Virus record (IMG/VR): IMGVR_UViG_3300028888_000097
Coordinates: 1-64,000 of that record
Source of the DNA: a virus
Taxonomy: Duplodnaviria; Caudoviricetes
Length of the DNA: 64,000 bases
Direction: 5' to 3' (one strand)
Positions within the stretch are counted from its first letter, which is position 1, and each line of letters opens with the position of its first letter. This document shows, in pieces, positions 1 through 64,000 of the stretch. The notes beneath the pieces are model-generated. The model was not told where the DNA came from, searched no databases, and saw nothing but the letters and a program-made list of their open reading frames with translations. The position numbers and the translations under genes were made by a program.

Positions 1-6
1 AAAGCG

Positions 7-2742
7 GTGGTTCAGAAGGACGGACAGATTGCGATGTTCAACGACGTTGCCGAGGGGTTATCGGCGGCGGCGCGGGAAAAGAGGGAATCGCTCGATGCGC
101 GGGTCGCCTGTATGATGGAGATTGTGAAGTCCGATCCGGAGGCGCACTTCATTCTCTGGCACGATCTGGAGGATGAGAGACGGGCTATCGGTCACGCGAT
201 GCGGGAATACGCCGGACCGGGAGAATACGCGGAGATCTACGGGACGCAGGAGATTGAGGTCAAGGAAAAGGAGGTTCTGGACTTCGCCTACGGGCGGACG
301 AAATATCTGGCGACAAAGAAGGAAATCTCCGGCCAGGGGTGCAATTTCCAGCGGTTTTGTCACCGGGCGATCTTCGTGGGTGTGGACTACAAGTTCAACG
401 ATTTTATTCAGGCGATTCACCGGATTTATCGCTTCATGCAGACGGAGCCGGTCATCATCGACATCATCTACACGGAGAACGAGGACAGCATCCTAAAGGA
501 GCTGATGGCGAAATGGGACCGGCACAACGAACAGACCGAGAAGATGCGGGAGATCATCACGCAGTACGGCATTTACACGGAGATGCTTGTTAAGCGGATG
601 CAGAGATCAATAGGAGTGGAGAGAGTGGAAGTCAAGGGCAAATACTTTACGGCGGTCAACAACGATTGCGTGGACGAGACGAAGCGGATGGAGACGGACA
701 GCGTGGGGCTGATTCACACGTCGATCCCGTTTTCCAATCACTATGAATACACGCCGAGCTACAATGATTTCGGCCACAACGAGGACAACGAGCGGTTCTT
801 TGAACAGATGGACTATCTGACGCCGGAGCTTCTTCGGATCCTGAAACCGGGCCGGATCTGCGCGGTACACGTCAAGGACCGGATCCTCTACGGCAACGCG
901 ACGGGAGACGGAATGCCGGCGGTGGATCCGTTCTCGGACATGACGGTTCTTCACTACATGAAGCACGGGTTCCGGTACATGGGGCGGATTATCGTGCTGA
1001 CGGACGTGGTGCGGGAGAACAATCAGACTTACCGGCTCGGATGGAGCGAGGTCTGCAAGGACGGCTCCAAGATGGGGGTTGGCTGTCCCGAATACATTCT
1101 CTTGTTCCGCAAGCTCCCCACGGACACGTCGAAAGCCTACGCGGACGAACCGGTTGTGAAGTCCAAAGACGAATACACCCGTGCTCAGTGGCAGCTTGAC
1201 GCTCACGCATTCTGGCGGTCCTCCGGCGACCGGCTTATCACGAAGGAAGAACTGATGGAGACGGAGACGGGAAAGCTCCAGAAGCTCTACACGCAGTATT
1301 CGCGGGACACGGTTTACTCCTACGAAGACCACGTTGCCCTTGCGAAGAAGCTGGACGAGGAAGACCGGCTCCCGGCGACGTTTATGGTCTGTGCTCCCGG
1401 TTCATGGTCGGACATGGTTTGGGACGATATTGTACGGATGCGGACGCTGAACGGGGAGCAGAAGAGGAAGAACGTACAGATGCACGTCTGTCTTGCCGCC
1501 GGATCCCTGATTCTGACGCGGGACGGATACAAGCCTATTGAAGAGGTTGAACCGGGCGACATGGTTCTGACGCACATGGGACGGTGGAAGCCTGTTATCG
1601 CAAAAGCCCGGACGGGAATCAAAGATACCGTTCAGACACGGGCAAAGGGCGTTCCGAATCTTATCACGACACCGGATCACAGGCTCTGGACGCGCAGATC
1701 GGAGTTAGCGCACAAAAAAGAAGGAATGCGCCGCGCCGTTCCCGAATGGGTTGAAGCGAAAGATACGGTCGGTCACTATGTGAATCTGAAACTTCCGCCT
1801 GTTGAGGAAAGCCCTCTTAATGAAAAAGAGTGGTGGCTTGTCGGTCGGTATTTGGCGGACGGCCATAAGGGAACGCGGGGAGATTGGTTTATCTCTGTCG
1901 GCGCGGATAAGTGCGAAGAATTTGAGCGTATGGCTTTGGGGTTCTATGGTTCTCACGCCGAAAGAGACGCAAGGCAGTACCGGCTGTTGAGCGGATCCAT
2001 GAGCGACGAGCTGAAAGCCATGCTCGACAAATGCGGGCGCGGAGCTATGAACAAACAGGTTCCGATTGAAGGGATTTGTCTGAATCCTACGCTTGCCGAA
2101 GCTCTTCTGGCCGGTTATCTCTCGGGCGACGGAAATACTACCGGGAACTGCACGTCGGCGTCTTCTGTTTCCCGCGCCCTGCTTCTCGGCATGGCGATGG
2201 TTGCGCAGCGGGCGCGTGGTGTGATTGCTTCCGTATATGCGGGAAGAGGTGAGAGGACATCGACCATTGAAGGGCGCGAAGTGCATTGCAATCCGGAATG
2301 GGTGATGAGCTGGCGTGTATCCGGACATCATTGCGAGAGCGAAATCTTAGAGGACGGCGCGTGGAAGAAGGTCAAGGAAAGCATTGCAACCGGAGAACGG
2401 GAGGTGTGGAGCATTCAGGTTGAAGACGATGCTTCCTATACGGCGGAAGGGTGTGTTGTCAAGAATTGTCCCCTTCAGCTTGATATTGTGGAGCGCATTA
2501 TCAACCGCTATTCCAACGAGGGCGACGTGGTTTACGATCCGTTTGGGGGACTGATGACGGTTCCCATGACGGCGGTAAAGATGGGCCGGTACGGGATTGG
2601 ATGCGAGCTGAACAACGGCTACTTCCGGGACGGCGTGGGCTATCTGAAACTGGCTGAGGAAGAGCGGGACGAACCGGAGAAGCAGATCACGATGGGGATT
2701 CCGACACTTGCGGATCTGACGGAGGACGACGATGCAGAATGA
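7..2742 (+). CDS. DNA methyltransferase (beta-class N4C/N6A) fused to a helicase-C-like N-terminal domain, interrupted by an intein; probably 5'-truncated by the window
   Basis: Motif IV-like TSIPF precedes motif I-like DPFGGLMT; N-terminus has SNF2/helicase-C-like GCNFQ..QAIHRIYRFMQ. Confidence 0.85.
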   Translation: MVQKDGQIAMFNDVAEGLSAAAREKRESLDARVACMMEIVKSDPEAHFILWHDLEDERRAIGHAMREYAGPGEYAEIYGTQEIEVKEKEVLDFAYGRTKYLATKKEISGQGCNFQRFCHRAIFVGVDYKFNDFIQAIHRIYRFMQTEPVIIDIIYTENEDSILKELMAKWDRHNEQTEKMREIITQYGIYTEMLVKRMQRSIGVERVEVKGKYFTAVNNDCVDETKRMETDSVGLIHTSIPFSNHYEYTPSYNDFGHNEDNERFFEQMDYLTPELLRILKPGRICAVHVKDRILYGNATGDGMPAVDPFSDMTVLHYMKHGFRYMGRIIVLTDVVRENNQTYRLGWSEVCKDGSKMGVGCPEYILLFRKLPTDTSKAYADEPVVKSKDEYTRAQWQLDAHAFWRSSGDRLITKEELMETETGKLQKLYTQYSRDTVYSYEDHVALAKKLDEEDRLPATFMVCAPGSWSDMVWDDIVRMRTLNGEQKRKNVQMHVCLAAGSLILTRDGYKPIEEVEPGDMVLTHMGRWKPVIAKARTGIKDTVQTRAKGVPNLITTPDHRLWTRRSELAHKKEGMRRAVPEWVEAKDTVGHYVNLKLPPVEESPLNEKEWWLVGRYLADGHKGTRGDWFISVGADKCEEFERMALGFYGSHAERDARQYRLLSGSMSDELKAMLDKCGRGAMNKQVPIEGICLNPTLAEALLAGYLSGDGNTTGNCTSASSVSRALLLGMAMVAQRARGVIASVYAGRGERTSTIEGREVHCNPEWVMSWRVSGHHCESEILEDGAWKKVKESIATGEREVWSIQVEDDASYTAEGCVVKNCPLQLDIVERIINRYSNEGDVVYDPFGGLMTVPMTAVKMGRYGIGCELNNGYFRDGVGYLKLAEEERDEPEKQITMGIPTLADLTEDDDAE
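1489..2466 (+). mobile_element. Intein (326 aa) with LAGLIDADG homing endonuclease
   Basis: Starts CLAAGSLILTRDGYKPIEEV, ends GCVVKN before Cys+1; LVGRYLADG and LLAGYLSGDG motifs; removal restores HV-CPLQLDIVER. Confidence 0.92.
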
Positions 2743-2824
2743 ATTGGTGTCTTTTGCCATAGGATATTTGATTGGAGTGGTTCTTGCCATTGTGGTGTAC
2801 TTGATTCTGGAAAGGAGATTTTGA
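2732..2824 (+). CDS. 30-aa single-TM peptide (not in ORF track)
   Basis: MQNELVSFAIGYLIGVVLAIVVYLILERRF; GGAGGA RBS; TGATG coupling to next ORF. Confidence 0.55.
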   Translation: MQNELVSFAIGYLIGVVLAIVVYLILERRF

Positions 2825-3006
2825 TGCAGAATATTGAGATTATCGACTACCTCCGGGCAGTCGGCAAGCCGGTTCACTTCCGGACGATTGCCAACTGGTT
2901 TCCCGGAGAGGCTGAGGAAGCGGAGCTGTTTCGGCGGCTCCGTCTTCTGGTGGAAGGGGGATTTGTCAGAAGGACGGAGAAAGGAAAGTTTGAGGTGGTG
3001 AAATGA
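2824..3006 (+). CDS. Small winged-helix-like protein
   Basis: RBS, coupled overlaps, LRRLRLLVEGGFVRRTEKGKFEVV wing-like pattern. Confidence 0.55.
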   Translation: MQNIEIIDYLRAVGKPVHFRTIANWFPGEAEEAELFRRLRLLVEGGFVRRTEKGKFEVVK

Positions 3007-3440
3007 TCGATTATTCCAGATCGGATGTTATTGAGGCGTTGGAATATCTCTTGTCACCGGTTTGCACCGAATCGCAGTTCGATTATTGCGACGAAATCCG
3101 GGCAGCGATTGCCTGGCTGAAAGAGAAAGAGCCGAAAAAGGTGAACTTTCCTCAACTTGAATGGCATGAATTTCAAACGCGCACCGAAGAAGAACTGAAT
3201 CAGTATTTGAAAGATAATGCAGGATGGGCGTATCTGGTGTTCCTTCGCCAAAAATATGAGTATGAAGCGGAAAAGGATTGGGAATACCTGATCGAGTTCA
3301 TTTCTCCGCGAAGTAGTGACGGGGACGATTATATATGGGATAATGACTGGTGGGAAGGACAGCAGTGTGTTGAATATTTTGGAATAGCGAGAATTGTTCT
3401 ATACAAATTTCAAATTGACGAAATTGAAGGTGGCGAGTGA
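3003..3440 (+). CDS. Hypothetical acidic phage protein
   Basis: ATGA overlaps on both sides. Confidence 0.7.
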   Translation: MIDYSRSDVIEALEYLLSPVCTESQFDYCDEIRAAIAWLKEKEPKKVNFPQLEWHEFQTRTEEELNQYLKDNAGWAYLVFLRQKYEYEAEKDWEYLIEFISPRSSDGDDYIWDNDWWEGQQCVEYFGIARIVLYKFQIDEIEGGE

Positions 3441-3640
3441 AGATGAATGGCTTCAAGTTCCCGTCCAATCAGCGTCTCTGGGCGACGTACTACGACGCAA
3501 AAGGAAAGCCGAAGTGGGCGATCTGCTCCGATTCGGCGCGGATTAACTGGTATCTTTACGATCTGGAGGGGGATAAGCCTCGAAAAGTAAAGGTCGGGAA
3601 AAGCCCGAAAGATTTTGAAGAGGAGGTTGGCAAAACATGA
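3437..3640 (+). CDS. Hypothetical protein, paralogue of 6321..6530
   Basis: Shares FKFPSNQ..WATYYDAKGKP.WAICSD.ARI. Confidence 0.75.
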   Translation: MKMNGFKFPSNQRLWATYYDAKGKPKWAICSDSARINWYLYDLEGDKPRKVKVGKSPKDFEEEVGKT

Positions 3641-3969
3641 TTCCGGATAACGATTACGTCCTGCGGAGCGATGCGCTTGAAATTGCTGCGGAGTGGTGCC
3701 CGGACGATGACGGATCAGTCGGAAAAACCGGAGATCTCCGCGATATGTTGGACGAGATGGAGGCTATCCCCGCCGCAGACGTGGAGCCGGTGAGACACGG
3801 GCGGTGGGTAAAGATGGTCAGAATGATGCCTCCGGAATTTACAGGGCATTATAGTTGTAGCGAATGCGATTGGTTTTGCAAGAAACAGTCTGTTCGGGAA
3901 ACTGATTTTGATTTTTGCCCCGGCTGTGGGGCGAAGATGGACAAGGATGGACAAGGAGGAAAGCCATGA
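3637..3969 (+). CDS. Zn-ribbon accessory protein (AADVEP..H..W family)
   Basis: PAADVEPVRHGRW, CSEC..CPGC. Confidence 0.75.
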   Translation: MIPDNDYVLRSDALEIAAEWCPDDDGSVGKTGDLRDMLDEMEAIPAADVEPVRHGRWVKMVRMMPPEFTGHYSCSECDWFCKKQSVRETDFDFCPGCGAKMDKDGQGGKP

Positions 3970-4376
3970 ATGACATTGACAAGATGCCAGTGAAATGTCG
4001 GGACTGCCCATATTGGGAGTTGGCGTCATACCCGTGGTATTGCGGAGATTGCGTAGACAAGATGAATCCCAAGAACAGCGAATATATCAAGCGCATTGAT
4101 GCAAAAAGGGCGTTGACGGCATTGCCCGCTGATTTGGATGCTGAAACAGTTCAGCGGTGTGTCGAAGCGATGAACAATCCTAAAGCCGCCGATGTGGAAC
4201 CGAAGAGATATGCAGAATGGATAAGCCCGGATGGTATATCGGTTTGCTCTGAATGCGGCAAAGCGGCTCCATATGATGTTGAAGGGGATGTGATTATGTA
4301 CTGGCCCAATCTTAATTTCTGCCCGAACTGTGGATGCAGAATGAATGTGGAGGGAAAAGATGCCGAAGTACATTGA
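3966..4376 (+). CDS. Zn-ribbon accessory protein (same family)
   Basis: AADVEPKRYAEW, CSEC..CPNC; start moved to ATG overlapping upstream stop. Confidence 0.75.
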   Translation: MNDIDKMPVKCRDCPYWELASYPWYCGDCVDKMNPKNSEYIKRIDAKRALTALPADLDAETVQRCVEAMNNPKAADVEPKRYAEWISPDGISVCSECGKAAPYDVEGDVIMYWPNLNFCPNCGCRMNVEGKDAEVH

Positions 4377-4722
4377 TGCGGATGCGCTTGTAAAAGAAAC
4401 ACGCGAATGGTATTGCGCACAATGCGAGAACCGTAAGGGCATGAAGCGCGGAAAACTGCAATTTGTCTATGAAATCGGAGATGCACCGTGCCGAGCGTGT
4501 TATATTGATGACATAATTTCCGACATTGAGGATTATCCCGCAGCCGACATCGAGCCGGTGGTTCATGCAAGATGGCTCCCTACCAAGAATTTCTCGGGTA
4601 AGAAGTGTTCCAAATGTGGAGCGCGGGTCAAGAACGGGGCGGACAGAACGCATGGCTGGTGCTATAAATGCGGGGCTAAAATGGATGGAACCGCCCCGAA
4701 GGAGAACCCGGATGATAAATAA
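4360..4722 (+). CDS. Zn-ribbon accessory protein (same family)
   Basis: KYIDADAL, PAADIEPVVHARW, CSKC..CYKC. Confidence 0.75.
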   Translation: MPKYIDADALVKETREWYCAQCENRKGMKRGKLQFVYEIGDAPCRACYIDDIISDIEDYPAADIEPVVHARWLPTKNFSGKKCSKCGARVKNGADRTHGWCYKCGAKMDGTAPKENPDDK

Positions 4723-4978
4723 GCGCAAAGAACTGTTGCCGGATCACAGGGAATACGAATTGGAGCCGGGATTTAAGGTGGGAGCGCACAAACGCTCCTG
4801 CCTGTTCTGTCGGCATTGTTCGGACGTTTGGTGGGATCACATGAATGGACCGTATATGTTTTTATGCGAATTTGATGATATTCCGTGCGGGAAAGAGCAC
4901 GATCCGGAGCGGTCGTTTGTTGGAGAATGTCCGGCGTTTGAGGAAGAGGAGAGTTATCGTGAAGAACAAACTGATTGA
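4712..4978 (+). CDS. Cys-rich hypothetical protein
   Basis: CLFCRHC..C..C..C; AAGGAG RBS. Confidence 0.6.
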   Translation: MINKRKELLPDHREYELEPGFKVGAHKRSCLFCRHCSDVWWDHMNGPYMFLCEFDDIPCGKEHDPERSFVGECPAFEEEESYREEQTD

Positions 4979-5288
4979 CGCCAAAGATTTTCTGGAACGG
5001 TTAGAGGAATGTTTATATGATGTGTATAACAGAATAGACGGACCGGATGGATTCGGCTATAAAACTATTGAACGAATAGTTAGGGAAATGATGGCAGAAC
5101 AAAATCCGTGCTGGATTTCGGTGGAGGATAAATTGCCGCAATCGGGGTATGATGTTTTAGTCTGCGCCGAGGGGAATGTCTTTCCGGGCTATTATAATAC
5201 CGACACAGGTAAGTGGCGCGATGAGAACGGCAATTTAGTGAGCGGGGTTACATATTGGATGATTATTCCCGATGCGCCGGAAGAATGA
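4959..5288 (+). CDS. DUF551-like protein
   Basis: WISVEDKLPQ...VTYWMIIPDAP. Confidence 0.75.
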   Translation: MKNKLIDAKDFLERLEECLYDVYNRIDGPDGFGYKTIERIVREMMAEQNPCWISVEDKLPQSGYDVLVCAEGNVFPGYYNTDTGKWRDENGNLVSGVTYWMIIPDAPEE

Positions 5289-5292
5289 AGCG

Positions 5293-5553
5293 ATGGTGAA
5301 GATATATCAATATGTCCGTGATCCGAACTATTTCATGATTCAACTGTTTCGGGACGTGAACGATTCGCGGCCCAATATGTATCGGAGTGTCGGCGTCTAT
5401 TTGAATGTCAACGAAGTCCGTTGGGGGCAAATCGGGAGCCGGGAACTTGCGGAAGACGAAAGGTTTTACCATGAAGTGGGTGAAATCGATCTGGACGGCG
5501 TGATTCTGGACGCGATCAAGCGGGCGGTGAAAGAAAGGAATGAGAAAGAATGA
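5293..5553 (+). CDS. Hypothetical protein
   Basis: In-operon ORF with coupled stop. Confidence 0.6.
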   Translation: MVKIYQYVRDPNYFMIQLFRDVNDSRPNMYRSVGVYLNVNEVRWGQIGSRELAEDERFYHEVGEIDLDGVILDAIKRAVKERNEKE

Positions 5554-5807
5554 ATTGGAAAGAGGAAATCGCCTTCAACGAGAAGATTCTGGACGGGCTG
5601 GATCTGCCGGAGCCGGAGAACCACGAGGACCTGATTGACTATAGGGACAAAATCGAAGATATGTTCAAAGATGTGGAACTTCCGCCCGAAATGAAGGGGG
5701 ATTTGTTTGAGTTCATGGGGCTGGACGATCTGGCTGTGTATCTTCAGAAAAGGTTCGGGGTCCGGGTGGTGGAAGAAACACGGTATGTGATTGGGAGGAT
5801 GCGGTGA
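5550..5807 (+). CDS. Hypothetical protein
   Basis: ATGA overlap. Confidence 0.65.
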   Translation: MNWKEEIAFNEKILDGLDLPEPENHEDLIDYRDKIEDMFKDVELPPEMKGDLFEFMGLDDLAVYLQKRFGVRVVEETRYVIGRMR

Positions 5808-6049
5808 TGGTAAAGGGATTTATTCGACTTACGGGGAAGTATTCGGGGGACGAGATGTACATTCGGGCAAATCAGATAAAAGCGATAATACCGTTGAAAA
5901 GCCTCGACGGGTTCGATAGGACAACGGAGGGAAGCGCGGTTTATCTGGATGAGAACAGCGTATATGAAAACAATTATCTCTGCGTTTTGGAAAGCCCAAA
6001 ATCAGTGATGACATTGATGGAGATGGCGGAGAAGGCGGCGGAGAAATGA
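5804..6049 (+). CDS. Hypothetical protein
   Basis: Coupled ORF with RBS. Confidence 0.6.
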   Translation: MMVKGFIRLTGKYSGDEMYIRANQIKAIIPLKSLDGFDRTTEGSAVYLDENSVYENNYLCVLESPKSVMTLMEMAEKAAEK

Positions 6050-6291
6050 AAAAAGCATATGATGAAGTCCTCTGCATTAGAGGGCGTGGAGCGTTCAAAA
6101 CGGGGGTGTGTTATCCGATGATGGCAGGGAATGTTTTGGTTTATAATTCGTTTTGTATTATATATGGTTTTGCCGCAAATCAAACCCGAACCGCAGAAAA
6201 AGGGGGGTATTTTGAAGTCCTCCACGGTTTAGAACAAAGCGGAGCGCGGTTTGTGAAGGTGACGCGATGCAGAAGAAGAAAAACCGGATGA
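6046..6291 (+). CDS. Hypothetical protein
   Basis: ATGA overlap. Confidence 0.5.
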   Translation: MKKAYDEVLCIRGRGAFKTGVCYPMMAGNVLVYNSFCIIYGFAANQTRTAEKGGYFEVLHGLEQSGARFVKVTRCRRRKTG

Positions 6292-6320
6292 TAGACATTG
6301 ACTGAACTATTGCAGGAGGT

Positions 6321-6530
6321 TTGAAGAATATGGTTAATGTTTTCAAGTTCCCGTCCAATCAGTGTCATTGGGCGACTTACTACGATGCAAAAGGAAAGCC
6401 GGAATGGGCGATATGCTCGGATTTGGCGAGAATTAAGTATTATCTTTACAACCTTGAGTCCGGCAAGCCCGTAAAAGTAAAGACGGGGGCGTCCCCGGCG
6501 GAGTTTGAAGGTGAAGTTGGAAAGATATAA
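6321..6530 (+). CDS. Hypothetical protein, paralogue of 3437..3640
   Basis: AGGAGG RBS; clear similarity to the first copy. Confidence 0.75.
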   Translation: MKNMVNVFKFPSNQCHWATYYDAKGKPEWAICSDLARIKYYLYNLESGKPVKVKTGASPAEFEGEVGKI

Positions 6531-6588
6531 CAAAAGCGAAGCCGATACCGTTACAAAAGTTTGTTAAATGTGACATGCTTTGCGGGGG

Positions 6589-6617
6589 TTGACATTTCAC
6601 TAAAAATGTGGTATAAT
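6589..6617 (+). promoter_or_regulatory. Consensus sigma70/sigmaA promoter upstream of packaging operon
   Basis: TTGACA-17 bp-TATAAT with extended -10 TGn. Confidence 0.85.
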
Positions 6618-6638
6618 ACACGTGTGGAATAGTATTTG

Positions 6639-6681
6639 AAGCCCATTCCGGCTCCTGTTCGGGGTCGAAGTGGGCTTTTTT
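6639..6681 (+). terminator. Terminator-like hairpin in the leader between promoter and first gene
   Basis: AAGCCCA...TGGGCTT stem followed by T-tract. Confidence 0.65.
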
Positions 6682-6701
6682 CAGTTTCCGGGGAGGTTTG
6701 A

Positions 6702-7766
6702 ATGGCGGTTTGCCTTTGTGAAATGTGCGGCGAAGAGAAGGGCGAAGAGTTCTTCTACGACCGACCGCACGGACTCTCCCGGTACTGTATCGAATGCGAA
6801 CAGCGGCTTTACGACCGACTGTCGGAGAACTCCGGCGTCGGGGCGTACATCGGGCTTTTCGCCACCTGTGCGTCGCTGAACGTCCCCTTCTGGCCGACGA
6901 AGCTGCCGCAGATTACGGATTTTCTGAAAATCGAGGACAGATGGGTCTTCTACAATGAGCTGATTGCGGAAGAGGTTCACGGGGAGAACGGGCTTGTGCG
7001 CGGGTTCCTCGACGGGGAGACGAACATTCTCCGGTTATTCGGTACGAATCTCTCTCAGAAGGATACGGCGAAATTCATCGAGGTCACACAGCAGCACGAA
7101 GCCCTGAAGCCTGGTACGCGGGAACAGCGCGAACGGTGGGGCGAGGCGGATCTTTGCGAAAAAGTCCCCATGACGGACGCGATTTACGCGGAACTGGACC
7201 GGCAATATGAAAACTGGTGCGGAAGATACCGTGGACAGACCATCACGCCGCAGCTTGCCGACTCGATTGTGAAAATCTGCAAGTGGAACATGGTTACGGA
7301 GCGGCTGATCCGGATAGGCGAGTACGTCTCCGCGCAGAAGGTCCAGAAGATGGTAGACGACCTCATGGCTTCCGAACAGATGCGGAAGAAAGACGAGAAG
7401 CCCATCGAGAATATGCGGATGGACGCTCTTGTGGTGGCTCTGGAACAGGCCGGAGCGATGGAAAACGGGCAGTTCAAGACGCCCGCCGAGGTTCAGGAAT
7501 CCTTCTGGAAGCGGTTCTTCAAGAAAAAGAAGTTCAATTATTCCGTGGACGCGGCGGATCACATGATCTTCGATTATTACAACAACGCCCGCCTGAACGC
7601 GGATCTTCCTGCGGCGAACGAACTTCCGGCTGAACTGAGGCTGGAAGACGAGCTCGGCGAATTTGAGCCGGAGCCGACGGAGGAAGAGATGAAACGGGCG
7701 CGGTATGCGGGACTTACGACGGTCGCCTTTGACGATGAGGACCCGTTTGCGGAGTCCGCGCATTAA
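6702..7766 (+). CDS. Zn-finger protein, putative terminase small subunit
   Basis: CEMC..CIEC N-terminus; position before terL, as in SPbeta-like phages (function from synteny). Confidence 0.5.
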   Translation: MAVCLCEMCGEEKGEEFFYDRPHGLSRYCIECEQRLYDRLSENSGVGAYIGLFATCASLNVPFWPTKLPQITDFLKIEDRWVFYNELIAEEVHGENGLVRGFLDGETNILRLFGTNLSQKDTAKFIEVTQQHEALKPGTREQRERWGEADLCEKVPMTDAIYAELDRQYENWCGRYRGQTITPQLADSIVKICKWNMVTERLIRIGEYVSAQKVQKMVDDLMASEQMRKKDEKPIENMRMDALVVALEQAGAMENGQFKTPAEVQESFWKRFFKKKKFNYSVDAADHMIFDYYNNARLNADLPAANELPAELRLEDELGEFEPEPTEEEMKRARYAGLTTVAFDDEDPFAESAH

Positions 7767-7773
7767 CAAATTG

Positions 7774-7854
7774 GTATCAATATAAGGGGATAGGGTAGCT
7801 CCCGAAAAAGCAATCACGCCTAATTGCTTTCCCCTTTTGATACATATATAGGCG
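7774..7854 (+). ncRNA. Structured RNA candidate (three-way junction plus pseudoknot) upstream of HNH gene
   Basis: Stems GTATCAA/TTGATAC, AAGGGG/CCCCTT, GGG/CCC, AAAGCAAT/ATTGCTTT; loop CGCCTA complementary to TAGGCG at 7849-7854. Confidence 0.5.
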
Positions 7855-7879
7855 AATAACTACGAAAGGCGCGTAGGCT

Positions 7880-8398
7880 ATGGAAGAAATCTGGAAAGAC
7901 ATCGAGGGATTTGAAGGTAGGTATCAAATTAGTTCTTTGGGGCGAGTAAAGAGTTTCCTTGTGGATACGGAAACCGGCATTATTTTGAAACCTACGGTGT
8001 GCTCAAATGGATATTTGAGAATAGATTTGAGGAATAATGGTAGATACTATAAATATTTGATTCATCGACTTGTTGCAGAAGCATTCCTATCAAATCCAAA
8101 TAATTATGAGTGTGTGAACCACAAAGATGAAACACGGGATAATAATTGTGTGGATAATTTAGAGTGGTGTACTCATAAATATAACTCAAATTATGGGACG
8201 GCACAACAACGAAGCGCAGATGCGAGGTCAAAGCCAATTGCTCAATATGAGACAAACGGGAGTTATTTGAAAACATGGAAAAGCAGTGCGGAAATTCAAA
8301 GGCTTCTGGGATTTGACAGGTCCAGCATACTTCGGTGTTGTATGGGAAAACAAGCAACTTCATATAAGTATATCTGGCAATATGCACAGGCACAATGA
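7880..8398 (+). CDS. Free-standing NUMOD4-HNH homing endonuclease
   Basis: EEIWKDIEGFEGRYQISSLGRVKS, HRLVAEAF..VNHKDE.R.NN.V.NLEW; AT-rich relative to flanks. Confidence 0.92.
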   Translation: MEEIWKDIEGFEGRYQISSLGRVKSFLVDTETGIILKPTVCSNGYLRIDLRNNGRYYKYLIHRLVAEAFLSNPNNYECVNHKDETRDNNCVDNLEWCTHKYNSNYGTAQQRSADARSKPIAQYETNGSYLKTWKSSAEIQRLLGFDRSSILRCCMGKQATSYKYIWQYAQAQ

Positions 8399-10248
8399 GT
8401 AGTTGGGATATATCCGGAAAGCGATATTCTAAAAGGCTCGGTAGATGGCTTAAAAATGAAACGGAAAAAGCATTTGATTATGACTCGGTAGATATAGATT
8501 CGAGCGCGTATATCATCAGCTTTTTTCGGGCCTATCCGGATGCGTTGTGTGATTTTTGCCGCGCTCCGGACGCGCAGTACGGTCTGGAGCTTCCCCAGAG
8601 GATGATGCTCCGGATCATGATACGGTATCGGAACGTCTATGTCACCGGATGCCGTGGCTTGACGAAGACCTACTGCATTCTGCTCGGCAAGATGGTCAAG
8701 GGGATCCTATGGCCCGGACTGAGAATGCGCTACACGGCTCCGAACCAGAAACAGGCGGCGGCTCTGGCAACACAGGCGTTCCACCAGATTGAGCACGACT
8801 ATCCGATCCTTGCCTCCCACTGGACCTTGCGGAATGACCGGGAGGACATGTTCCGGATTACGACGATCTACGGGTCGGAGTTCACGATGTACGCGCCTCG
8901 CGGCGACAACTGCCATGAAACCATCGCGGAGGAAATCGGTCAGGAGGGGCGGGACCCCTTCGACATGGACAAGTACGAACAGGACGTGCTTCCCACCTGT
9001 CGTCTGGAACGAACGGTGAACCAGAAGCCGGACCGGTATTCTATCCAGTTACAACACTCCCACATTTCCAACGCCTGTTCCAAGACGAACCGGGCGTTCT
9101 CCGTACACAGAGAGGCTTGTCTGAAGGACATGCTTCACGGGGACCTCTTCGAGGGGTATGTGATTGACTTTTCGTGGATCACGGCTCTGATGGGGAATCT
9201 GCGAAACATCGCCTACATCAAGGACCAGAGGTCGAAGCTGACGGCGACGGCGTGGAAGCGGGAGATGTGCGCGCTTTATACGGGAGACGCGGAATCCCCG
9301 CTGATCCCGGACGAGACGCTGACGGCTTCCCGGCGGAATCCTCTGATGGAGGAAAAGCACTGCGGGGATCCGGAGGCGATTTACATTGTATCCCACGACG
9401 TTTCCTATGTAGACGACGCGAAGAACGCGAAATGCGCGGACGTGGTTCTGAAGCTATCGCTCTTCCCGGACATGGAGCGGCGGGACAAATACCGGAAACA
9501 GGTGGTATATGTAGACAACTACGCACCTCCGAAGACAGATTACCTCCAGGCGCAGCGCATTCGCTCCCTGTGGGAGAAGTTCTGCATGGACGGCGGGAAA
9601 ACCACTTATCTTGTGGTCGATACATGGCAATACGGAACCGGCGTCGTGGAAGAACTGATGAAGCCGACGGAGGACGGGCGACCGCCGCTCTGCTGTGTGA
9701 ATCACATGGCGTTCCAGTTCATCGAACAGCCGGGGGCGTTGCCGGTCATTTACCCGATGAAGGCGACCGGACGGGGCGGTGCTGACGCGGATGCGGACAT
9801 GATCTCCTACGCGCAGATTGAATTTGAGCAGGAGAACGTGGAACTGCTTGTGCCGAACGTGCTTGACGGCGTGGAAGCCTATCGGAACGCGCATCGGATC
9901 AAGGATGCCCGGTACGACGCGCAGATTGCCCTTCCTTACCGGCAGTCGGAGCTGTTATGCCAGCAGATTGCAAACCTTCAAACGGAGGTTTCGGGGCTAT
10001 CCTTCAAGGAAAAGCGGAAATCCAAGGCGATTCAGCGAGACATCTGGTCGGCGTTGAAATACGCCCTCTGGATGGCGAAGAAGCTCGAGACGGGGCTCAA
10101 GACGGAGATCTACCGGACGAAATCCTCGTGGAGCGAGAAAATCGAAGCGGTCAGACGGATGGGCGGCTTCTCCGGGACACGTCAACCCGGGATACAATCG
10201 CAGGGAGGCCGGGCCGGAGTTCTGGCGATGAGGAAAAACGTGCGCTGA
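8395..10248 (+). CDS. terL: Terminase large subunit (SPbeta YonF-like)
   Basis: Walker A-like VTGCRGLTKTY; C-terminal nuclease with SHDVS, LVVDT and QRDIWSA acidic motifs. Confidence 0.85.
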   Translation: MSSWDISGKRYSKRLGRWLKNETEKAFDYDSVDIDSSAYIISFFRAYPDALCDFCRAPDAQYGLELPQRMMLRIMIRYRNVYVTGCRGLTKTYCILLGKMVKGILWPGLRMRYTAPNQKQAAALATQAFHQIEHDYPILASHWTLRNDREDMFRITTIYGSEFTMYAPRGDNCHETIAEEIGQEGRDPFDMDKYEQDVLPTCRLERTVNQKPDRYSIQLQHSHISNACSKTNRAFSVHREACLKDMLHGDLFEGYVIDFSWITALMGNLRNIAYIKDQRSKLTATAWKREMCALYTGDAESPLIPDETLTASRRNPLMEEKHCGDPEAIYIVSHDVSYVDDAKNAKCADVVLKLSLFPDMERRDKYRKQVVYVDNYAPPKTDYLQAQRIRSLWEKFCMDGGKTTYLVVDTWQYGTGVVEELMKPTEDGRPPLCCVNHMAFQFIEQPGALPVIYPMKATGRGGADADADMISYAQIEFEQENVELLVPNVLDGVEAYRNAHRIKDARYDAQIALPYRQSELLCQQIANLQTEVSGLSFKEKRKSKAIQRDIWSALKYALWMAKKLETGLKTEIYRTKSSWSEKIEAVRRMGGFSGTRQPGIQSQGGRAGVLAMRKNVR

Positions 10249-10610
10249 TGGAAAAATATCAATTATACATAGGTGCGCTTCAGGATATTCCGGCGGGGAT
10301 TGAATTTTCCTATTACGACAGCCGGAGGCGGTATCTTTTCCTCCTGTCCGACCACAAGCCGGAGGGGAAGTTCAAAGTGGTTCCGGAGACGATGTACGGG
10401 GAACTGGATCCGGGTGAGCGGGCGTGGTTCAACAACGCCTGTATGGTGCTGAACTCCCGGTGGGTACGCGCCCACGAGGAAGAAGCGGCGGAAGCGGCGA
10501 ACGGTTTTCTCGCGCTGTTTGAGAAGGAATTGAAAAAGGAAGCGGAAAGGGCGGCTGAAGATGGAAGAAACCAAGGCTCCGGCGAAGGGGCTGATCCGGG
10601 CGGCGGTTGA
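10248..10610 (+). CDS. Hypothetical protein
   Basis: TGATG coupling to terL (start inside track ORF 9957..10610). Confidence 0.6.
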   Translation: MEKYQLYIGALQDIPAGIEFSYYDSRRRYLFLLSDHKPEGKFKVVPETMYGELDPGERAWFNNACMVLNSRWVRAHEEEAAEAANGFLALFEKELKKEAERAAEDGRNQGSGEGADPGGG

Positions 10611-12324
10611 GAAATTCAATGCGCTGTCCGACCAATACAGCGGCATTCTGTCCGCACAGGCATTTGCGTCGGCGTTTTCCCGGGCCAACTACGGCATGGC
10701 GAATCAGCCGTCGGTACAGAACGCGAGAATCAAGGGAATTTCCTCCCTGCCGGTGGACTACACAAAGGATCAAATCGGAGAATATCTCAGATACCCCTAC
10801 TCCCACGAGCAGGAGTTAAGAGAGACGGCGGAGATTCTTCGGTGGACCAACTATCCGTTCTTCAAAATCAACAAAACGGAGCAGGACATCCCGACGGACC
10901 GGTACTACTTCAAGCCCTTGTATCTGACAGGGGAAGAGGGAAAGATGGAACGGTTCCAAAGGGAAGCGGTTCTGCTTGACCGACTGAACAAGGAGATCAA
11001 ACCGGAGGCTACACTTCACCGGATTCGCGGCGAGGCTCTGCTTCAGGGCAAGGCGATTTACACGACGCGGATTCAGGCGGACAAGGCGCACAACAAGTTC
11101 AACTACGCCTTTCTGGAACAGCTTCCGACGGACTGGTGTACGATCATCGGACGGAACAACATTTCCGGATGGACGGTATCGTTCAATATGATGTACTTCC
11201 TCCGTCCTGGCGCGACGGTGGAACAGTACGGGGACCTCTTCCTGCCCTACATGGACGCTTTTGAGCGGATGTTTACGGAGAAGGAGGAGCAGACCAGGCA
11301 ATTCGTTTACGCCTCCCACAACAACGCTGTGAGCGTTCAAAAGGGGAACCGGAAGATTGCCTTTTATCCCGAGAATGTGGACGCGGAATCCGTCGGAAAT
11401 CCCCGCGTATTCCAGCAGAACGGGACATGGTGCTATTACGTCTCCCTTCCCATCGACCGGGTATGGGTGTTTGAAATCGACGACACGACGCCCGCGATCA
11501 TTCCTCCTCTGGCGGGGATGTTCCTGACCTACGCGCAGCAGTCCGATTTCGAGGAGATCCAGAAGACCTTATACACCAATCCGCTTGTGAAAATCTTCAC
11601 GGGCGAGATCCCCTACTTCAACGATGAGGGGACGCGGGTGGAGGATACCTACAAGCTCTCCGAAGGCGGACGGATGCTGTTCCAATTCCTTTTTGAGGAG
11701 ATGATGAACCGCAACAACACGGCGGGGACAGCGTTCTTCATGGCCCCCGTGGAAAACATCAAGAGCCACGACTATCAGGAATCCGCCAACGCGAACGACA
11801 TTTCCACGACGTTCAATCAGTACGCGGGGTCCAAGGTGGGGCTTGCGGCTCTGATTCCAGTGGACAAGGACATCAAGGCGGCACAGGTTGAAGCGGCGAT
11901 GAAGATTGAAAGCCGGTACGCGACGGCTTGCATTTACCCGCAGTTCGAGCGGATGATGAACTGGATTTACAAGTCCCTTCATCTCCAATACGAATGGGAG
12001 TTCAAGATTTTCGGAACGATCTTCACCGAAGAGAAGATCCGGAAGGACGCGGAGGCGGAATTTGCGCGGGGCGATATGTCCGCGCTGTTCGTCATTGCGG
12101 CTCTTGACGGTCTGAGCTGGCTCGACAAGATTTCCATGCTCCGGGCGATGGACTCTTCCGGGATTATGGATCTGTTCCGGGTTCCCGAGACGGCGTACAC
12201 GCAAAGCGGGAAAGTTTCGGGTTCCTCCGGTCAGCCGGGGCGACCGAGGACGGAGGGAATCTCCTCCGAATCGAAGGAAAAAGCGATTGACATGGGCGTT
12301 TCGGAGTCGGATTTAAGCGAATGA
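10561..12324 (+). CDS. Portal protein
   Basis: 587 aa after terL; C-terminal GRPRTEG pattern; synteny. Confidence 0.75.
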   Translation: MEETKAPAKGLIRAAVEKFNALSDQYSGILSAQAFASAFSRANYGMANQPSVQNARIKGISSLPVDYTKDQIGEYLRYPYSHEQELRETAEILRWTNYPFFKINKTEQDIPTDRYYFKPLYLTGEEGKMERFQREAVLLDRLNKEIKPEATLHRIRGEALLQGKAIYTTRIQADKAHNKFNYAFLEQLPTDWCTIIGRNNISGWTVSFNMMYFLRPGATVEQYGDLFLPYMDAFERMFTEKEEQTRQFVYASHNNAVSVQKGNRKIAFYPENVDAESVGNPRVFQQNGTWCYYVSLPIDRVWVFEIDDTTPAIIPPLAGMFLTYAQQSDFEEIQKTLYTNPLVKIFTGEIPYFNDEGTRVEDTYKLSEGGRMLFQFLFEEMMNRNNTAGTAFFMAPVENIKSHDYQESANANDISTTFNQYAGSKVGLAALIPVDKDIKAAQVEAAMKIESRYATACIYPQFERMMNWIYKSLHLQYEWEFKIFGTIFTEEKIRKDAEAEFARGDMSALFVIAALDGLSWLDKISMLRAMDSSGIMDLFRVPETAYTQSGKVSGSSGQPGRPRTEGISSESKEKAIDMGVSESDLSE

Positions 12325-12337
12325 CGCGGAGGATTTC

Positions 12338-12610
12338 ATGGATCATCCCAGCGGCAGATCTCAGCGGAGAAGAGTTGACAGGCGAAAGAAGTTCCGTCAG
12401 CAGAATATGATTGACGGCGGAGAACTGCGGGACGATTTCTCCATGTGGTTCGGGCGGAACAGGGGCATCATCAAGCGTCCGGAGTTCCACTTCAAGCGGG
12501 ATATGAAGATTTATGCGAACCGGAAATACCGTCGGTCTGACGGAGAAAAGCCGGTTTGCAAGGGCAACGGAAACCGGAGAGCGTTTGATCTCTGGTGGAC
12601 GATCTACTAA
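12338..12610 (+). CDS. Hypothetical basic protein
   Basis: GGAGG RBS before ATG. Confidence 0.45.
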   Translation: MDHPSGRSQRRRVDRRKKFRQQNMIDGGELRDDFSMWFGRNRGIIKRPEFHFKRDMKIYANRKYRRSDGEKPVCKGNGNRRAFDLWWTIY

Positions 12611-12621
12611 GGAGGGCGTGA

Positions 12622-12831
12622 GTGGACGTCAATCGCATCAATCGAACGGTGATTCCAGGGACGGCGGGACCTGTGAGTGTTCCGCAGAAATACGCTTCCT
12701 ACATGGACGATACGGTGAGGAAAATCGTGGCCCGTGGGAACGACGCGGAGATCCGGTCATCCAAGGATGGGATTAAGATATTCGAGGTCTCGAAGAAAGT
12801 GGTTGCGGTGATTCCGAAAGATGGGGAATGA
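12622..12831 (+). CDS. Hypothetical protein
   Basis: TAAGGAGG RBS. Confidence 0.6.
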   Translation: MDVNRINRTVIPGTAGPVSVPQKYASYMDDTVRKIVARGNDAEIRSSKDGIKIFEVSKKVVAVIPKDGE

Positions 12832-13070
12832 ATATGTTTAGCATAGTATTAGACGAAATTCCTAAAAAGTCAACCATTACTTCAAAGGTTAATTTGTCGG
12901 CAATTAAATCCGGCGAAGGAAGACCCGTTGTCGGATTTGTGCCGCCCTGTTTTATGTTTTCCAGAAGGTTGAATATTGATACTCAAAGAAAATGTGGTTC
13001 AGTAGATTGGACAGAAAGAGAACATATTGACATTCCGAAATGGCTCTTTGATGGCAGAGGGCCTGAATAA

Positions 13071-13141
13071 TCCGGGATAGTGTAGGGGTTACACAGTGGG
13101 TTTTGGCCCCACTCACGTCGGTTCGATCCCGGCTCCCGGCG
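13071..13141 (+). tRNA. tRNA-Gln(TTG)
   Basis: Cloverleaf; anticodon arm GTGGG-TTTTGGC-CCCAC; T-loop TTCGATC. Confidence 0.85.
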
Positions 13142-13165
13142 TAAAACTGAAATATGCCGTATAAA

Positions 13166-13218
13166 CGGGCGGTGCATAGGTGCTTTCGGTGGATGGGTTC
13201 AATTCCCATACTGTCCGC
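13166..13218 (+). ncRNA. tRNA-like element with acceptor stem and T-arm but no anticodon arm
   Basis: GGGCGGT/ACTGTCC stem, ATGGG-TTCAATT-CCCAT T-arm, only 19 nt between them. Confidence 0.45.
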
Positions 13219-13251
13219 AAAAATAACATATTCCGGTAAACCGATTTATAC

Positions 13252-13322
13252 AGGGGCGTAGTTTAACGGTAGAACGGCGGTCTCCAAAACCGATAATGGG
13301 AGTTCGATTCTCTCCGGTCCTG
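13252..13322 (+). tRNA. tRNA-Trp(CCA)
   Basis: AGGGGCGTAGTTTAACGGTAGAAC..CTCCAAA..GTTCGATTC. Confidence 0.88.
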
Positions 13323-13327
13323 TATTA

Positions 13328-13412
13328 TGGTTGGGTCTCCCTCAAGTCCGATACCACTCCGCACACGCCTCTGCTTGATTGAAATGCGTACCTGTGCGGG
13401 AAAGTCGGGCAA
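13328..13412 (+). ncRNA. Unrecognised structured RNA motif, copy 1
   Basis: TGGTTGGG..CCCTCA.GTCCGATACCA..GCCTCT..AAAGTCGG.CAA shared with 13662..13744. Confidence 0.6.
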
Positions 13413-13415
13413 TCC

Positions 13416-13487
13416 GGCAGAGTGGAGCAGTGGCAGCTCGTCAGGCCCATAACCTGAAGGTCGAAGGTTCAAATCCTTCCTCTGCAA
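13416..13487 (+). tRNA. tRNA-Met(CAT), initiator-like (1:72 mismatch) with C33
   Basis: Cloverleaf; TCAGG-CCCATAA-CCTGA; GGTTCAAATCC. Confidence 0.85.
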
Positions 13488-13565
13488 TTTGGCGGACGCG
13501 CCGAACGGCTTCCTGTGCCGGATTCCGGCGGAGACATTGTGTCTCTGAGGGATCAAACAGGATAT

Positions 13566-13638
13566 GGAAGCATAGCTCAACAGGCAGAGCATCGGTCTGT
13601 TAAACCGAGGGTTTTAGGTTCGATTCCTAATGTTTCCG
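13566..13638 (+). tRNA. tRNA-Asn(GTT)
   Basis: TCGGT-CTGTTAA-ACCGA; GGTTCGATTCC. Confidence 0.9.
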
Positions 13639-13661
13639 GGGTCCCGTTTGCGCGCGCGGGT

Positions 13662-13744
13662 TGGTTGGGTTCGCAGCCCTCACGTCCGATACCAAAAAGC
13701 ATATGGCCTCTCATGGAAGCACACTATATGAAAAAGTCGGACAA
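13662..13744 (+). ncRNA. Unrecognised structured RNA motif, copy 2
   Basis: Same conserved blocks; variable stem has different sequence but still pairs. Confidence 0.6.
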
Positions 13745-13746
13745 AT

Positions 13747-13819
13747 GCTCTTGTAGCTCAATTGGTAGAGTACGGCTTTCGTAAAGCTGGGGTTCCGGGA
13801 TCGTGACCCGGCAAGAGCT
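13747..13819 (+). tRNA. tRNA-Thr(CGT) with atypical T-loop
   Basis: GCTCTTG/CAAGAGC; CGGCT-TTCGTAA-AGCTG; T-loop ATCGTGA. Confidence 0.8.
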
Positions 13820-13823
13820 TCCT

Positions 13824-13894
13824 GCTCCTGTATGTCAACAGTAGACGACCGCTCCTGTAAAGCGGGGATAATGGTGCAAATCCATTCTGGAGCT
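13824..13894 (+). tRNA. tRNA-Thr(TGT), atypical or degenerate
   Basis: CCGCT-CCTGTAA-AGCGG (C33); T-loop TGCAAAT; one T-T mismatch in acceptor stem. Confidence 0.65.
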
Positions 13895-13936
13895 TAACTG
13901 AATATATCTCTCCGTAAATGGGCGGGGAGGGAAGCC

Positions 13937-13978
13937 AAGAGGGGCTGGATCTGCAAAAGCGGATTCGGCCCCTTTTTC
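13937..13978 (+). terminator. Intrinsic terminator ending the tRNA cluster
   Basis: AAGAGGGGC...GCCCCTTTTT hairpin and T-tract. Confidence 0.65.
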
Positions 13979-13996
13979 TGTTTTCGGGAGAAAGAC

Positions 13997-14539
13997 ATGA
14001 CGGTTAGAGAGAAATACAGTTACGACAACGCAGAATTTGCCCCGCTGAGAGATCCGGCACGGGCGGTCATCGCCTCCTATCAGGACGCGAATCGTGCGCT
14101 CGACACCATTCAGGAATACTGCCTGATTGAAGAGGGAATGCCGAATCTTTCCGCCGCGATTCATCATCAAGCTCACGCTTATCCCGGACGCTTCGACCGC
14201 TTTGCGGAGATGCTTCACGAACGGCATCTAATGGCAGAATATCCGGCGACGGCTGAGATGGACTGGCGGGAGGAACTGAAGGGGCTTGACGATGTGTTCC
14301 GGTGCGTGATTGACGCTATGGAGGACATTCAGGACGCGCTCGAGGCATTCCACGCGGCGACGGACAACCCACGATTCCGCCCTATGGCCCTTCTGACGGA
14401 GGAGCTGATGGCTGAGAACTCCGCTGACTACACGAAGTTCCTCGACATGTGGGCGCGGTGGGATAATGACAGCGGCTCCAAGACGTCGTTTGATTCGTGG
14501 GTCCGCCACTTTGCGGGGCTTTGCCCTACGGAGGATTAA
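13997..14539 (+). CDS. Ferritin-like four-helix protein
   Basis: Helical, HHQAH..FDRFAEMLHERH and L..VF..VI...E.I..AL pattern. Confidence 0.5.
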   Translation: MTVREKYSYDNAEFAPLRDPARAVIASYQDANRALDTIQEYCLIEEGMPNLSAAIHHQAHAYPGRFDRFAEMLHERHLMAEYPATAEMDWREELKGLDDVFRCVIDAMEDIQDALEAFHAATDNPRFRPMALLTEELMAENSADYTKFLDMWARWDNDSGSKTSFDSWVRHFAGLCPTED

Positions 14540-14542
14540 GGG

Positions 14543-15973
14543 ATGGGACGGCTGAAAACGGTAAACACCGGCGGAAAGCTGGCTTCGTTCTCCGGTTCGC
14601 TCCGGGTGCTTTCGGAATCCGAGGGGATGCTTCAGAAGGTTGAAGTGATGCTCCTCAATTCCGATGTAAACCGGAACAACTGGCAGTATCTGAATCTGGC
14701 GGAACACAGGCATCTTTTCGCCGACACGCCGCTTCTTGTGGCGTACAAGGGGAAACAGGTCGGGGACGGACACAATTTCGATGAGGTCCGGAATCCCGAC
14801 GGGACGGTGACGGCTTCCTTCATGTCCGCCACCGCTGAAAGGGTTGTTGGGTGGTTCAAGTCCGAAAGCGACATCAGGCTTGAAACCATTGACAATAAAG
14901 AATGGATTGTCGGAACCGGTCATATCTGGAAATGGTATGCGCAGGAGCTTGTCGCCAAACTTCGCGGACAGGGACGCGAAAACGGCGGCATGGCCGTCAG
15001 CATCGAGACACTGATTGACGAGATGCACATGGACGGCGATACCGAAGTTTATACCAAATACCAGATTCTCGGCACGACGATTCTCGGGGATGACGTCGCG
15101 CCCGCAGTTGTGGACGCCGGAATCCGCGCACTTTCCGCCATCGGCACGGCAGAGATCCGAAAAATGACATTACGGGTTGCCTCTGCCGAAGTTTTGCAGC
15201 AGTTGCAAAAGTTTAATCCGCAGCCGTTTGGCGAGAGCGAAAACGAACAGGGAGAGGATGATACATCCGGCTCCATGAATACGAAAGGAAAACTGCTTAT
15301 GAACAGCAAAAGACTGAAGGAGCTGAGCGCACTGTTCCCGGATTTCCGGTTCATTACCGCCGACGAGAACAGCGTCACTCTCTGCTCCGTTGAAGGGGAT
15401 TTCTACCGCGTCCCGTATGACGTGGACAACGGTACGATCATCCCCGGCGCGAAGACCTCCGTCAACGCCGTCGTGGTGATTGGCGAGGGCGACAACGCCG
15501 TTTCCGTTCCGCTGAACGACGTGCGCGGCGAGGATGTTCAGACGATCAACGATCTGACGGAAAAGCTGAACGCGGCGGAAGAGGAGCGGTCCTCCGCTCT
15601 GAAGAGCCTCGAGGATATGCGGAAAGCCGAGACCGAGAGACGGAAAGAGGCTTGCCGCAACGCTATCGAAAACTGTTTCAACGAATTCAAGGAATCGTGC
15701 GATGCGGATTTCGATGAAAAGCTGTGCGAGGAATTCCTGACCGATGAAAAGCTCTGCGAATACGCGGAGATGGAGAAGGACGGGAAGTTCTGCGGTGACG
15801 CCGCCGCTGTCCGCGATGTTTCTGCGAAGTGCGCGAAGGTTATGAAGGACGCGGCCAAAGAGAAAAAGGCCCGCGAAAACGCGAAGAAAACCTACGCTTT
15901 CGACCGGAACGACGGTGAGGACGGCGCGTCCGACGGCTTTGACAAGATGATTCAGTCCATTATGGCGGACTGA
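14543..15973 (+). CDS. Prohead protease/scaffold (YonD-like)
   Basis: N-terminal VNRNNW..GHNF..SIE..GTTILG protease-like region, acidic coiled-coil C-terminus, position before capsid genes. Confidence 0.7.
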   Translation: MGRLKTVNTGGKLASFSGSLRVLSESEGMLQKVEVMLLNSDVNRNNWQYLNLAEHRHLFADTPLLVAYKGKQVGDGHNFDEVRNPDGTVTASFMSATAERVVGWFKSESDIRLETIDNKEWIVGTGHIWKWYAQELVAKLRGQGRENGGMAVSIETLIDEMHMDGDTEVYTKYQILGTTILGDDVAPAVVDAGIRALSAIGTAEIRKMTLRVASAEVLQQLQKFNPQPFGESENEQGEDDTSGSMNTKGKLLMNSKRLKELSALFPDFRFITADENSVTLCSVEGDFYRVPYDVDNGTIIPGAKTSVNAVVVIGEGDNAVSVPLNDVRGEDVQTINDLTEKLNAAEEERSSALKSLEDMRKAETERRKEACRNAIENCFNEFKESCDADFDEKLCEEFLTDEKLCEYAEMEKDGKFCGDAAAVRDVSAKCAKVMKDAAKEKKARENAKKTYAFDRNDGEDGASDGFDKMIQSIMAD

Positions 15974-15991
15974 CGGAAAAGGAGAACAAAC

Positions 15992-16630
15992 ATGGCTTAC
16001 ATTGCGAATACGGCGTTTGAGTTCAAAAACTCGAACAGCATCTACAACGGCCTTCAGAATGTTGCGGGAAAGTTCGGTTCCTTCTCCGGAACGACCTTCA
16101 CCCCCGACGTCTGCTCCGCCGGTTTCATGGTGACGCAGAACTCCCTGATCCCCAACGAGGGCTACGAGAGCTTTGTGGACGCCTCTGACAATCCCCGGAT
16201 TCTGAACGGCAACACCTGGTACTTCGTCGCCGCCGCTTCCGGTTCCGTTGTGGGCGCACCCGGCGATCACACCGGCATCTATGCCGCCAACACCTACAAC
16301 GTGCATTCCGTGGTTTCCGCCAACGGTCAGATGAAGTACAACCTCGGCGCGAACACGCTGGGTCTGGCGATTCCCGCCGACGAATACGGCGACTTCACCG
16401 AGCTGATTGTCGGTGAACAGTACAAGTTCGGCGCGGGCAACTTCGCCTCCGTTCCCACGGTTGGGCAGTATGTGACGATTGTGAACGGACTCTTCTCCGC
16501 CTCCTCCGCCACCGCTCCCACGACCGGCGCGGTTTACGGTCAGGTTCTGCGGACGGAGCCGTTCAACGAGGGCGCGTCCTTCTGGGGCGACGGATACATC
16601 GTGAAGATCCTCCGCTCCGTTGGTGCTTAA
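15992..16630 (+). CDS. Head decoration/cement protein (putative)
   Basis: Gly/Ala/Thr-rich, strongly biased codons, immediately before MCP. Confidence 0.6.
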   Translation: MAYIANTAFEFKNSNSIYNGLQNVAGKFGSFSGTTFTPDVCSAGFMVTQNSLIPNEGYESFVDASDNPRILNGNTWYFVAAASGSVVGAPGDHTGIYAANTYNVHSVVSANGQMKYNLGANTLGLAIPADEYGDFTELIVGEQYKFGAGNFASVPTVGQYVTIVNGLFSASSATAPTTGAVYGQVLRTEPFNEGASFWGDGYIVKILRSVGA

Positions 16631-16652
16631 TTCGGAAAGGCAGGATGAAAAG

Positions 16653-17894
16653 ATGAATCTGAAACTCAACTCTCTCAACAGAGACCTCTTTATGGTCTCC
16701 GGCGCGAACGACATCCGCGTCAACACGGCGGGCGGCAAGCACATCTCCCGGAACGACGTTGTGTCCTCCGGCAGACTGCTTCTGACCGAGTATGTGGGCA
16801 ATCAGCTCAACCTCCGCCCCGACACGAAGGGTTCCTTCACCTCCCGGCTGAACGGCGTGAACTACTCTGACTTCGCTCAGAAAACCACGGAAAAGACCCT
16901 GATGTTCTGCGCGGCTCTTGCCAATCAGGCGGTCGGCAAGGAGGCTCCCGTTTCCTTCGACGAAGTGCGGAATAACATGAGCTACGCCAAGGACGAAAAC
17001 TTCCTCCGCGCTCTGGCGGCTATCACCCGCGACGTTCTGGAACCCACCCTCTTCGCCGTAATGGACGATGTTGCGGCGGGGAACCTGATGCAGTGGGAGA
17101 CCGTTCCGTTCGGCGGCACGAAGGAAATTACCATCGCGTCCAACGACGTATTCCTCTTTGAGGATTCCGCGTGGGGTTCCGCGAGAAGCGCGTCCTACAA
17201 CCGTCTCTATGACAAGACGATCACCCTGAATCCTTCTCCGAAGACCACTCAGGCGAAGATCTACTGGTATCAGCACGTTGTGAACGGCGACATCGGACGC
17301 TACTACGCCGCCATCGTTCGCGGCATGTGGAACAAGATCTACGCCATGTTCATTCAGAACCTGACGTCCGCTGTCGGCAACGTGGCCTACATTCCCACCG
17401 GTCTGACGGCTTCCGGCTACACGACGGACAACTGGAACGCCATCACGACTCTGGTGGCTGCCGCCAACGGTGTGAGACGCGACAATCTGGTTGCGTTCGG
17501 CACGGTTCAGGCTCTCTCCAGAGTCCTTCCCACCGACGGAACCGGCGCGGCTATCGTGGGTCTTCAGTATGGGCTGGGTGAGGACTGGATCCGCAGAGGC
17601 TACATTCCCAACGCCGCTGGTGTGCAGCTTGTGGAGATTCTGCCCGCGATTGTTCCCGGTACGCAGAACTCCACGCTCGACACCATCGGCTTCGGCGACA
17701 ACATTGTGGTCACGGCGAAGGGCGGCTACGGCTACGCTCCCATCTACGGCGGCTACTACGAAGGCTCTCCGCTCACGCTGGAGCTGAGACCCGAAGAGAC
17801 CGGCGATCTGACCATCGATGTGACGGCCACCGCGATCTTCGACATGAAGCCCGTGTTCGCCTCCAAGGTCGGCGTCATCACCGACGTTGCCTGA
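16653..17894 (+). CDS. Major capsid protein
   Basis: 413 aa, strong C-ending codon bias, head-module position. Confidence 0.8.
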   Translation: MNLKLNSLNRDLFMVSGANDIRVNTAGGKHISRNDVVSSGRLLLTEYVGNQLNLRPDTKGSFTSRLNGVNYSDFAQKTTEKTLMFCAALANQAVGKEAPVSFDEVRNNMSYAKDENFLRALAAITRDVLEPTLFAVMDDVAAGNLMQWETVPFGGTKEITIASNDVFLFEDSAWGSARSASYNRLYDKTITLNPSPKTTQAKIYWYQHVVNGDIGRYYAAIVRGMWNKIYAMFIQNLTSAVGNVAYIPTGLTASGYTTDNWNAITTLVAAANGVRRDNLVAFGTVQALSRVLPTDGTGAAIVGLQYGLGEDWIRRGYIPNAAGVQLVEILPAIVPGTQNSTLDTIGFGDNIVVTAKGGYGYAPIYGGYYEGSPLTLELRPEETGDLTIDVTATAIFDMKPVFASKVGVITDVA

Positions 17895-17993
17895 CGACAC
17901 GAAAAACTCTCCGGGGGCTTCACGGCCTCCGGAGGGAATTTGATTACATCCCAATGATCCCGGGAAACGAGAGTTATTACGGAGGATTTCAAA

Positions 17994-18707
17994 ATGGCGA
18001 GAACTGCGAAAGCGAAAAACATGGAAGCCGAATCCGTTCCGGCGGAAGAGGCGGTCCTTATGGAAAGCGAAATCAGCGAGGCGGCTGAACCGGCGGAAGC
18101 GGTTGAACCGAAGGCGGAGGAAAAATCCGACCGACGGGAATACACGGAAGCTGAGATTCAGGCGATTGTGGCGGCGGCGGTGAAGAACGCACTGGCTGAG
18201 CAGAAAAAGGCGGACGATCCCGACGGGATGGTAACACTTCTGTTCCTCGGAGGCATCGCTCCCGGCACGACGGTGACGCTTGACGGCATGGGGAGGATTC
18301 CCCGTGACGGGAACACGCTGACTGTGACGAAGCGGGATTTCTTCCAGAATCTCGGAGCGCAGACCGATCTTCTTCTGCGGAAGCGAAAACTGATTGTGAC
18401 GGACGGTCTGACGGACGAGGAACGGGAGCGGTACGGCGTCCTCTACAAGGACAACGAACTGCTTTCCGCTGCGGTCTACCAGAAGCTCCCGGACTACGAC
18501 ACGGAGAGGCTTTCCGGAATTTACGAAAAGCTCTGTCCGGAGCACAGGGAGCTTGTACGACGGGTACTCCACACGGGGGCGATGGACGGCGACTGGCGCG
18601 TTTCGGCGGACAAGCTGAAGGCGATTATCCGGATTGACCGCGCTGGTGGTCTGAAGGGTACGCCGCTCGAAGATGATCTGAAACGTCTGGCGGGAGAACT
18701 CGACTGA
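17994..18707 (+). CDS. Head-associated protein (YonA-like position)
   Basis: GGAGG RBS; acidic N-terminus; synteny. Confidence 0.6.
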   Translation: MARTAKAKNMEAESVPAEEAVLMESEISEAAEPAEAVEPKAEEKSDRREYTEAEIQAIVAAAVKNALAEQKKADDPDGMVTLLFLGGIAPGTTVTLDGMGRIPRDGNTLTVTKRDFFQNLGAQTDLLLRKRKLIVTDGLTDEERERYGVLYKDNELLSAAVYQKLPDYDTERLSGIYEKLCPEHRELVRRVLHTGAMDGDWRVSADKLKAIIRIDRAGGLKGTPLEDDLKRLAGELD

Positions 18708-18728
18708 CGAATTGAATAGAGGTGCAAT

Positions 18729-19457
18729 ATGGCGACTCCGATTTTACAGGTTATTACCCAATACTGCGAGGCATACGTGGACGATATACGTCTTGCGGAG
18801 GTGAGAGAATCAGCCCCCGCGCTTTACCTGAGACAGTGCTGGTTTTTCCTGAGGGTCGCCATTTCCCTTTTCAATCATCCGACGGAGATTCAGACCTACC
18901 TTCTCGGGACGGATAACGAACCGAAGCTGACGGAGCCTTCCTTTGCGGACACGGTTCTGACGCTTGACGCGGATCAGGACGGGGAATTCACGCTTTCCCC
19001 CGGTTTGGACTACGCGGGATATGAACTGGCGTCCTGCCGTATGCGGGAGACGGCTCCTGACGGCTATGTGACCTATTACGCGGTGGATTTCGCCTATGAT
19101 GCGCAGACAGGCGACTTTACCGTAAACGGTCAGTACCCGGCGGGAACAGTCTTTGAACTCGATTTCGCCAACGATGGGGAATTTCTTAACACGCTGACGC
19201 CCGAAATGATGGACATTCTCGGGACGGGGTTCGGGTTGACCTGGCGGGAGCGGTTCAACGCGGACTGGCTCTCTCTTGTGGCGAAGGTGGAGGACAAGTC
19301 CTTCAAGGAGCAGACGCGCTCCTCCGACAAGCGGGCCAATACGGAGCAGATTGAAGCGATGCGGGTTTCCTTTGCCGGGAAGATGCGGCGGTTCGAGCAG
19401 AATCAATACTACCGGAACTATGTTCCGCAGAGCGCAAGAATCGGAATCAGGAATTAA
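18729..19457 (+). CDS. Head-tail adaptor-like protein
   Basis: Synteny; GAGGTG RBS. Confidence 0.55.
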   Translation: MATPILQVITQYCEAYVDDIRLAEVRESAPALYLRQCWFFLRVAISLFNHPTEIQTYLLGTDNEPKLTEPSFADTVLTLDADQDGEFTLSPGLDYAGYELASCRMRETAPDGYVTYYAVDFAYDAQTGDFTVNGQYPAGTVFELDFANDGEFLNTLTPEMMDILGTGFGLTWRERFNADWLSLVAKVEDKSFKEQTRSSDKRANTEQIEAMRVSFAGKMRRFEQNQYYRNYVPQSARIGIRN

Positions 19458-19475
19458 CGAAGAAAGGGAAATAAC

Positions 19476-19820
19476 ATGAGAAATATCGGCGAAATGAAGG
19501 TCGAAAACGCTTCGGCGGCGACGATCTCCAGCATTTTCGTAAACAACGCCTGTGATCTCTGCACCGTTCAGGTGTTCGGATCCGCAACGGCGATGCAGGT
19601 AAAGATTCAGGGCATGACGGACACGGCTTCGGATGACTGGCGCGACATCGCGGTGTTCGATCTCGGAACGCTCGAGCTTTCCGACGGGTCCTACGGGATT
19701 CAGGCAGCGGGCGTTTATGCCGTATCGATTGCCGGATTGAAGCAGATCCGGATCAACGTGGTATCCGTGACCGGAACCGTGAACGTGACGGCGGCGTTTG
19801 CCAACACGTCCGCCGACTGA
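19476..19820 (+). CDS. 114-aa beta-rich virion domain, homologous to N-terminus of 26640..28160
   Basis: TVQVFGS..QG.TD....W.....AAGVY...I.G shared pattern. Confidence 0.65.
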   Translation: MRNIGEMKVENASAATISSIFVNNACDLCTVQVFGSATAMQVKIQGMTDTASDDWRDIAVFDLGTLELSDGSYGIQAAGVYAVSIAGLKQIRINVVSVTGTVNVTAAFANTSAD

Positions 19821-19836
19821 GAAGGGAGAGGAAAAG

Positions 19837-22128
19837 ATGGCTGTTGATGCACTGGCCCGTGCTCTGGCGGCGGGTAAAGTTCCGGTTTCCGCTTATGAGA
19901 TGGCGGTGAAAGCCGGTTATACGGGAACGGAAGAGCAGTTTGCCGAAGACATGGGGAACTCCGGGACCAATGCGGCGAACGCAGCGGCTTCGGCTTCTGC
20001 GGCGGCGGCATCGGCGGAATCTGTAAGCGCGAGTGCTGCGCAGATTGCGACGAATACGAATGATATTAGTGACTTAAAAGAATCTTTAAGTGATTACCCC
20101 AATGTAAAAAACATTGTTTATACTGGAACACCGTTTTTAACCACAAAAGCTATATATGATGCCGTTCTTTATCCAGTTGTTGGCGTTAATGTTTACAATA
20201 ATCAATACAGCAAATACAGGCTTTATCGTATGCGCCTTAAATACTCTACCGCACAAGCAGTTTATACTACTTTGCAAGGATTGTCGGGCGAAAACTGGGT
20301 AAATATCGAAAGCGTAGAAATTGCGGTTTCCGATCTCTCCACACTCAGCGGGATTGCACTGTATAAAAGTAATACAGGAAAATTTGATATTACAATAAAT
20401 TGGGATTTGGTTTCAAGTTCCATAAACGGAAGTAGCACTTATGAATTGAACAATTCTGTTATCAACTTAAAAACACAGAGCATAGAATCTGAAATTGCGA
20501 CAAACAAAGGAAACATCACTAAACTGGAAAACATTGTTTATACTGGAACACCGTTTTTAACCACAAAAGCTATATATGATGCCGTTCTTTATCCAGTTGT
20601 TGGCGTTAATGTTTACGATAATCAATACAGCAAATATAGATTAAACTACCTGAGATTAAAATTCACATCGGGTACAACTCACAGAACTGTATATACATCG
20701 TTACAAGGCTCTAACGATGGTTCGACGTGGACGCCTGTAGGAGAAGTTCTTGTCAACGCGGATGATTCAACATTTGAATCCGAATGGGCGGCACTCACGG
20801 GGCTTGCAGTTTATACATCTACAAATGGGAAATTCGACATTACCATAAATTGGAATGTTGTAGGGGATAGAATTAACGGCACATCTACTTATGATTTGAA
20901 TAACGGTTGTATAAATCTCAAAACAAAGTTGATAGACGGAAAATTGACGGCATTAGCTTCTGTTGATGAAATAGAGGATTTTTTGCTGATGACACACGCA
21001 AAGCATACGATTGATGTAGGTGTTGGGAAAGAATACACAACAATCGGCGCGGCGTATGCGGCAATAACAGACAGTTCTTTTGATAATCAATACAATGTAC
21101 GGATTTTTCCGGGAACTTATAACGAAATCGAACTTGCACCACCTGCATTTACTCACACTTTTGCGGCTTTTCCGGGTACTGTTATTGTTAATTCCGTGGG
21201 GGTTGATAATGGCACTATAAATGGCAAGCCACGAATGGAACAATCAACATTTAACCTAAGTCGAATCAGCAAATTAAGTGATTTAATTGTTTATGCCGAT
21301 GAAGGGATGAACTATTGCATTCATTTCGATAGCGGTATTTCAAGGCGCGCGGCAATTTGTGAAAATCTGTATTGTAAGAAATATTACGGAGTGGATGCTT
21401 CTCACCCGAACGGTCTAAATGTTTCAAATTACGCTTATTCCAGCTACGAAAATTGTCAAGTAATCGGAATGGGAATGGGCGGAAATGCTTATCGTGTTGA
21501 ATTTAATAATTGCTATTTTGAAAACGGCGATGTGGAAACGCACACACGGGCAAACAATTCGGAAAATCCCAATACAAAAATAATTTTCAACGGATGTCAG
21601 CGCATTAACAGCCGTTATCAAACAACAGTTGTCGGTAGTTACGCTTCAAATGGTTTATACATTTGCGAAATAAACGATGATGTTTCAAAATTTGGAGACA
21701 CTTCATTCATTTACGCATATCAGAGCGGCGATATTCCTTGGATTGTTATGGGTAAAAACAACAAGAATTTCGCTGTAAAATTCACAAAATTGGATGATAC
21801 GGCGGACAGCGATGAAAAATGGGAAAATATCGTTACAACTGATAAGAGGTATATTGCACTTGCTTCTGGCGTATCTGTAACAAAGGGGCAGTGGATAAAG
21901 TACGATGGAACTATTTGCGACAATTCCACAAGCGCTTTTGATGTATATGGAATCGCCCTTGTGGATGCAAATGCCGATACAAATAATGCTATTCCAGTAT
22001 GGTGCGGCGAAGCATATCCCATAATTGCAAACGACGGTGAATACGGAATTGATGCAACTGGAAATTTGTCGGAAAGTGCTACTACAAAAATAGGCAGAGT
22101 AGTAAATAATATTTTTTATCGTTATTGA
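19837..22128 (+). CDS. Fibre/receptor-binding-like protein: GC-rich N-terminal anchor plus AT-rich module (tandem repeats, beta-helix-like region, cement-like C-terminus)
   Basis: SAYEMAVKAGYTGTEEQFA; coiled coil ..NDISDLKESL; VGVGKEYTTIGAA..VRIFPGTYNE beta-helix start. Confidence 0.7.
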   Translation: MAVDALARALAAGKVPVSAYEMAVKAGYTGTEEQFAEDMGNSGTNAANAAASASAAAASAESVSASAAQIATNTNDISDLKESLSDYPNVKNIVYTGTPFLTTKAIYDAVLYPVVGVNVYNNQYSKYRLYRMRLKYSTAQAVYTTLQGLSGENWVNIESVEIAVSDLSTLSGIALYKSNTGKFDITINWDLVSSSINGSSTYELNNSVINLKTQSIESEIATNKGNITKLENIVYTGTPFLTTKAIYDAVLYPVVGVNVYDNQYSKYRLNYLRLKFTSGTTHRTVYTSLQGSNDGSTWTPVGEVLVNADDSTFESEWAALTGLAVYTSTNGKFDITINWNVVGDRINGTSTYDLNNGCINLKTKLIDGKLTALASVDEIEDFLLMTHAKHTIDVGVGKEYTTIGAAYAAITDSSFDNQYNVRIFPGTYNEIELAPPAFTHTFAAFPGTVIVNSVGVDNGTINGKPRMEQSTFNLSRISKLSDLIVYADEGMNYCIHFDSGISRRAAICENLYCKKYYGVDASHPNGLNVSNYAYSSYENCQVIGMGMGGNAYRVEFNNCYFENGDVETHTRANNSENPNTKIIFNGCQRINSRYQTTVVGSYASNGLYICEINDDVSKFGDTSFIYAYQSGDIPWIVMGKNNKNFAVKFTKLDDTADSDEKWENIVTTDKRYIALASGVSVTKGQWIKYDGTICDNSTSAFDVYGIALVDANADTNNAIPVWCGEAYPIIANDGEYGIDATGNLSESATTKIGRVVNNIFYRY
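20068..20095. repeat. Recombinase-like site L (in-frame inside fibre gene)
   Basis: AGTGACTTAAA-AGAATC-TTTAAGTGATT, at the GC-to-AT transition. Confidence 0.6.
20108..20636 (+). repeat. 420-bp-period tandem domain repeat
   Basis: 20108-20216 vs 20528-20636: 109 nt with one mismatch. Confidence 0.9.
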
Positions 22129-22150
22129 GTAAAGAAATCTTTGAGTCACC
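22123..22150. repeat. Recombinase-like site R (overlaps fibre stop codon)
   Basis: TATTGAGTAAA-GAAATC-TTTGAGTCACC; right arm is a 9/11 inverted copy of site L left arm. Confidence 0.6.
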
Positions 22151-22184
22151 AACTCACAGGGCCGAAATTACCAGCTTTTGACAC

Positions 22185-22216
22185 AAAAACGCCCGTCAGC
22201 GGATAACTGACGGGCG
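22185..22216 (-). terminator. Terminator between fibre gene and convergent recombinase
   Basis: CGCCCGTCAG/CTGACGGGCG perfect stem; A-tract on + strand. Confidence 0.8.
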
Positions 22217-22230
22217 GATGGCTTTGCATT

Positions 22231-23241
22231 TTACCTGTACTTGTTGTAGGAGTTTTTGACGGCCTGTTGATTAACGATGACGTACTGCATCGTGGTATTG
22301 ATATTCTCATGCCCGAGAAATTTCTGTACCTCTTCGAGGGGCATTCCGTGTCCAATCAGGTCTGTCGCCAAAGTCCGACGATATTTGTGCGGATATACGC
22401 CGCTCACTCCAGCTTTATCGGCAATCATTCTGAGGAGTTTCCGAACCCCTCCGGGCGTTAATCTGTCGCTCCGTTTACCAATAAACAGGGCCGGGAGTTC
22501 ATCCGTGCGGGTGTTCAAATATTCTTGCAGGAGCATTGTTGTGAGCTTATCGATATAGACCATGCGTTCCTTTCGCCCCTTGCCGTAAACCTTGATTTCA
22601 CGGTCTATGAAATCAATGTCTTCACGGTTGAGTTGACATATTTCGCTGATTCTGCATCCAGTCGCTTCAAGCAAGGCAAGCAATGCTCTGTTCCTGACTT
22701 CGGAGCACCTGTCGCCGCGCACAATATCACAACTGTTGTGCAACTTGTAAATGTCCGCTTTTGAGTAAACATCCTTAATTGTTTTCTCAAACTTGATCCT
22801 ACCGATGTTTTTCATCGGATTCTTTTCGATAATGTCCTCGTTGTGCAGCCACTTGAAAAATGCCGCCAGATTGCATCTCTTGTCTTCCAAGGTTATGTCG
22901 CTGTTACCTCTTGTTTTGCAGTCCTCCAAATATTGCCGAATGTGATAGACGGAGACACGGGAGACGGGCATTCCGCAAAAGTCAAAGAACTTCTTGATGG
23001 CATATTTGTAGTGCGAAATGGTCTTAGGCGTTCTGCCCTCAACCTTCAAGGCGAGAAGATAAGCGTCGATTACGGCAGAGGTTTCTTCATATTCAGCCGA
23101 CAGTATCCTATCGTCAATCTCATAATTTTCTGCTACGCTTTCGGCTATTTGTATCGCAACAATCGCATTGTCTGCGGTCAATGCACGATCAAAGCCTTGC
23201 GACATTTCACCTAACATTTGCTTTTTCTTAAACGATGACAT
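22231..23241 (-). CDS. Tyrosine recombinase 1 (XerD-like, SAM-like N-domain)
   Basis: TGCRISE, HKYRRT, LGH, TTMQY catalytic set; AAGGAGG RBS. Confidence 0.92.
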   Translation of the reverse strand: MSSFKKKQMLGEMSQGFDRALTADNAIVAIQIAESVAENYEIDDRILSAEYEETSAVIDAYLLALKVEGRTPKTISHYKYAIKKFFDFCGMPVSRVSVYHIRQYLEDCKTRGNSDITLEDKRCNLAAFFKWLHNEDIIEKNPMKNIGRIKFEKTIKDVYSKADIYKLHNSCDIVRGDRCSEVRNRALLALLEATGCRISEICQLNREDIDFIDREIKVYGKGRKERMVYIDKLTTMLLQEYLNTRTDELPALFIGKRSDRLTPGGVRKLLRMIADKAGVSGVYPHKYRRTLATDLIGHGMPLEEVQKFLGHENINTTMQYVIVNQQAVKNSYNKYR

Positions 23242-23294
23242 TTTTGTCCTCCTTGTAATAAAAAAATTTTCTAAAAAAGTAAAGGAGCGTCCAT

Positions 23295-23621
23295 ATGACG
23301 GCGCAGGAAATCATCGAAATCATTTTGAAATGGGCGATTCCGTTCATTCTTTCAACGGCTGCGTCTGCGGTCATTGCATACGGGCGCGGCATACATAAAC
23401 GAGCTACGGACAGGGAGCGGGCGATTGAGGACGGTTTACAGAGTCTTCTGCGGTCCGAGATCATCCGGGCAAACGACAAATACACGTCGCAGGGTTTTTG
23501 CCCGGTCTACGCGAAAGAGGCTTTGAAACGGTCCTACGAAGCGTATCACGCGCTGGGCGGGAATGATGTGGCGACGAAGCTCTATCACGACGTGATGGCT
23601 CTGCCGGAGAATCCGATTTAA
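23295..23621 (+). CDS. Lysis-module small membrane protein (holin-like)
   Basis: One N-terminal TM; Y..Y..LGGN motif; upstream of amidase. Confidence 0.55.
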   Translation: MTAQEIIEIILKWAIPFILSTAASAVIAYGRGIHKRATDRERAIEDGLQSLLRSEIIRANDKYTSQGFCPVYAKEALKRSYEAYHALGGNDVATKLYHDVMALPENPI

Positions 23622-23641
23622 TTTCCCGAAAGGATGAAGAC

Positions 23642-24856
23642 ATGGCACTTACGATTCGGAAAATTCCGATGCCGGTTTCGCAGTATCCGATCAAATGCCC
23701 TTACGGAATGAGCCCGACGCGGATTGTGATCCACAACACGGCGAACGACGCGTCGGCTGAGAACGAGATTAAATATATGCAGTCCAACTCCACGCAAACG
23801 TCCTTCCATTACGCCGTAGACGACAAGGAAGCGGTGCAAGGCGTGGACCTCTGGCGGAACGCATGGCACGCCACGGACGGAGCAAACGGGACCGGAAACC
23901 GCAAGGGAATCGCCATTGAGATCTGCTATTCCAAATCCGGCGGAGAGCGGTTCATGAAAGCCGAAGAGAACGCGGCGGAACTTGCGGCAAAGCTGCTGAT
24001 TGATTTCGGGTGGGGAATCGACAAGATCACGAAGCATCAGGACTATTGTTCGTGGAAGCACTGCCCCGGACGGACGCTCGATCTCGGGTGGGACCGGTTC
24101 GTAAAGATGGTGGAGAAGAAGTACAAGGCGATGGCGGGGCTGGGGGTTGAGGACGAAGACGAGGTCGTCAACCTTAACGGCTTCAAAATCGAGCGGATTC
24201 ACGATTTCTCGATTCTTTACTGGGACAAGTCGAAGAAGAAGGGGACTACCTCCAATTACATCAACGGCGGGTTCTTCGGGTACTACAAAGAAAACGGCGT
24301 GAACTTCACCCTTCCGGTGGGGAATCTGATGTGCGATCTGGAAGCGGGAAGCATCCCGTCTGTCGCGCTGAAATACCTCTCCGGATGTATTCACGGGAAG
24401 AAGCTCTGTTGGGGAACGAACGACAACGCTTCCGCTCAGTTCAAAGGGAAGACGGTATCGACGCTGGTTCTTCCGCAGACGGGAACGCCCTACGTCCGGG
24501 AGCTGGCGGCTCCTCCGGCGTCGTGCCGGTATGCGATTTCCGGGGTTCCGGTGATCCGGGGCGGAGTGGATATCTCCTACAACAATTTCGTGAAGCCGCA
24601 AGGATGGGACGATTCGTGCTTTTACGCGACTTCCCGGAACTTCATCGGGATCAAGGGGACGAGCCTGTGGGTGGTATCCGGAACGACGAAGACCTCCAAC
24701 TATGTGGCGACTTCCGAGGTTTACGACAAGCTGAAGGAGTTCGGGTTTGATGAGCTGATCTGTCTGGATGGCGGATCGAGTTTTTACCACAAGTATAACG
24801 GGAAATCGGACGTGGTTTGGGTTGACCGGAACGTGAACAACCTGATTCTGTACTGA
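23642..24856 (+). CDS. Endolysin: Amidase_2 (XlyA/CwlA-like) plus NAGPA-like C-domain
   Basis: IVIHNTANDASA, SFHYAVDD, IAIEIC, HQD..KHCPG; INGGFF and ICLDGGSS. Confidence 0.85.
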   Translation: MALTIRKIPMPVSQYPIKCPYGMSPTRIVIHNTANDASAENEIKYMQSNSTQTSFHYAVDDKEAVQGVDLWRNAWHATDGANGTGNRKGIAIEICYSKSGGERFMKAEENAAELAAKLLIDFGWGIDKITKHQDYCSWKHCPGRTLDLGWDRFVKMVEKKYKAMAGLGVEDEDEVVNLNGFKIERIHDFSILYWDKSKKKGTTSNYINGGFFGYYKENGVNFTLPVGNLMCDLEAGSIPSVALKYLSGCIHGKKLCWGTNDNASAQFKGKTVSTLVLPQTGTPYVRELAAPPASCRYAISGVPVIRGGVDISYNNFVKPQGWDDSCFYATSRNFIGIKGTSLWVVSGTTKTSNYVATSEVYDKLKEFGFDELICLDGGSSFYHKYNGKSDVVWVDRNVNNLILY

Positions 24857-24863
24857 GGGTTTT

Positions 24864-25115
24864 ATGTGGAGAATCGCACATTTCAAGTGGTGGGTTCGGG
24901 ATTTCTTCCGATTCATCCGAAGGATTCCCGGCTATCGGAGGCTTGACAGGGACTACGGATACGATCCGGATGTGTATGCGTTTATCATCAGTGAGTACGA
25001 ACGGGTTCTGCGTGAGCTTACGGGCGGGAAGATCTCCAAGCCGACCTACTCTGCGGAATATGTGATTACGACGGTGGAGGACCGGTATGCGGAAATCTAT
25101 GAAGAAAACGACTGA
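24864..25115 (+). CDS. Hypothetical protein
   Basis: In-operon ORF. Confidence 0.55.
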   Translation: MWRIAHFKWWVRDFFRFIRRIPGYRRLDRDYGYDPDVYAFIISEYERVLRELTGGKISKPTYSAEYVITTVEDRYAEIYEEND

Positions 25116-25506
25116 CACGGTCCTCTGGGCGAGGCAGTATTCCAAGCGGTTAATCACGGCATTGCTTGTGGGCTGGGCATTGGGGGCGGTCATCGGGGCG
25201 GTTTACGAATTTCTCCGGCTGATTGCGTCGCCCGAGACGGCGGGGATGGATGCGTTTTACATCTACCTGGCTGTGCCGCTGACGTGTGGACTTCCGTCCT
25301 ACCTCATCCCCAACCTCTTACTGAACAAAGAGAAGGTTAAACAGAACTACATTCCCAACTACGATCAAATCGTACTGAACGGGGAATATAAAAACGAAGA
25401 AGGAATCGGAACGACCGAAAACGAGGTAACGAATGATTTCAGACTTCACGCTGATTACGAAGCACTTTCCGGAAAACCGGGACATATTGATATTTCCAAT
25501 CTCTGA
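25087..25506 (+). CDS. Two-TM membrane protein
   Basis: Two hydrophobic segments; GGAGG RBS. Confidence 0.6.
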   Translation: MRKSMKKTTDTVLWARQYSKRLITALLVGWALGAVIGAVYEFLRLIASPETAGMDAFYIYLAVPLTCGLPSYLIPNLLLNKEKVKQNYIPNYDQIVLNGEYKNEEGIGTTENEVTNDFRLHADYEALSGKPGHIDISNL

Positions 25507-26221
25507 CGTCCATCTCGGCGCGGCGGAGCATATGGAATCCGCCTGGCGGGAGTTTCGGGCGGCTATCCAGAATGAGGAAAATTCCTACATTATACTGTGC
25601 GGAGATATGTGCAACAATGCGATCCGCAATTCTGTTTCCAATGTTTACGATGAGGTTCTCCGCCCGAGGGAGCAGAAGCGGTTGATGGTGGAAATGCTGA
25701 CTCCGCTCCGGGATAAGATCCTCTGCGCCGTTCCTGGGAATCACGAGTGCAGAAGTTCAAAAGAGGTCGATGATGACATTATGTATGACATCATGGCGAA
25801 ATTGGATCTCGAGGATTTATACCGGGAAAACATTGCTTTTCTAAAAATTCAAATTGGAAGTCTCACCGCAAACGGGACGCGGAATCCGACTTATACATTC
25901 GCTGTGACGCATGGATCCGGCGGCGGTGTTCTGACAGGCGGTTCCGTAAACCGGGCGGAGAGATTCGCATACGCAATTGACGGTGTGGACGCAATGATAA
26001 GCGGTCACGTTCACAAGCCATTTGTGTCCCATCCGGGGAAGATCAAGGTCGATACGAACAACAACAAAGTATCAATCAAGCCCTTCCATGTGGTAACGTG
26101 CAGTTCATGGCTTGAATGGGGTGGTTACGCAGCGAAAAAGATGTTGCTCCCCACCTCGCACATTCCGCAGAAGATCCTTCTTTCCGGCAAATCCAAAGAC
26201 ATCAAAATTATTCTGGGGTGA
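25433..26221 (+). CDS. Calcineurin-like metallophosphoesterase
   Basis: SDVHLG, GDMCNN, GNHE, THG, GHVH motifs. Confidence 0.88.
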   Translation: MISDFTLITKHFPENRDILIFPISDVHLGAAEHMESAWREFRAAIQNEENSYIILCGDMCNNAIRNSVSNVYDEVLRPREQKRLMVEMLTPLRDKILCAVPGNHECRSSKEVDDDIMYDIMAKLDLEDLYRENIAFLKIQIGSLTANGTRNPTYTFAVTHGSGGGVLTGGSVNRAERFAYAIDGVDAMISGHVHKPFVSHPGKIKVDTNNNKVSIKPFHVVTCSSWLEWGGYAAKKMLLPTSHIPQKILLSGKSKDIKIILG

Positions 26222-26225
26222 CAAA

Positions 26226-26633
26226 ATGGAACTTTTCTGGCAGATTCTTCCGGCTGTACTTGTGGCGGTGATTCCGATTCTCTCCGGGTTCCTGTGCCGA
26301 CTGCTGAAGCGGCTGGCGGACAAGGTTGTGCAGAACATGGAGGACGAGCGGGTCAAGGTTCTGGTGGGTGAAATCGACATGGCGGTACAGTCGGCGGTGA
26401 ACTATGTGAATCAGACCTTTGTGGACGAATTGAAGAAAGCCGGGACATTCGGAGAGGATCCCGAATACGCAGAGGAGGCGTTTCGGACGGCGTATGAGAC
26501 GGCGATTGAGACGATTTCCTCCGACGCGATGGACTGGATTTCCGAGACCTTCGGCGATGTGCGGAAGTATCTCGAGGTGAAGATTGAGGAGAGCGTACAG
26601 TACAACCACCGGTGGGCTGGACTGAACGGGTGA
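26226..26633 (+). CDS. Holin (LL-H-like)
   Basis: N-terminal TM, AVQSAV.YV.Q, IE..V pattern. Confidence 0.65.
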   Translation: MELFWQILPAVLVAVIPILSGFLCRLLKRLADKVVQNMEDERVKVLVGEIDMAVQSAVNYVNQTFVDELKKAGTFGEDPEYAEEAFRTAYETAIETISSDAMDWISETFGDVRKYLEVKIEESVQYNHRWAGLNG

Positions 26634-26639
26634 GGATGA

Positions 26640-28160
26640 ATGGAAAGTCTGAATCTTGATTTTCTCCGGAACGCAACGGAAGCGGGATATGGTCCCGTAT
26701 TCCGAAACGACCGGTACAATCTGGCTGCCGTTCAAATCGAGGGGAGCTTTACGGGGCTATCCTTGGTTCTGGAAGGGCGGACGGACGTTGACGCGGGTCC
26801 GTGGGAGGCTGTCGCGGGGTGGTCTGTATCGGATCCGAATACGAAAACGGAGACAGTTTCTTCCGCCGGGATTTATGAATGGCGCATCGAGGGCATCCGG
26901 GAATTTCGGTTCCGGATTCTCGCCATTTCGGGCGGGGCGGTGAACGCTTCCGGCGTACTCTACAATTCGGCGGACAACTCGACCTATCCGTATACTTCGG
27001 CTCCCGGCTCCATTACGTTCGGGGATCCCGCGCTCTTTGTGAAGGGGATTTGTGAGCAGATCTTCTTCGACCCGTCCACGGGGAACATTGTGGGCTACGA
27101 CAACACGGCGACGGACGGTTCAGTGACGATTTCCGTGAATCTCGCGGAGATTGCGGGAGGCATGGGAAACCGGCTCATCGGGGTGCTTCCGGACACGGCG
27201 CGGATTTCGGGCGGGTACACGTCCTCGGCGTTCTCGCTCGAGACCCGTGAGAAGATCATGGGCGGGCAGATTGCGTACAACGCGGTCGCCCAGGTCTGCG
27301 AAACGGTAACGGCGGAATCCGAAACCCTCGTTGTCAGCCGGGAACCCGCTCCGTCCCTTGCGGAGAATCCGGGAGACGGGACCTTCTGGGCGTATGTGAA
27401 GCGCGTGGGAGACGGAGCGCAGAAAGGAATGAACGTCGGGGTTAATCCTTCGACGCGGGAGATTGTGAACTTCACGGCGGAGACGGGAGAGAAATACGAG
27501 GTGACTTATTTCGCTCACAACGTCTCGGCGCAGATGCTTCCGATTCCGTCCATTTGGAATCCCGTTATGATGACGGTACAGGAGCGGTACGGGGTTTACG
27601 CGAAGCAGAATGGGTCCGCCGAAAAGGGCGTTCTGAAGGGATGGCTTTACTTCATCGTTCCCCGCGCGATTCTAAACGCGGACGCCGGTGAATCCGCCTC
27701 CGAAACGGCGAACGCCACGACGGACGGAAGCTGGATTGCGATTCCGGAAAAGCCGGAGAACATGCCGTTCTGCGATTGCGACGAGAGTGCGCATCCGGTG
27801 GCTTACTATGTTTACGTCCCCTGCTCCGGCGAGAACGACGCGGTGACGGAAGTGGTTTCCGTCGGAAGCGGATTGACGCTGAAAGCGGGGAAGACGGCGC
27901 AGCTTCCGATCAAGCTGGTCATGCCGGATGACAGCCTCGTTCAGCCGGACTTCACGCGGATGGGATATTACTCCGAGGACGAAGCGGTGGCGACGGTGGA
28001 CAACCGTGGAATTGTGACGGCGGTTTCCGAAGGGCAGACGGTGGTTCATGCGTTTGTTTCCAAATCGGACGGTTCCTCCCTTGACAGCCGGACGATTGTG
28101 GCGGTGGAAGGAACGCGAAAAACGCTGACGGCGAACCGGAACAATATCTTGGTTGGTTAA
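26640..28160 (+). CDS. Tail-tube paralogue with extra N-terminal domain and C-terminal Ig-like domain
   Basis: ITFGDPALFVKGICEQIFFDPSTGNIVGYDN aligns with MTP ITLGTPNLFLKGIAEQTFYDPATGNIVGFDN along its length. Confidence 0.8.
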   Translation: MESLNLDFLRNATEAGYGPVFRNDRYNLAAVQIEGSFTGLSLVLEGRTDVDAGPWEAVAGWSVSDPNTKTETVSSAGIYEWRIEGIREFRFRILAISGGAVNASGVLYNSADNSTYPYTSAPGSITFGDPALFVKGICEQIFFDPSTGNIVGYDNTATDGSVTISVNLAEIAGGMGNRLIGVLPDTARISGGYTSSAFSLETREKIMGGQIAYNAVAQVCETVTAESETLVVSREPAPSLAENPGDGTFWAYVKRVGDGAQKGMNVGVNPSTREIVNFTAETGEKYEVTYFAHNVSAQMLPIPSIWNPVMMTVQERYGVYAKQNGSAEKGVLKGWLYFIVPRAILNADAGESASETANATTDGSWIAIPEKPENMPFCDCDESAHPVAYYVYVPCSGENDAVTEVVSVGSGLTLKAGKTAQLPIKLVMPDDSLVQPDFTRMGYYSEDEAVATVDNRGIVTAVSEGQTVVHAFVSKSDGSSLDSRTIVAVEGTRKTLTANRNNILVG

Positions 28161-28197
28161 AATTCAAAATTCCATAGGATCTGAAAGGACGACAAAC

Positions 28198-28830
28198 ATG
28201 GAATACTTTGAGCTTACAAAGGACATGATGGCGGGGGCGAAAACCTACATGCCTCTGTACACGAAAAAGACGCTGGCGGAGGCGGTGGCGTTCCGGTGCG
28301 TGAAGCCCATGACCCGGCTGAAGTGGGACGGAATCCACCTTTCGGAGCGGGCGGACGGGGAAGAGGTTCGGGACGAGCCAACCTCCCTGCCTGATCTGAT
28401 GGAGGAAGATGTGGCACTGAAGATGTGCCTCCTCCAGAATGTCCTTCTTTCGTGGTATTTCGATGTGGAGATGGACGAGGAGAACATCGGATACGAGCAG
28501 TACGACTTCTACGCGGGCGGACACCTGATGAATCAGATTGAACGGTTCAAGGCGGACCGGGACGTGAAGAACAAGGCGTTCGATCTGATGGAGGACTGGC
28601 GGGAATTCAAGAAGATGGTGGACACGATCATCTACAATTACAAAATGAACGCCAACGATCCCCTCAAACGGTTCGACGCGATGCTGACGGTCTTCTCCTC
28701 TCCCGAGAACATTCAAGCTCTGGTGAACGAGCTTCAGAAGAGCTCGGATGAGGTGGAAGAGAAGGTGAATGGCGCGAAGAAGGGACGGAAGAAGTCCGAT
28801 AAGGTTTTGGAACCGATTCCGGAGGCATGA
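28198..28830 (+). CDS. Tail-module protein
   Basis: RBS, synteny. Confidence 0.6.
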   Translation: MEYFELTKDMMAGAKTYMPLYTKKTLAEAVAFRCVKPMTRLKWDGIHLSERADGEEVRDEPTSLPDLMEEDVALKMCLLQNVLLSWYFDVEMDEENIGYEQYDFYAGGHLMNQIERFKADRDVKNKAFDLMEDWREFKKMVDTIIYNYKMNANDPLKRFDAMLTVFSSPENIQALVNELQKSSDEVEEKVNGAKKGRKKSDKVLEPIPEA

Positions 28831-28831
28831 C

Positions 28832-29551
28832 ATGGCGGTTGACATTCGGAACCCCTATTGGCCGTATGTGAAAGCGCAGGAGAGTTACTACGACCTGTCC
28901 GATTCGGTTTCGCTCCCCCGGAAGATTGCGGACTATCTGATTGACGCTCCGCAGGGGGAATACACGCCGATGGACGATAACAGCTATCCGCGCTGTCGGC
29001 TTTGGAAATACCTCTACTACGACGGGGCGAGACCGCTTGACAATCCACTCCCTTCCATCCGGGAGAAGATGAGCGTGGTATACAATCCGGACATGCCGCA
29101 GAATCCGCCGACGGAGAAGGGATACCGGCTGATCCCGCAGATATTCACGCGTCAATCTCAGGAGACGGCGCAGACGCGGCTTTACGTCTACATGGGGCGG
29201 ACGGTTCCCATGAACGAGGAGATGCGGATTGCGCTTGCGGTGACGTTCCGGATCTGGACGCACTACACCTACGAGCTGAACACGCGCTCGGACGAATATT
29301 CTCGGGCGTTCGCCATTGAACAGGCTCTTATCGAATCCCTGCACGGGGTGAACATGAACGGTGTCGGCACTTTCTTCTTCTCGAAGTCGGTTCATCCGGA
29401 CTGCGGGTCGGGGGTGATGTACGACGGCGAGACAAATGTGGGGCGGGAGCTGACGATTGCGCTCCAGGTGGCGACGACGGTTCCGAATGATTTCGGCTCC
29501 ATCCTGAACAAGCCGCTCGGGAATCCGTCCGGGACGATTCGGTGGGGGTGA
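28832..29551 (+). CDS. Tail terminator-like protein
   Basis: Synteny; start reassigned to MAVDIRN. Confidence 0.5.
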   Translation: MAVDIRNPYWPYVKAQESYYDLSDSVSLPRKIADYLIDAPQGEYTPMDDNSYPRCRLWKYLYYDGARPLDNPLPSIREKMSVVYNPDMPQNPPTEKGYRLIPQIFTRQSQETAQTRLYVYMGRTVPMNEEMRIALAVTFRIWTHYTYELNTRSDEYSRAFAIEQALIESLHGVNMNGVGTFFFSKSVHPDCGSGVMYDGETNVGRELTIALQVATTVPNDFGSILNKPLGNPSGTIRWG

Positions 29552-29561
29552 CTTTGACGCT

Positions 29562-29756
29562 GTGAAAAGAGCGAAAAGGAAGCGGAGAAGTGAACCAAAG
29601 GAATTTACGCCGGAGGTCAAAGCAAAGGTGGATGAAGCCATTCGGATCCGGACCCGGATGCTCATTCGGGATCATCAGGGGAACGAGAGGATTTTCCGCT
29701 CGACGGTACTGGAAGAAGGAACGGAAAACGAAGAAACGGAGGGAGACAGCGGATGA
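29562..29756 (+). CDS. Hypothetical protein
   Basis: Fills gap; ATGA overlap with next gene. Confidence 0.4.
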   Translation: MKRAKRKRRSEPKEFTPEVKAKVDEAIRIRTRMLIRDHQGNERIFRSTVLEEGTENEETEGDSG

Positions 29757-31072
29757 ATCAGAGTCAGAAGTTCATTAAGTCGGTCTCCCATCCCCATGTG
29801 ACGGCGGTGAAGTCAAACACTCCGGCGCAGTACAAGGACCGGCGGCATCAATACCTTGCGGACCGGCGGACGCTCTTTGACGAGCAGAGGGATTATCTGG
29901 CGACGGATTATGTCAAGGCGCGGGTACAGGGGCTGAACCCGGACAACTTCTACGAATGGGTTGAGACGGAGATCCGGTTATCGGACGTTTCCACGCAGTC
30001 GGTGACGGCGTTTGACTCGAAGGAATACGACAACTTCAAGGAAATCCTGTTCCGGTCGCGGGCTATCGATTACATTCCGGTGGGGGCGTATGTGGAGACG
30101 ATGGGGTCTTACTGGATGGTGGTCAACCCCGGCAATATGTCTTCCCCCACGACGAACGCGGTCATTGCGCGGTGTCGGGCGCACTGGACGTTCTACGACG
30201 AATACGGGAACATCCGGTGGGAACCGCTTGTGATTGACCGGCGGACGATGCTTTCCAACCGGAACGAATCGCCGGAGAATCTGGTGCTGATGGAGGGCTA
30301 CTTCAACGTGAAGTGTCAGAAGAACGCGAACACGGTGAAGCTGCGGGACAATCAGCGGATGATTCTCGGGTCCTACGCCTACCACATCACAGGTTTCACG
30401 GATTTCTTCGAGGAGTTCACGGGGGACGACGAATCCGCGCACGTTATCAATCTGACGGTGCGGAGAGAGGAACCGGAAGAGCACGACGACCTTGTGAACC
30501 ACATCGCGGACGGATTACTCTTCACATGGGGAGCGGAAATCACCGGCCCCGGTTCGGTTTCGATTGACAAAGAAACGGGATTGACGGCGCACATGCTCAA
30601 AAACGGCGAGAACGTACCTGAAAGCGCGGTTCTGCCGATTACGTGGAACTGGTCCTCCTCTGATGAATTGGTTGCCACGGTGGACACTGACGGCATTGTG
30701 CGCGGTGTTTCGGAGGGGGAGGCTGTTATCACGGCAAATCTGAGCCAGAATCCTGATTTAGCCGCGACCTTTACGATTTCGGTGAACGCGGGGAGCGAGG
30801 CGGTGCGGTTCGTCGGTACGGTTCCTCCGTTTATCGCGCAGTATTCGGAGATCACGCTTACTGCTGTGCATGAGGTGAACGGGGAAGCGACGGAAGATCC
30901 TCTGGAATGGAGCTTTGCGGGTGCGGATTCCGAAGACTGGACGGCGTTCACCAATCCGAACGGAATGCAATGCGAAATCGCCTGTAACTCTCCGGCGGCT
31001 GAACCTCTGATTGTAACGGTTTCGTATGGCGGGGAATCCGCTTCGGTTTCGATCAAGCTGTTGGGATACTGA
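29753..31072 (+). CDS. Head-closure/neck-like protein with Ig-like domains
   Basis: WSSSDELVATVDTDGIVRGVSEGEAVITA Big_2 motif. Confidence 0.65.
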   Translation: MNQSQKFIKSVSHPHVTAVKSNTPAQYKDRRHQYLADRRTLFDEQRDYLATDYVKARVQGLNPDNFYEWVETEIRLSDVSTQSVTAFDSKEYDNFKEILFRSRAIDYIPVGAYVETMGSYWMVVNPGNMSSPTTNAVIARCRAHWTFYDEYGNIRWEPLVIDRRTMLSNRNESPENLVLMEGYFNVKCQKNANTVKLRDNQRMILGSYAYHITGFTDFFEEFTGDDESAHVINLTVRREEPEEHDDLVNHIADGLLFTWGAEITGPGSVSIDKETGLTAHMLKNGENVPESAVLPITWNWSSSDELVATVDTDGIVRGVSEGEAVITANLSQNPDLAATFTISVNAGSEAVRFVGTVPPFIAQYSEITLTAVHEVNGEATEDPLEWSFAGADSEDWTAFTNPNGMQCEIACNSPAAEPLIVTVSYGGESASVSIKLLGY

Positions 31073-31162
31073 AAAACAAACGCCTCCGCGAGAGGGCGGA
31101 GGTAAGGTCAAGCGGGACCGGGCGGGGCGGTATGCTCTCCGGTCCCTTTACTTTGAAAGGAA

Positions 31163-31528
31163 GTGAAAGCGATGTGCGGTTATCACTGTCCGTTTGCGGA
31201 GCGGAAGCCCTGCGCGGGATTTCTGCTGTGCCGGGATATGTACCAAGAGGGCGTGAACTACAACATCCGGACGAACGCGATGAACGTGATCTGCGCGTTC
31301 CAGAAGCAGTGCATGAGGACGGGACGGATGGAAAACACAGACTCGGCGCGGGACTGCTATACATGGCGGGTACAGGCGATGGCGGAGGCGAAAAAGGCGG
31401 TCATCGAGGACGATTCCGCTTTCATCGGGGAAAATGTCGTTGAGAACGACGAGAGTCCCGCCGATAAGATGACCGTCACGACGGCGGTTTCCGGGAAGAG
31501 TTCCGGAAAGAAGAAAAAGAAGAATTGA
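31163..31528 (+). CDS. Cys-rich hypothetical protein
   Basis: GAAAGGAAG RBS; C..HC..C..C..C. Confidence 0.55.
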   Translation: MKAMCGYHCPFAERKPCAGFLLCRDMYQEGVNYNIRTNAMNVICAFQKQCMRTGRMENTDSARDCYTWRVQAMAEAKKAVIEDDSAFIGENVVENDESPADKMTVTTAVSGKSSGKKKKKN

Positions 31529-31583
31529 CGATCATTCTGCCGAAAGGCTGATGATAAAGCAAGGAAAGTAAGGAAAAACAAAC

Positions 31584-32453
31584 ATGGCCTACGGACTTGC
31601 GACAATGCAGCGGGAGAGGCGGCTTCACATCCGGCGGGGAGAACCCATCCGGGAATGCGGGGTTGACCTGTATCCCATCACAATGGACCACTACGAGGAT
31701 TTCATCCAGTGCAAGGACGCCTTATGTCTCAGGCTTTCGTCGCTCCCTGTGCGATACGTGAGCCTTGACTATCTGTCGGCGGTCTTTGCGCTGGAGCTGG
31801 ACGCGCTTTCGGAAGGGAAAGAACCCTCCATGGCGACCGGCGGATTATTCTTTCGTTTGATGCGGCTCTTTGGTTTATCTCTGCGGATTGAGATGACGGC
31901 GGAGCGGCTGAACGAATGCATATTCTACCGTGCGTCGGAGGGAAACATCTCCATCGAATACATGGAGCTGACCCAGACGGGCGCGGACGGAAATCCGAAC
32001 ACGGTCAGGATCACGCCGTTTCAGTTTTCGTCGATTTTACGGCCTCTCATTGCGGCGCAGAATCAGATTGAGCTTCCCGATGAGAGTGAAAACGCGGAGC
32101 TTGTGGACGCATATCAAAAGAAGAAGCAGATTCAGGACAGGGGCGTCGCCCTGAAGACGGACCTTGACGATCTGGTTTCCTCCGTGGCGTACCACTCCGG
32201 CGTTTCGGACGCGGAGATCATGGACTGGAATGTGCGCGATTTTGAAAACCGACGCCGGGCGATTGAGCGGGACAAGCGGTACATGCTTTACGCACAGGCG
32301 GAGATGAGCGGGATGGTCACGTTCAAGAACGGCAATCCCTATCCGTCGTGGTGCTTTGACGCGCTCGATGACACGCTCGGCACGATGGAATACGCGGAGC
32401 TGGCAAAGACGCTCTCCGGCGCGGCGGCTCCCGGTTCCGGGCTTGGGGTGTAA
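31584..32453 (+). CDS. Tail assembly chaperone-like protein
   Basis: Synteny before MTP. Confidence 0.5.
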   Translation: MAYGLATMQRERRLHIRRGEPIRECGVDLYPITMDHYEDFIQCKDALCLRLSSLPVRYVSLDYLSAVFALELDALSEGKEPSMATGGLFFRLMRLFGLSLRIEMTAERLNECIFYRASEGNISIEYMELTQTGADGNPNTVRITPFQFSSILRPLIAAQNQIELPDESENAELVDAYQKKKQIQDRGVALKTDLDDLVSSVAYHSGVSDAEIMDWNVRDFENRRRAIERDKRYMLYAQAEMSGMVTFKNGNPYPSWCFDALDDTLGTMEYAELAKTLSGAAAPGSGLGV

Positions 32454-32469
32454 AAGAACGAAGGAAAAC

Positions 32470-32618
32470 GAGGGGAACGCGGCTTCTTGAAAGAAGCCTG
32501 GCAAGAACTTTGAAAAGCACCTTGTTAGGCGTCCTCTCGTCAGTAAAGCACGGGGTAACGTGCAGTTCCGGATTTGCCCCAATTTCACGTTGGGAGGCGG
32601 GGAACCGTCTCCCGGAAC
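32470..32618 (+). ncRNA. Structured leader of the major tail protein gene
   Basis: Nested stems GAGGGGAACGC/GCGTCCTCTC, GGCTTCT/AGAAGCC, GCACG/CGTGC, GTTCCGG/CCGGAAC, CCCAA/TTGGG, AGGCGG/CCGTCT. Confidence 0.45.
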
Positions 32619-32646
32619 GAAGATTCAATCTGAAAGGATTTTCACT

Positions 32647-33762
32647 ATGAACGCTATTACTCTCGGCACTCCCAATCTCTTTCTGAAGGGCATTGCGGAG
32701 CAAACATTCTACGATCCGGCGACGGGCAACATCGTCGGCTTTGACAACGTGGCTTCCGAAGCCGCCATTCAGACCTCCGTGAACCTTCAGGAAGTGGTTG
32801 GCGGTCTCGGCAACGCTCTTGTGGGCGTCTTCCCGGACACGGTGCGTCTGACCGGCACTTACACGTCTCAGGCGTTCTCCCTTGAGACCAGACGCCTCAT
32901 CACCGGCGGCGTTCTCGCCTACAACGCGACGGCTCCCATTTGCGAGACCATCACGGCGACCGGCACGACCCTTACGGTTTCCCGGACTCCCGCGAAGCAC
33001 TACGGGCAGCCCGCCTCCGACACCAACGCATGGTGCTTCGTGAAGCCCCAGGGCGCGGCCTCCTATCCCGGAACGAACTATCAGATCAACCCGGCGAACG
33101 GTCAGGTTGTGAACTTTGCGGCGGTCTCCGGTACGACCTACGAGGTGTACTACTTCGCCGAGAACGCCTCCGCGCAGTCTCTCGCGATTCCGGACGTGTT
33201 CAATCCCACGAACGTGACGGTTTCCACGAAGTACGGCGTGTACGCCAAGCAGAACAACGCGGTCACAGGCGGTACGCTTCAGGGCTGGCTCTACGTCATC
33301 GTTCCCGTTGCGATCCTCTCCGGTGACGCGGGCATCTCCGCCAACCAGACGACCAACGCGACGACCGACGGCTCCTGGATGGCTCTGTCTCCCGATTCCG
33401 TGGGTCTGTCCTGTGCTGACTGCGCCATGAGCGGCAATCCTATCGCCTACTACATCTACGTTCCCTGCGGAGACGCGGCGGCTGAGGTTCAGGCTCTGGC
33501 GATTCCGGGCGGCGGCGTGACCGTTGCGGTCGGTTCCACCGTTCAGATCCCCGTGAAGTATGTGATGCCCAACGATACGCTGGTTCAGCCCACCTACACG
33601 GATCTGACCTACGCCTCCGCCGCCACCGGCACGGCTACGGTCTCCAACGCGGGCGTGGTGACGGGCGTTGCCGCCGGTTCCACTACGGTTACGGTGACGC
33701 TGACCAAGGCGGACGGCTCCACGCTGACGGCTCCCTGCGCGGTCACGGTCACTTCCGCCTGA
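32647..33762 (+). CDS. Major tail (tube) protein with C-terminal Ig-like domain
   Basis: Strong codon bias like MCP; ATVSNAGVVTGVAAGSTTVTVT Big_2; upstream of TMP. Confidence 0.8.
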   Translation: MNAITLGTPNLFLKGIAEQTFYDPATGNIVGFDNVASEAAIQTSVNLQEVVGGLGNALVGVFPDTVRLTGTYTSQAFSLETRRLITGGVLAYNATAPICETITATGTTLTVSRTPAKHYGQPASDTNAWCFVKPQGAASYPGTNYQINPANGQVVNFAAVSGTTYEVYYFAENASAQSLAIPDVFNPTNVTVSTKYGVYAKQNNAVTGGTLQGWLYVIVPVAILSGDAGISANQTTNATTDGSWMALSPDSVGLSCADCAMSGNPIAYYIYVPCGDAAAEVQALAIPGGGVTVAVGSTVQIPVKYVMPNDTLVQPTYTDLTYASAATGTATVSNAGVVTGVAAGSTTVTVTLTKADGSTLTAPCAVTVTSA

Positions 33763-33920
33763 CGGATTTTGAAAACGAGGACGGCGGGGGAGAAATCCCC
33801 CGCTCCCCTCTGCATGACGGGGGGATTCCGGATTTGGAGTTCCCCCGATTGTTTTTGTTCGACTGTTGACGGATGCGCGGGGCGGGGCGTGTCCGTGAGC
33901 AATTGAAGGGAGGGCGAGGA

Positions 33921-34514
33921 ATGGGACTGTTCAAGGTAACGGTTTCGGGGTTTGAAACGGTTGAGAATGACCTTGAAAAAGAGCAGAAGCAGATTGAGAA
34001 AGCATCTGTCGAAGGGCTGCGCGTGGTGGAGAGCCAGTTTTACGCGGATCTGGAACGGCACATTCAAAAGGACTGGTACGAGGCATGGGGTGAACCGAAG
34101 CAATACGAACGGAGAACGGACGACCCTTCTCTCGGCCCTCCGCTGGGCGATTTCAGCAACATGCACTCTGAGATCAAGGGGCTGACCCTTACGTTTGATT
34201 ATTTCCCGTCCGGGAAGCACAGCAACGGGGAATGGAACAACCACAACGGGGACGAGATCATCAAGATCGTTCAAATGAACGAAGGATGGAGTTATCCGGT
34301 GAACGAGGACCAGCGAAAACGCATGATTATGCCCCGTCCGTTCTGGAACAATTTCGTGGAGGAAGAATTTAACGGACAGGCATTCGCCGTATTTGACTAC
34401 GGCTTTTCCGGACGCGGGTACGACCTGATTTCGGAGGGCGTCGGAAAAGACCTTGAATACACGGGCGGAGAAAGTCTACTCGAAGCCGCAGAAGATTACG
34501 ATTTACCGCTATGA
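33921..34514 (+). CDS. Tail completion protein (HK97 gp10-like)
   Basis: GFETVENDLEK.. and C-terminal PRPFW motif. Confidence 0.55.
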   Translation: MGLFKVTVSGFETVENDLEKEQKQIEKASVEGLRVVESQFYADLERHIQKDWYEAWGEPKQYERRTDDPSLGPPLGDFSNMHSEIKGLTLTFDYFPSGKHSNGEWNNHNGDEIIKIVQMNEGWSYPVNEDQRKRMIMPRPFWNNFVEEEFNGQAFAVFDYGFSGRGYDLISEGVGKDLEYTGGESLLEAAEDYDLPL

Positions 34515-34522
34515 GGTGAAGC

Positions 34523-37500
34523 ATGGCAAAAATTTTACTAAACGTCGATCTGAACCTTGACACGGCAAAAGGGAGCATTGAAACTCTCAAAAAGTCGCTT
34601 TCCACGATTGCCGATTCGCTGAACAGGGTCAAGCCGAATAAGGATCTGACGGAACAGGTCAAGGCTCTTTCAGAGTATTACAAAAGTCTGGCAACGGCGG
34701 CGAAGAGCGCGGCGGAGGCTGACTCCAAAGCGGCTATCTCTGCGGCGAAGGTGACAAAAGCCGAGCAGGACGCGGCAAAGGCGGCGGCGCAGAGGCAGAA
34801 AGCGGAGACGGACGCGGCGGCGGCTCTTGCCCGGAGGTCGGCGGCAGAAGCGCGGGCTTTCGATATGATTGAAAAGACCAAAGCCGCGATGGAGAAGCGG
34901 GCAAAGGCGGCAGAGGGGGACGAAAAGGCTCTCTGGAATCTGGAAAAGGCTTTTGCTTCGCTTTCCAAACGGCAGGAAGAAGCCGCCTCCAAGACGAACG
35001 TCATGGATCAGGCTCTCCGGGACGTGGCGGAAGAGACGGAGGAGACATGGAAAGAAATCCGGGCGTTCAACGAGAACGGGGAGGCTCTGAGTTCCACCGT
35101 CGATGAACTGCGGGAGCGGTACGACCGGCTTGCTGCGCAGACTGCCTCCTACGAAAAGGAACTGAACGAACAGGTCAAGGCGGAAATCGAGGCGGAGAGA
35201 GAGGCGCAGCGGTTAGCGGATAGTTTCCAAAAGTCGGAAGAAAACCTCGACGGGCTGACGCTGAAGCTGAACAATATGCTGACGGCGATTTCCAACGTGG
35301 AGGGCCGTTATCCCGCGGGGACGTTCGATCAGTTAAAGGCGGACATTCAGGCGCAGATTGCCGCCGTGGAAGGGCTGAAAGAATCTGTTTCGTCCTCCGG
35401 CGGGAATATGCAGGAGTTCATCGAAAAGGAACAGGCGGCGGAGCAGTCCACGAAGGATCTAAACGGGCGGTTTGCTGAGCTGAAAGCCTCCACGGAACAC
35501 GCGGCTCCGGCGGTGGCGACGCTGGGGGAGAAGTTCGGGAATCTGGTTGAGCGGTACGCGAAGTTCTACGCCTCCTCCCTTCTGGTGCGGAAGCCGCTTC
35601 AGTTGATTCAGAGTGCGCTGTCCGACGTAGGGGAGACGCTTGTCAAGACGGAGGACGCGGTTATCGAGCTGAACCGGGTTCTGGACGACCCGCAGCCGAC
35701 GCAGGAAGTGGCGAACCGACTCTACGACATCGCCTACGCCTACGGTTCGACTTTTGAAAGCGCGTCCACGATTGCGTCCAACTTCGCTCGCGCCGGTAAG
35801 AGCTGGAACGAATCCCTTCAGGCGACGGAAGCGGCTCTTCTGGCTATGAACGTGGCTGAACTCAACGCGACCGAGGCTTCCGACGGCTTGCTCTCCATCA
35901 TCGCGCAGTTCGACATGGAGACGTCAGACCTGATTGACGTGGTGGACAAGCTGAACAAGACCGCTGACAAAAACCCCGTCTCGACGCAGAAGCTCTTACA
36001 GGCGATTCAGCGGGCCGGTTCCGCCGCGAAAAACGCGAACGTATCCTTCGACCAGACGCTCGGTTTAATTACGGCGATTTCCGAGGCGACGAACCGTTCC
36101 GGCCAGAACATCGGTACTGCCGTCAACTCCCTGATTCAGTATTCGACGAAGAATGTGGACGTTTTCGCCACTTTGTCGAAGGAATCCGAGGAGATGGTGG
36201 AGAAGTTCAAGCTCGGGCTTGTCTCCATCGTGGACGTCTGGAATCAGGTTGCGGCGGATATCAAGAGCGACAAGAAAGCGCGGGACGACATCATCACGGC
36301 TCTCGGGACGGACGGTCTGGAGGAGCTGTCCTCGACGCTTCACGACGAGCTGGGCGATCTGGTTTCGGAAATCGACGGCGTTTACAACGTAGCGAACACT
36401 TACCGGAAGAACTATTTCATCGCGCTCCTTGACAACATGGACCGGTTCATGAAGGTTCAGGAGCAGTTGACTGATTACCAGGGGTACTCTCAGGAAGAAA
36501 ATGAGAAGTACATGGAGACCTACACGGCGAAGGTCAATCAGTTAAACGACGCATGGCAGAAGCTGGCGAACGATGAGCAGGGGATTCTGAAATTCAAAAA
36601 GGACCTCGTTGATCTCGGGATTGATCTGGTTGGATTTGTTGAGCAAACCGGCGGCATTGTCGATACGGTTCAGAGCGCGGCGGGAATCATTGGCGGACTG
36701 GCTTTAATTTCCAAAGCCGAAGCCCTGAAAGTGGCGATTGCCGACATTGGGACGGTATTAAAAGCGACTTTCACAGGAGCCGCCGGAGCGTTTCAAACGA
36801 CAATTGGATGGATTGGCGCGGTCATTGCCGTTTCAGCACTACTCAATACTACCATCAACGCTATCCGTGCTTCTCAGGCAGAACGGCGCAAGGAAACGCT
36901 TCTGGAATTTGAAGCGAACAAAGACAACATTACTGCCCTTTCCGAGTTAAAAAAGAAGTACGACGAAGGGAATCTTTCGCTGAAGGAAGAGTGGGAGTTA
37001 GAAGATAAAATCGTTCCGCTTCTCGGAGACAAAGGAATTGCCCTTGACGGACTGGCCCAACACACGGAAGCCTATACGAAAAAAGTATGGGAACTGGTAG
37101 AGGGACTGCGTGAAGAGCAAAAGCTAACGGCACAGGTCGCGCAGGACGCGGCAAAGGACGATTATATCGAAGCCGCAAGACAAGCGGTTGAGGGGTCCGC
37201 AAGAGCACAAGCGAAAAGGGACGGCGGAGTTCAATCGTTTATTCTAAATTCAGATCTGGGCAAGTTCTTTAGTTCCGCTTTCAGCGGGGCGATGAACGAC
37301 GCCGACCAAGCTGCCGAATATCTTGACAAACTGCGCACACGGCTTGACGAAGCGAAACAGGCATATCTTGAGGCGCGTGGACAGGTTTCCGACGCGGAAG
37401 AGAAGAAGCTCCGTGAATACTATCAGGATCTTCTTGAAATATACAACAATCTCAGCGCGGCAAGGGATAATTACGAGAAACAGAGACGCGAAGGGCTGAT

Positions 37501-40500
37501 TGCGGAACTTGAAGCAACGGACAATCTGACGGAAGCGCAGAAAAGTCAGCTGGCTACACTAAAGGCCCTTAACGAAGAACACATTATCGGTCGGGCCGGT
37601 GTTGTTCCTCCGATTCAAGAAGAAACGGCGGCTCTTGAAGAGGCAGCGGAAGCGGCGGAGGAAGCCGGTTCAAAGTACGACAAGGCGGCGATGGGGGCGG
37701 ACGCCTTTGCGGAGAAGCTGTCCGAGGACACGGCGGCACTTAAGGCGGACGCGAACGCGATCTCTGCGGTCCGGGCGGCGCAGGAGGAATTCAACGAGAG
37801 CGGCGGTCTATCGATTGAGACGATTTCCAAACTGGCTTCTCTTGGTTCCGATTGGGTGGACGTTCTGTTCGATGAGAACGGGGCGGTGGACGTCAATTCC
37901 AACGCGATCTACTATCTGCTGGCGGCGAAGAACGAACTGCTGACTCAAAACGGCGTTCTGATTGATTCGACGGAGGAAGAGACCGCCGCGATTGAGAAGG
38001 TCACGGAGCAGTTAAAGGACTATTCCGCGCAGATTGACGACGTGCAGAACGCCCTGTCGGTTCTGGACGCGGTACAGGCGGAATATGACGAGACGGGATC
38101 CCTGTCCATTGACACGATTCAGAAACTATTGGAGCTGGGCGGGGAATACCTCGACCTGGTTATCGACGAGGAAGGGCAGATTCGGCTGAATCAGGGAGCG
38201 GTGGATGACCTTGTAGAGTCCAAGAAGACGCTTCTTGAGAAGCTGATTGACGAACAGACCGTTCAATACGCCGTTACGCTTGTCAACGAGAAGATGGCCG
38301 AATCGGAGGAATCGGTCGGTTCTCAGGCGGAGGCGGCGGCGAAGCGGGTCGCCTTCATGGTGGCACAGGTGCGGGAGCTGGCGGGAGATTCCCAAGGCGC
38401 GGCTCTGGCACTGGAAGGGCTGAAAACGGCACTCGCGCAGATTGGAGACGCAAGCGGCGTTTCCCTTTCGGACGCGGATCTTGACGAGATTGCGGGGAAG
38501 ACGCTGAACTACAATCAGAGTCTGCGAAATCTTCTGGCGAGTTCGGTCAACACGTCCTCCTCCGGGTGGCGGTCTTCGTCCGGTTCGTCCTCTTCCTCTT
38601 CGTCGAAGTCGCAGAAGGACGAATACCTTGAAGATCTGAAGGCGGTGGTTTCGCTCCGGGAATCCGAGCTGACGCTGATGGAGCATCAGGGGGCGTCTCA
38701 GGACGAGCAGATTGAGAAGATCCATCAGATTCAGGAAGCGATTCACACCGAGGCGGACTATCTGCGATCCATCGGGGCGTCGCAGGAGGACATCAACAAG
38801 CTCTCCTCCGACTGGTGGAAGTGGCAGGAGAAGATCGTCTCCATGCAAGAGAAATCTGCGGAGGCGGCGAAAAAGGCGGCGGAGGAGGCGAAGAAAGCCG
38901 CTGAAGAAGCCGAGAAAGCGGAGACTGCCCGTCTGAAACAGGTTCTTGCGGACGACAAGGCCCGACTCACTTTGATGGAGAAACAGGGCAAATCCGTTTC
39001 CGACCGGGTTGAGAAGATGAAGAACATTCAGGCTCATCTTCACGACGAGGCGGAATGGCTCCGGAAAATCGGGGCGGAGCAGTCCGAAATCGACGCTTTA
39101 TCGGCGGAATGGTGGGACTGGCAGGAGAAAATCTTAAAACTCTACAAGGAAACCCTCGACGCGGCGCGGGATCTGGAACTCGAAGCGCAGCAGAAGATCA
39201 TCGACGGAATCCTGAACGAGATCAAGTTAGAGGAAGAAGCTCTTGAAATCTCCGAAAAGCGGCTTGCTATTGACGAGAAGCGGGCTGATCTGGAGGACGC
39301 GATTGCACAGGCGAAGATTGATTATGTGCAGTCCGTTTTATCCGACTACATCACGGCTCTCGACGACGCGGAAACGCTTGAATCGAAGCGGATGGCGGTC
39401 ATTGAAGCGCGGGAAAAGCTGGTTCAGGCGGAGCGGGAAGCACAGGCGAAGTCGATCATTGAAACGTTCAAGGCGGAGAAGGACGTCAAGAACGACACGC
39501 TGTCTCTTGAAGAAAAACGGCTTGCGGTAGAGAAGGCGCGTCAGGCTCTGATTGACGCTGAGAACAACCGGACGACCAGAGTTTTCAACGAAGCAACGGG
39601 TCAATGGGAATATCAGGCGGACGCGAAGGCGGTTCAGTCGGCGAAGGACAACCTGAAATCTGCCGTGGACGCTCTGAACGCCTATGTGGAGGAGGCGGCG
39701 TGGAACGAAGTCGCGGAGGCGGTGGAAAACGGGTCCGTTTCCGAAGCGGAAGTTCTCGAAATCCTTTCCAAATGGGCGAAGGAAGCCTACGGGAACGGGT
39801 CTCCGGAGTTTGTCGGTAAGATTCAGGCGGCGTTCCGCAAGGCGATGGGGTCGGCGGCGTCTCCGGATTCGGTAGCCGGTCAGATTTCTGCGGTGGATTC
39901 GGCGGTCAAGTCGCTGAACGGCTATCTGAAGGCCGAAGCGGTGAAGGAGCTGAAAGCCTACATCGCGGCGGGGAACACGGATGCCTCCGGGATGCGCTCC
40001 ATCCTCGACAAGTGGCTGTCTATGGGCGAGGGCGGAGAGCTTTACGAATGGCGGGACGGGCTTCTTGACGCGGTGAACGGGGCGATTGAATCCGGGTATT
40101 ATGACGACAGCAAGGTACAGTCGCAGATTCAGGCGGTTGAGAACGCCATTGAATCCCTCCACGACTTTCTAAGAAGCCGTTTTATTTCGGAGATCACGGA
40201 TCTTGTGAAGAACGGGACGGCGGAGGAGATCCGGGCGGCGATTGAAAAATGGTCAAGTGAATTTGACCTTTCGGAGACCGACCGGGACTGGGCTTCCCGA
40301 TTAGCGGAGGCAAAGGGAAGTTACGAGCAGACGGAGGGATTCTGGAACGGGATCACGGCGAAGGATCACACGGCGGAGGAAATCGCGGCGGTCATTGAGC
40401 GGATGAAGGCCAATTCCCGGGCATGGTGGCTGGCAGAACCCGGAAGTCAGGAACAGAAAGATCTTGCTGATCTCAACCTCGCGCTCGGGGCTTCGATGGG

Positions 40501-40873
40501 ATGGACGCGCCGGGACAACGGACATTGGTACGACGAATATGGAAATCAGGTGTACGACCGGGGCGGCATTCTGACGGGGCAGGGCGGAATCAAGGCGACT
40601 GGCCGGGCGGAAGCGGTTCTCGATCCGAAGCTGACGGCGAAACTGATGAATCCGACGACGAACGAGCAATTCGAGCGGTTTGCGAAGTCTCTCCATCTGA
40701 TGTTTGAGACGGGGGAGAGGACGGCGCGGAGCAGTTATGTGACCACGCGCGGAAACACGGTGGATTCGCACAACACGAGCTACACGGTGAACGGGATCCC
40801 GATTTCCTCCGGTTCAGCGGAGCGGTACACGATTGCGGAACTCTTCCGGACGCTTCCGATGGTTCGCTCTTGA
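34523..40873 (+). CDS. Tape measure protein
   Basis: 2116 aa, Ala/Glu-rich coiled coil, TP901-type core (DVVDKLNKTADK..GTAVNSLI). Confidence 0.92.
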   Translation: MAKILLNVDLNLDTAKGSIETLKKSLSTIADSLNRVKPNKDLTEQVKALSEYYKSLATAAKSAAEADSKAAISAAKVTKAEQDAAKAAAQRQKAETDAAAALARRSAAEARAFDMIEKTKAAMEKRAKAAEGDEKALWNLEKAFASLSKRQEEAASKTNVMDQALRDVAEETEETWKEIRAFNENGEALSSTVDELRERYDRLAAQTASYEKELNEQVKAEIEAEREAQRLADSFQKSEENLDGLTLKLNNMLTAISNVEGRYPAGTFDQLKADIQAQIAAVEGLKESVSSSGGNMQEFIEKEQAAEQSTKDLNGRFAELKASTEHAAPAVATLGEKFGNLVERYAKFYASSLLVRKPLQLIQSALSDVGETLVKTEDAVIELNRVLDDPQPTQEVANRLYDIAYAYGSTFESASTIASNFARAGKSWNESLQATEAALLAMNVAELNATEASDGLLSIIAQFDMETSDLIDVVDKLNKTADKNPVSTQKLLQAIQRAGSAAKNANVSFDQTLGLITAISEATNRSGQNIGTAVNSLIQYSTKNVDVFATLSKESEEMVEKFKLGLVSIVDVWNQVAADIKSDKKARDDIITALGTDGLEELSSTLHDELGDLVSEIDGVYNVANTYRKNYFIALLDNMDRFMKVQEQLTDYQGYSQEENEKYMETYTAKVNQLNDAWQKLANDEQGILKFKKDLVDLGIDLVGFVEQTGGIVDTVQSAAGIIGGLALISKAEALKVAIADIGTVLKATFTGAAGAFQTTIGWIGAVIAVSALLNTTINAIRASQAERRKETLLEFEANKDNITALSELKKKYDEGNLSLKEEWELEDKIVPLLGDKGIALDGLAQHTEAYTKKVWELVEGLREEQKLTAQVAQDAAKDDYIEAARQAVEGSARAQAKRDGGVQSFILNSDLGKFFSSAFSGAMNDADQAAEYLDKLRTRLDEAKQAYLEARGQVSDAEEKKLREYYQDLLEIYNNLSAARDNYEKQRREGLIAELEATDNLTEAQKSQLATLKALNEEHIIGRAGVVPPIQEETAALEEAAEAAEEAGSKYDKAAMGADAFAEKLSEDTAALKADANAISAVRAAQEEFNESGGLSIETISKLASLGSDWVDVLFDENGAVDVNSNAIYYLLAAKNELLTQNGVLIDSTEEETAAIEKVTEQLKDYSAQIDDVQNALSVLDAVQAEYDETGSLSIDTIQKLLELGGEYLDLVIDEEGQIRLNQGAVDDLVESKKTLLEKLIDEQTVQYAVTLVNEKMAESEESVGSQAEAAAKRVAFMVAQVRELAGDSQGAALALEGLKTALAQIGDASGVSLSDADLDEIAGKTLNYNQSLRNLLASSVNTSSSGWRSSSGSSSSSSSKSQKDEYLEDLKAVVSLRESELTLMEHQGASQDEQIEKIHQIQEAIHTEADYLRSIGASQEDINKLSSDWWKWQEKIVSMQEKSAEAAKKAAEEAKKAAEEAEKAETARLKQVLADDKARLTLMEKQGKSVSDRVEKMKNIQAHLHDEAEWLRKIGAEQSEIDALSAEWWDWQEKILKLYKETLDAARDLELEAQQKIIDGILNEIKLEEEALEISEKRLAIDEKRADLEDAIAQAKIDYVQSVLSDYITALDDAETLESKRMAVIEAREKLVQAEREAQAKSIIETFKAEKDVKNDTLSLEEKRLAVEKARQALIDAENNRTTRVFNEATGQWEYQADAKAVQSAKDNLKSAVDALNAYVEEAAWNEVAEAVENGSVSEAEVLEILSKWAKEAYGNGSPEFVGKIQAAFRKAMGSAASPDSVAGQISAVDSAVKSLNGYLKAEAVKELKAYIAAGNTDASGMRSILDKWLSMGEGGELYEWRDGLLDAVNGAIESGYYDDSKVQSQIQAVENAIESLHDFLRSRFISEITDLVKNGTAEEIRAAIEKWSSEFDLSETDRDWASRLAEAKGSYEQTEGFWNGITAKDHTAEEIAAVIERMKANSRAWWLAEPGSQEQKDLADLNLALGASMGWTRRDNGHWYDEYGNQVYDRGGILTGQGGIKATGRAEAVLDPKLTAKLMNPTTNEQFERFAKSLHLMFETGERTARSSYVTTRGNTVDSHNTSYTVNGIPISSGSAERYTIAELFRTLPMVRS

Positions 40874-40935
40874 TTGACGAAATACAATTTTCCGGGCGGG
40901 TTATTCCGTCCGGGGGAATCTGGAAAGGATTTGAC

Positions 40936-43900
40936 ATGGCGTTATATCAGCCTTCAAACATTACTCCCTCCACGTTCGCGGGAATCGGCGGATCCGTTGT
41001 GGATGTGAACGACTATGTTGTGGTTTCATGGCAAGTCAACGGGACATCCGGCATGATCGGATTTGATTTCGACATTTACGAAAACACGCCGGAATCCGCA
41101 CTGGTCAAGCACAAAGAATATACGCGCATGGGTCCTGGCCTCGGCGGCCCTTTCTACGGAACGGATGCGCGGGGGAATGTGAAGATGTATGTATTGGACG
41201 ACACTACTCCCGAAACGTGGGCTTCATGGGGCTTGACGAACGGTAATTCCTACAAACTGAAAATCACACAGAAATGGAAGAACGATCCGTATGATACGGA
41301 CGAACCGGTAAAATCCGTAGTGCAGAATTCCGAATCGGTTTTCATCACGCGGGCGGCTCCTTCGCTTTCGGTTTCTCCCGCTTCCGGAACGCTGACTTCT
41401 GTTTCGCAGACATTTACCGGCGTATATTCGCAAGAGCAGGGCGACACGGTGTCGTGGGTACGGTGGGTGCTCTCCAATGCAACGGGAGATGTGCTTGACG
41501 ACACCGGGACGGTCTACACGGGCGTTTTATCCTACTCCTACGACGGATTCTTCAGCGGGGAGACGTACACGCTCGCCTGTACGGTTCAGACGTCCTCCGG
41601 GGCGGAGGTGACGGTGACGAACAACTATGCCGTTTCCTACGACATGGCGGAACAGGCGGGCGGGATCTCGCTTTCGTGCAATCCGGACGATTCGGTGACA
41701 GTTTCATGGTCGGCGGGCGCGGACATTCCGGGGACTCCCTCGGCGGAGGATTACGGGACGATTTCGAGCGGGGTTTTACATCTTGCGGCGGAACGCTCGA
41801 TCACATGGGACACGGTGAACGGGGAGGACATGGCGTTCTCGTCCCCGTACTGTTTCGCATGGCGGGGGAGGATTGCGGAGAGCACGACGGTGACGGAGAC
41901 GGTGAATTCGGGGACGTGGCAGCTGGTGAAGACGTATCCGGTGAAGCGGTCAACAACGGTGAGCCACACGACTCTGCCGTCCGAATGGGTCAGGAACCCG
42001 AATGCCTCTGACAAAGGCACGCGAAATATTCATACATCAATCGATGTTTCCACGCCATATGCAAGGACAAATCCGTATATATCAACAGAATCTCCGTTAT
42101 CTGTGACGCCTGCCGGTGATTACGCATACAAAACAAGCGCAATCACGCCGCCGAGGATAACCCTTTCGAAAGATATACTCGCTTACTCGATTACTCAGGT
42201 CGGCTATGTGGACGAGGCGGGAATCCGGGAACCGCTGGTCGATGCGTATGTGGAAACCGTTCAGGACGGGAGAACGCTGACGTTTACGGTATATTCAAAC
42301 ACGACCGCCGCCTATAATCGCGGCATTTACGTTTATGCCGACGTTACCTATGCGGATTATTATTATGGCGCAAAAACGGAATCTCCTGTTTCGGGCGACA
42401 CCGGCATTTCGAATCCCGTGATTACAAACGGCAGTTCCGGTCTGTCGGAGAAGCGAATCAGTTATTCCGGCAGCAGATTCACGATTTATGCGGAATCCAA
42501 TTTGCCGGACACTTATTCGATTTCTTATCAATATGAGTACGCGGTTTCTCCCGCCAATCTATATCGTGCGACGTGGAGCGGGACACAGGCGACGGGGGTT
42601 CTGAATTCCGCTTCGATCCAATCCACGACGGCGGGGGGCGGCGCGACCGCCTCGATCAGCGGGAACACCTACACGGTTACGGAATACAACCCGAACAACA
42701 CGGCGTCGGCGCAGACGGTTGTCGCGCTGAATTACACGACGAACGACGGAATCGGGAACGATTCTTACCGTTCGATTGTGACCGGAACGGAGGCGGGAGC
42801 GGTTTCCGCAGCGGTTCAGTCCACGACGGCGAAGAGCGCGACGGTGACGATGGCGAAGGACGGGGCGTACACGGTGACGATGTACGATTCCTCCAACGCC
42901 TCGCGGACGGCGGTGATCCGGTTTGATGTGCCGACAGGCATTCCCAATACCAATCTTGCGTCAATTTCGGCGGGAGGTTTGAATTTTGCGACCCTGGCCG
43001 TCACAAGATATCACGAAGCGATTTTGAATATAGGCGGTATTAATCAGTTGGCGATTGCGGGGCCGGGGGAAGCATGGAACATGCTTGCGGTTGTTCGTCC
43101 TGGGTTGTTTGAGGTATTCTGGTTTACCGCGTCGAACGAACTCATTGCCTCCGCCGATGCGTCTTTTCCGACCGAGCTTCCGTCGCCGATTGCGCAAGTG
43201 ACTTTATCCGGGGAACAATGGTGCGATTATGTTTATCTGTCTCAAAACAGTTCCTATGCTTTCCCCCTGTCCGCCGAAACGGGAGGGCGTCCGGCGGAAC
43301 CGGGATGGGACGGAAACACGCTGTTTTACGCGGCGTTTGCTTCCGATTTACAGGCCGGGACGGTGACGTCGGATTCGTCGCTTTTCGTTGCGCTCTACCG
43401 GGCGGAGGGAAACGCATTTGCGCCGGTAGGCATATTCGACGGAACGGTGAACGCCATCCGGGACTATGGGATCAAATCGGGCGGAGAATATGTTTACGAG
43501 ATGTTTTATATTTCGAACGGGACGTACTCGGCGGGCGCGGAATCCGCTCCGATGTGCCGCCGGTTCCGTCAACACACGCTGATTGAAGCAGAGGAGGACG
43601 CCTCTCTTCCGGGCGTTTATCATCCGGTGAACGTCTGGCGGTTCCGGGACAACGTGGACGCGGGGGCTTACACGAATCAGAATCAGCCCGTTTTGCTCGA
43701 GAACTTCACGAAATATCCGCTCTGGCAGCCTTCTTCTCCGGCGGCGAAGACGGGAACGCTGACCGCGCTTCTCGGAAGGTTTGAAAACGGGGCATACTCC
43801 GGGGACGACGCGGCGGCGATGGAAGCCTTATTCGCTCTGTCCGGTTCGGTGAATCCCTTATTCTATCGGGACATGAAGGGGAATCTCTACATGGTTCGTC

Positions 43901-44025
43901 TGGCGGGGCCGATTTCCCAGACGGTGGACAACCGGACGGGGGAGCTTGCCGTTTCCGTTTCTGTTCCGTGGGTGGAGGTCGGAAACGCAAACGGGGCGAA
44001 GATCTATACAATTGCGGAGGGGTGA
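40936..44025 (+). CDS. Distal tail/baseplate protein with mosaic central domains
   Basis: MALYQPSNITPS start after TMP; Thr/Ser/Tyr-rich beta domains. Confidence 0.7.
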   Translation: MALYQPSNITPSTFAGIGGSVVDVNDYVVVSWQVNGTSGMIGFDFDIYENTPESALVKHKEYTRMGPGLGGPFYGTDARGNVKMYVLDDTTPETWASWGLTNGNSYKLKITQKWKNDPYDTDEPVKSVVQNSESVFITRAAPSLSVSPASGTLTSVSQTFTGVYSQEQGDTVSWVRWVLSNATGDVLDDTGTVYTGVLSYSYDGFFSGETYTLACTVQTSSGAEVTVTNNYAVSYDMAEQAGGISLSCNPDDSVTVSWSAGADIPGTPSAEDYGTISSGVLHLAAERSITWDTVNGEDMAFSSPYCFAWRGRIAESTTVTETVNSGTWQLVKTYPVKRSTTVSHTTLPSEWVRNPNASDKGTRNIHTSIDVSTPYARTNPYISTESPLSVTPAGDYAYKTSAITPPRITLSKDILAYSITQVGYVDEAGIREPLVDAYVETVQDGRTLTFTVYSNTTAAYNRGIYVYADVTYADYYYGAKTESPVSGDTGISNPVITNGSSGLSEKRISYSGSRFTIYAESNLPDTYSISYQYEYAVSPANLYRATWSGTQATGVLNSASIQSTTAGGGATASISGNTYTVTEYNPNNTASAQTVVALNYTTNDGIGNDSYRSIVTGTEAGAVSAAVQSTTAKSATVTMAKDGAYTVTMYDSSNASRTAVIRFDVPTGIPNTNLASISAGGLNFATLAVTRYHEAILNIGGINQLAIAGPGEAWNMLAVVRPGLFEVFWFTASNELIASADASFPTELPSPIAQVTLSGEQWCDYVYLSQNSSYAFPLSAETGGRPAEPGWDGNTLFYAAFASDLQAGTVTSDSSLFVALYRAEGNAFAPVGIFDGTVNAIRDYGIKSGGEYVYEMFYISNGTYSAGAESAPMCRRFRQHTLIEAEEDASLPGVYHPVNVWRFRDNVDAGAYTNQNQPVLLENFTKYPLWQPSSPAAKTGTLTALLGRFENGAYSGDDAAAMEALFALSGSVNPLFYRDMKGNLYMVRLAGPISQTVDNRTGELAVSVSVPWVEVGNANGAKIYTIAEG

Positions 44026-44026
44026 G

Positions 44027-45343
44027 ATGGCCGAATCATGGATTTTGTCGGAGCAGTACAACGCCTATCTGGACGGTTTGCTCCGACCGTTCAAAAAGGT
44101 TTCGCGGATTGAATTCCTTCAGCCGGATGACACGGTGGCGTTTGCGCTCGGCGGCGTGGGGCAGAGGTTTCCGATTCCGGGGCGGGACACGCGGACGTTC
44201 CTTCAATCCGGATCCGTTTCGGTTTCCCTTGCGAACGGGGCGCGGAGGCGGGCTTCGGTGGTGCTCGGGAACCGGGACGGGGCATTCGACTATGCGGTGA
44301 ACAAGCTCTGGTTCGGTCAGCGGGTACGGATCTCGATGGGGATGCGGCTCCCGAACGGGGAAGATTTTTACTTTCCGATGGGGGTATTCTACATCGAGAA
44401 TCCTTCCGTTCTGTTCTCTCCGGGGGAGAAGACGACGACCTTAAACCTGACGGACAAATGGGCGTATCTTGACGGAACTTTGTTTGGGAATCTGGAAGCG
44501 GCGTATTCCGTTTCGTCAGGGACGAACATTTTCTTGGCGATTGATTCGCTAATTCACATGAACCGGCTCACGCAGGGGGTGACGACGGACGCGGGGGCGA
44601 TGATTGATCCGGAGACGGCGGTTTACACGACCTACTTCAACGGGAAGACCTATCTGGCGTCCAATTCGGACGGTTCCATCACGCAGAACATTGCGATGAC
44701 CTCTGCGCCGTACACGATCACGGAGAATCGCGGATCCACGATGGGGGCTTTGATTCTGAAGCTGAACGAGATGCTGGCAGGGTGGATTGGGTACGACGCG
44801 ACGGGTGCGCTCCGTCTGGAACCTTCTCAGGATGACATTGACGACGCCGACAAGCCCGTTTTATTCGCGTTTACGCCGGAGAACAGTATGTTGCTCTCCC
44901 ACTCCTCCGTTTCGCAGAATACGGCGGTCTACAACGATGTGACGATTGCGGGGCAGGGGCTGACCAACGCGGCGGTCTGGGCGAGGGCGGTGAACGCAGA
45001 CCTGGCTTCGGACACGAACATCAATCTGATCGGTCGGCGGGTATTCGTTGAGGAAAAATCCGACTACTGGAATACGGAGCAATGCGCGGCACTGGCCCGG
45101 TGGTATCTGAAGCGGAAGACGGTTCTTCAAAAGTCCGTTACGATTGAGTGCGGACAAATGTTCCATCTGGTGGAGAATCGTCTGGTTTCGGTAAAGCGGG
45201 TGGACAAGGAAGGCTCCCCTGTCGAGAAGCACCTGATACAGGGGTTCACAATTCCGATTGGAGAAACGGGTTCGATGTCGATTACGGCGACGAGCGTGAC
45301 GGACATTCCGGATTTTACGATTACGACGTCAACTTCATCATGA
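44027..45343 (+). CDS. Tail tip/baseplate hub protein
   Basis: GSVSVSL..GARRRASVVL, FPMGVFYI, NDVTIAG pattern; synteny. Confidence 0.65.
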   Translation: MAESWILSEQYNAYLDGLLRPFKKVSRIEFLQPDDTVAFALGGVGQRFPIPGRDTRTFLQSGSVSVSLANGARRRASVVLGNRDGAFDYAVNKLWFGQRVRISMGMRLPNGEDFYFPMGVFYIENPSVLFSPGEKTTTLNLTDKWAYLDGTLFGNLEAAYSVSSGTNIFLAIDSLIHMNRLTQGVTTDAGAMIDPETAVYTTYFNGKTYLASNSDGSITQNIAMTSAPYTITENRGSTMGALILKLNEMLAGWIGYDATGALRLEPSQDDIDDADKPVLFAFTPENSMLLSHSSVSQNTAVYNDVTIAGQGLTNAAVWARAVNADLASDTNINLIGRRVFVEEKSDYWNTEQCAALARWYLKRKTVLQKSVTIECGQMFHLVENRLVSVKRVDKEGSPVEKHLIQGFTIPIGETGSMSITATSVTDIPDFTITTSTSS

Positions 45344-45353
45344 GGAGGTTCAT

Positions 45354-45647
45354 ATGGCTTTATTGGATGACGCGAAGGAGGTTCGGGCAGCTCTGGCGGA
45401 GGTGATCCGACAGGAAGTGAACGGGCTGACGCAGGACTGCTTCCGGGTGAAAAAGGCGATTGTGCAGACGGCTCCGAATTCGACCACAGGGAAGTGTTCG
45501 GTACAGCTCATTGGAGACGATACGGTACTGTCGATTCCGTACAGTTCGGAGGTTTCATCCGTTTCAGCTGGGGCGGTGGTATGGGTCGCGTATTGGGGCG
45601 GGTCCATGCGGAACGCGATTGTGTGGCAGACGGCAGACTTCAAGTGA
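45354..45647 (+). CDS. Small tail-tip protein (OB-like)
   Basis: GAGGAGG RBS; last gene of tail operon. Confidence 0.6.
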   Translation: MALLDDAKEVRAALAEVIRQEVNGLTQDCFRVKKAIVQTAPNSTTGKCSVQLIGDDTVLSIPYSSEVSSVSAGAVVWVAYWGGSMRNAIVWQTADFK

Positions 45648-45853
45648 GATTAAGCAAAAAGTCATTGTGAGTTCGTTTGATTCGTCGGATTGCACAAATG
45701 AAGAGGGATTTCGTTTGAGTCGGGGATGAATATTTATGCAAGTCCGCGAAAATGTGGAAAATGAGCGGGATTTCCCGCGGAAAAATGTGAAAAGGGCGGA
45801 TTTGAAGGGGAATCCGCTTGATTTCGGGGCATTGAGAAAGAGAGGATAGCAAT

Positions 45854-46603
45854 ATGCCGAGGGGCAGGCCGAAACGCAAAAAGGCAGAGGAAGAGGGTAT
45901 CGAAGAAGTTGAGCCCGTTTCGTCCGGGTCGATGAGCGTGGAAGAGACGCTGGACCAATTGAGCCGGGAAATGGAGGAGGCGAAGGCGGAGATCGAAAAG
46001 AGACAAAAGAGGGCGGAGGCGAACAAGTCATCCCGGAGGAACGGGCGCGTCTTTGAAGATATGATCGAGCGGGCGTGTAAGTTCTATGAAGACGCTGGAC
46101 TGGCGCGGATCACAAAGGTCCCGGAGGCGCGGAGAGTCGTGGGGAGAACCGGCGGTCGGACATCCCTTATGATCTGCGCCAACGCTGCCAAGGCGGACCC
46201 GGACTTCATGGGATCCGTTTCACCGGACGGGAAGTGCATGATCTTCGATGCGAAGCACACGGACAAGGGAAAGATTCTTCTGAACGCCCTGACGAAGAAT
46301 CAGCGGGACATACTGGACAAGCACATGGCTTGCGGGGCGGACTGCTATGTGGCGGTTTCGTTTGGTTTCGAGAAGTATTACATGATTCCCTACGCGATGT
46401 GGAAGAACATGAAGGAGGAGTTCGGGAGGCAGTACATTCTTCCGGATGACGAGAAGATCCGGGCGTATTCCGTTCCGTTTGAGGTGACGGGTCAGACCAA
46501 GAAGGGCGAGGAGCTGGTGACGGTTTGGTTCCTCGGTCAGCGGGTGGATGTGCCGGTGTTCGAGGCGGAGAAGACGGAGGAAGAGGTCGTTTCATTCGAG
46601 TAA
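45854..46603 (+). CDS. recU: Holliday junction resolvase RecU family
   Basis: NGRVFEDMIE..Y....A.I.KVP, PDFMG, IFDAKHT. Confidence 0.85.
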   Translation: MPRGRPKRKKAEEEGIEEVEPVSSGSMSVEETLDQLSREMEEAKAEIEKRQKRAEANKSSRRNGRVFEDMIERACKFYEDAGLARITKVPEARRVVGRTGGRTSLMICANAAKADPDFMGSVSPDGKCMIFDAKHTDKGKILLNALTKNQRDILDKHMACGADCYVAVSFGFEKYYMIPYAMWKNMKEEFGRQYILPDDEKIRAYSVPFEVTGQTKKGEELVTVWFLGQRVDVPVFEAEKTEEEVVSFE

Positions 46604-46606
46604 AAC

Positions 46607-46642
46607 AAAAAAAGAGGGGCGGGTCATTGCGATCCGTCCCTT
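46607..46642. terminator. Bidirectional terminator between recU and CRISPR array
   Basis: GGGGCGGGTC/GATCCGTCCC stem with A-tract left and T-rich right. Confidence 0.7.
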
Positions 46643-46670
46643 ATATTATTTTCCGTATATGGCGGTTTTC

Positions 46671-46908
46671 CGTCTCCTCGCACGTCCGCGCGAGTTGCGT
46701 CAATCAGAAACGCGGTGCGCTCAATCCTGATGGTCCGTCTCTTCGCACGTCTGCGCGGGTTGCGTCGCTATCCGTGTACAAAAAGGCTTTTCATTCCGGT
46801 TGACGCCCCCGTCAACTCGCACATGCACGCGGGATGCATCGTTTGGGAAGACCATTCTGGTGAGGTCAACAAAATGCCGTCAACTCGCACATGCACACGG
46901 GATGCATC
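46671..46908 (-). CRISPR. Mini CRISPR array: four 31-bp repeats, three spacers (34, 43, 37 bp)
   Basis: Repeats at 46671, 46736, 46810, 46878; minus-strand consensus GAYGCAWCYCGYGYR.AYGTGCGAR.WGACG with a conserved central hairpin that is G-U compatible only on the minus strand. Confidence 0.8.
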
Positions 46909-47172
46909 GGCGAAATATCCATTTTTCAAGGTGCATCTTTGGTTATAATGTGCAAGGCTTTCCGCGTATTGAGGTCTTTTCCGCTTCGGTTGACAGATTG
47001 CTCTGTATGGGCGAAACGGCGCTGAACCCCTTTCCGCAAAGCATTTCCCGTCTTGCAAACCGGATAAACCGATTCGTCTTTATCGACGGAGGGACCATGA
47101 CCGGGACCCTTTTCAACTCATTTTGGGAGTGCGAATCTCCCGACTTATTCTGTGGGCTTGGGTTTCGCGGGA

Positions 47173-48672
47173 TTAACGAATCCCCATACTGCTCAGGTGT
47201 GGTTTGCTTTCTGAATTGAGCCGATCCATTTCGGCATCGTGTAAGGATGCGAATTGAGGGTAGGTTTTCTTGCAGAGTTTTTTATCGGGTTCTTCTAACG
47301 ACGGAGAAGAATTCATCAGAAGAAATGCTGAATACAAATCTCTTTGTATCTTGTCCCCGTTTTTCAGGTGATTCCAGCGCTGTTCCAGAGTCTTCTTTCT
47401 GTATTCGTCTGCGGTGTGATCGTACTGACTTGCCCTAAAGGTCCACTTGGCAACTTCATGGTATTCTCCGCCGACCCGTTGACCTTTTTGTTCAAGCAGA
47501 AGCATGAACATTCCGGGGGCGCGGTTGGCAATAGACTTTCCGAATCGTTTCTTCCGGGCGAAATTCCCGTTTTTGTCTTTCTTGGTTTCTTTCGCCCGGC
47601 GCGCCAGTCCGCTCCATTCCATCGGCTCTATGTAGATTTCCCTGCCGAGCGACAGGATGTGATTCGCCATCCGGCAATGCTCCTGCTTCCGAATATCGGC
47701 GTTCTTTCGTTCCAATTCGCGGACGCGGCCTTCCATACGGAGGTAATGCTTGGATTTCGCCCACCGCAACTTGATGCCGCGTCTGATGGTTCCGTCCGGA
47801 TTGAAGTTGTCCGGGTTCGTCGCTCTGCGGCTTCGGTCCATCTTCCGCTGAAGCGCAACCTTCTCCGCGTGATTCCGTTTCACTCCCGCCGCCAACTCCG
47901 CAAGCCGGACTTCGGTCGGAGAAGACCACGCTATCGTCTGCGTACCAATGTCGATTCCGACGCGGCCTTTTCCGACGGGGCGGTATTTGGAAGCGGGTTC
48001 GCCCTGGTAGGTAATCTGGAGATAATACTTGTATCTCGTTTTGATCCACTTCCGGACGACGCGCATATTGCGGACTTCCTTCTGCATCATTTCCCGTTCG
48101 TAGGCGTTCTTGGGACGGCGGATGCGGATTTTCATAATCACACAATCGTCACAGCGTCCGCCTTTCCATGTGAAAACGTCTCCGTCAATGGTCATGCCGT
48201 CTCCGCGCGGGTACTTGCAAGCGATGCTGTCCAGCGAACCACGCTTGTGGAAATGAACCGCTTTCCCGTTTGAAAACAGATACTTTTCAAAGGAACGCCA
48301 TACATCCTGCCCGGATCTTTGCGCGACGTTTGCGCTGATATGAGGGGCAAAATGCTTGTGAACAGCCAAATCGGTGGTGTCTTTGGAGAACCGAAAGTCT
48401 TTGAACCCGGCTTCTTTCAGCATCGCGTTCCGCTCCTTGAACAGAACTTTCTTCTGCTTTTCGTCAGAGCATTCGCGGATGGATTTTGCGAGGCGTTTCC
48501 ACGCCCTCGTCCGTTCAAGCTGTTTCAGTTTGCGGAGTTCAAACCCGATGAGGGTATTCTTGAACTTTTCCACAATATCGAACCGGGTTTCGATGATTCT
48601 GTCCTGCCAGGGTTCGGTGAGCAGAGGAAGCGTCAGCACACAGCAGACGGATTCCTCGTTTGATTTCGCCAT
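47173..48672 (-). CDS. tnpB: TnpB/Cas12-like RNA-guided nuclease, 499 aa
   Basis: RuvC-I VGIDIG, RuvC-II IYIEPM, RuvC-III QRDLYSA; bridge-helix-like RRATNPDNF region; no Cys zinc finger. Confidence 0.88.
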   Translation of the reverse strand: MAKSNEESVCCVLTLPLLTEPWQDRIIETRFDIVEKFKNTLIGFELRKLKQLERTRAWKRLAKSIRECSDEKQKKVLFKERNAMLKEAGFKDFRFSKDTTDLAVHKHFAPHISANVAQRSGQDVWRSFEKYLFSNGKAVHFHKRGSLDSIACKYPRGDGMTIDGDVFTWKGGRCDDCVIMKIRIRRPKNAYEREMMQKEVRNMRVVRKWIKTRYKYYLQITYQGEPASKYRPVGKGRVGIDIGTQTIAWSSPTEVRLAELAAGVKRNHAEKVALQRKMDRSRRATNPDNFNPDGTIRRGIKLRWAKSKHYLRMEGRVRELERKNADIRKQEHCRMANHILSLGREIYIEPMEWSGLARRAKETKKDKNGNFARKKRFGKSIANRAPGMFMLLLEQKGQRVGGEYHEVAKWTFRASQYDHTADEYRKKTLEQRWNHLKNGDKIQRDLYSAFLLMNSSPSLEEPDKKLCKKTYPQFASLHDAEMDRLNSESKPHLSSMGIR

Positions 48673-48707
48673 AATTGACGCTTCCTTTCGTTTGGATTGA
48701 TGGTATC

Positions 48708-48736
48708 ATTATACCGAAACCGGGATTTTCGATTAA
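48708..48736 (-). promoter_or_regulatory. Promoter for tnpB/array
   Basis: TTAATC-17 bp-TATAAT on minus strand, upstream of GAAAGGA RBS. Confidence 0.55.
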
Positions 48737-48778
48737 CCGGTAGTGATGAAACTTCCGTAAATATCGTTCGGACAATGT

Positions 48779-48807
48779 AAAAACCGCCGGAGATTGGTCG
48801 GCGGTTT
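48779..48807 (-). terminator. Terminator after recombinase 2
   Basis: AAACCGCCG/CGGCGGTTT stem, U-tract on minus strand. Confidence 0.7.
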
Positions 48808-48833
48808 GGGGTATTCCTTTCGTTTCGTTCAGG

Positions 48834-49838
48834 TCAGAGGGTAAACGCGGAGAACTTCTCGGCGATATTCTTCGCGGCCTTCGCTTTATTGAGAATGTGG
48901 GTATAGACTTTCTCTGTGGTGCGGAGGCTGGAATGGCCGAGGGCAAGCTGAACATCGCGGATGTCGGCTCCGCCGTCGGCCCAGAGGGACGTCGCGCAAT
49001 GGCGGAGAAGGTGGGGATAGATGTCGCGTCCGATGACACGCTTTCCATATCGTTTGACGAGGCGGTCTAAGGTGGAGGCGTGGAACTTATGCCAGAGTTC
49101 GGCGCGGTTCGGTTCGTTCCCTTCGGGTTCATCAGTTTCTTCTTCCGATTCTATTTTGCCATCGTGCTGATGGGTTCCGAAGAGGAAGTCTTCATCGGTT
49201 GCCCATGCGGGGCGAATGCCGGAGTTCAGGTAATTCCGGAGGACGATTTGCGCGGCGGGCATGAAGGGGACGTTTCGTTCCTTCGATCCCTTGCCGTTCC
49301 GGACGGTGATGGTTTTTTCGTCCCAATGGAGATCTGAAGGGCGGAGTTCGCGCAGTTCGTCCGATCTGAGGCCGGTTAAGATGATGGTGGCAACGATGGC
49401 GTAGTTGCGCTTCGGGAGTTTGCCCTTGATGGAAACCGGGATATTGGCGGGGTCGAGCAGCCGTTTGATTTCGTCTTCCGAGGGGATTTCCTTTTTGGTG
49501 AAGGTGAAAGCGGGGCGGCTGGATTCGGGGATGGGGGATTCGGAGACGAGCTTCATTTTCTTCGCCCACGTGAAGAAGCGTTCGACCGCGCCGTAATACT
49601 GATTGGCGGAATTCTGCGAGACGGTTGACATGAGAGAATCGCTCCACTCCTGAACGGTTAAGGGGGTGATTTCATCGGGGTTCGTTTCGTTCAGGTAATC
49701 CCGGAATTTGCGTAATCCGAGGTCATAGGCGCGGACGGTATGTTCGGACTTCTTCTGGGCGCGTTCGGAGGCGAGGTATCGGGGGTACAGTTCGTTATAT
49801 TCGGCGGGGGTGAGGGATTCCGGGATCTGGTGGGACAT
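48834..49838 (-). CDS. Tyrosine recombinase 2 (XerC/D-like)
   Basis: TGLRSDE, KGSK, HLLRH, LGH, TEKVY. Confidence 0.9.
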   Translation of the reverse strand: MSHQIPESLTPAEYNELYPRYLASERAQKKSEHTVRAYDLGLRKFRDYLNETNPDEITPLTVQEWSDSLMSTVSQNSANQYYGAVERFFTWAKKMKLVSESPIPESSRPAFTFTKKEIPSEDEIKRLLDPANIPVSIKGKLPKRNYAIVATIILTGLRSDELRELRPSDLHWDEKTITVRNGKGSKERNVPFMPAAQIVLRNYLNSGIRPAWATDEDFLFGTHQHDGKIESEEETDEPEGNEPNRAELWHKFHASTLDRLVKRYGKRVIGRDIYPHLLRHCATSLWADGGADIRDVQLALGHSSLRTTEKVYTHILNKAKAAKNIAEKFSAFTL

Positions 49839-49855
49839 GGTGGATCTCCTTTCGG

Positions 49856-50074
49856 TTAGTTTTCCGGTTCGTTTGGTTCGGTGGCAAATAGAATATTGGA
49901 AACAGATACAATGACCCGTTCGACATACTCTTCGCAGTTATTGAGGCCCGATCCGACGAGAATTTCAGCGTTCGGCGGGCAGTGGGACAGGATTTTAATC
50001 AAATCCCGGACGGTAAAGACGCTGTTTTCGTCGGGGCGGATTGTTTTGTGATTGAATTCGGTGGAGATTTTCAC
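49856..50074 (-). CDS. Hypothetical protein
   Basis: TVRDLIKILS.CP.NAEI pattern; RBS. Confidence 0.6.
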   Translation of the reverse strand: MKISTEFNHKTIRPDENSVFTVRDLIKILSHCPPNAEILVGSGLNNCEEYVERVIVSVSNILFATEPNEPEN

Positions 50075-50098
50075 GGTTGATTCCTTTCATTTGGATGG

Positions 50099-50701
50099 TC
50101 AAAATACGATTTCCTGTGTAGTTTTGCCGGGGGTGACGGTGATCCCGAAACGGGAGAGTTTCGTCTGAATCTCATTTTGCAGGACATACAGTTCGGCGGG
50201 AGAGGCGATGAAAGTGATTTCGTTTATTTCATCGAGGCGGAGAAAAGCGGAACGCATCTGTTCCAGATCCCGGCAAATGGAAGCGGCGTAATTAAATTTG
50301 TCGCGGAGTTCATCCAGTTCGGATTCGTCCGCATAGAGCATGACGCCGATCACAGCCTGAAGAAAACGGTTCATAACGGAATACAGATCATCAAAGTCAT
50401 CGTCGATCAATCTGTCTGCGATCCGGGACAGGGGACGGCGCTCCATTCGGACAGTTACATATTGGCCAAAGCCGTGCATGGAAGGAAGTGCAGCGGTCTC
50501 GGCGAAAGACCGGTCGAGCATTTCCCGCGCCTGTTCCAGAACGATAGATTCTTTTACATCCCGCCGTGCTGATGCGGCGAGAGGTAATGCGTCAACCACC
50601 GTCAGCAGGGATCGCATGGCAAACCACTCGTTATATTCCCGGTCGTTGTGTTCGTTTGCATTGAGGCGGTCGGTAACGAGGTCGAAAAGGTTTTTGTACA
50701 T
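50099..50701 (-). CDS. Hypothetical helical protein
   Basis: GAAAGGAG RBS. Confidence 0.7.
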   Translation of the reverse strand: MYKNLFDLVTDRLNANEHNDREYNEWFAMRSLLTVVDALPLAASARRDVKESIVLEQAREMLDRSFAETAALPSMHGFGQYVTVRMERRPLSRIADRLIDDDFDDLYSVMNRFLQAVIGVMLYADESELDELRDKFNYAASICRDLEQMRSAFLRLDEINEITFIASPAELYVLQNEIQTKLSRFGITVTPGKTTQEIVF

Positions 50702-50719
50702 GATGGGACTCCTTTCAGT

Positions 50720-51061
50720 TCAGATTTCGATTTCGAGGATTTCGGCAGCGCGGTTTACGACGGATTCAAAGGAATCTCCGTCCGCTTTGCTCCATTCAAG
50801 GGAGAGTCCGGCGCGTTCGCACAGTTCACAGAGCGTCTCGAGATCCCATTCGTCACAGGTGCGGATGGCTTCGGCAAGCTGGCTATCGGTCATGGCAGCG
50901 GGGGAGATCTCATTGAGCTGCAATTCAAGTTCGTCTCCATCCCTGTCCCATTTACGGGAGAGGCGGGAGAGTTCTTTGCCGTTGACGATAGTCTCGGTGG
51001 TGACGGTGGTGTCGTATGTCCAAATGGGAAGGTATTCTTCACGGATGGTGTAGTATTTCAT
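50720..51061 (-). CDS. Hypothetical protein
   Basis: GAAAGGA RBS. Confidence 0.7.
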   Translation of the reverse strand: MKYYTIREEYLPIWTYDTTVTTETIVNGKELSRLSRKWDRDGDELELQLNEISPAAMTDSQLAEAIRTCDEWDLETLCELCERAGLSLEWSKADGDSFESVVNRAAEILEIEI

Positions 51062-51090
51062 TTGATTTGTCCTTTCTGCCCGATCGGGCG

Positions 51091-51330
51091 TTATTCATTC
51101 TCCGGTGCGCTCATCGCGTCCCGGACCATTTCGGCGATCATGGATGCAATTTTCTCGATCTCATCGTCCGTCAGATCGGCGAGTTCGGTGTCTGCATCGG
51201 TGCGGAGGTCTTTGTTTTTGAGCCATGCGGAAACTTCTGCGGGATCCGTATGAAAGGCGGTAGGGCCGTCGGAGGTCCAGATGTCATAGTATGCAGAGGC
51301 GATTTTGGCGAGTTGGAGGTATGATTTCAT
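51091..51330 (-). CDS. Hypothetical protein
   Basis: MKSYLQLAK start with RBS. Confidence 0.65.
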   Translation of the reverse strand: MKSYLQLAKIASAYYDIWTSDGPTAFHTDPAEVSAWLKNKDLRTDADTELADLTDDEIEKIASMIAEMVRDAMSAPENE

Positions 51331-51344
51331 TTGATTCATTCCTT

Positions 51345-51863
51345 TCAGTCCCACAGATGGGACATAGCGGCGTTTTTCCACTCGTTTTCCATCTCGGCGA
51401 TAACGGTTTCATGCGGTTCGCCGTTGATGATCCGTTCAAGGGCTTTGGCTCCTGCGCTTGCTTTTTCGTCGTTTTCGGAGAGTGAATAGCTTTCGGCGCG
51501 GAGGTAAGCGGCTGCGCGGGGGTGAGCGGCGCGGAGCGCGTCGAGGTCGATGTCCGGTCTCACGGGTAGGATGCCGTATCCGTTTTCGACCGCCTCGTTA
51601 TAGCGGTCATAGTAATCTTTCAGTTCGCGGATTGCCGATTTCAGTTCGGTCAGCCCTTCGATAGCGTCAATTTTGTCCTGGCGTTCCCAGGCTTTTCGTT
51701 CCGTTTCGCGTTTTTCGGCGAGGAGGATTTCGAGGATGGCGGGCTTGTTGGAGACGATGAGCTGTTCGTCTCGTTTCGTTTTGACCCGTGAGCGGGTGAC
51801 GCTGATGTGGGATTCGTCGTGGAGGGTGATACCGTATTTTTTGATGATTTCGCGGGGATCCAT
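51345..51863 (-). CDS. Hypothetical protein
   Basis: GAAAGGA RBS; YPRAAAYLRAE-type motif. Confidence 0.7.
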   Translation of the reverse strand: MDPREIIKKYGITLHDESHISVTRSRVKTKRDEQLIVSNKPAILEILLAEKRETERKAWERQDKIDAIEGLTELKSAIRELKDYYDRYNEAVENGYGILPVRPDIDLDALRAAHPRAAAYLRAESYSLSENDEKASAGAKALERIINGEPHETVIAEMENEWKNAAMSHLWD

Positions 51864-51884
51864 GATTTCTTCCTTTCTGCCAGG

Positions 51885-52148
51885 TCAGGCATTATACTTG
51901 TTTATAAAAGCGGCGGTGGATTCGATTTCGTCGTCATCCATGTTGTCCCGGCAAAGATCGAGATATTCATGAATTACGTTTATCATGTCGTCTTCACGGT
52001 AGAAGTCGGAATACTTTGCGGAATCCACGATGTCTTGAAGGTCGGCGCATTCGTTCTGAATCATGGATTCGACGGCGTAGGCGGCGTTTTGAGAACTATC
52101 GATTGTTCTGGCGATAAGGCGGAGAACTTTCGATTCGGGGTTTTTCAT
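51885..52148 (-). CDS. Hypothetical acidic protein
   Basis: GAAAGGA RBS. Confidence 0.65.
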   Translation of the reverse strand: MKNPESKVLRLIARTIDSSQNAAYAVESMIQNECADLQDIVDSAKYSDFYREDDMINVIHEYLDLCRDNMDDDEIESTAAFINKYNA

Positions 52149-52197
52149 TTCGTTTCCTTTCTGCCTGTAGGCAATAGCTTCGTTTGGTTTCGTGATT

Positions 52198-52211
52198 ATT
52201 ATACCACATTT
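52198..52211 (-). promoter_or_regulatory. Extended -10 promoter
   Basis: AAATGTGGTATAAT, identical to the -10 region at 6604-6617. Confidence 0.55.
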
Positions 52212-52384
52212 CGGACGTTATTACGCGTTTTCGATGTGTTGTTTACACAAAGTTTACAAACCGACCCGACGTTCTGTGAGGCGCGAGAGCGGGGGATTTC
52301 GTTTGATTCGATCCGGAAGGCATTCTGATTCGTCCGGGTTCAATTCGCCCGAATTTACCCCACTCCTGCGCGTCCTGCGGGGTG

Positions 52385-52621
52385 CTATGCGATCTTAGCG
52401 GTGACTTCTTCGTCGGTTCCGGGTTCCGTCAAGTTCGTTTCGTTCAGCGGGGGGATCACGAGGCCGAACGCGAGTTTCAGAAGGGCTGCGAGGACGGTGT
52501 ACTGCGATTCGCGGTTGGCATCGGAGGCGTAGTTGGAGGAGAAGACGATCTGGGGGCCGTCCGGGGAGGGGACTTCGGCGGCAAAGGTTCCGTTCGGGAG
52601 GTGGTGGAGGGTTAATGTCAT
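52385..52621 (-). CDS. Hypothetical protein
   Basis: RBS, coupled ORF. Confidence 0.55.
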   Translation of the reverse strand: MTLTLHHLPNGTFAAEVPSPDGPQIVFSSNYASDANRESQYTVLAALLKLAFGLVIPPLNETNLTEPGTDEEVTAKIA

Positions 52622-52800
52622 TTTGTTTTGTCCTTTCTTTTGATTTCAGCGAGTTTTGATTTTATCATGTATGCGGAATAGTCCAGCTCCCGCCCGCAGG
52701 AGGGGCAGGAGGCGGGAAGATTCGGCGGGAGAGGGGAGCGGCATTTTCCGCAGAGCGGGAAGCCGGTCGGGGTGGTTATGACAAGGGCGGGGCGTTTCAT
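52618..52800 (-). CDS. Zn-ribbon protein
   Basis: CGKC..CPSCGRELDY. Confidence 0.65.
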   Translation of the reverse strand: MKRPALVITTPTGFPLCGKCRSPLPPNLPASCPSCGRELDYSAYMIKSKLAEIKRKDKTK

Positions 52801-52997
52801 TTGGGTTGATCCTCCGGTTCGTCTGATTCGGTTGTGATACGGATAAATTCCGTCCAGTCCAGTTCACGTCCGCATTCAGGGCAGTAATTCGGCATTTGAC
52901 CGTATTTATCGCAGAGCAGTTCGGCTTTGCATTTTTCGCAGTAGGTGATACCGTCGTCGGTCATTTTGACGGTGGATTTCCCGCGGGTTGGTTTCAT
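52797..52997 (-). CDS. Zn-ribbon protein (paralogue of previous)
   Basis: CEKC..CPECGRELDW. Confidence 0.65.
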   Translation of the reverse strand: MKPTRGKSTVKMTDDGITYCEKCKAELLCDKYGQMPNYCPECGRELDWTEFIRITTESDEPEDQPK

Positions 52998-53011
52998 TTG
53001 ATTCGCTCCTT

Positions 53012-53263
53012 TCATGTAAACGCGAGGGTTCCGTTTTCTTTGAAGGTTTGATTCCAAATGTAAGCGGTTGTATCGGCTTCCCGTTTGGTTTCGCAGAGCT
53101 GAATGACGGTAACTCTACTGTAGCCGCCGTGTTCGGAGTGATAAGCTCCGCCGAACTGGTTGATTTGTTTGAGAAGGTTTTGGTCGGACGTATAATAGTT
53201 TGTTCCCGAACATTCCTTCCCATCGGGGAATCTGCACTGATAGGCGTAGTAAAAGCGTTTCAT
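53012..53263 (-). CDS. Hypothetical protein
   Basis: MKRFYYAYQC start with RBS. Confidence 0.6.
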   Translation of the reverse strand: MKRFYYAYQCRFPDGKECSGTNYYTSDQNLLKQINQFGGAYHSEHGGYSRVTVIQLCETKREADTTAYIWNQTFKENGTLAFT

Positions 53264-53283
53264 GATATACATTCCTTTTCGTT

Positions 53284-53724
53284 TCATTCGGCGGATTTCG
53301 ATTCGATCCAGGCGGTGAGGGATTTGAGGATGTCGGCGCGGGGTGTGGACGTGCGCTGAAGGCTTGTATAAAACTTTCCGTTTCGCTTCTGATGGAAGGA
53401 ATGGATATTCGAGGTGTAGGGTTCGGAGACGTAGAAGCCGCCGCTGAACCATCCGAGCGGGGGAAGGACGTCGAGGGCATAATCGTACTGTTCTTCGGTT
53501 TCTTCCTTCCATTCGCCGCAGAGGGCGTCTTCTGCGGCGGTGAGGATGGTGTGAAACTCTTCTTCGGTCAAGATCGTGTACCCTTCGGATCGGTAGTCTT
53601 CGACGGTCTTGCCGGAATAGGGATCCGTTCCGTTCGGTGCGGTAATGACGGCATACCATGCGGACAGGCCGCGCTTTTTGAAGTCGTCCAAGTCGCGGAC
53701 GATGTAAGTCCAGTCAGCAGACAT
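53284..53724 (-). CDS. DUF1419-like protein
   Basis: EETEEQYDYALDVLPPLGW..GF...E motif. Confidence 0.65.
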   Translation of the reverse strand: MSADWTYIVRDLDDFKKRGLSAWYAVITAPNGTDPYSGKTVEDYRSEGYTILTEEEFHTILTAAEDALCGEWKEETEEQYDYALDVLPPLGWFSGGFYVSEPYTSNIHSFHQKRNGKFYTSLQRTSTPRADILKSLTAWIESKSAE

Positions 53725-53725
53725 T

Positions 53726-53944
53726 TTATTTCGTTCCTTTCGTTTGCAGATATTTTTGAATCAGCGGAAACACTGCGTCAATTCCGTTCCATCTGATTAC
53801 GCCCAGGATGTTCCAGAATAAGCGGGTATAATCTTCTTTGCCGAGGATTATTTCAAATTCCAGAAGACGCGCTTTTTCTTCTTCGGACAGTTCATATTCT
53901 TCGATGATTTGCCCGTTCGATTCGATGCGAGAAGTGATTTTCAT
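53726..53944 (-). CDS. Hypothetical protein
   Basis: Coupled ORF. Confidence 0.6.
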   Translation of the reverse strand: MKITSRIESNGQIIEEYELSEEEKARLLEFEIILGKEDYTRLFWNILGVIRWNGIDAVFPLIQKYLQTKGTK

Positions 53945-54186
53945 TTGATTTGTTCCTTCTTTCCGTACAGTAACGAATAAACGCCATATGAATATAGTTT
54001 GTCAAACCAGTGCCAGATTTCATCCCGTTCGGTCCCGGCCTTGAAGTGATACCAGTCTTCGGCAAGGATCAGTTCGCCGGATTCGTTTTCGTCAAATGGA
54101 ACGTCTTCCAGCTCGTTCCATATGGATTCAAGGTATATATCAACGCCTTCGCGGGAAAGTCCTTTGAAATTCGGTGCAGATTCCAT
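53941..54186 (-). CDS. Hypothetical protein
   Basis: W..LEDVP.D..F.AGT.RDEIWHWFD motif. Confidence 0.7.
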   Translation of the reverse strand: MESAPNFKGLSREGVDIYLESIWNELEDVPFDENESGELILAEDWYHFKAGTERDEIWHWFDKLYSYGVYSLLYGKKEQIK

Positions 54187-54210
54187 TTCGTTCAGATCCT
54201 TTCGTTTCGT

Positions 54211-54447
54211 TCAGTGGAACGCGATGATTTTTCCGTTCGGGCCGTTGTGTTCGCAGTAGCAGCGATGATTTCCGTTCCGATCGATCCGGTTTGAAAACCA
54301 GCGCGTTTCGTTCGATTCGCATTCCCGGACGGGGACAACAGTTTTCGGCATATAGTAACAGGCGCAGAGGGAAAAAGCGTTTACAAAGCTCGTCGATGTA
54401 CAGACGGAGGGATTCTTTTGACCGACCATGTAGATTTTCCGTTCCAT
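54211..54447 (-). CDS. Hypothetical protein
   Basis: MERKIY start with RBS. Confidence 0.5.
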   Translation of the reverse strand: MERKIYMVGQKNPSVCTSTSFVNAFSLCACYYMPKTVVPVRECESNETRWFSNRIDRNGNHRCYCEHNGPNGKIIAFH

Positions 54448-54505
54448 TTCATTCAGTCCTTTCGTTCGATCCGGGGGATTGCTCCCCCGGTTTGTTTCGT
54501 TCGGT

Positions 54506-54781
54506 TCAGCCGATGTTGTCGGCATAATCGCACCAGCCGGAATAGTGAACGGCAAGGATCACGTCGTCGGTGATTCGTTCGGTTCCGTTCTTCCAGACGA
54601 TGGCGGAGACGAAATCCCCTTCGCAGTAGTCTTCGCAGCCGTAAAACTGATACTGATAGCCAGAAGCGGTTTCGATGGTAACGACGTCGGCAGGGCGGTC
54701 GAGGTCAACGATTTTCGCGGTCATGGAATAGAGGCCGAGAGCGGCGATGAGGGCGGAGAGATAGGCGATGATGGTTTTCAT
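54506..54781 (-). CDS. Small secreted/membrane OB-like protein
   Basis: Signal-like N-terminus; G.....DDVI motif. Confidence 0.65.
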   Translation of the reverse strand: MKTIIAYLSALIAALGLYSMTAKIVDLDRPADVVTIETASGYQYQFYGCEDYCEGDFVSAIVWKNGTERITDDVILAVHYSGWCDYADNIG

Positions 54782-54812
54782 TTAATTTTATCCTTTCTGT
54801 ATTCTTGATTCT

Positions 54813-54840
54813 ATTATAGCGGATGGTCGGAAGTTTTCAA
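54813..54840 (-). promoter_or_regulatory. Early-type promoter
   Basis: TTGAAA-16 bp-TATAAT. Confidence 0.55.
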
Positions 54841-54846
54841 GGGGAA

Positions 54847-55185
54847 TCAGGCAAGCAGTTCATTCAGTTCCGGTTCACCCATGAGGAAACGGGAGGGGAG
54901 TTCAAAGGCGGCGTATTCGTCGGCGATGTGCTCCAGGCGGCGGGAGAGGTGGTTCTGTTCGATATAAGCGGCCAGACGTTCCCGTCCGGTTGATTCCGTT
55001 CCGGTCGGCTCCGCTGAGAGGATCAGGGAGCCGGTGGCGGTTTCGTTCAGGGTGACAGTGTGGAAGTGAAGGCTTTCGTTCAGTTCGTCGCATTCGTTCC
55101 AGAGGGCGGCGGCGGTGGTATAGTCGTAGTCGGTCGGTAGGCCGTTCATGCCGTAGGTGGTGAGGTTGAGGATGTAGGATTTCAT
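54847..55185 (-). CDS. Hypothetical protein
   Basis: RBS. Confidence 0.6.
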   Translation of the reverse strand: MKSYILNLTTYGMNGLPTDYDYTTAAALWNECDELNESLHFHTVTLNETATGSLILSAEPTGTESTGRERLAAYIEQNHLSRRLEHIADEYAAFELPSRFLMGEPELNELLA

Positions 55186-55190
55186 TTCGT

Positions 55191-55379
55191 TCAGTTCCTT
55201 TCATTCGAGAATATAGAATCAATTATGGTTTCAGATTCTTCTTTTTCGGCGACTGCTACACAAGGCCAGAAGGCGCGGCGTTTTGTCGCAGCTTTTTCGG
55301 CGGCTCTTTTTGTTTTGAAGGTTTGAATAATCGTGGGGGATTCAGGTTTATATCCGGACAAAACGATATAGATTTTCAT
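55191..55379 (-). CDS. Hypothetical protein
   Basis: RBS; in operon. Confidence 0.55.
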   Translation of the reverse strand: MKIYIVLSGYKPESPTIIQTFKTKRAAEKAATKRRAFWPCVAVAEKEESETIIDSIFSNERN

Positions 55380-55380
55380 T

Positions 55381-55581
55381 TCATTCGTCCCTTTCGATTT
55401 CGGAGAATTTTTTCAGTTCGTTTGCGATTCCTTCCGGTGTGTTTGCGTATTTTTCAAGCCATTCGGTGAAACACCAGGACAGATAGGATTCGAGGTTATC
55501 CAGGGCGGCGGGGGATTCGTTCAGAGCGCGGATTGCGTTCACGAATACGGCGGCGGCGCGTTCGGTTTCGGGCGTTTTCAT
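55381..55581 (-). CDS. Hypothetical protein
   Basis: NLESYLS.....W...YAN.PE motif; RBS. Confidence 0.6.
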   Translation of the reverse strand: MKTPETERAAAVFVNAIRALNESPAALDNLESYLSWCFTEWLEKYANTPEGIANELKKFSEIERDE

Positions 55582-55597
55582 TTCGGTCAGGCTCCTT

Positions 55598-55795
55598 TCA
55601 TTTTGCGGAATAATAGATGCTTGCGGGGACGTTATAAATCCATGCGCCGCAACGGACAAGAAGAGCGTCGTTTCCATAGTAAAGTTTTCTCATGCCGGTT
55701 ACGGAACCGGTAACGGAGAAGTTGGGATAGCGTTCAAGATGGTATATTTTCCCTTGCGTTTCGTTCATGGTTCGGACACGAGGCGGACGTTTCAT
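55598..55795 (-). CDS. Hypothetical protein
   Basis: PNFSVTGSV.GMRKLYYG..A.LVRCG.WIYNVP motif. Confidence 0.65.
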   Translation of the reverse strand: MKRPPRVRTMNETQGKIYHLERYPNFSVTGSVTGMRKLYYGNDALLVRCGAWIYNVPASIYYSAK

Positions 55796-55824
55796 TTCAA
55801 GCTCCTTTCATTTCATTCGTTCCT

Positions 55825-56106
55825 TCAATAGATTTCTTGAATAGAATAGTATTTTCTAACTTCTCCGTCAAAATAGCCGGGACCTCTCCAGGCGCACAGT
55901 GAAGAGTTTTCCCATTTGCGCGGAATTTCATTGCATTTCATGAGTGCGGCGAATACTTCCGATTCGGCCCCTTTCGTCATTCCAGGCCGGTAAACGGTAT
56001 GCGCAATCTGCTGAAAAGTTCCGTTTTTCAGTTTGTATATACGGAGAATCCGATCTCCTTTCCGGCTCCGTTCGTCTCTTCTGTCGGTGAAATAGAATCG
56101 TTTCAT
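55825..56106 (-). CDS. Hypothetical protein
   Basis: GAAAGGAG RBS. Confidence 0.65.
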   Translation of the reverse strand: MKRFYFTDRRDERSRKGDRILRIYKLKNGTFQQIAHTVYRPGMTKGAESEVFAALMKCNEIPRKWENSSLCAWRGPGYFDGEVRKYYSIQEIY

Positions 56107-56122
56107 TTTAATCTCCTTTCAT

Positions 56123-56425
56123 TCAGAACGCGCCGGATTCGATGTCGGCGAGAAGGGCGGCGGCGTTCGATTCGGTCATTTCGATTTCAAGGTTGATTTG
56201 CACGTCGGTCATGAAGTTTTCAAGCATATCAGTGCGGCAATCGTCACGGAGAAGGTCAATCACAAAATCCCGGCCAAGTTCGCGCAGCCGTTCGGTCGTT
56301 ATGTCCTGTTCTTCGTGTGCGTCGGCGGCTTCTGCATAGCCGAGGCAGTTCAGCTCTTCGATGTCGCGGTGGGAGAAGTACCATTCGAGGCGTTCGCAGA
56401 ATTCTTCGTAAGTCATAGCTTCCAT
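56123..56425 (-). CDS. Hypothetical acidic protein
   Basis: RBS. Confidence 0.65.
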   Translation of the reverse strand: MEAMTYEEFCERLEWYFSHRDIEELNCLGYAEAADAHEEQDITTERLRELGRDFVIDLLRDDCRTDMLENFMTDVQINLEIEMTESNAAALLADIESGAF

Positions 56426-56515
56426 TCCTTTCGGTTGATTTGATTTTTATGAGGAAGTCAAGCGGGAAGAGCTTCAAGCGTTCATCCCGTTTGATTCCCC
56501 CATAAAGGGGGAAAA

Positions 56516-57256
56516 TCAGGCTATTTCATAATCATAACGGACTGTTGTGTGTTTCTCTGTCGGAATCCATAAAGTCACATCGGCGGCTGTTGTTTCCTTG
56601 TCTCCGAAGTACCGGGCGAGATATTCCTTGCATTCGTCCTCTGTTGCATATGGGATCGGAATATAATCCCATGATCCTTCGATTTCATCCGGATCGGTCG
56701 GCTCATCCTCTCCATCATGCACATATACTTCCCGGCCCGTCCCGAAGTATAACGCTTCGACAAACCGGCAGTATTCCTGTTCATTCCGGACGTCTTCGGA
56801 CGAGGGGAAGAAGATTTCGGCATAATCGCCTTGACAACTTCCGCGAATCGCATACCGGGAATATCTCTTTCCGGTAAACAGTTCCAGCAGAACGCGGGCC
56901 GGTTCTCCGTCAAATCCGTTTGAATCGGCGTCGAAAATCGCTTCCTTCCATGCGTGAATCAGGCGGGAAGAGCGTTTCTTTTCGTTCTCCCATCCGGGGA
57001 GATAATCATCAAGGACTTCCGAAACCGTCCGATATAACGTCCCGTCCGTATTCTTCGGATCAAGGTTTCGGAGATAATATGCAACGGTGTCAAGGTTTTC
57101 TTTCAGCTTCTTCCAGTCCTCCGTGAGAAAAGAGGCGCAATGGTCAAAGCCGACGACGTTCAGACCGATTTCATCACATTCGGTCATAAAATCGAAGTAA
57201 ACAGAAATGTCAGTATATTCATCCCACGGCGTGAGACGTGCAAAGATTTTTTTCAT
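56516..57256 (-). CDS. Hypothetical protein
   Basis: IRGSCQGDY motif; GGGAGGAAAG RBS. Confidence 0.7.
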   Translation of the reverse strand: MKKIFARLTPWDEYTDISVYFDFMTECDEIGLNVVGFDHCASFLTEDWKKLKENLDTVAYYLRNLDPKNTDGTLYRTVSEVLDDYLPGWENEKKRSSRLIHAWKEAIFDADSNGFDGEPARVLLELFTGKRYSRYAIRGSCQGDYAEIFFPSSEDVRNEQEYCRFVEALYFGTGREVYVHDGEDEPTDPDEIEGSWDYIPIPYATEDECKEYLARYFGDKETTAADVTLWIPTEKHTTVRYDYEIA

Positions 57257-57270
57257 TGTTCTTTCCTCCC

Positions 57271-57477
57271 TTATGCGACGATTTTTCCGTCTTTTGTGAT
57301 TTCAATGTATGCGGTCGGCTTTTCTCTCTCAATCAGTTTTTTCGTTTCGCTTGCTAATCCTAACGTCGGGAAATCTTCGGTATAATCCGGCGTATTCCTG
57401 TACCAATAGGACCGGCCCGTGTATTTTGTGAGAGTGTACGGCGTTTCATTTCGGACCGTGAAAGGATATTCGATCAT
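57271..57477 (-). CDS. Hypothetical protein
   Basis: GAAAGGA RBS. Confidence 0.55.
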   Translation of the reverse strand: MIEYPFTVRNETPYTLTKYTGRSYWYRNTPDYTEDFPTLGLASETKKLIEREKPTAYIEITKDGKIVA

Positions 57478-57538
57478 GTTCTTTCCTTTCTCCCCGTTTG
57501 GCCGATAGGTCAGCCGGATTTCAGTTCGTTCGGTTTGT

Positions 57539-59317
57539 TTACCTCTGGAAGGTATCAATCAGGGGTTCATATCCGTGCGCCCTGTGCCATTCGATCACGG
57601 TTTTCAGGAATTCTTTTGAATTCATTCCGGCGAACAGGGCTTCACTCATGTTTTCATTGATTCGGCGATATTTCAGCGTGTCCGGGATTTCGGGGAGGAT
57701 CCCTTTATAGATCAGGGTTTCGCCGTTCGGCGTGAAATGCAAGCGGCGGCCGTTCCGTTTTCCCTTTGGAATGAAATCCAATTCTGCCGCGTCTTCATAC
57801 TGCGCATACCGCTGCGCGGTCAGTTTCAGCAGTTTCCCGGAAGTCTGTGCGGCTCCCATTGTCCAGGGATCAACGCGGAGAATTGTGATTTCGTCTCCTT
57901 CGTTCAGGTTCGCCGCTTCAATCTGTTCTTTCAGCGGCGCGGGGATATAGATTTCCGGTTTTTCGAGGCTTTCCGCTTCAATTTTTCCTTCATATACCGG
58001 CGCGGGGATCCGTTCCGTTTCGTCTGATTCGACGTAAACATAACGGGCATAGGTATAACCTTCAGGATCGACGATATATTTCAGCGTTTCGCCGTCATAG
58101 ATTCCGACACAGTCCGCCATATAAATTGATACGCTTTCCCTCTGTTCGGCGGTCAGCAGGTGGAAGTCTTCGGACGATTTCAGCCGCGCGTCATTCATGC
58201 GCGTCCCTCCCTTCCCGGCGAGGAACGACCAGTCTTCAAGGAAATTCCGTTCAAAATACCGGAGCATTTCGGAATCCGTAAACGTGACTTTCCGGGACAC
58301 AATCGCATCATGCTTTTTGATGTTCTCAGGATCTTCGATCCGATCCCGGAGCGATTCGGCGGAATCCTCTTTTCCGTATCCGCCGCGCAGGTTTGTGAAA
58401 GCGATTTGTTCCGATTCGTTCAAATCTTCCACAACAACGGCGGATTCGATTTCGTGACAGTATTCGGCATGCGCGCGGGAAAAGATTTCCCGTTCATCCT
58501 GTTCCGCGTTTATCTGCCGGACGGCGGCCGCGCTTTCCTGTTCAAGCCGATCCTCTTTTGCCCGTTCTTCATCGGCAAGCATGCGGCGGAAGTTCATGAT
58601 TTCGGCGACGGTGTTTTCATCCTGTTCCGTTTCCTTGTATTCATAGGACAGTTCCACGCCGCCGTAAAGCTCATGCCGTGCGCCATAGTCCGCATAATAG
58701 TCCCCGTCGTCGGCGTCCGCCGCTTTATACAGTTTGTCAGCATAATTCAGGACGGCGGCCAATTCGGGAGAAGGTTCTTTTTTGTCCTGTCTGTCTCTCC
58801 AGTCCCAAGCGTCCGGATCACCCTTGACGGTTTCCATCGAATACGGCCCGGCCTGAATTTTCACGTTTACATGATCCAGATATCCGGCCCCGCCGGAAGT
58901 GACGGAAAATTTCATTTCGGGAAAACGAGCTTTCAGGACCTTGCGGAAATAGTCGGCGGCAGCGCGTTCATATCGCCAGCCCTTTTCCTTGCATTCCGTG
59001 CGGATTTCGCTTTTCACGGCGTTTTCCGTGCCGTATGCCGGAATTTTATCCGTCCGCGTCCGATCCCACAGGGACGGGAGAACGAGAGCAGGGGACGCCT
59101 TGACGGTTTCGGATTTCTCCGCGCTCTCCGCGCTATTTGTGAGAGCATGCGCGAGAGCAAGACGGGCCGGATTCTCTTTTGCGTACCATATCCGCTTGAC
59201 GTTATGCCAGCGGAAACCGGCAGATTTCAGATTTTCGCGGATTTCTTCGGACGGTTTTCCGGGGAAAGTGATTTCGATTCCGGAAAATTCGGGATTGATG
59301 GTAAAAGTGGCGTTCAT
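57539..59317 (-). CDS. Polyvalent-type protein with LPD29-like domain
   Basis: N-terminal GIEI.F..KP..E.R..LK..GFRW..IWY; RKVLKARFP..KFSV....HVNV.I..GP. Confidence 0.6.
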   Translation of the reverse strand: MNATFTINPEFSGIEITFPGKPSEEIRENLKSAGFRWHNVKRIWYAKENPARLALAHALTNSAESAEKSETVKASPALVLPSLWDRTRTDKIPAYGTENAVKSEIRTECKEKGWRYERAAADYFRKVLKARFPEMKFSVTSGGAGYLDHVNVKIQAGPYSMETVKGDPDAWDWRDRQDKKEPSPELAAVLNYADKLYKAADADDGDYYADYGARHELYGGVELSYEYKETEQDENTVAEIMNFRRMLADEERAKEDRLEQESAAAVRQINAEQDEREIFSRAHAEYCHEIESAVVVEDLNESEQIAFTNLRGGYGKEDSAESLRDRIEDPENIKKHDAIVSRKVTFTDSEMLRYFERNFLEDWSFLAGKGGTRMNDARLKSSEDFHLLTAEQRESVSIYMADCVGIYDGETLKYIVDPEGYTYARYVYVESDETERIPAPVYEGKIEAESLEKPEIYIPAPLKEQIEAANLNEGDEITILRVDPWTMGAAQTSGKLLKLTAQRYAQYEDAAELDFIPKGKRNGRRLHFTPNGETLIYKGILPEIPDTLKYRRINENMSEALFAGMNSKEFLKTVIEWHRAHGYEPLIDTFQR

Positions 59318-59399
59318 GGTAAAATCTCCTTTATGATATGATTTTATGGTTTAATAGCAGACGGAAAGGCCGGGACGCGTCCGGCCCTTGCGTCCGGCA

Positions 59400-59570
59400 T
59401 TAAGCCGGAAGATGATCGAGAATGATGCAGGGACCGAAACGATTTTCCGCCCGTCTGATTGCATCCTCCCGGGAGGCGGCCAGATCGAAACCGGCCCACG
59501 GTTTAGAAACGTCCCACCAGTAGGAAATATGGCCGTTCCAGAGCTTGAGCGTGATAACTTTCTTTTTCAT
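59400..59570 (-). CDS. 56-aa hypothetical protein (below track cut-off)
   Basis: MKKKVITLKLWNGHISYWWD; AGAAGG RBS; overlaps upstream stop. Confidence 0.5.
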   Translation of the reverse strand: MKKKVITLKLWNGHISYWWDVSKPWAGFDLAASREDAIRRAENRFGPCIILDHLPA

Positions 59571-59839
59571 GCCGTGATACCTTCTTTCTTAATTGAGTGA
59601 TAGATTTCGAGGAATTCACAATAAGCGGAGCCGTTCAGCCGATAGAATTCGGAATTATATACCGGATCCATAGAATGAAACAAGCGAACATGTCCGGAAA
59701 AATAGCTGTCATCGATTCCGGATTCCCGCAGGAAATGAAAACGGCGTGAAGAGCTTTCAAACGCGTTCAGGAAAGCCCGCGTAAAGTGGGACGTCTTGCA
59801 ATGACGGCGCAGCAGTTCCGACTTGATTTTTTGATACAT
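59567..59839 (-). CDS. Hypothetical protein
   Basis: AAGGAGG RBS. Confidence 0.65.
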   Translation of the reverse strand: MYQKIKSELLRRHCKTSHFTRAFLNAFESSSRRFHFLRESGIDDSYFSGHVRLFHSMDPVYNSEFYRLNGSAYCEFLEIYHSIKKEGITA

Positions 59840-59852
59840 GGTAAAACCTCCT

Positions 59853-60008
59853 TTATTCGTAGATGTGAACTTGATCGTTAATCACAAGCGCATTGTCGTG
59901 AACGTCGGCGTTATAAATTACATAATAGTAACCGATCCAGAATCCGACGGAAGCGGAGAGGATCAGAAAAGAAACGGCGATGAGAAATGAAAGAAAACGG
60001 TTTTTCAT
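59853..60008 (-). CDS. Small TM protein
   Basis: GGAGG RBS; single hydrophobic helix. Confidence 0.6.
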   Translation of the reverse strand: MKNRFLSFLIAVSFLILSASVGFWIGYYYVIYNADVHDNALVINDQVHIYE

Positions 60009-60112
60009 GGATAAACCTCCAGATTTTGGAATGATTTGATTTTTTTCGGGAAATTTCGCCGGATGAAATTCCGTCATCCGGTCAAATCCCCCGAAAAAAG
60101 GGGGGGGAGAGG

Positions 60113-60418
60113 TTAAACGCGAACCGCGAAGAATGAACCGGGGACAGCATCGGCAAAACAGCCGTTTTCCTCTTCCATTTCGACGCCGACAAGCTCACCG
60201 GAAAAACCGATCCGCGCCAGAGCGTCAAGGACAGCGGAAACGTCGCAGGGAGCGACATAAGCAACGGAAACGAGATCGGAAAGAACTCTTTCCATTTGGC
60301 CGACTTTTTTTGTCCCGGAATAGATTCCGCGATAGCAACGGGAGCCGATGAAAGCGGACGCTTTTTCAGCGTTTGCAAGGCCGTCAAGGTAGACGGTATA
60401 ATAGCGTTTAGTTTCCAT
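60113..60418 (-). CDS. First gene of leftward operon, hypothetical
   Basis: AAGAGG RBS. Confidence 0.6.
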   Translation of the reverse strand: METKRYYTVYLDGLANAEKASAFIGSRCYRGIYSGTKKVGQMERVLSDLVSVAYVAPCDVSAVLDALARIGFSGELVGVEMEEENGCFADAVPGSFFAVRV

Positions 60419-60453
60419 GTTAAACCTCTTTTTGTGTTTATTGGTTTGTTTAT

Positions 60454-60527
60454 CGTCGGAACCGTTCGACGTTCCCGAATCGGGAAAAATGGGAAAATGG
60501 TTTATTTTACGTCGGAACCGTTCGACG
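60454..60527. repeat. Two identical 18-bp self-complementary repeats in the leftward leader
   Basis: CGTCGGAACCGTTCGACG at 60454 and 60510. Confidence 0.8.
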
Positions 60528-60762
60528 CCCCCAAAAGGGAAGGTTTTATATATTCGCGCCGCCTGTTTTACTTCTCTTTCGTCGGTCCGGACAAGTCAAC
60601 GGACGGGAGCGGAGAATCACACTTTATCCGCGCAGCGCGTTTGAATTTTCAATGAACTATGTCCCTTTTCGGACTATTTCAGCGGTTTACCGGACCGCAT
60701 CCAGGTTTTCAACCTCTTTCCGTCCGCGCGTCCCGCGCGCGTTCTTTTTATCTGTTGGCATA

Positions 60763-60791
60763 ATTATACCACCATTAGCGTTAAATGTCAA
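60763..60791 (-). promoter_or_regulatory. Consensus leftward promoter
   Basis: TTGACA-17 bp-TATAAT. Confidence 0.88.
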
Positions 60792-60819
60792 TCCCTTTTT
60801 CAAAACTTTAGCGTTAAAT
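60775..60819. promoter_or_regulatory. Operator-like direct repeats
   Basis: TTAGCGTTAAAT at 60775 and 60808; the first overlaps the leftward promoter. Confidence 0.6.
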
Positions 60820-60886
60820 ATCGCACAACAATTCAGGCCGTTTATAGCCGCCTTTAGTGCTATATGCTGAAAAATCAAAATCATTA

Positions 60887-60915
60887 TTGACAGCGGTTTT
60901 ATTATCGTGTATAAT
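60887..60915 (+). promoter_or_regulatory. Consensus rightward promoter
   Basis: TTGACA-17 bp-TATAAT. Confidence 0.88.
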
Positions 60916-60937
60916 ACGCAAAAACGGAGATTGAAAC

Positions 60938-61192
60938 ATGGAACAAAAAGAAATCAATCGCTATAGCATGGAGTATAACAAAAACGCATATGACAGGTTA
61001 ACGCTATACATCCCAAAAGGCACCCGCGCCCAGCTTAAAGCGGAAGCCGCCCGCCGTGGCTTGCAATCCGTCAACGCCCTACTCAATCAGCTAATCGCTC
61101 AGATTCTCCCGCCCGATCTCACGGAGCCGTCCGGACAAATCCCCGAGAACGCAGAGCGGGAGACAGCCGCGCCCACGGAGCCGGAGGATTAA
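60938..61192 (+). CDS. Arc/ribbon-helix-helix DNA-binding protein
   Basis: YNKNAYDRLTLYIPKG.RA.LKAEAA.RG.QSVN.LL. Confidence 0.8.
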   Translation: MEQKEINRYSMEYNKNAYDRLTLYIPKGTRAQLKAEAARRGLQSVNALLNQLIAQILPPDLTEPSGQIPENAERETAAPTEPED

Positions 61193-61720
61193 CGCCCACG
61201 GGACCGGCCCCCGCCCCCCTGTACAAGCTCCGCCGCATCCGCATTCCGATCCCGTCCCCGTCCGCGCTAATCCTCTCCGGCCAGCCGATCCCATCGGCAC
61301 CCGCGACCCGCTCCCGATCCGCGCAGAATCAGCAGGACGCCCCACAGCCGCCGACCGCCGACAGCAGGACGCACACCGACCGCGCCCACCATCCCCGACC
61401 GTCAGCCGCGCCCGCAAAATGCACCAGCCGCGACAGCCCCCGACCATACGCACAGCCCCGCGCCGTCACTACCGGCACCACCGGCACCGCCCGCGCCAGC
61501 CCCCCGCGCAGAAAACCGACGGAGAGCGGAAAAGCCGAAGGACAGCCGCGCCCGGAATCAGAGCGGAATGGAATTAAAGCAAATCCCCCGCCCGTCCCCA
61601 CGAATTCCCGATAATTCCCCCCGTTTTCATCCGTTCCCGCCCGTTCCACGGAGGAAGTCCGGACAAATTGCACAGAAAAAAAGACAGAAGGGGGAGGGAC
61701 TTTCTACGGGGGGAAATTTC

Positions 61721-61787
61721 CGTAAATTATAGATTAACTATAATGGAGAGAATTTATTCTCTCCCATACGTTAATCTATAATTTACG
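61721..61787. repeat. 67-bp AT-rich near-perfect palindrome
   Basis: CGTAAATTATAGATTAAC/GTTAATCTATAATTTACG outer arms plus GAGAGAAT-TT-ATTCTCTC core. Confidence 0.9.
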
Positions 61788-62408
61788 TGATCTTCTCCCC
61801 CGCCCAAATTCCCCGCTTTTTCTGCGATTTTGCGCACGTCCGACAGCCCGGAGAACGCCAGGAGCGCGCAATAATGGGATATAATCGCGCGTTTTAAGGT
61901 TGACGGGGGTATTTTTTAACTCACTCCGCCCCATTTCCCGGCTCCCAGCCTCTTAGCACTTCCTCTCCCCCTCTATTTCTCTTCGCGCTGACTTAGCGTT
62001 GAGATGTGGAGGGTAGCGAAGGGTAGGGGAGGCATGGGTCGTGAGCTGTAGGGGGAGTGGTATGGCTGCGTATGGGGAAGGGATGGCGTAGGCGGGAGTG
62101 CATAGTCCGGTAGCGTTTGCGTGGAGTGAATGTCTCGCGTGTAATGGGTGTCTCGCGTGGAGCGATCGTCTTCGAGTGGATGTGCGAACCGGAACTGACG
62201 GGGGAGAGACCCGGCGGAATCTGACAGATGGTGCGGAAACAAAAAAGAGCGGAGACTACCGAAGATGGCAGCTCCGCGTTGTTGCGTTGGTGGGTATTGT
62301 TGAGGTGTGAAGCGGGTACAGTTCAGCGTAGGATCGTTTAGGCCGCACCTGACCGGCATTAGGGGACCGGGGATAATATAGTTTAACGCGTAAATTAGAC
62401 AACGGATT

Positions 62409-62729
62409 CGTTGTCTCGGCGTTGTCTTTTCGTTGTCTCGATGTTTGTGTAGCGAGTCCAGAATACTGGATTTGTTTGTCTGTAATGTTTCAAATATTGG
62501 ACGGATTGGAGAAATATTCGGTGGGACTAATATTCGGCTGTGGAAAAGCGACAAAAAAGCCCCTCGGAACTTCGTGAAAAGTATCCAAAGGGCAATTACC
62601 GGGTAAGCGGATGGGGGGAATCGAACCTCTGCGGTTTATAGCTCTGAATCTGTTGTTTTCTTTGTTTTTCTCGTTTTTACTCGTTTGTTTGAGCGTTCGG
62701 GATGAAATTCGTTGTCTTTTTCGTTGTCT
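62409..62729. other. attP: tRNA 3'-end core with arm-type repeats
   Basis: Core 62606-62627 reads GGTTCGATTCCCCCCATCCGCT on minus strand; CGTTGTCT at 62409, 62420, 62431, 62710, 62722; adjacent to integrase 3' end. Confidence 0.75.
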
Positions 62730-62763
62730 CGGGGTTGTATTGGGGATTGTCTGTGGTGGGGGT

Positions 62764-63810
62764 TTATTGGTTATTATTGGCAGAGGGGTTAAGGTTGTCG
62801 AGTGCGGTCATGAGGTCTTGGTTGACTTCGGATTCTTTGGAAGCGAGGTACTCTTGGTATCTCTTGAGCATGTGGTTTGTGGCGTGACCCATGCGCTCCA
62901 TCTGGTACTGCTCCGGGATGTTGAGGGCGGACATGACGGAAGCGTAGTAGTGGCGGAGGCCGTGGAAGGTGCAGTTGACTCCGCACTGCTTGGCAATGGG
63001 GGTGAAGCTGGTTGTAATGGTGTTTGGTTTATAGGGCTGGTAGTTGGGGTTGTCGCGGGCTTCGGCGAGTTTGTCAAGGACCCAGACGGGGCAGGGTACG
63101 GTACGTTCTCCGGCGGTGGTTTTGGTGTCCTTCAGGACGTAGGCGTTGTCCGGACCAATGACGAGGGCTTTGTCGATGTGGATGAGGCCCTTGTGGTAGT
63201 CGATGTCCTCGGCGAGGTTGAGGGCGCAGATTTCGGATCTTCTGAGTCCGCAAGTGGCGGCGAGGAGGACGGGAATTTCGAGGGGGGTATTTTCTATCTC
63301 CTTGAAGAGGCGGAAAAGGGAGTCCTGTTCGGGCATATCCAGACGCTTGCGCTTGACGGAGGGGAGGCGGACGTAGATCTTGACGTTGCGCTTTGCCTCC
63401 TTGACGGCGGCGTAGAGGAGGTTCCAGCGGTTGGCGACGGTTTTGGGCTTGACGGATTCGGCGTAGGCGTCGATGGACTGCTGGCAGATCTCATCGGTGA
63501 GTTCGCCGATGGTGAGGTTCATCAGCTCGGGGAAAGCGGACCGGGCGTGTTTTTTGTAATCCTGAAGGGTTGAGGGCGAGAGATCCTTTTCCCGGCGGGC
63601 GATGTACTGCTCTACTGCCTCCCGGACGGTAAGGGACATGGCGGAGATAGTTTTCGGGTTTTCGCCCTCCAGTGCCTTGACCTTCTCGTGGAGCTTGGCT
63701 TTGGTTGGGGCTGTCAGGTGCTTGTAGGTCTTTTTCCCGGTAGTGGGATCGACGCCGATGAAAACGGTGATCTCCCATGATCCGGATGCGGTTTTCTTGG
63801 CGGTAGCCAT
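62764..63810 (-). CDS. int: Phage integrase (tyrosine recombinase 3, arm-binding N-domain)
   Basis: GSWEITVFIGVDP.TGK; CGLRRSE, KT.AG.R, FHGLRH, MGH, RY; AAGGAGG RBS. Confidence 0.93.
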   Translation of the reverse strand: MATAKKTASGSWEITVFIGVDPTTGKKTYKHLTAPTKAKLHEKVKALEGENPKTISAMSLTVREAVEQYIARREKDLSPSTLQDYKKHARSAFPELMNLTIGELTDEICQQSIDAYAESVKPKTVANRWNLLYAAVKEAKRNVKIYVRLPSVKRKRLDMPEQDSLFRLFKEIENTPLEIPVLLAATCGLRRSEICALNLAEDIDYHKGLIHIDKALVIGPDNAYVLKDTKTTAGERTVPCPVWVLDKLAEARDNPNYQPYKPNTITTSFTPIAKQCGVNCTFHGLRHYYASVMSALNIPEQYQMERMGHATNHMLKRYQEYLASKESEVNQDLMTALDNLNPSANNNQ

Positions 63811-63840
63811 AAAATCCTCCTTTCTGAGTTAGGGGGTTGC

Positions 63841-63869
63841 TTGACAGGCGGAGGATTTCATGATAAAAT
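63841..63869 (+). promoter_or_regulatory. Rightward promoter divergent from integrase
   Basis: TTGACA-17 bp-TAAAAT. Confidence 0.7.
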
Positions 63870-63902
63870 CAATTCGTCCTCCGGTGACGGCGGGACATAT
63901 AG

Positions 63903-63942
63903 GCGCGTTCAGTTCTCTTGGCGGGGGACGGACGCGCTTTTT
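63903..63942 (+). terminator. Terminator-like hairpin shortly after that promoter
   Basis: GCGCGTTC/GGACGCGC stem plus T-tract. Confidence 0.65.
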
Positions 63943-64000
63943 GTTTTTAATAATACATTGAATCGACGATCTTAAAATCTCCGGCTTTATCGACCATGAA

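Follow-up and report, generated by a model that had tools for sequence, protein, structure and literature searches.

Paired structured RNAs in a phage tRNA operon contain a candidate divergent abiF-type antitoxin hairpin without an Abi_2 gene

AbiF (Abi_2), a bacterial suicide nuclease of abortive infection, has only recently been shown to be an RNA-antitoxin system and the ancestor of Cas13. To our knowledge, very few examples of counter-defence by RNA have been documented, among them pseudo-ToxI and the RNA anti-CRISPRs. Non-tRNA RNAs that are linked to tRNAs and released by tRNA processing include the species 1 and 2 RNAs of T4 and the tRNA-miRNA units of MHV68, and circularly permuted tRNA genes and two-piece tmRNA genes are of the same kind. 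[quoted passage not shown] In the solved AbiF-ncRNA complex, single-stranded bulge nucleotides block the HEPN RNase, and AbiF has been described as the Cas13 ancestor (review PMC12737573). The Pectobacterium phage PhiTE escapes ToxIN, a type III toxin-antitoxin and abortive infection system, by means of pseudo-ToxI, an RNA mimic of the antitoxin (PMC3475682).

The locus described here lies in the first 64 kb (the window) of a 90,681-bp IMG/VR virus record, from a gut/rumen phage, that encodes two tyrosine integrases. A tRNA operon is located just 3' of the portal module (portal gene at 10561-12324), and no promoter-like sites were seen within its tRNA array. A first-pass annotation had reported two paralogous RNA elements here, and both, each ~83 nt long, are present inside the six-tRNA operon at the coordinates and on the strand claimed (EL1 and EL2; Table 1). 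The spacer SP is separate from EL; it starts with UUUGGCGGACGCG, recurs at L039:5516-5597 on the contig that holds EL5, and forms a hairpin with a compensatory change (GAGAC-AUUGU-GUCUC in the window vs CAGAC-AUUGC-GUCUG in L039) followed by UGAGGGA. SP had no match in Rfam and is missing from L038, the contig that holds EL4, where tRNA-Met and tRNA-Asn are 2 nt apart. The 108-nt gap between tRNA-Gln and tRNA-Trp (13142-13250) contains T-arm-like and acceptor-like segments (GGUGGAUGGGUUCAAUUCCCAUACUGUCCGCA) and is probably a decayed tRNA; a faint match to the Rfam tmRNA 3' end was found at 13193-13209. Between tRNA-Asn and EL2, a GC-rich hairpin (CCCG UUUGCGCGCG CGGG, 13643-13660) occupies most of the 22 nt; it is not present before the other EL copies. 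The segment 13908-13976 (GGCGGGGAGGGAAGCCAAGAGGGGCUGG...), which lies 3' of the last tRNA and overlaps the terminator, is kept in L038 and L039 and gave a faint match to Rfam gut-2 (18.8 bits). The tRNA-Met(CAU) copies 3' of EL in the window, L038 (616-688) and L039 (5442-5515) have a 1:72 mismatch (G.A or A.A) and are without the three G-C pairs of the initiator anticodon stem. A tRNA of 83-84 nt at L030:3359-3441 and L038:854-937 combines the anticodon UUG (Gln) with a long variable arm, which is unusual for bacteria. Elsewhere in the window, a 911-aa ORF (7-2742) has an N6/N4 DNA methylase domain and a Hint (intein) domain and is probably an intein-containing methyltransferase.

Table 1. 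Features of the tRNA operon, the two EL copies of the window and the copies in related phages. Positions refer to the window unless a contig is named.
Feature	Position	Strand	Description	Basis
tRNA operon	13071-13894	+	six tRNAs, EL1, SP, EL2	ARAGORN, Rfam tRNA model
tRNA-Gln	13071-13141	+		
tRNA-Trp	13251-13323	+		
EL1, whole element	13328-13410	+		direct reading, alignment
EL1 helix a	13328-13331 with 13353-13356	+	UGGU with ACCA	
EL1 hairpin b	13333-13335 with 13339-13341	+	GGG with CCC	
EL1 helix c	13346-13352 with 13404-13410	+	GUCCGAU with GUCGGGC	
EL1 abiF-type hairpin	13358-13400	+		Rfam abiF, R2, R3, core pattern
EL1 outer stem	13358-13364 with 13394-13400	+	UCCGCAC with GUGCGGG	
EL1 A and inner stem	13365; 13366-13368 with 13386-13388	+	A; CGC with GCG	
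EL1 loop	13369-13385	+	begins CUCU	
EL1 3' bulge	13389-13393	+	UACCU	
tRNA-Met	13416-13487	+		
SP	13488-13564	+	second conserved non-tRNA spacer, between tRNA-Met and tRNA-Asn	
tRNA-Asn	13565-13639	+		
EL2, whole element	13662-13742	+		direct reading, alignment
EL2 helix a	13662-13665 with 13691-13694	+		
EL2 hairpin b	13667-13669 with 13677-13679	+	GGG with CCC, T-loop-like loop UUCGCAG	
EL2 helix c	13684-13690 with 13736-13742	+		
EL2 degenerate abiF-type hairpin	13700-13730	+		fold, direct reading
EL2 outer stem		+	CAUAUG with UAUAUG	
EL2 inner stem	13706-13707 with 13719-13720	+	GC with GC	
EL2 loop		+	CUCUCAUGGAA	
EL2 bulge	13721-13724	+	ACAC	
tRNA-Thr	13747-13819	+		
Sixth tRNA	13824-13894	+		Rfam only
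Intrinsic terminator	13937-13976	+	strong; closes the tRNA/EL operon after the last tRNA; 18-bp stem, then U-run	
EL3	L030:3445-3528		contig portal 98% identical	metagenome scan with portal alignment
EL4	L038:694-776	-	buffalo-cecum Clostridia MAG contig	pattern scan of GTDB genomes
EL5	L039:5349-5436		Eubacteriales MAG contig	pattern scan of GTDB genomes

EL1 and EL2 have the common layout UGGU-U-GGG-(loop)-CCC-UC-NN-GUCCGAU-ACCA, followed by a variable stem around GCCUCU, an A-run and GUCGGRC. Direct reading confirmed the shared blocks listed in the first-pass annotation (UGGUUGGGU, CCCUC-NN-GUCCGAUACCA, GCCUCU and AAAGUCGGRC), and the pairings proposed there exist in both copies. These are UGGU/ACCA (helix a), GGG/CCC (hairpin b, with a loop of 3 nt in one paralogue vs 7 nt in the other), GUCCGAU/GUCGGRC (helix c, 7 bp with a G.U pair at its end) and a long stem whose sequence is unrelated between the paralogues (domain d). 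Helices a and c are built on one uninterrupted invariant strand, GUCCGAUACCA, and together constitute an H-type pseudoknot, whose loop 1 contains hairpin b and whose loop 3 contains domain d. The G.U pairs assign the RNA to the plus strand. Model R1 gave 114.6 bits for EL1 (by construction) and 32.1 bits for EL2 (E 5.5e-6). The phage genome holds these two EL copies only; a third 14-nt match, at 87033 of the phage's own genome, is coding and was rejected as an EL. Single-sequence folding energies were no better than those of shuffles (z -0.87 and +0.50). The elements had been said to end 2-3 nt before a tRNA, a figure that counted a trailing AA into the element; the last helix strand is actually 5 nt from tRNA-Met in EL1 and 4 nt from tRNA-Thr in EL2.

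Searches of Rfam, at gathering thresholds and at E<=10, returned no family at threshold apart from tRNAs. The sole recurring weak non-tRNA match was abiF, which scored 16.7 bits on EL1 (13359-13400) against a gathering threshold of 37 and had its best match in the whole phage there; EL2, EL4 and EL5 had no match to Rfam abiF at E<=10. Among 151 genomes from the class of the EL4 MAG (Clostridia), 14 yielded genuine abiF motifs, each followed 20-40 nt further on by an Abi_2 gene (Pfam E 1e-48 to 1e-55). The motifs take the form CCCGAC-A-CGC-CUCU-yAACr-AU-GCG-K-ACC-AN-GUCGGG, and EL1 that of UCCGCAC-A-CGC-CUCU-(13 nt)-AU-GCG-U-ACC-U-GUGCGGG. The core ACGCCUCU...AUGCG(U/A)ACC within a covarying outer stem is thus common to EL and to the Clostridia motifs upstream of Abi_2. 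The outer stem of one genuine motif (L105) is CCGCAC/GUGCGG, as in EL1, and genuine outer stems vary in the same way as the five different outer stems of EL.

Two models were built from genuine abiF motifs only, R2 and R3, the latter from 63 diverse motifs. EL1 ranked top in 84 kb with both (R2, 19.5 bits, E 0.012; R3, 21.3 bits, E 0.0016), EL3 and EL4 gave local core matches only (10-11 bits), and EL2 and EL5 did not match these home-built models. The core A-CGC-CUCU...AU-GCG of EL1 and EL3, with its 3-bp inner stem, is the consensus of the 63 genuine motifs; in EL4 the bulged A is replaced by G, EL5 is without the U of AU, and EL2 retains just GC-CUCU..GC. The pattern CGCCTCT-N5-15-GCG-N1-2-ACC occurred, among 66 loci, in four of the five ELs and otherwise at abiF loci only. 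ACC is found in the 3' bulge of four of the five copies (ACAC in EL2), and this bulge, the putative counterpart of the one that bears the inhibitory nucleotides in abiF RNA, has 5 nt vs the canonical 6 (N-ACC-A-N). The low scores of the abiF models on EL result from a loop about 6 nt longer and a bulge 1 nt shorter than canonical. On the strength of its core and pairing, domain d is best read as a variant of abiF RNA or a divergent member of that family, with a score below the Rfam threshold. Equating the long stem around GCCUCU with the antitoxin motif of a known family removes part of the novelty claimed for the element and redirects its likely function towards phage counter-defence.

The first-pass annotation had proposed a new tRNA-associated ncRNA or ribozyme. 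EL is indeed a conserved, structured non-coding RNA that is co-oriented with the tRNA operon, but nothing indicates self-cleavage or tRNA processing. That EL is a self-cleaving ribozyme of a new kind, or an HDV-like fold in permuted form, and cuts the polycistronic tRNA transcript is in our view very improbable. Such a ribozyme could cut between the A-run and the G of GUCGGRC, with the invariant G.U at the pseudoknot junction. It would account for the many invariant unpaired nucleotides, it would liken the 7-bp helix with its terminal invariant G.U, the 3-bp GC hairpin and the variable peripheral stem to HDV-like P1, P3 and P4, and it has a precedent in theta ribozymes, which adjoin phage tRNAs (PMC10879173). 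However, the helix order is a-b-b'-c-a'-d-d'-c' rather than the P1-P2-P3-P3'-P1'-P4-P2' of HDV-like and theta ribozymes, the J4/2 position of the catalytic C is occupied by AAA to AAAAA in all five copies, the loop of hairpin b is unconserved (3-7 nt among copies), the distance to the upstream tRNA ranges from 3 to 22 nt, and the variable stem is accounted for by the abiF motif. The statement that EL does not match HDV/theta, hammerhead, twister or pistol proved right, as Rfam ribozyme models returned nothing even at E<=10 with 1-kb and 92-nt sequences; twister-sister and hairpin ribozyme models likewise had no match at E<=10. The core of a standard or permuted HDV ribozyme is missing, the hammerhead core CUGANGA is absent and non-circular permutations of it (PMC10085705) were also ruled out, and neither the topology nor the core of hatchet (topology compared from PMC6561176), pistol or twister fits. 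Several other identities were rejected: CsrA or CRISPR-repeat mimicry, since the loop motifs are not conserved in every copy; antisense action of the CCUCU loop on phage mRNAs, since CAGAGGC is not enriched; attP, since the integrase genes are >35 kb distant; and small-ORF explanations.

The EL alignment comprises five copies from four related phages. EL1, EL4 and EL5 lie between tRNA-Trp and tRNA-Met, EL2 between tRNA-Asn (22 nt away) and tRNA-Thr, and EL3 between a long-arm tRNA and a GIY-YIG homing endonuclease gene. The elements are therefore tRNA-flanked, but the earlier description of them as directly 5' of tRNAs does not hold strictly, as the L030 copy is without a downstream tRNA and the upstream tRNA lies at a variable distance (3, 3, 4, 8 or 22 nt). 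The distance from the last helix to tRNA +1 is 4-5 nt in four of the five copies. In the 98%-identical relative L030, the GIY-YIG gene splits the tRNA array right after EL3 and a TnpB (IS605 OrfB) gene follows tRNA-Thr (mobile genes at 3634-4362 and 4574-5701); the array is a hotspot for mobile genes. Some 40 nt 3' of EL3, a short hairpin (CCCAAC-A-CUG-CCAU-GUUGAG, L030:3568-3590) resembles an abiF outer stem and bulge minus the CGC-CUCU core and scored ~10 bits with both abiF models. Three IMG/VR pattern scans with the 5' blocks of EL returned chance matches in coding sequence only, and when the region was compared by blastn with 50,697 phage records, only tRNAs matched. Portal relatives in IMG/VR (~55% identity) lacked tRNAs near the portal gene and were without an EL anywhere in their records, nearer portal relatives (75-82%) were present in Logan/ENA assemblies only, and a single-protein search with the neighbouring 476-aa gene product found nothing.

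Some 40 positions are invariant across all five copies, and ~33 nt of the 5' scaffold are better conserved than the neighbouring tRNAs; the tRNAs flanking EL differ by 7-24% between the same phages. Standard pairs make up 95.7% of the pair cells of the five-copy alignment, and sliding the 3' partners as a control brought pairing down to 32-44%. The stem sequence of the domain d outer stem is different in every copy, with five of seven pairs changed on both sides, and the observed covariation score was reached by none of 500 shuffles. The covariation claimed earlier is thus borne out for this stem, but helices a, b and c are invariant (c has a one-sided change, G.U vs A-U, at one pair), and for them pairing is consistent while covariation offers no proof. 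The same data bear on a further reading, in which EL is what is left of decaying tRNA genes and of a former abiF leader and does nothing at present. In its favour, EL2 does align in its 5' part to a tRNA 3' half, other tRNA-like debris lies in the array at 13142-13250, and a relative carries mobile genes; nevertheless, invariance of this order next to diverging tRNAs, an outer stem kept paired by compensatory changes and the retention of two paralogues in one genome make decay hardly credible.

A six-frame search of the 90.7-kb phage record in full gave no Abi_2 match at E<=1, and the MAGs holding EL4 and EL5 contained neither Abi_2 nor an abiF motif. The phage carries an antitoxin RNA motif without its cognate toxin, as in the pseudo-ToxI type. 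An IMG/VR scan with the pattern CACGCCTCT-N5-15-ATGCGNACC matched >118 stretches, and 80 loci (L067-L146) were among the matches listed. Nearly all of these 80 are proper abiF hairpins with covarying outer stems. An Abi_2 gene was directly downstream in 8 of the 80 by a narrow home-made HMM that divergent toxins may escape, and 6 of the 80 were too near a contig end to judge the downstream gene. Genes 3' of the listed motifs, checked with Pfam, encode a lipase, an integrase, a large terminase, a phosphoesterase and unknowns, and some listed orphan motifs adjoin integrase genes. Many listed orphan motifs keep an AACAGAA 5' flank and a UC(A/U)UUU 3' flank without an Abi_2 gene. By blastn, the core was found in 99 cultured phage records, mostly intergenic, whose carriers include Bacillus Nitunavirus, Staphylococcus Herelleviridae, Enterococcus and Streptococcus phages. 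Bacillus phage phiNIT1 (AP013029.1 ~34367-34404) has a 41-bit motif 550 nt after tRNA-Asn and no Abi_2 in its complete genome. Orphan abiF hairpins are common in viral contigs and cultured phages.

It is unlikely, in our assessment, that EL is an antitoxin or regulator of a divergent toxin encoded by the phage itself, or that it protects a lysogen against incoming AbiF-carrying elements (anti-addiction). The two tyrosine integrases, which suggest that the phage may be temperate, the AbiF systems of prophages (PMC12373285) and the orphan motifs beside integrase genes would fit such a role. The six-frame search of the whole record argues against it, as do the position of the motif in a tRNA operon of the late/structural region with no candidate toxin gene adjoining and the phiNIT1 copy, which is likewise an orphan.

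Linkage to tRNAs extends to many other phages. A same-strand tRNA lies 12-18 nt from the core, on either side, in 18 of the 80 listed loci, and one more has a tRNA gap of 36 nt. The chance expectation for such adjacency is 0.2% (binomial P ~1e-28 for the 80 listed loci, uncorrected for relatedness). The tRNA-abutting motifs represent at least nine unrelated stem lineages, some within arrays of 15-22 tRNAs, and in other phages several abiF hairpins linked to tRNAs precede terminator-like U-runs. The a/b/c scaffold of EL was absent from all 80. Orphan abiF RNAs linked to tRNAs seem to be unreported in the searchable literature, a body that excludes the primary AbiF structure paper. A further reading takes EL as a cis-acting structural spacer, such as a processing guide, exonuclease barrier, attenuator or terminator, which would shape how the flanking tRNAs mature and in what stoichiometry and would resemble abiF through a shared hairpin design rather than through AbiF binding. 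The U-runs, the constant 4-5 nt between last helix and tRNA +1 in four of five copies and the possibility that the 7-bp acceptor-like helix with ACCA recruits RNase P speak for a spacer, but 17 sequence-specific core nucleotides identical to the antitoxin motif would be superfluous in a spacer or terminator, EL3 is kept without a downstream tRNA, and related phages do with 2-nt tRNA spacers (Met-Asn in L038). We consider a spacer role rather improbable.

The 5' part of EL resembles the 3' half of a tRNA in degenerate form, with a T-arm-like hairpin, a 7-nt acceptor-like strand and A followed by CCA. GUCCGAU-A-CCA resembles an acceptor 3' strand with discriminator base and CCA, and GUCGGRC restores a 7-bp acceptor-like helix. 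In EL2, the loop of hairpin b is of UUCG type and 7 nt long. The 5' part of this copy can be aligned with a tRNA-Asn 3' half, CCA and an A-rich spacer from a tRNA-abiF unit in L084 (score 35, z 8.7, 0/500 shuffles), and other EL copies align more weakly. With low confidence, we suggest that EL may derive from a tRNA-abiF-tRNA arrangement whose tRNAs decayed and left a permuted acceptor-like clamp. ARAGORN and Rfam RF00005 detected no cloverleaf tRNA in EL. Mimicry of a host tRNA 3' end was rejected, as no host tRNA with this 3' end was found in the two MAGs and GUCCGAUACCA occurs there at chance rate and not at tRNAs. The pseudoknot scaffold probably gives stability and defined processing.

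As the phage is without AbiF, EL is most likely an antitoxin mimic, and decoys against AbiF defence are the most likely reading when set against a new ribozyme. By analogy with pseudo-ToxI of PhiTE, we give an even chance to the specific proposal that EL is a phage mimic of the antitoxin, directed against AbiF and released from the tRNA transcript. EL would be transcribed as part of the phage tRNA operon. Its 3' side would probably be freed by RNase P, which acts at the 5' end of the downstream tRNA, and its 5' side by RNase Z or other nucleases that cut behind the upstream tRNA. We infer that the central abiF-type hairpin, clamped by the lineage-specific H-type pseudoknot, would then bind host AbiF (Abi_2/AbiD-F, a HEPN RNase) and hold the toxin inactive. 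Abundant EL in infection would replace the host's decaying antitoxin as host transcription fades, AbiF would be kept neutral, and the infected cell would not be killed. Such a decoy role leaves the stronger conservation of the ~33-nt 5' scaffold relative to the neighbouring tRNAs unexplained. A broader proposal is tentative, and we would give it somewhat less than an even chance: Firmicutes phages may routinely hide orphan AbiF-antitoxin RNAs in tRNA operons, from which host RNase P and RNase Z would release abundant, stable AbiF decoys. In the present lineage the decoy would be fused to a degenerate, circularly permuted tRNA acceptor/T-arm scaffold and form a composite RNA of a new class; its invariant 5' domain may act on a further target, such as an enzyme or toxin directed at tRNA acceptors.

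Should the orphan abiF RNAs beside tRNAs prove to be decoys, they would represent a widespread phage answer to AbiF, and phage tRNA clusters would take on a further role, that of platforms on which anti-defence RNAs are expressed and processed. The decoy reading would also account for many unannotated intergenic hairpins of cultured Bacillus, Staphylococcus and Enterococcus phages, and compact natural inhibitors of an AbiF/Cas13-type nuclease would be on hand. In the composite EL, a tRNA remnant would have been recycled into an RNA scaffold.

Among known systems, EL shares with abiF RNA (RF03085; RCd22, AbiFr) a covarying outer stem of 5-7 bp, a bulged A, a CGC/GCG inner stem, a loop running from CUCU to AU and, in four of the five copies, ACC in a 3' bulge. 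It differs in scoring below the Rfam threshold, in its longer loop and shorter bulge (by ~6 nt and 1 nt), in its position away from Abi_2 and without the usual AACAGAA and UCAUUU flanks, and in its setting between tRNAs, inside an additional pseudoknot and 7-bp helix. Like theta (minimal HDV-like) ribozymes, EL is a small structured RNA directly beside phage tRNA genes of the same strand; unlike them, it has no HDV helix order, catalytic C or Rfam HDV match, and protein binding rather than cleavage is predicted. In common with tRNA-linked RNAs, it is a non-tRNA RNA within a tRNA transcription unit and has an acceptor-stem-like helix with ACCA, its strands permuted, whereas it forms no cloverleaf, has no tag reading frame and carries an antitoxin-type hairpin as its payload. 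With pseudo-ToxI, EL has in common that a phage encodes a version, putative in the case of EL, of an antitoxin RNA of the host but not the toxin, and the predicted mode of action, in which the toxin is kept neutralised, is the same. The predicted target is a HEPN AbiF protein and not ToxN, the RNA fold is different, expression is from a tRNA operon, and the motif occurs once in each of two elements of the phage, whereas pseudo-ToxI is a tandem repeat array.

Follow-up and report, generated by a model that had tools for sequence, protein, structure and literature searches.

Recombinase-driven changes of fibre genes, and of gene cassettes in general, have been described in several systems. Gin, Cin and Min, encoded by phages Mu, P1 and p15B, are serine invertases that act on two or more alternative fibre cassettes. 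In integrons (IntI, attI, attC), promoterless cassettes enter and leave a fixed docking site by means of a tyrosine recombinase encoded by the backbone, and a site follows each cassette. Recombinase-mediated cassette exchange is an engineered laboratory method that uses Cre or Flp and two mutually unreactive sites. Clean tip swaps at domain boundaries of fibres are usually credited to homologous or illegitimate recombination events that are rare and then sorted by selection.

By analogy, the closest known system appears to be the Rin shufflon of Bifidobacterium prophages (Mavrich et al. 2018, PMC6109161), also named in Eggerthella prophages (PMC8778435). It shares with the locus analysed here an Xer-like tyrosine recombinase (armless in Rin) beside a receptor-binding-protein gene, a short in-frame site that joins a constant N-terminal part to a variable C-terminal part, and a second site right after the stop codon. 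This layout of one in-frame and one post-stop site is found in the window, i.e., the whole stretch of 64,000 nucleotides of viral DNA that was analysed, and in 13 further loci. However, Rin stores several cassettes, and inversion variants of its locus have been seen, whereas the window phage carries a single cassette without spares and its type of variation is replacement between genomes. Furthermore, the Rin site is an 11-bp asymmetric rix repeat, whereas those of the window are putative split palindromes of ~28 bp. The tblastn search gave 33 matches, and the 25 of them that were listed include no Bifidobacterium phage record.

The other systems are more distant. As in integrons, the tyrosine recombinase (P0002) stays with the backbone, the cassette sits at a fixed docking site and a site follows it, but P0002 scores only 66.5 bits on the integron-integrase model TIGR02249 (cut-off 265) and 41 bits on NF011946 (cut-off 435). 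Integrons also rely on a long folded attC, whereas the window has short duplex-type palindromes: the predicted fold of 22120-22235 is dominated by a terminator hairpin and contains no attC-type folded site, the second site being a ~25-bp motif. Finally, an integron cassette is a whole gene, whereas the single cassette of the window is an in-frame part of a protein. Gin, Cin and Min resemble the present case in that a recombinase encoded by the fibre gene's neighbour alters, or here would alter, the fibre C-terminus and so the host range, but they are serine invertases and the window genome encodes no serine recombinase (the 90.7-kb record lacks PF00239). With laboratory cassette exchange, the locus shares a cassette placed between two sites, the cores of which differ in the wider family of the window. 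No natural counterpart of that method has been demonstrated in the present data or in the literature searched.

Layout of the fibre locus and its two sites

The window belongs to the 90,681-bp genome record of an SPbeta-like phage of ~90 kb (whole-genome GC 0.529). Its fibre-like gene is the final one of a run of tail genes and lies directly upstream of the holin-like and endolysin genes. The features are as follows:

19837..22128, + strand: tail-fibre-like gene P0001, 763 aa (open reading frame and translation)
19837..20078, + strand: constant N-terminal anchor part, ~80 aa, GC 0.57
20068..20095, + strand: site L, made of a strong outer half-site AGTGACTTAAA, the core AGAATC and a weak inner half-site; in frame
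20096..22122, + strand: variable C-terminal cassette, GC 0.38, with two tandem domains of ~140 aa, then a beta-helix domain
22123..22150, + strand: site R, made of a weak inner half-site, the core GAAATC and a strong outer half-site TTTGAGTCACC
22140..22230, no strand: conserved non-coding stretch from R to the recombinase stop, which contains the terminator hairpin 22190-22216
22231..23241, - strand: Xer-like tyrosine recombinase P0002, 336 aa, convergent with the fibre gene (Pfam, NCBIfam and PDB matches)
23295-23621, + strand: holin-like gene (PHROGs, Pfam)
23642-24856, + strand: amidase endolysin (PHROGs, Pfam)

The GC content of the fibre gene drops inside L, from 0.574 (19837-20078) to 0.382 (20096-22122), R is located at the stop codon and the recombinase gene (GC 0.457) adjoins it, which confirms the layout observed in the sequence-only reading of this DNA. 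That reading had the fibre gene turn AT-rich at L (57% to 38% as measured), L encode SDLKESLSD in frame and R overlap the stop codon; both sites read exactly as it had written them, and the TGA codon occupies 22126-22128. The complete convergent recombinase with its own terminator that it described corresponds to an intact gene, and spare cassettes, none of which it had seen in the window, are lacking even from the full 90,681-bp record, in which the region matches nothing but itself and no further sites were found.

In each site, the strong half-site faces the backbone and the weak, variable one faces the cassette. Once joined, the two strong half-sites form a core site that is almost perfectly palindromic (GTGACTTAAA-AGAATC-TTTGAGTCAC), the left arm of L and the right arm of R being complementary at 9/11 positions, as had been claimed. 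The further claim that both sites display 11-6-11 inverted arms holds only in part: the arms of L are complementary at 9/11 positions, but those of R pair at only 4/11 and R is not a palindrome. Even for L, 18 repeats as good are found in the window vs 9 in shuffles, so that its palindromy alone is not significant. The significance of the sites rests on comparison with relatives and not on their shape. When the whole genome is scanned with the site matrix, the two top matches are L and R, and with a matrix derived from the R sites of other loci L is the best match in the 90-kb genome apart from R. It should be stressed that the DLK motif recurs as an inter-domain linker inside cassettes, and its conservation may therefore be partly structural.

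An internal repeat underlies the two tandem domains of the cassette. The beta-helix domain (383 aa, 20977-22125; AlphaFold pLDDT 90) has pectin methylesterases as best Foldseek matches (E 5e-5, TM ~0.4). Pfam, PHROGs, NCBIfam and the protein atlas returned nothing usable for P0001 itself, its N-terminus gave weak partial matches or none in IMG/VR, JGI metagenomes and GTDB genomes, and the locus had no blastn match in the phage collection (GenBank/INPHARED records).

P0002 matches Phage_integrase (PF00589, E 1e-36) and the SAM-like N-terminal domains PF13495 and PF02899 of Pfam, and reaches 226.6 bits on XerA of NCBIfam (cut-off 220); its closest solved structure is 4A8E, a XerC-like recombinase. 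These family matches begin at residue 55-60, leaving the first ~55 residues without any. Six positions (R197, K221 or K224, H285, R288, H311 and Y320) do not vary among 22 aligned homologues and constitute a candidate catalytic set, proposed from sequence motifs and not from a structure. The stop codons of the fibre and recombinase genes are 102 bp apart, and the hairpin detected between them by the terminator scan (22190-22216) has its T-run on the minus strand, downstream of the recombinase gene. As two further tyrosine recombinases are encoded elsewhere in the genome, P0002 is an extra one.

Replacement of the cassette among lineage relatives

Two relatives from the window's lineage, L157 and L158, share its fibre start and encode, in the same slot beside the fibre gene, recombinases that are 90-96% identical to that of the window and to each other (90-92% to that of the window). 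Their tips, which carry GDSL esterase and metallophosphatase domains, are unrelated to that of the window, no similarity being detectable between its cassette and theirs. Homology between the window and L157 covers 16001-20089 and then 22130-25993; likewise, between L157 and L158 it is lost at L and comes back at the stop codon and R. The DNA homology of the window to six lineage relatives stops at 20075-20090, i.e., within L, and all lineage relatives have R-like motifs after the fibre stop. At a larger scale, the anchor or its first half recurs in at least 60 proteins (~60-100% identity), which diverge at or just past a ...D(I/L)(S/T)DLK joint, behind which Metallophos, GDSL, CotH, GDPD or beta-helix domains are found. 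Two apparent short anchor-only proteins were rejected, P0191 being cut off at a contig end and P0194 being a split fibre.

These comparisons show where the cassette begins and ends and that it is replaced among relatives. The sequence-only reading had proposed that relatives with the same N-terminus and recombinase would have other C-termini breaking exactly at L; the dissimilar C-termini of L157 and L158, with breaks inside L, support the exchangeable tip, whereas catalysis of the swap by the recombinase is only inferred. None of the outcomes that the reading had named as contrary to its interpretation was observed. In particular, the sites are conserved beside homologous recombinases in unrelated phages including L016 and L152 (see below).

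Replacement could also result from ordinary module shuffling, in which homologous or short-homology recombination takes place in the conserved flanks, selection keeps the in-frame joints at a structural linker, and the recombinase does something else, e.g., dimer resolution or integration at R. On the left, the flank meant here is the 240-bp anchor; on the right, it comprises R together with the recombinase and lysis genes. This explanation is unlikely but draws on several features of the lineage. Four of the seven relatives (L006, L008, L010 and L156) possess different cassettes and an R-like motif without any recombinase gene, homology to such relatives restarting at 23281 (blastn; context 23281..24856, + strand). 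Exchange thus does not need the gene in cis. The lineage flanks are 86-94% identical, which suffices for homologous recombination, and L010 lacks the L motif, its homology break lying 3 nt upstream. The recurrence of DLK-type motifs as linkers and the non-significant palindromy of L point in the same direction. In favour of a role of the recombinase, only those lineage genomes that have an LKES-type L show similar L and R cores in direct orientation, and 3/4 of them have the recombinase.

Sites and recombinases in unrelated phages

Recombinases 76% identical to P0002 are encoded behind R, and again in the slot beside the fibre gene, by L016, an unrelated siphovirus-type prophage, and by L152, which represents a third phage type. 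In the fibre of L016, LKES lies in frame at the very point of a GC drop from 0.61 to 0.40, and homology between the window and L016 begins inside R; from our own reading of the alignment, 22140-22230 is ~95% identical vs ~70-75% across the recombinase gene. The fibre of L152 has an in-frame SDLKES site, although only five codons of the contig precede it. L152 and L153 are 97.7% identical over the recombinase and R but differ in their cassettes, with a break inside R despite a far flank that is merely 80% identical, which module shuffling leaves unexplained.

It does not explain three features of the wider family either. Firstly, the stop codon is directly followed in ~25 unrelated phages by a copy of the joint that is degenerate and non-coding. 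A matrix built from post-stop R sites only has its best fibre match on an in-frame (D/E)(L/V)K joint in 13/13 loci, i.e., those passing the score cut-offs for both the R site and the fibre site. Secondly, the strong half of R co-varies with the in-frame site: outer half-sites of the same locus match at 5.17/7 variable positions vs 3.97 for pairs across loci, a match level that was not attained by the same-locus pairs in any of 20,000 permutations. Thirdly, R sites cluster near the recombinase family of P0002, since 22/69 loci, all left out of matrix building, have a site at most 1.5 kb from the recombinase gene vs 1.6 after shuffling. Sites and recombinase family are thus associated. As for integration at R, GTDB species genomes provide no R match resembling an attachment site or a prophage, the degenerate R pattern giving only five chance matches.

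Other searches delimit the distribution of the sites. The exact R 15-mer was found in IMG/VR on the L016 contig only, the other 46 stretches being chance matches. The empty site (joined strong half-sites) had four matches in IMG/VR, none of which is a true empty site: L161 is an in-frame L site within a fibre of 1434 aa, L159 represents a normal post-stop R beside a broken recombinase gene, and the two found in giant-virus MAG records (L160 and L162) seem to be chance matches. L075 and L147 were inspected as possible multi-cassette versions; in L075, two R-type sites enclose two genes that do not encode fibres, and the locus is not a shufflon. TPELB_ph1 and phiCp-D, more distant homologues from cultured phages, keep the fibre-recombinase-holin slot without any L/R motif of the window type.

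A possible exchange mechanism and the orientation of the cassette

The explanation that we favour, with moderate confidence, is a modular fibre locus in which the recombinase cuts and rejoins DNA at L and R and thereby replaces the tip in frame. The process could be pictured as follows. The constant N-terminal anchor would be joined in frame at L to an exchangeable tip cassette ending at R. The dedicated Xer-like recombinase beside R would cut and rejoin at both sites, leading to the replacement of the whole tip. L and R may represent an empty docking site split by the inserted cassette, as their joined strong halves would restore the palindrome. The reaction path is inferred without any observed recombination product such as a circle junction or an empty site: cassette circles might be excised and inserted, as the sequence-only reading had proposed, or L-with-L and R-with-R exchange might be paired with a co-resident phage or prophage. 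The outcome would be a change of the surface sugar recognised or degraded by the virion, the effect on host range being an inference as well. In the wider family, the cores differ (AGCGC in L, GACAC in R), which would hinder a classical L-with-R reaction, so that L-with-L and R-with-R exchange would be favoured over cassette loss.

A broader proposal, plausible but falling slightly short of probable, is that of a natural recombinase-mediated cassette exchange, in which phages that infect Firmicutes of the gut and rumen, though unrelated, would have a common pool of AT-rich tips entering a standard in-frame LK-xx-L joint as circles or by paired exchange, with a family of small Xer-like recombinases as catalysts, which could also act in trans where a phage lacks the gene. 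If true, this would explain the long-noted precision of the domain-boundary mosaicism of receptor-binding proteins, and the shared pool would link the SPbeta-like ~90-kb phage to otherwise unrelated ones, among them small prophages of siphovirus type. With a recombinase dedicated to a standard in-frame docking site, phages would possess an active, high-frequency means of gaining new host recognition, and laboratory phage work would gain a natural tool for exchanging cassettes in frame.

In 12/13 loci, L and R have their strong half-sites in mutually inverted orientation, an arrangement that would fit a split palindromic site and also an invertase-type layout. The L-R segment might alternatively be flipped as in Rin or other shufflons, acting as an on/off switch or as a shufflon that lost its spare cassettes. 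The conserved and variable arms of each site recall the sfx sites of plasmid R64, which have one conserved arm beside one variable arm. Rin is moreover an armless tyrosine invertase adjoining a receptor-binding-protein gene, with sites inside and right after the gene (PMC6109161). A 149-aa antisense ORF (21703-22152) was considered as a post-inversion tip and rejected because, in our reading, its frame differs from that of the inversion junction. Inversion is nevertheless improbable: the 90.7-kb genome has no spare cassette, flipping would, from our own reading of the sequence, fuse the anchor to ~20 antisense codons and a stop and yield a dead fibre, the cores of the window lineage are more alike in direct orientation, all paired loci examined have the cassette in sense orientation with none flipped, and relatives vary in cassette content and not in orientation.

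Layout of the locus

The IMG/VR virus record is 90,681 bp long; the window, its first 64 kb, includes the following features around the fibre-like gene.

19837-22128, + strand: fibre-like gene (763 aa), last of the tail-gene run
20068-20095: site L, in frame within the fibre gene and encoding SDLKESLSD
22123-22150: site R, spanning the fibre stop codon
22190-22216: hairpin with a T-run on the minus strand, terminator of the recombinase gene
22231-23241, - strand (opposite to the fibre gene): tyrosine recombinase gene (336 aa), directly after the fibre gene
23295-23621: holin-like gene, next after the recombinase gene
23642-24856: amidase endolysin gene, after the holin-like gene

The sequences and positions that the sequence-only reading gave for L and R match the window exactly, and the hairpin with its T-run bears out the proposal that the recombinase has its own terminator. 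Over its initial 242 nt the fibre gene has a GC content of 0.574, which falls to 0.382 over 20096-22122; the recombinase gene has 0.457. A 114-aa XepA-like gene (19476-19820) lies immediately upstream of the fibre gene and a 506-aa XepA and Big_2 protein (26640-28160) is encoded 4.5 kb downstream; both are kept in all lineage relatives.

The recombinase, P0002, is Xer-like (NCBIfam XerA, 226.6 bits for a cut-off of 220). Among proteins of known structure it is closest to archaeal XerA-type proteins and E. coli XerD, and its candidate catalytic residues are invariant across homologues. Elsewhere the genome encodes two more tyrosine recombinases, both on the minus strand (48834-49838 and 62764-63810), and no serine recombinase.

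The C-terminal 383 aa of the fibre are predicted to form a right-handed beta-helix (pLDDT 90), a fold frequent in phage tailspikes; its closest structural matches (E 5e-5, TM about 0.4) are to pectin methylesterases and pectate lyases. About 100 relatives have this domain attached to a different N-terminus, and several of these have an SDLKS joint. The cassette, i.e. the part between L and R, also holds two tandem ~140-aa domains. Over their opening 112 nt (20108-20219, 20528-20639) these are 98% identical; another aligned repeat stretch of 70 nt (20342-20411, 20792-20861) is only 73% identical, and an L-like peptide, NKGNITKLEN, precedes the second domain. The pattern looks like gene conversion in the recent past or a scar left by recombination.

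A discrete cassette replaced between fixed boundaries

Comparison with relatives establishes that the cassette is a discrete in-frame unit with fixed boundaries, which has been replaced repeatedly among relatives keeping the same backbone and recombinase. A search with fibre residues 1-90, which cover the constant anchor, returned 69 proteins. About 60 of them have the anchor or its first half in common at roughly 60-100% identity and part ways at or just past a ...D(I/L)(S/T)DLK joint, beyond which the tips carry Metallophos, GDSL, CotH, GDPD or beta-helix domains.

At the DNA level, seven syntenic genomes were compared. Two relatives, L157 and L158, encode a recombinase in the equivalent convergent position (90-96% identical to that of the window and to each other), but their cassettes, a GDSL esterase and a metallophosphatase, have no detectable similarity to that of the window or to each other. 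Homology between the window and L157 extends over 16001-20089 and then 22130-25993; it therefore breaks inside L and returns inside R. Homology between L157 and L158 breaks at the same two places. Two short metagenome contigs (the 501-nt contig of P0191, and L152:5870-5887) stop exactly at the L joint (...SDLKES); assemblers stop contigs where several sequences branch at one point.

Four other relatives (L006, L008, L010 and L156) carry further different cassettes without a recombinase. Homology of the window to them ends at 20075-20090 and returns at 23281 (23630 for L006), and each retains an R-like motif after the stop codon. Every cassette of the lineage is low in GC (0.36-0.47, against 0.56-0.58 in the backbones), recombinase present or not, which suggests a common low-GC pool and rapid turnover. 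The swapped tips of these four relatives show that the recombinase gene is not needed in cis: the recombinase may act in trans or may have been lost, or the tips may be partly exchanged by homologous shuffling alone. Such shuffling would, however, leave unexplained the existence of R, its co-variation with L and its clustering near the recombinase gene.

A co-varying site pair tied to the recombinase family

L and R do not stand on their own shape. The inverted-arm layout proposed for each site holds for L (9/11 arm positions complementary) but not for R, whose own arms match only 4/11, and 11-6-11 repeats as good as L's number 18 in the window versus 9 in shuffles. The proposed pairing of L-left with R-right is confirmed at 9/11. 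The evidence for the sites thus comes from the comparison with relatives, which ties a specific, co-varying site pair to the P0002-type recombinase family in unrelated phages.

Relatives of the recombinase are encoded by 362 loci in IMG/VR, 80 of which were fetched and surveyed together with the window (n=81); identity to P0002 is 38-49% in all fetched loci except L069 (same contig as L016). An ORF of at least 350 aa ends beside the recombinase gene in 44 of the 81 loci, and about 25 of these 44 ORFs have an in-frame (V/I)(S/T/G)DLKS(A/E)(L/F) motif as well as one after the stop codon (consensus CTTAAAGGACACTTTAAATCAGTAAC). A matrix built from the post-stop (R) sites only found its top match across the whole fibre gene at the (D/E)(L/V)K joint in all 13 loci passing the score cut-offs for both sites, inverted relative to R in 12 of them. 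When the window's own site is left out, R and L still rank first in the 90-kb genome. For the outer half-sites of L and R, agreement is 5.17 of 7 variable positions within a locus versus 3.97 across loci (0/20,000 permutations as high). In 22 of the 69 loci outside the matrix, a site lies no more than 1.5 kb from the recombinase gene (1.6 after shuffling).

The siphovirus-type prophage L016/L017, which has its own integrase and CI-type repressor, encodes a homologue 76% identical to P0002 in the same order as the window (fibre, stop, R, about 100 nt, convergent recombinase). Its homology to the window begins inside R, and the non-coding stretch past R is ~95% identical (alignment read by eye), exceeding the identity of the recombinase gene. 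Its fibre has an in-frame GALKESL (CTTAAAAGAATCG...) exactly where GC drops from 0.61 to 0.40. A third phage type, L152/L153, has the same layout adjoining a serine integrase; recombinase and R are 97.7% identical between L152 and L153, the cassettes differ and the break falls inside R. Other members have a 76-aa gene, absent from the window, just upstream of the recombinase (L016:5204-5434, with an HTH_26 match; L018:633-863, without family match), which could encode a regulator or directionality factor.

Inferred reaction and known systems

L consists of a strong outer half-site, the core and a weak inner half-site, and R of the same elements in the order weak inner, core, strong outer. Joined, the outer halves read GTGACTTAAA-AGAATC-TTTGAGTCAC, which from sequence resembles a full tyrosine-recombinase core site split by an inserted cassette. 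It is inferred, not observed, that the recombinase catalyses cassette replacement; the reaction path and an effect on host range are likewise inferences. In LKES-type genomes of the lineage, three of four of which have the recombinase, the L and R cores are nearly identical in direct orientation (AGAATC versus GAAATC or GAAAAC); in LKTQ-type relatives the cores are mismatched and the recombinase is absent. Across the wider family, L cores (AGCGC) and R cores (GACAC) are not alike, which would favour exchange of L with L and R with R over a reaction of L with R. An inversion switch flipping the segment between L and R is argued against by the lack of a spare cassette, by the product expected from reading the sequence by eye (the anchor and about 20 antisense codons, then a stop) and by the flipped state being found in none of the paired loci examined.

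Of the systems described so far, the Rin shufflon of Bifidobacterium prophages comes closest: its receptor-binding-protein gene has one internal site and another just past its end, next to an armless tyrosine recombinase (PMC6109161). The window shares this placement of sites and recombinase but has no spare cassette, whereas Rin stores several cassettes and its locus was observed in inversion variants (PMC6109161). The literature searched yielded no description of a system of this kind, in which a single cassette is exchanged between genomes.

In L010, two R-like motifs at roughly 8443 and 8528 (~100 bp apart; region L010:8422-8616) flank a short ORF remnant, and in L075:3693-4650 two R-type sites enclose two genes, of 190 and 86 aa, that do not encode fibres. 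These arrangements could be relics of past insertions or a sign that the slot accepts other genes. Two cultured Clostridia phages, Terrisporobacter phage TPELB_ph1 (PP197244) and Clostridium phage phiCp-D (MW478291), have a Xer-like gene (25-31% identical) annotated 'integrase' between the last tail/fibre gene and the holin; TPELB_ph1 carries a second, larger integrase.

Follow-up and report, generated by a model that had tools for sequence, protein, structure and literature searches.

The window analyzed here, a stretch of 64,000 nucleotides (positions 1 to 64,000 of IMG/VR record IMGVR_UViG_3300028888_000097), belongs to the 90.7-kb genome of a temperate phage of the sheep gut and carries, between genes for a RecU-like resolvase and an integrase, a nuclease gene that is followed on the same strand by a structured RNA and by short direct repeats (Table 1). 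The initial annotation of this stretch had proposed a compact nuclease with a mini CRISPR array of its own, and its core observation is real: the reading frame is intact, the repeats are located, and 263 nt separate the stop codon from the first repeat, as claimed. The same order of gene, scaffold and array is shared by all 45 clade relatives that were examined; the locus is thus not a chance arrangement. The effector gene is present in a single copy in the phage genome, and neither cas1, cas2 or cas4 nor a Y1 TnpA or serine recombinase gene occurs anywhere in the 90.7 kb, so that the claim that the window is free of transposase and adaptation genes holds over the full genome. A search of the INPHARED phages with the locus DNA gave no match.

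Table 1. Features of the nuclease and array locus, listed in the direction of the minus strand (positions in the window)
Feature	Positions	Strand	Description
Promoter-like site	48708..48736	-	Perfect TATAAT at 48713-48708, 17-nt spacer, weak -35 at 48736-48731; read by eye
Effector gene	47173..48672	-	499-aa TnpB-fold RuvC nuclease, intact ORF
Scaffold, unit A	46910..47172	-	263-nt conserved structured ncRNA, tracrRNA- or omega-RNA-like
Repeat 1, unit A	46877..46909	-	33 nt
Spacer S1	46842..46876	-	35 nt; matches two phage contigs and own genome
Repeat 2, unit A	46809..46841	-	33 nt, differs from repeat 1 at one position
Scaffold remnant, start of unit B	46768..46808	-	41 nt; 3' end of a second scaffold
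Repeat 1, unit B	46735..46767	-	33 nt, variant type, 73% identical to unit A repeats
Spacer S3	46703..46734	-	32 nt; no target found
Repeat 2, unit B	46670..46702	-	Terminal, most divergent, best hairpin
Intrinsic terminator	46614..46642		Flagged on the plus strand; read from the minus strand, the stem precedes a T run

In a 30-sequence alignment the RuvC acidic residues D241 (GIDIG), E349 (YIEP) and D445 (QRDLY) are invariant, as they are in 11 more distant homologues, and no CxxC pair occurs between RuvC-II and RuvC-III; the earlier description of a 499-residue protein with a complete triad and no zinc finger is thereby borne out. The zinc-ribbon cysteines are likewise absent from the TnpA-linked relatives. 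Profile scores are low: NCBIfam guided_TnpB (NF040570) gives 57.8 bits, below its cut-off of 100, and c2c8 gives 54.5 bits, below its cut-off of 350, while in PADLOC the matches to Cas12u2 (57 bits) and Cas12f (47.5 bits) are confined to residues 192-453, the C-terminal portion that holds RuvC, together with a weak match to the Cas12u4 profile. The PHROG match is to transposase phrog_506 (E 1e-37), and Pfam has no significant family for the effector. Among PDB sequences, a single-sequence search returned nothing relevant and a profile search had as its sole match the RuvC part of Cas12n (9j09, E 7e-4); the family profile, run to E 10, did not find LaTranC there. The best structural matches of an AF2 model (pLDDT 84) are ISDra2 TnpB (Z 17.9 over 344 residues), ISFba1 TnpB (Z 15.9) and Cas12f; LaTranC, the one TranC with solved structures (9jfq and 9jfo), is not close and scores below ISDra2 TnpB, with Z of 12.0 and 11.1 at 15% identity. 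The effector has in common with TnpB the RuvC fold, the D-E-D triad and the domain order; a transposon setting, a score above the NF040570 cut-off and the CxxC zinc ribbon are missing. The fold and the invariant triad, together with the single copy and the absence of TnpA, support the view, already taken in the initial annotation, of a RuvC nuclease derived from TnpB and no longer tied to a transposon.

The RNA encoded directly after the effector gene is conserved even where the proteins of relatives are only 42% identical, and its unit A copy is complete (family profile match E 1e-51). RNAalifold finds 35 pairs in the scaffold, with compensatory changes in 20 of them; Rfam holds no family for either scaffold or repeats. 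The scaffold transcript may already start within the ORF, near its 3' end. Pairing of the cognate repeat with the 3' part of the scaffold is predicted to be possible, and this anti-repeat pairing is better than with shuffled repeats in four of eight loci, the window (z -2.0), L004 (-3.5), L005 (-2.2) and L011 (-4.4), and not in L002 or L012. In L002 and L003 the scaffold itself terminates in a repeat-like segment with the guide directly after it. A search with the scaffold profile (nhmmer) of the regions downstream of array-less IS605 relatives detected nothing.

The repeats had been described as four hairpins of 31 bp with unique spacers of 34-43 bp. Four direct repeats are indeed present, but they are 33 nt long and form two pairs that are 73% alike, and the stretches between them measure 35, 41 and 32 nt. 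The 41-nt stretch agrees with the 3' part of relatives' scaffolds (36/38 identity to that of L002, with resemblance to L003 and L004 as well), and it is therefore a scaffold remnant and not a captured spacer. The scaffold profile matches over 46670-46803 (E 1.4e-4), unit B being without most of its scaffold, and L011 has a complete second scaffold plus array in tandem. Judged from sequence, the repeats are accordingly two tandem scaffold-plus-array units of two repeats each, not one array. As to the hairpins, covariation across the relatives upholds them, but single-sequence folding does so for the distal repeat only (z -2.7), and for the proximal pair shuffled sequences fold just as well. The window arrays are minimal and unit B is truncated; one or two guides only may be working here.

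The initial annotation also gave the gene a promoter of its own and flanking terminators. A TATAAT with a weak -35 is seen by eye but a consensus promoter scan listed none upstream of the gene, so that the promoter is tentative; a purine-rich ribosome-binding site lies immediately 5' of the effector ATG. The terminator beyond the arrays was flagged, but the hairpin past the integrase gene (about 48780-48806), which has a 9-nt loop, was not. From its sequence the flagged terminator is read as bidirectional, common to the convergent RecU-like gene and ending the array transcript. The locus is present in RNA libraries, in the form of assembled contigs from two sheep-gut metatranscriptome runs of one sample that carry no strand and no true ends. 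These contigs cover 46841-47516 (depth 40) and 46660-47100 (depth 30), with a depth of 6-7 over the body of the effector ORF, contig depth being by the tool's own warning an unreliable gauge of expression. In run X2 no contig covers 45736-46287 or 49048-49599 on the flanks, which is not proof of silent genes.

The distribution of arrays and transposases among relatives sets the lineage apart. Arrays were found at 11 of 80 viral loci and upstream TnpA genes at 31, and at 80 bacterial loci the counts were 26 and 34; array and TnpA never occur together. In the clade of this effector, scaffold and array accompany the gene at 45/45 loci examined and TnpA lies upstream at 0/45, a stable link of a TnpB lineage to CRISPR-type arrays. 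The array-bearing proteins form one clade (support 100 with 11 rows, 86 with L012 added) that nests among TnpBs encoded directly behind Y1 TnpA genes, and the nearest array-less relatives (35-41% identity) adjoin the Y1 TnpA of IS200/IS605 elements and have the same domain layout. Since these sister lineages have Y1 TnpA and no array, the ancestry is IS605-type and not IS607; the IS607 (RAGATH-18) affinity suggested in the initial annotation is thus set aside, and a search of 45500-50000 against Rfam gave no RAGATH-type match at E up to 1. A resolvase gene lies upstream in one relative, L111. Gut Clostridia of ruminants and humans carry the family in abundance, and it is present in cultured Ruminococcus bromii ATCC 27255.

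Spacer content turns over within the clade. L114 and L115 have identical effectors at the same chromosomal site and wholly different spacers, and the spacer sets of the near-identical phages L006-L010 differ. The array of L117 is the distal end of the L116 array (at least 12 repeats), an indication of polarised growth by addition next to the scaffold. No Cas1 is seen in about half of the bacterial genomes with arrays, the draft of Ruminococcus bromii ATCC 27255 among them. The possibility that the repeats were copied from Cas1-linked arrays of the host finds no support in the host genomes of three relatives, where Cas1-adjacent repeats are unrelated, with one weak similarity (9 of 11). The geometry of a 32-nt repeat with a 33-35-nt spacer resembles that of type I-C.

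A protospacer search showed that targets exist in other phages. Positions 1-26 of spacer S1 match the unrelated phage contigs L086 and L109 exactly (26/26), in an iteron-like non-coding tandem repeat of regulatory- or origin-like look. S1 has a further, imperfect match in the phage's own genome (31/35, at 74477-74511), and its four mismatches there include positions 11 and 13, so that the own genome should be spared; for the gene at this site neither Pfam nor PHROG gave a family, whichever strand was read. Phage G002 has a spacer that matches the related phage G001 (36/36), and an array spacer in a Ruminococcus MAG (L129) matches the present phage at window positions 736-768 (31/33). Three flanks, two of them from homologous sites, have 'AC' in common at -2/-1, a putative PAM. 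No match in IMG/VR was found for S3 or for a single spacer taken from each of L005, L002 and L116, and the L005 and L012 arrays had chance-level matches only in INPHARED (E about 0.5). Most spacers of relatives are without a match, and in the window S1 alone has targets. Homologues of this nuclease thus carry arrays, and their spacers are neither invariant nor devoid of protospacers, contrary to what the initial annotation had named as refuting its proposal.

Together these features probably describe an adaptation-less, TnpB-derived module, putatively type V-like and of the TranC or Cas12-U kind, that serves in inter-phage conflict; judged from the locus and its spacers, use against rival phages is the most likely. 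We infer that a single minus-strand transcript, starting at the promoter-like site just 5' of the gene, would comprise the nuclease message, the 263-nt scaffold and the two mini-arrays and would be processed into guide RNAs. The scaffold would act as a tracrRNA or omega-RNA body, binding the nuclease while its 3' part pairs with the repeats, and each repeat would bring the next 32-35 nt as guide, in the repeat-5', spacer-3' order of other type V systems. The ribonucleoprotein would then find matching double-stranded DNA beside a short 5' motif and cut it by means of the intact RuvC site. Its targets would be other phages entering the same cell, so that the role would be superinfection exclusion or inter-phage competition, probably exerted from the prophage as well.

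It is unlikely that, in a family that does function in this manner, the window copy is a decaying relic that is no longer effective. The 73% divergence of the repeat pairs, the loss of most of the unit B scaffold and the poor folding of the proximal repeats favor decay, as does the internal stop in the effector gene of the related phage L008; however, the window ORF is unbroken and retains every conserved residue, scaffold A is complete, the contig depth at the locus is above that of its neighbors in the RNA libraries, and S1 retains exact 26-nt targets in other phages. Guide-directed gene control has a somewhat poorer chance. The ribonucleoprotein would repress or tune partly matched sites such as that at 74477-74511, in the manner of TldR or Cas12m or by partial-match autoregulation, and the self near-match of S1 and the regulatory- or origin-like non-coding repeats that it matches elsewhere are as this account would have them. 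The RuvC triad is nevertheless invariant across the family and is no longer present in the known repressor derivatives; the self match is mismatched at positions 11 and 13; and identical effectors with wholly different spacers are more in keeping with immunity than with regulation by a fixed circuit. An ordinary TnpA-less IS200/IS605 TnpB element, with an omega-RNA for homing and incidental repeats, is very improbable and largely refuted, since, although PHROG and other sources label the family 'transposase' and the sister lineages are true IS605 elements, some of them present several times (L051-L053 are three copies on one contig), the gene here is single in a genome without TnpA, none of the 45 clade members examined has TnpA upstream, all have arrays with varying spacer sets, and bacterial members occupy fixed chromosomal sites.

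The preferred reading, an adaptation-less TnpB-derived module, can be set against known systems. IS200/IS605 TnpBs (ISDra2, ISFba1) are the best structural matches and likewise have a structured RNA right after the gene; the effector here is about 100 residues longer, has no transposase, is single-copy and is joined to arrays of changing spacers. It scores far under the family cut-offs of c2c8 (V-U2), Cas12f (V-F) and V-U4. Cas12f, which works as a dimer, has zinc fingers, unlike the present effector with its lack of zinc-binding cysteines. The nuclease-dead regulators TldR, Cas12m and Cas12k differ in that the effector here retains the RuvC catalytic residues. In the broad sense of type V, effector and array are linked in a conserved manner with variable spacers, and spacers match mobile elements. 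The 40 Cas12-U groups are small TnpB-derived type V effectors (Altae-Tran et al., PNAS 2023, PMC10691335) that the module resembles in its single RuvC effector, its array downstream at the omega-RNA position, its lack of adaptation genes and its independent origin from TnpB.

TranC systems are transposon-CRISPR intermediates (Jin et al., Cell 2025 188:6283), which are taken here from the accounts of citing papers (PMC13565253, PMC13639567, 10.64898/2026.03.27.714800). According to those accounts TranC clades have repeats of 32-38 bp with a median of 4.5-5 repeats, ranges into which the 32-33-nt repeats and small arrays of the module fit, and they include examples from Ruminococcaceae/Oscillospiraceae and a phage-borne one, CauTranC9, the phage example being in the 2026 preprint. 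As the same papers describe TranC, the likeness extends to a TnpB-derived effector of near-TnpB size, a downstream array, the absence of cas1, cas2 and cas4 and descent from IS605-type elements, and putatively to a division of the ancestral right-end or omega RNA between a tracr-like scaffold and guides carried by the repeats. TranC is recognized by the nesting of an array clade within transposon-borne TnpBs (IS605 or IS607), and such nesting is found in the tree. The cysteine-less ribbon, the tandem scaffold-plus-array units and the repeat-ended scaffolds (L002, L003) go unmentioned in what the citing papers recount of TranC. The likening to Cas12-U groups and numbered TranC clades is by their published descriptions. 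The concept is already published as Cas12-U and TranC, and the module is a further case. Viral CRISPR mini-arrays, which aid inter-virus competition, carry one or two spacers per viral array aimed at related or co-infecting viruses (review, PMC11656645), much as here; the classical ones use host Cas proteins and host repeats, whereas this module brings its own effector and scaffold.

Rather doubtful is the bolder proposal of an uncatalogued TranC or Cas12-U lineage in which the birth of arrays is still visible, with possible spacer gain in the absence of Cas1-Cas2. The bases named for array birth are the repeat-ended scaffolds and the tandem units (L011, L004 and the window); those named for Cas1-less gain are the Cas1-free half of the genomes, the unrelated Cas1-linked repeats, the full turnover and the growth at one end.

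The family offers a natural example of the passage of a TnpB lineage to a CRISPR effector without added protein domains, and raises the question of how cas1-less arrays gain spacers. A 499-residue cysteine-less nuclease with a scaffold of ~260 nt is a candidate compact editor, although many similar ones are now being mined, and the presence of the family in cultured Ruminococcus bromii ATCC 27255 makes it testable at the bench. One family appears to stand on both sides of a phage-host conflict, the phage copy directed, as its spacer matches suggest, against other phages and a bacterial copy against this phage.

The effector gene, its RNA scaffold and the mini-arrays of the window form a compact locus on the minus strand (see the table), and together they probably constitute an adaptation-less system for guide-directed ribonucleoprotein cutting of incoming-phage DNA in which the phage's own target copy would be spared. 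The source record is a 90,681-bp IMG/VR virus genome rated complete, in which the effector gene occurs once, neighbored by genes for a tail protein, a RecU-like Holliday-junction resolvase (convergent strand) and, just upstream on the same strand, a tyrosine integrase. Cas1, Cas2, Cas4, Y1 TnpA and a serine recombinase were not found across the entire phage genome. The full stretch is present in one run only, a sheep-gut metagenome that may be the sample from which the record was assembled.

Features of the nuclease, scaffold and array locus (window coordinates)
Feature	Position	Strand	Remark
Effector gene	47173-48672	-	ORF, 499 aa
Non-coding scaffold stretch, 263 nt	47172-46910	-	3' of effector gene, same strand
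Repeat 1, 33 nt	46909-46877	-	direct repeat
Repeat 2, 33 nt	46841-46809	-	direct repeat
Repeat 3, 33 nt	46767-46735	-	direct repeat
Repeat 4, 33 nt	46702-46670	-	direct repeat
Bidirectional terminator stem-loop (predicted)	46642-46614	both	past last repeat

Sequence conservation of the scaffold, which fills the interval from stop codon to first repeat, extends to relatives with as little as 42% protein identity, and a profile of it matches all array loci and nothing else. RNAalifold applied to ten loci predicts 35 base pairs, 20 of them with compensatory double changes, including the hairpin within the repeat. Pairing of the 3' part of the scaffold with its cognate repeat is also predicted to be possible; a tracr:repeat type of pairing is likely, because the duplex surpasses shuffled-repeat controls in the window (z -2.0) and in related loci L004 (-3.5), L005 (-2.2) and L011 (-4.4), but not in L002 and L012. 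The scaffolds of L002 and L003 themselves terminate in a segment that resembles a repeat, and guide-length sequence comes immediately after it, an arrangement like that of an unsplit omega-RNA.

The initial annotation described a single array of four repeats; the four direct repeats are present, but they belong to two scaffold-plus-array units. The members of the proximal pair differ by one base and the distal pair is 73% identical to them, the 41-nt stretch that separates the pairs (46808-46768) corresponds to the 3' end of the L002 scaffold at 36/38 positions, with matches to L003 and L004 as well, and the scaffold profile matches at 46803-46670 (E 1.4e-4). There are parallels in L011, where a second complete scaffold precedes a further array that uses a different repeat (4929-5310), and in L004, which has an additional scaffold copy upstream of the gene (3688-3915). 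On these grounds the window is read as holding two units, each with a pair of repeats: unit A has the full scaffold and spacer S1, and unit B is truncated, with spacer S3 and a remnant of a scaffold. It appears that a scaffold and its array are duplicated together, as one cassette. Beside the truncated unit B may be set the reading that the copy in the window phage is decaying and ineffective, which is considered unlikely.

Judged by their sequences, the arrays of this clade behave as CRISPR arrays. Assemblies L114 and L115 have an identical protein at the same chromosomal site and zero spacers in common; the four-repeat array of L117 equals the distal end of the L116 array (at least 12 repeats), so that units are apparently added at the scaffold-proximal end. 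The near-identical phages L006-L010 have 2-5 repeats with differing spacers, one spacer being common to L008 and L010 at different positions. The L008 effector gene (3001-4518) is interrupted by one internal stop codon, and its array includes a perfect-match spacer to the related phage G001.

Two sheep-gut metatranscriptome runs of one sample contain the locus. A contig over 46841-47516 has a k-mer depth of 40 and another over 46660-47100, terminating in Illumina adapter at 46660, a depth of 30, as against 6-7 for contigs of the ORF body, where depth is a single value per assembled contig, strand is absent and ends are unreliable. The flanks 45736-46287 and 49048-49599 have no metatranscriptome contigs. 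The depths fit, as a hint only, abundant RNA across the ORF 3' end, scaffold and arrays. A promoter-like match (-35 box, 18-nt spacer, -10-like box) spans the repeat 1 3' end and S1 start (46883-46854, minus strand); such matches are no commoner in the region than in shuffled sequence (2 against 1.3 expected).

The first 26 nt of S1 (46876-46842) match two unrelated phage contigs without mismatch, L086 (IMG/VR) and L109 (metagenome), and the match stops exactly after 26 nt in both. Each protospacer is one of 4-5 tandem imperfect ~32-nt non-coding repeats (L086:8270-8430, L109:270-435), with stops in all frames, that look like iterons or operators. The phage's own genome has a 31/35 match to S1 outside the window (74477-74511; L110:1978-2012), with mismatches at spacer positions 11, 13, 28 and 34. 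This copy lies within long open frames of 288 aa (plus) and 252 aa (minus), neither of which has a Pfam or PHROG family. Since the three 5' flanks have just two bases in common, A (-2) and C (-1), a PAM with these bases is tentative. A spacer of phage G002 matches the related phage G001 at 36/36, and no target was found for S3 and most other spacers searched. Spacer 4 of L011, palindromic and terminator-like, has a 26/26 match, the same length as that of S1, in other viral contigs (L034/L036/L037:6265-6290), on the downstream side of IS605-type TnpB genes and ~1.8 kb away from them.

In the favored mechanism the effector gene, scaffold and arrays would be co-transcribed, the scaffold would load the nuclease and display the repeat-borne guides, and the complex would cleave matching incoming-phage DNA adjoining a short 5' motif, while the diverged own copy of the S1 target would escape cutting. 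Guide-directed repression at partly matched sites is a slightly more doubtful reading than decay of the locus.

The effector has no significant Pfam family, and its NCBIfam matches to TnpB (57.8 bits, cut-off 100) and type V c2c8 (54.5 bits, cut-off 350) are both sub-threshold. PADLOC gives weak Cas12u2, Cas12f and Cas12u4 matches confined to the C-terminal RuvC-containing part (residues 192-453), and PHROGs labels the protein a transposase. Alignment of 30 homologues shows the RuvC acidic residues D241, E349 and D445 to be invariant and cysteines to be absent from the segment equivalent to the CxxC...CxxC zinc ribbon of TnpB/Cas12f. The AlphaFold model (pLDDT 84) is structurally closest to ISDra2 TnpB (Z 17.9), next to ISFba1 TnpB and Cas12f, as compared with Z 12.0 for LaTranC, the solved protein of the transposon-CRISPR intermediates (TranC); the family profile has a sole match among PDB sequences, to the RuvC part of Cas12n (9j09, E 7e-4).

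The family exceeds 4,000 proteins at E <1e-3, mostly of gut Clostridia and phage contigs, and each of the best 120 clusters has 51% or more identity to the query. A script searched assemblies (L002-L005, L111-L117), 80 IMG/VR loci and 80 loci of GTDB genomes for two features, spaced repeats after the effector gene and a gene for a Y1 transposase ahead of it. Downstream arrays of period 64-69 occur in 45 loci besides the window (4 + 7 in assemblies, 7 + 1 in IMG/VR with degenerate L003-like cases counted in, 26 in bacteria), with TnpA in 0/45, and a Pfam-confirmed IS200-type Y1 TnpA lies directly upstream in 31 viral and 34 bacterial loci, none with arrays; an ordinary mobile TnpB element is a highly improbable account of the window locus. 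Maximum-likelihood phylogeny groups the array-bearing proteins in a single clade (11 rows at support 100, 86 with L012 added) nested among TnpA-linked TnpBs. The ancestry is thus IS605-type, and the IS607 affinity suggested in the initial annotation is not borne out. Since the TnpA-linked relatives already have the full domain layout, cysteine-less segment included, array association needed no protein change. A 204-aa serine-recombinase (Resolvase) gene, which may encode either a phage resolvase or a TnpA like that of IS607, lies 167 nt upstream of the effector gene of a 53%-identical array-bearing relative (L111/L112:2220-2834); the region is phage or plasmid-like and also has toxin-antitoxin genes. 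The metagenome relative L005 (JGI) has a cluster of eight tRNA genes (134-1877) that precedes the effector gene by ~2-4 kb.

A 2023 catalogue (PMC10691335) lists array-linked Cas12-U groups independently born from TnpB, with downstream arrays and without cas genes, and viral mini-arrays targeting related viruses are established (PMC11656645). The TranC name and the "functional RNA splitting" model are from Jin et al. 2025, as cited in PMC13565253 and PMC13639567, and a 2026 preprint (10.64898/2026.03.27.714800) characterizes several TranC clades, with Ruminococcaceae/Oscillospiraceae members having 32-36-bp repeats and one phage-borne. In the literature examined no description was found of tandem scaffold-plus-array units, of a cysteine-less nuclease lineage, of one clade used reciprocally by phage and bacteria, or of array turnover without detected Cas1 or beside unrelated Cas1-linked repeats. 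Cas1 was not detected in 13 of the 25 array-bearing genomes, drafts and MAGs being incomplete; in three genomes with Cas1 the repeats of its linked arrays are unrelated, with a weak 9-of-11 similarity in one, a comparison limited by the same incompleteness.

Bacterial members are located in ordinary chromosomal neighborhoods of Ruminococcus bromii ATCC 27255, Ruminococcoides, Pseudoflavonifractor, Christensenella and Oscillospiraceae. The cultured R. bromii strain (L120, NZ_NNSR01000073.1) has a 53%-identical effector and a 7-repeat array, and Cas1 was not detected in its draft genome. A 33-nt chromosomal-array spacer of a red deer Ruminococcus sp. MAG (L129:3197-3229) matches the window at 736-768 (plus strand) at 31/33, inside a helicase-like gene (ORF 7-2742). 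This match suggests a Ruminococcus-type host for the phage, and defense against the phage by bacterial members of the effector family.
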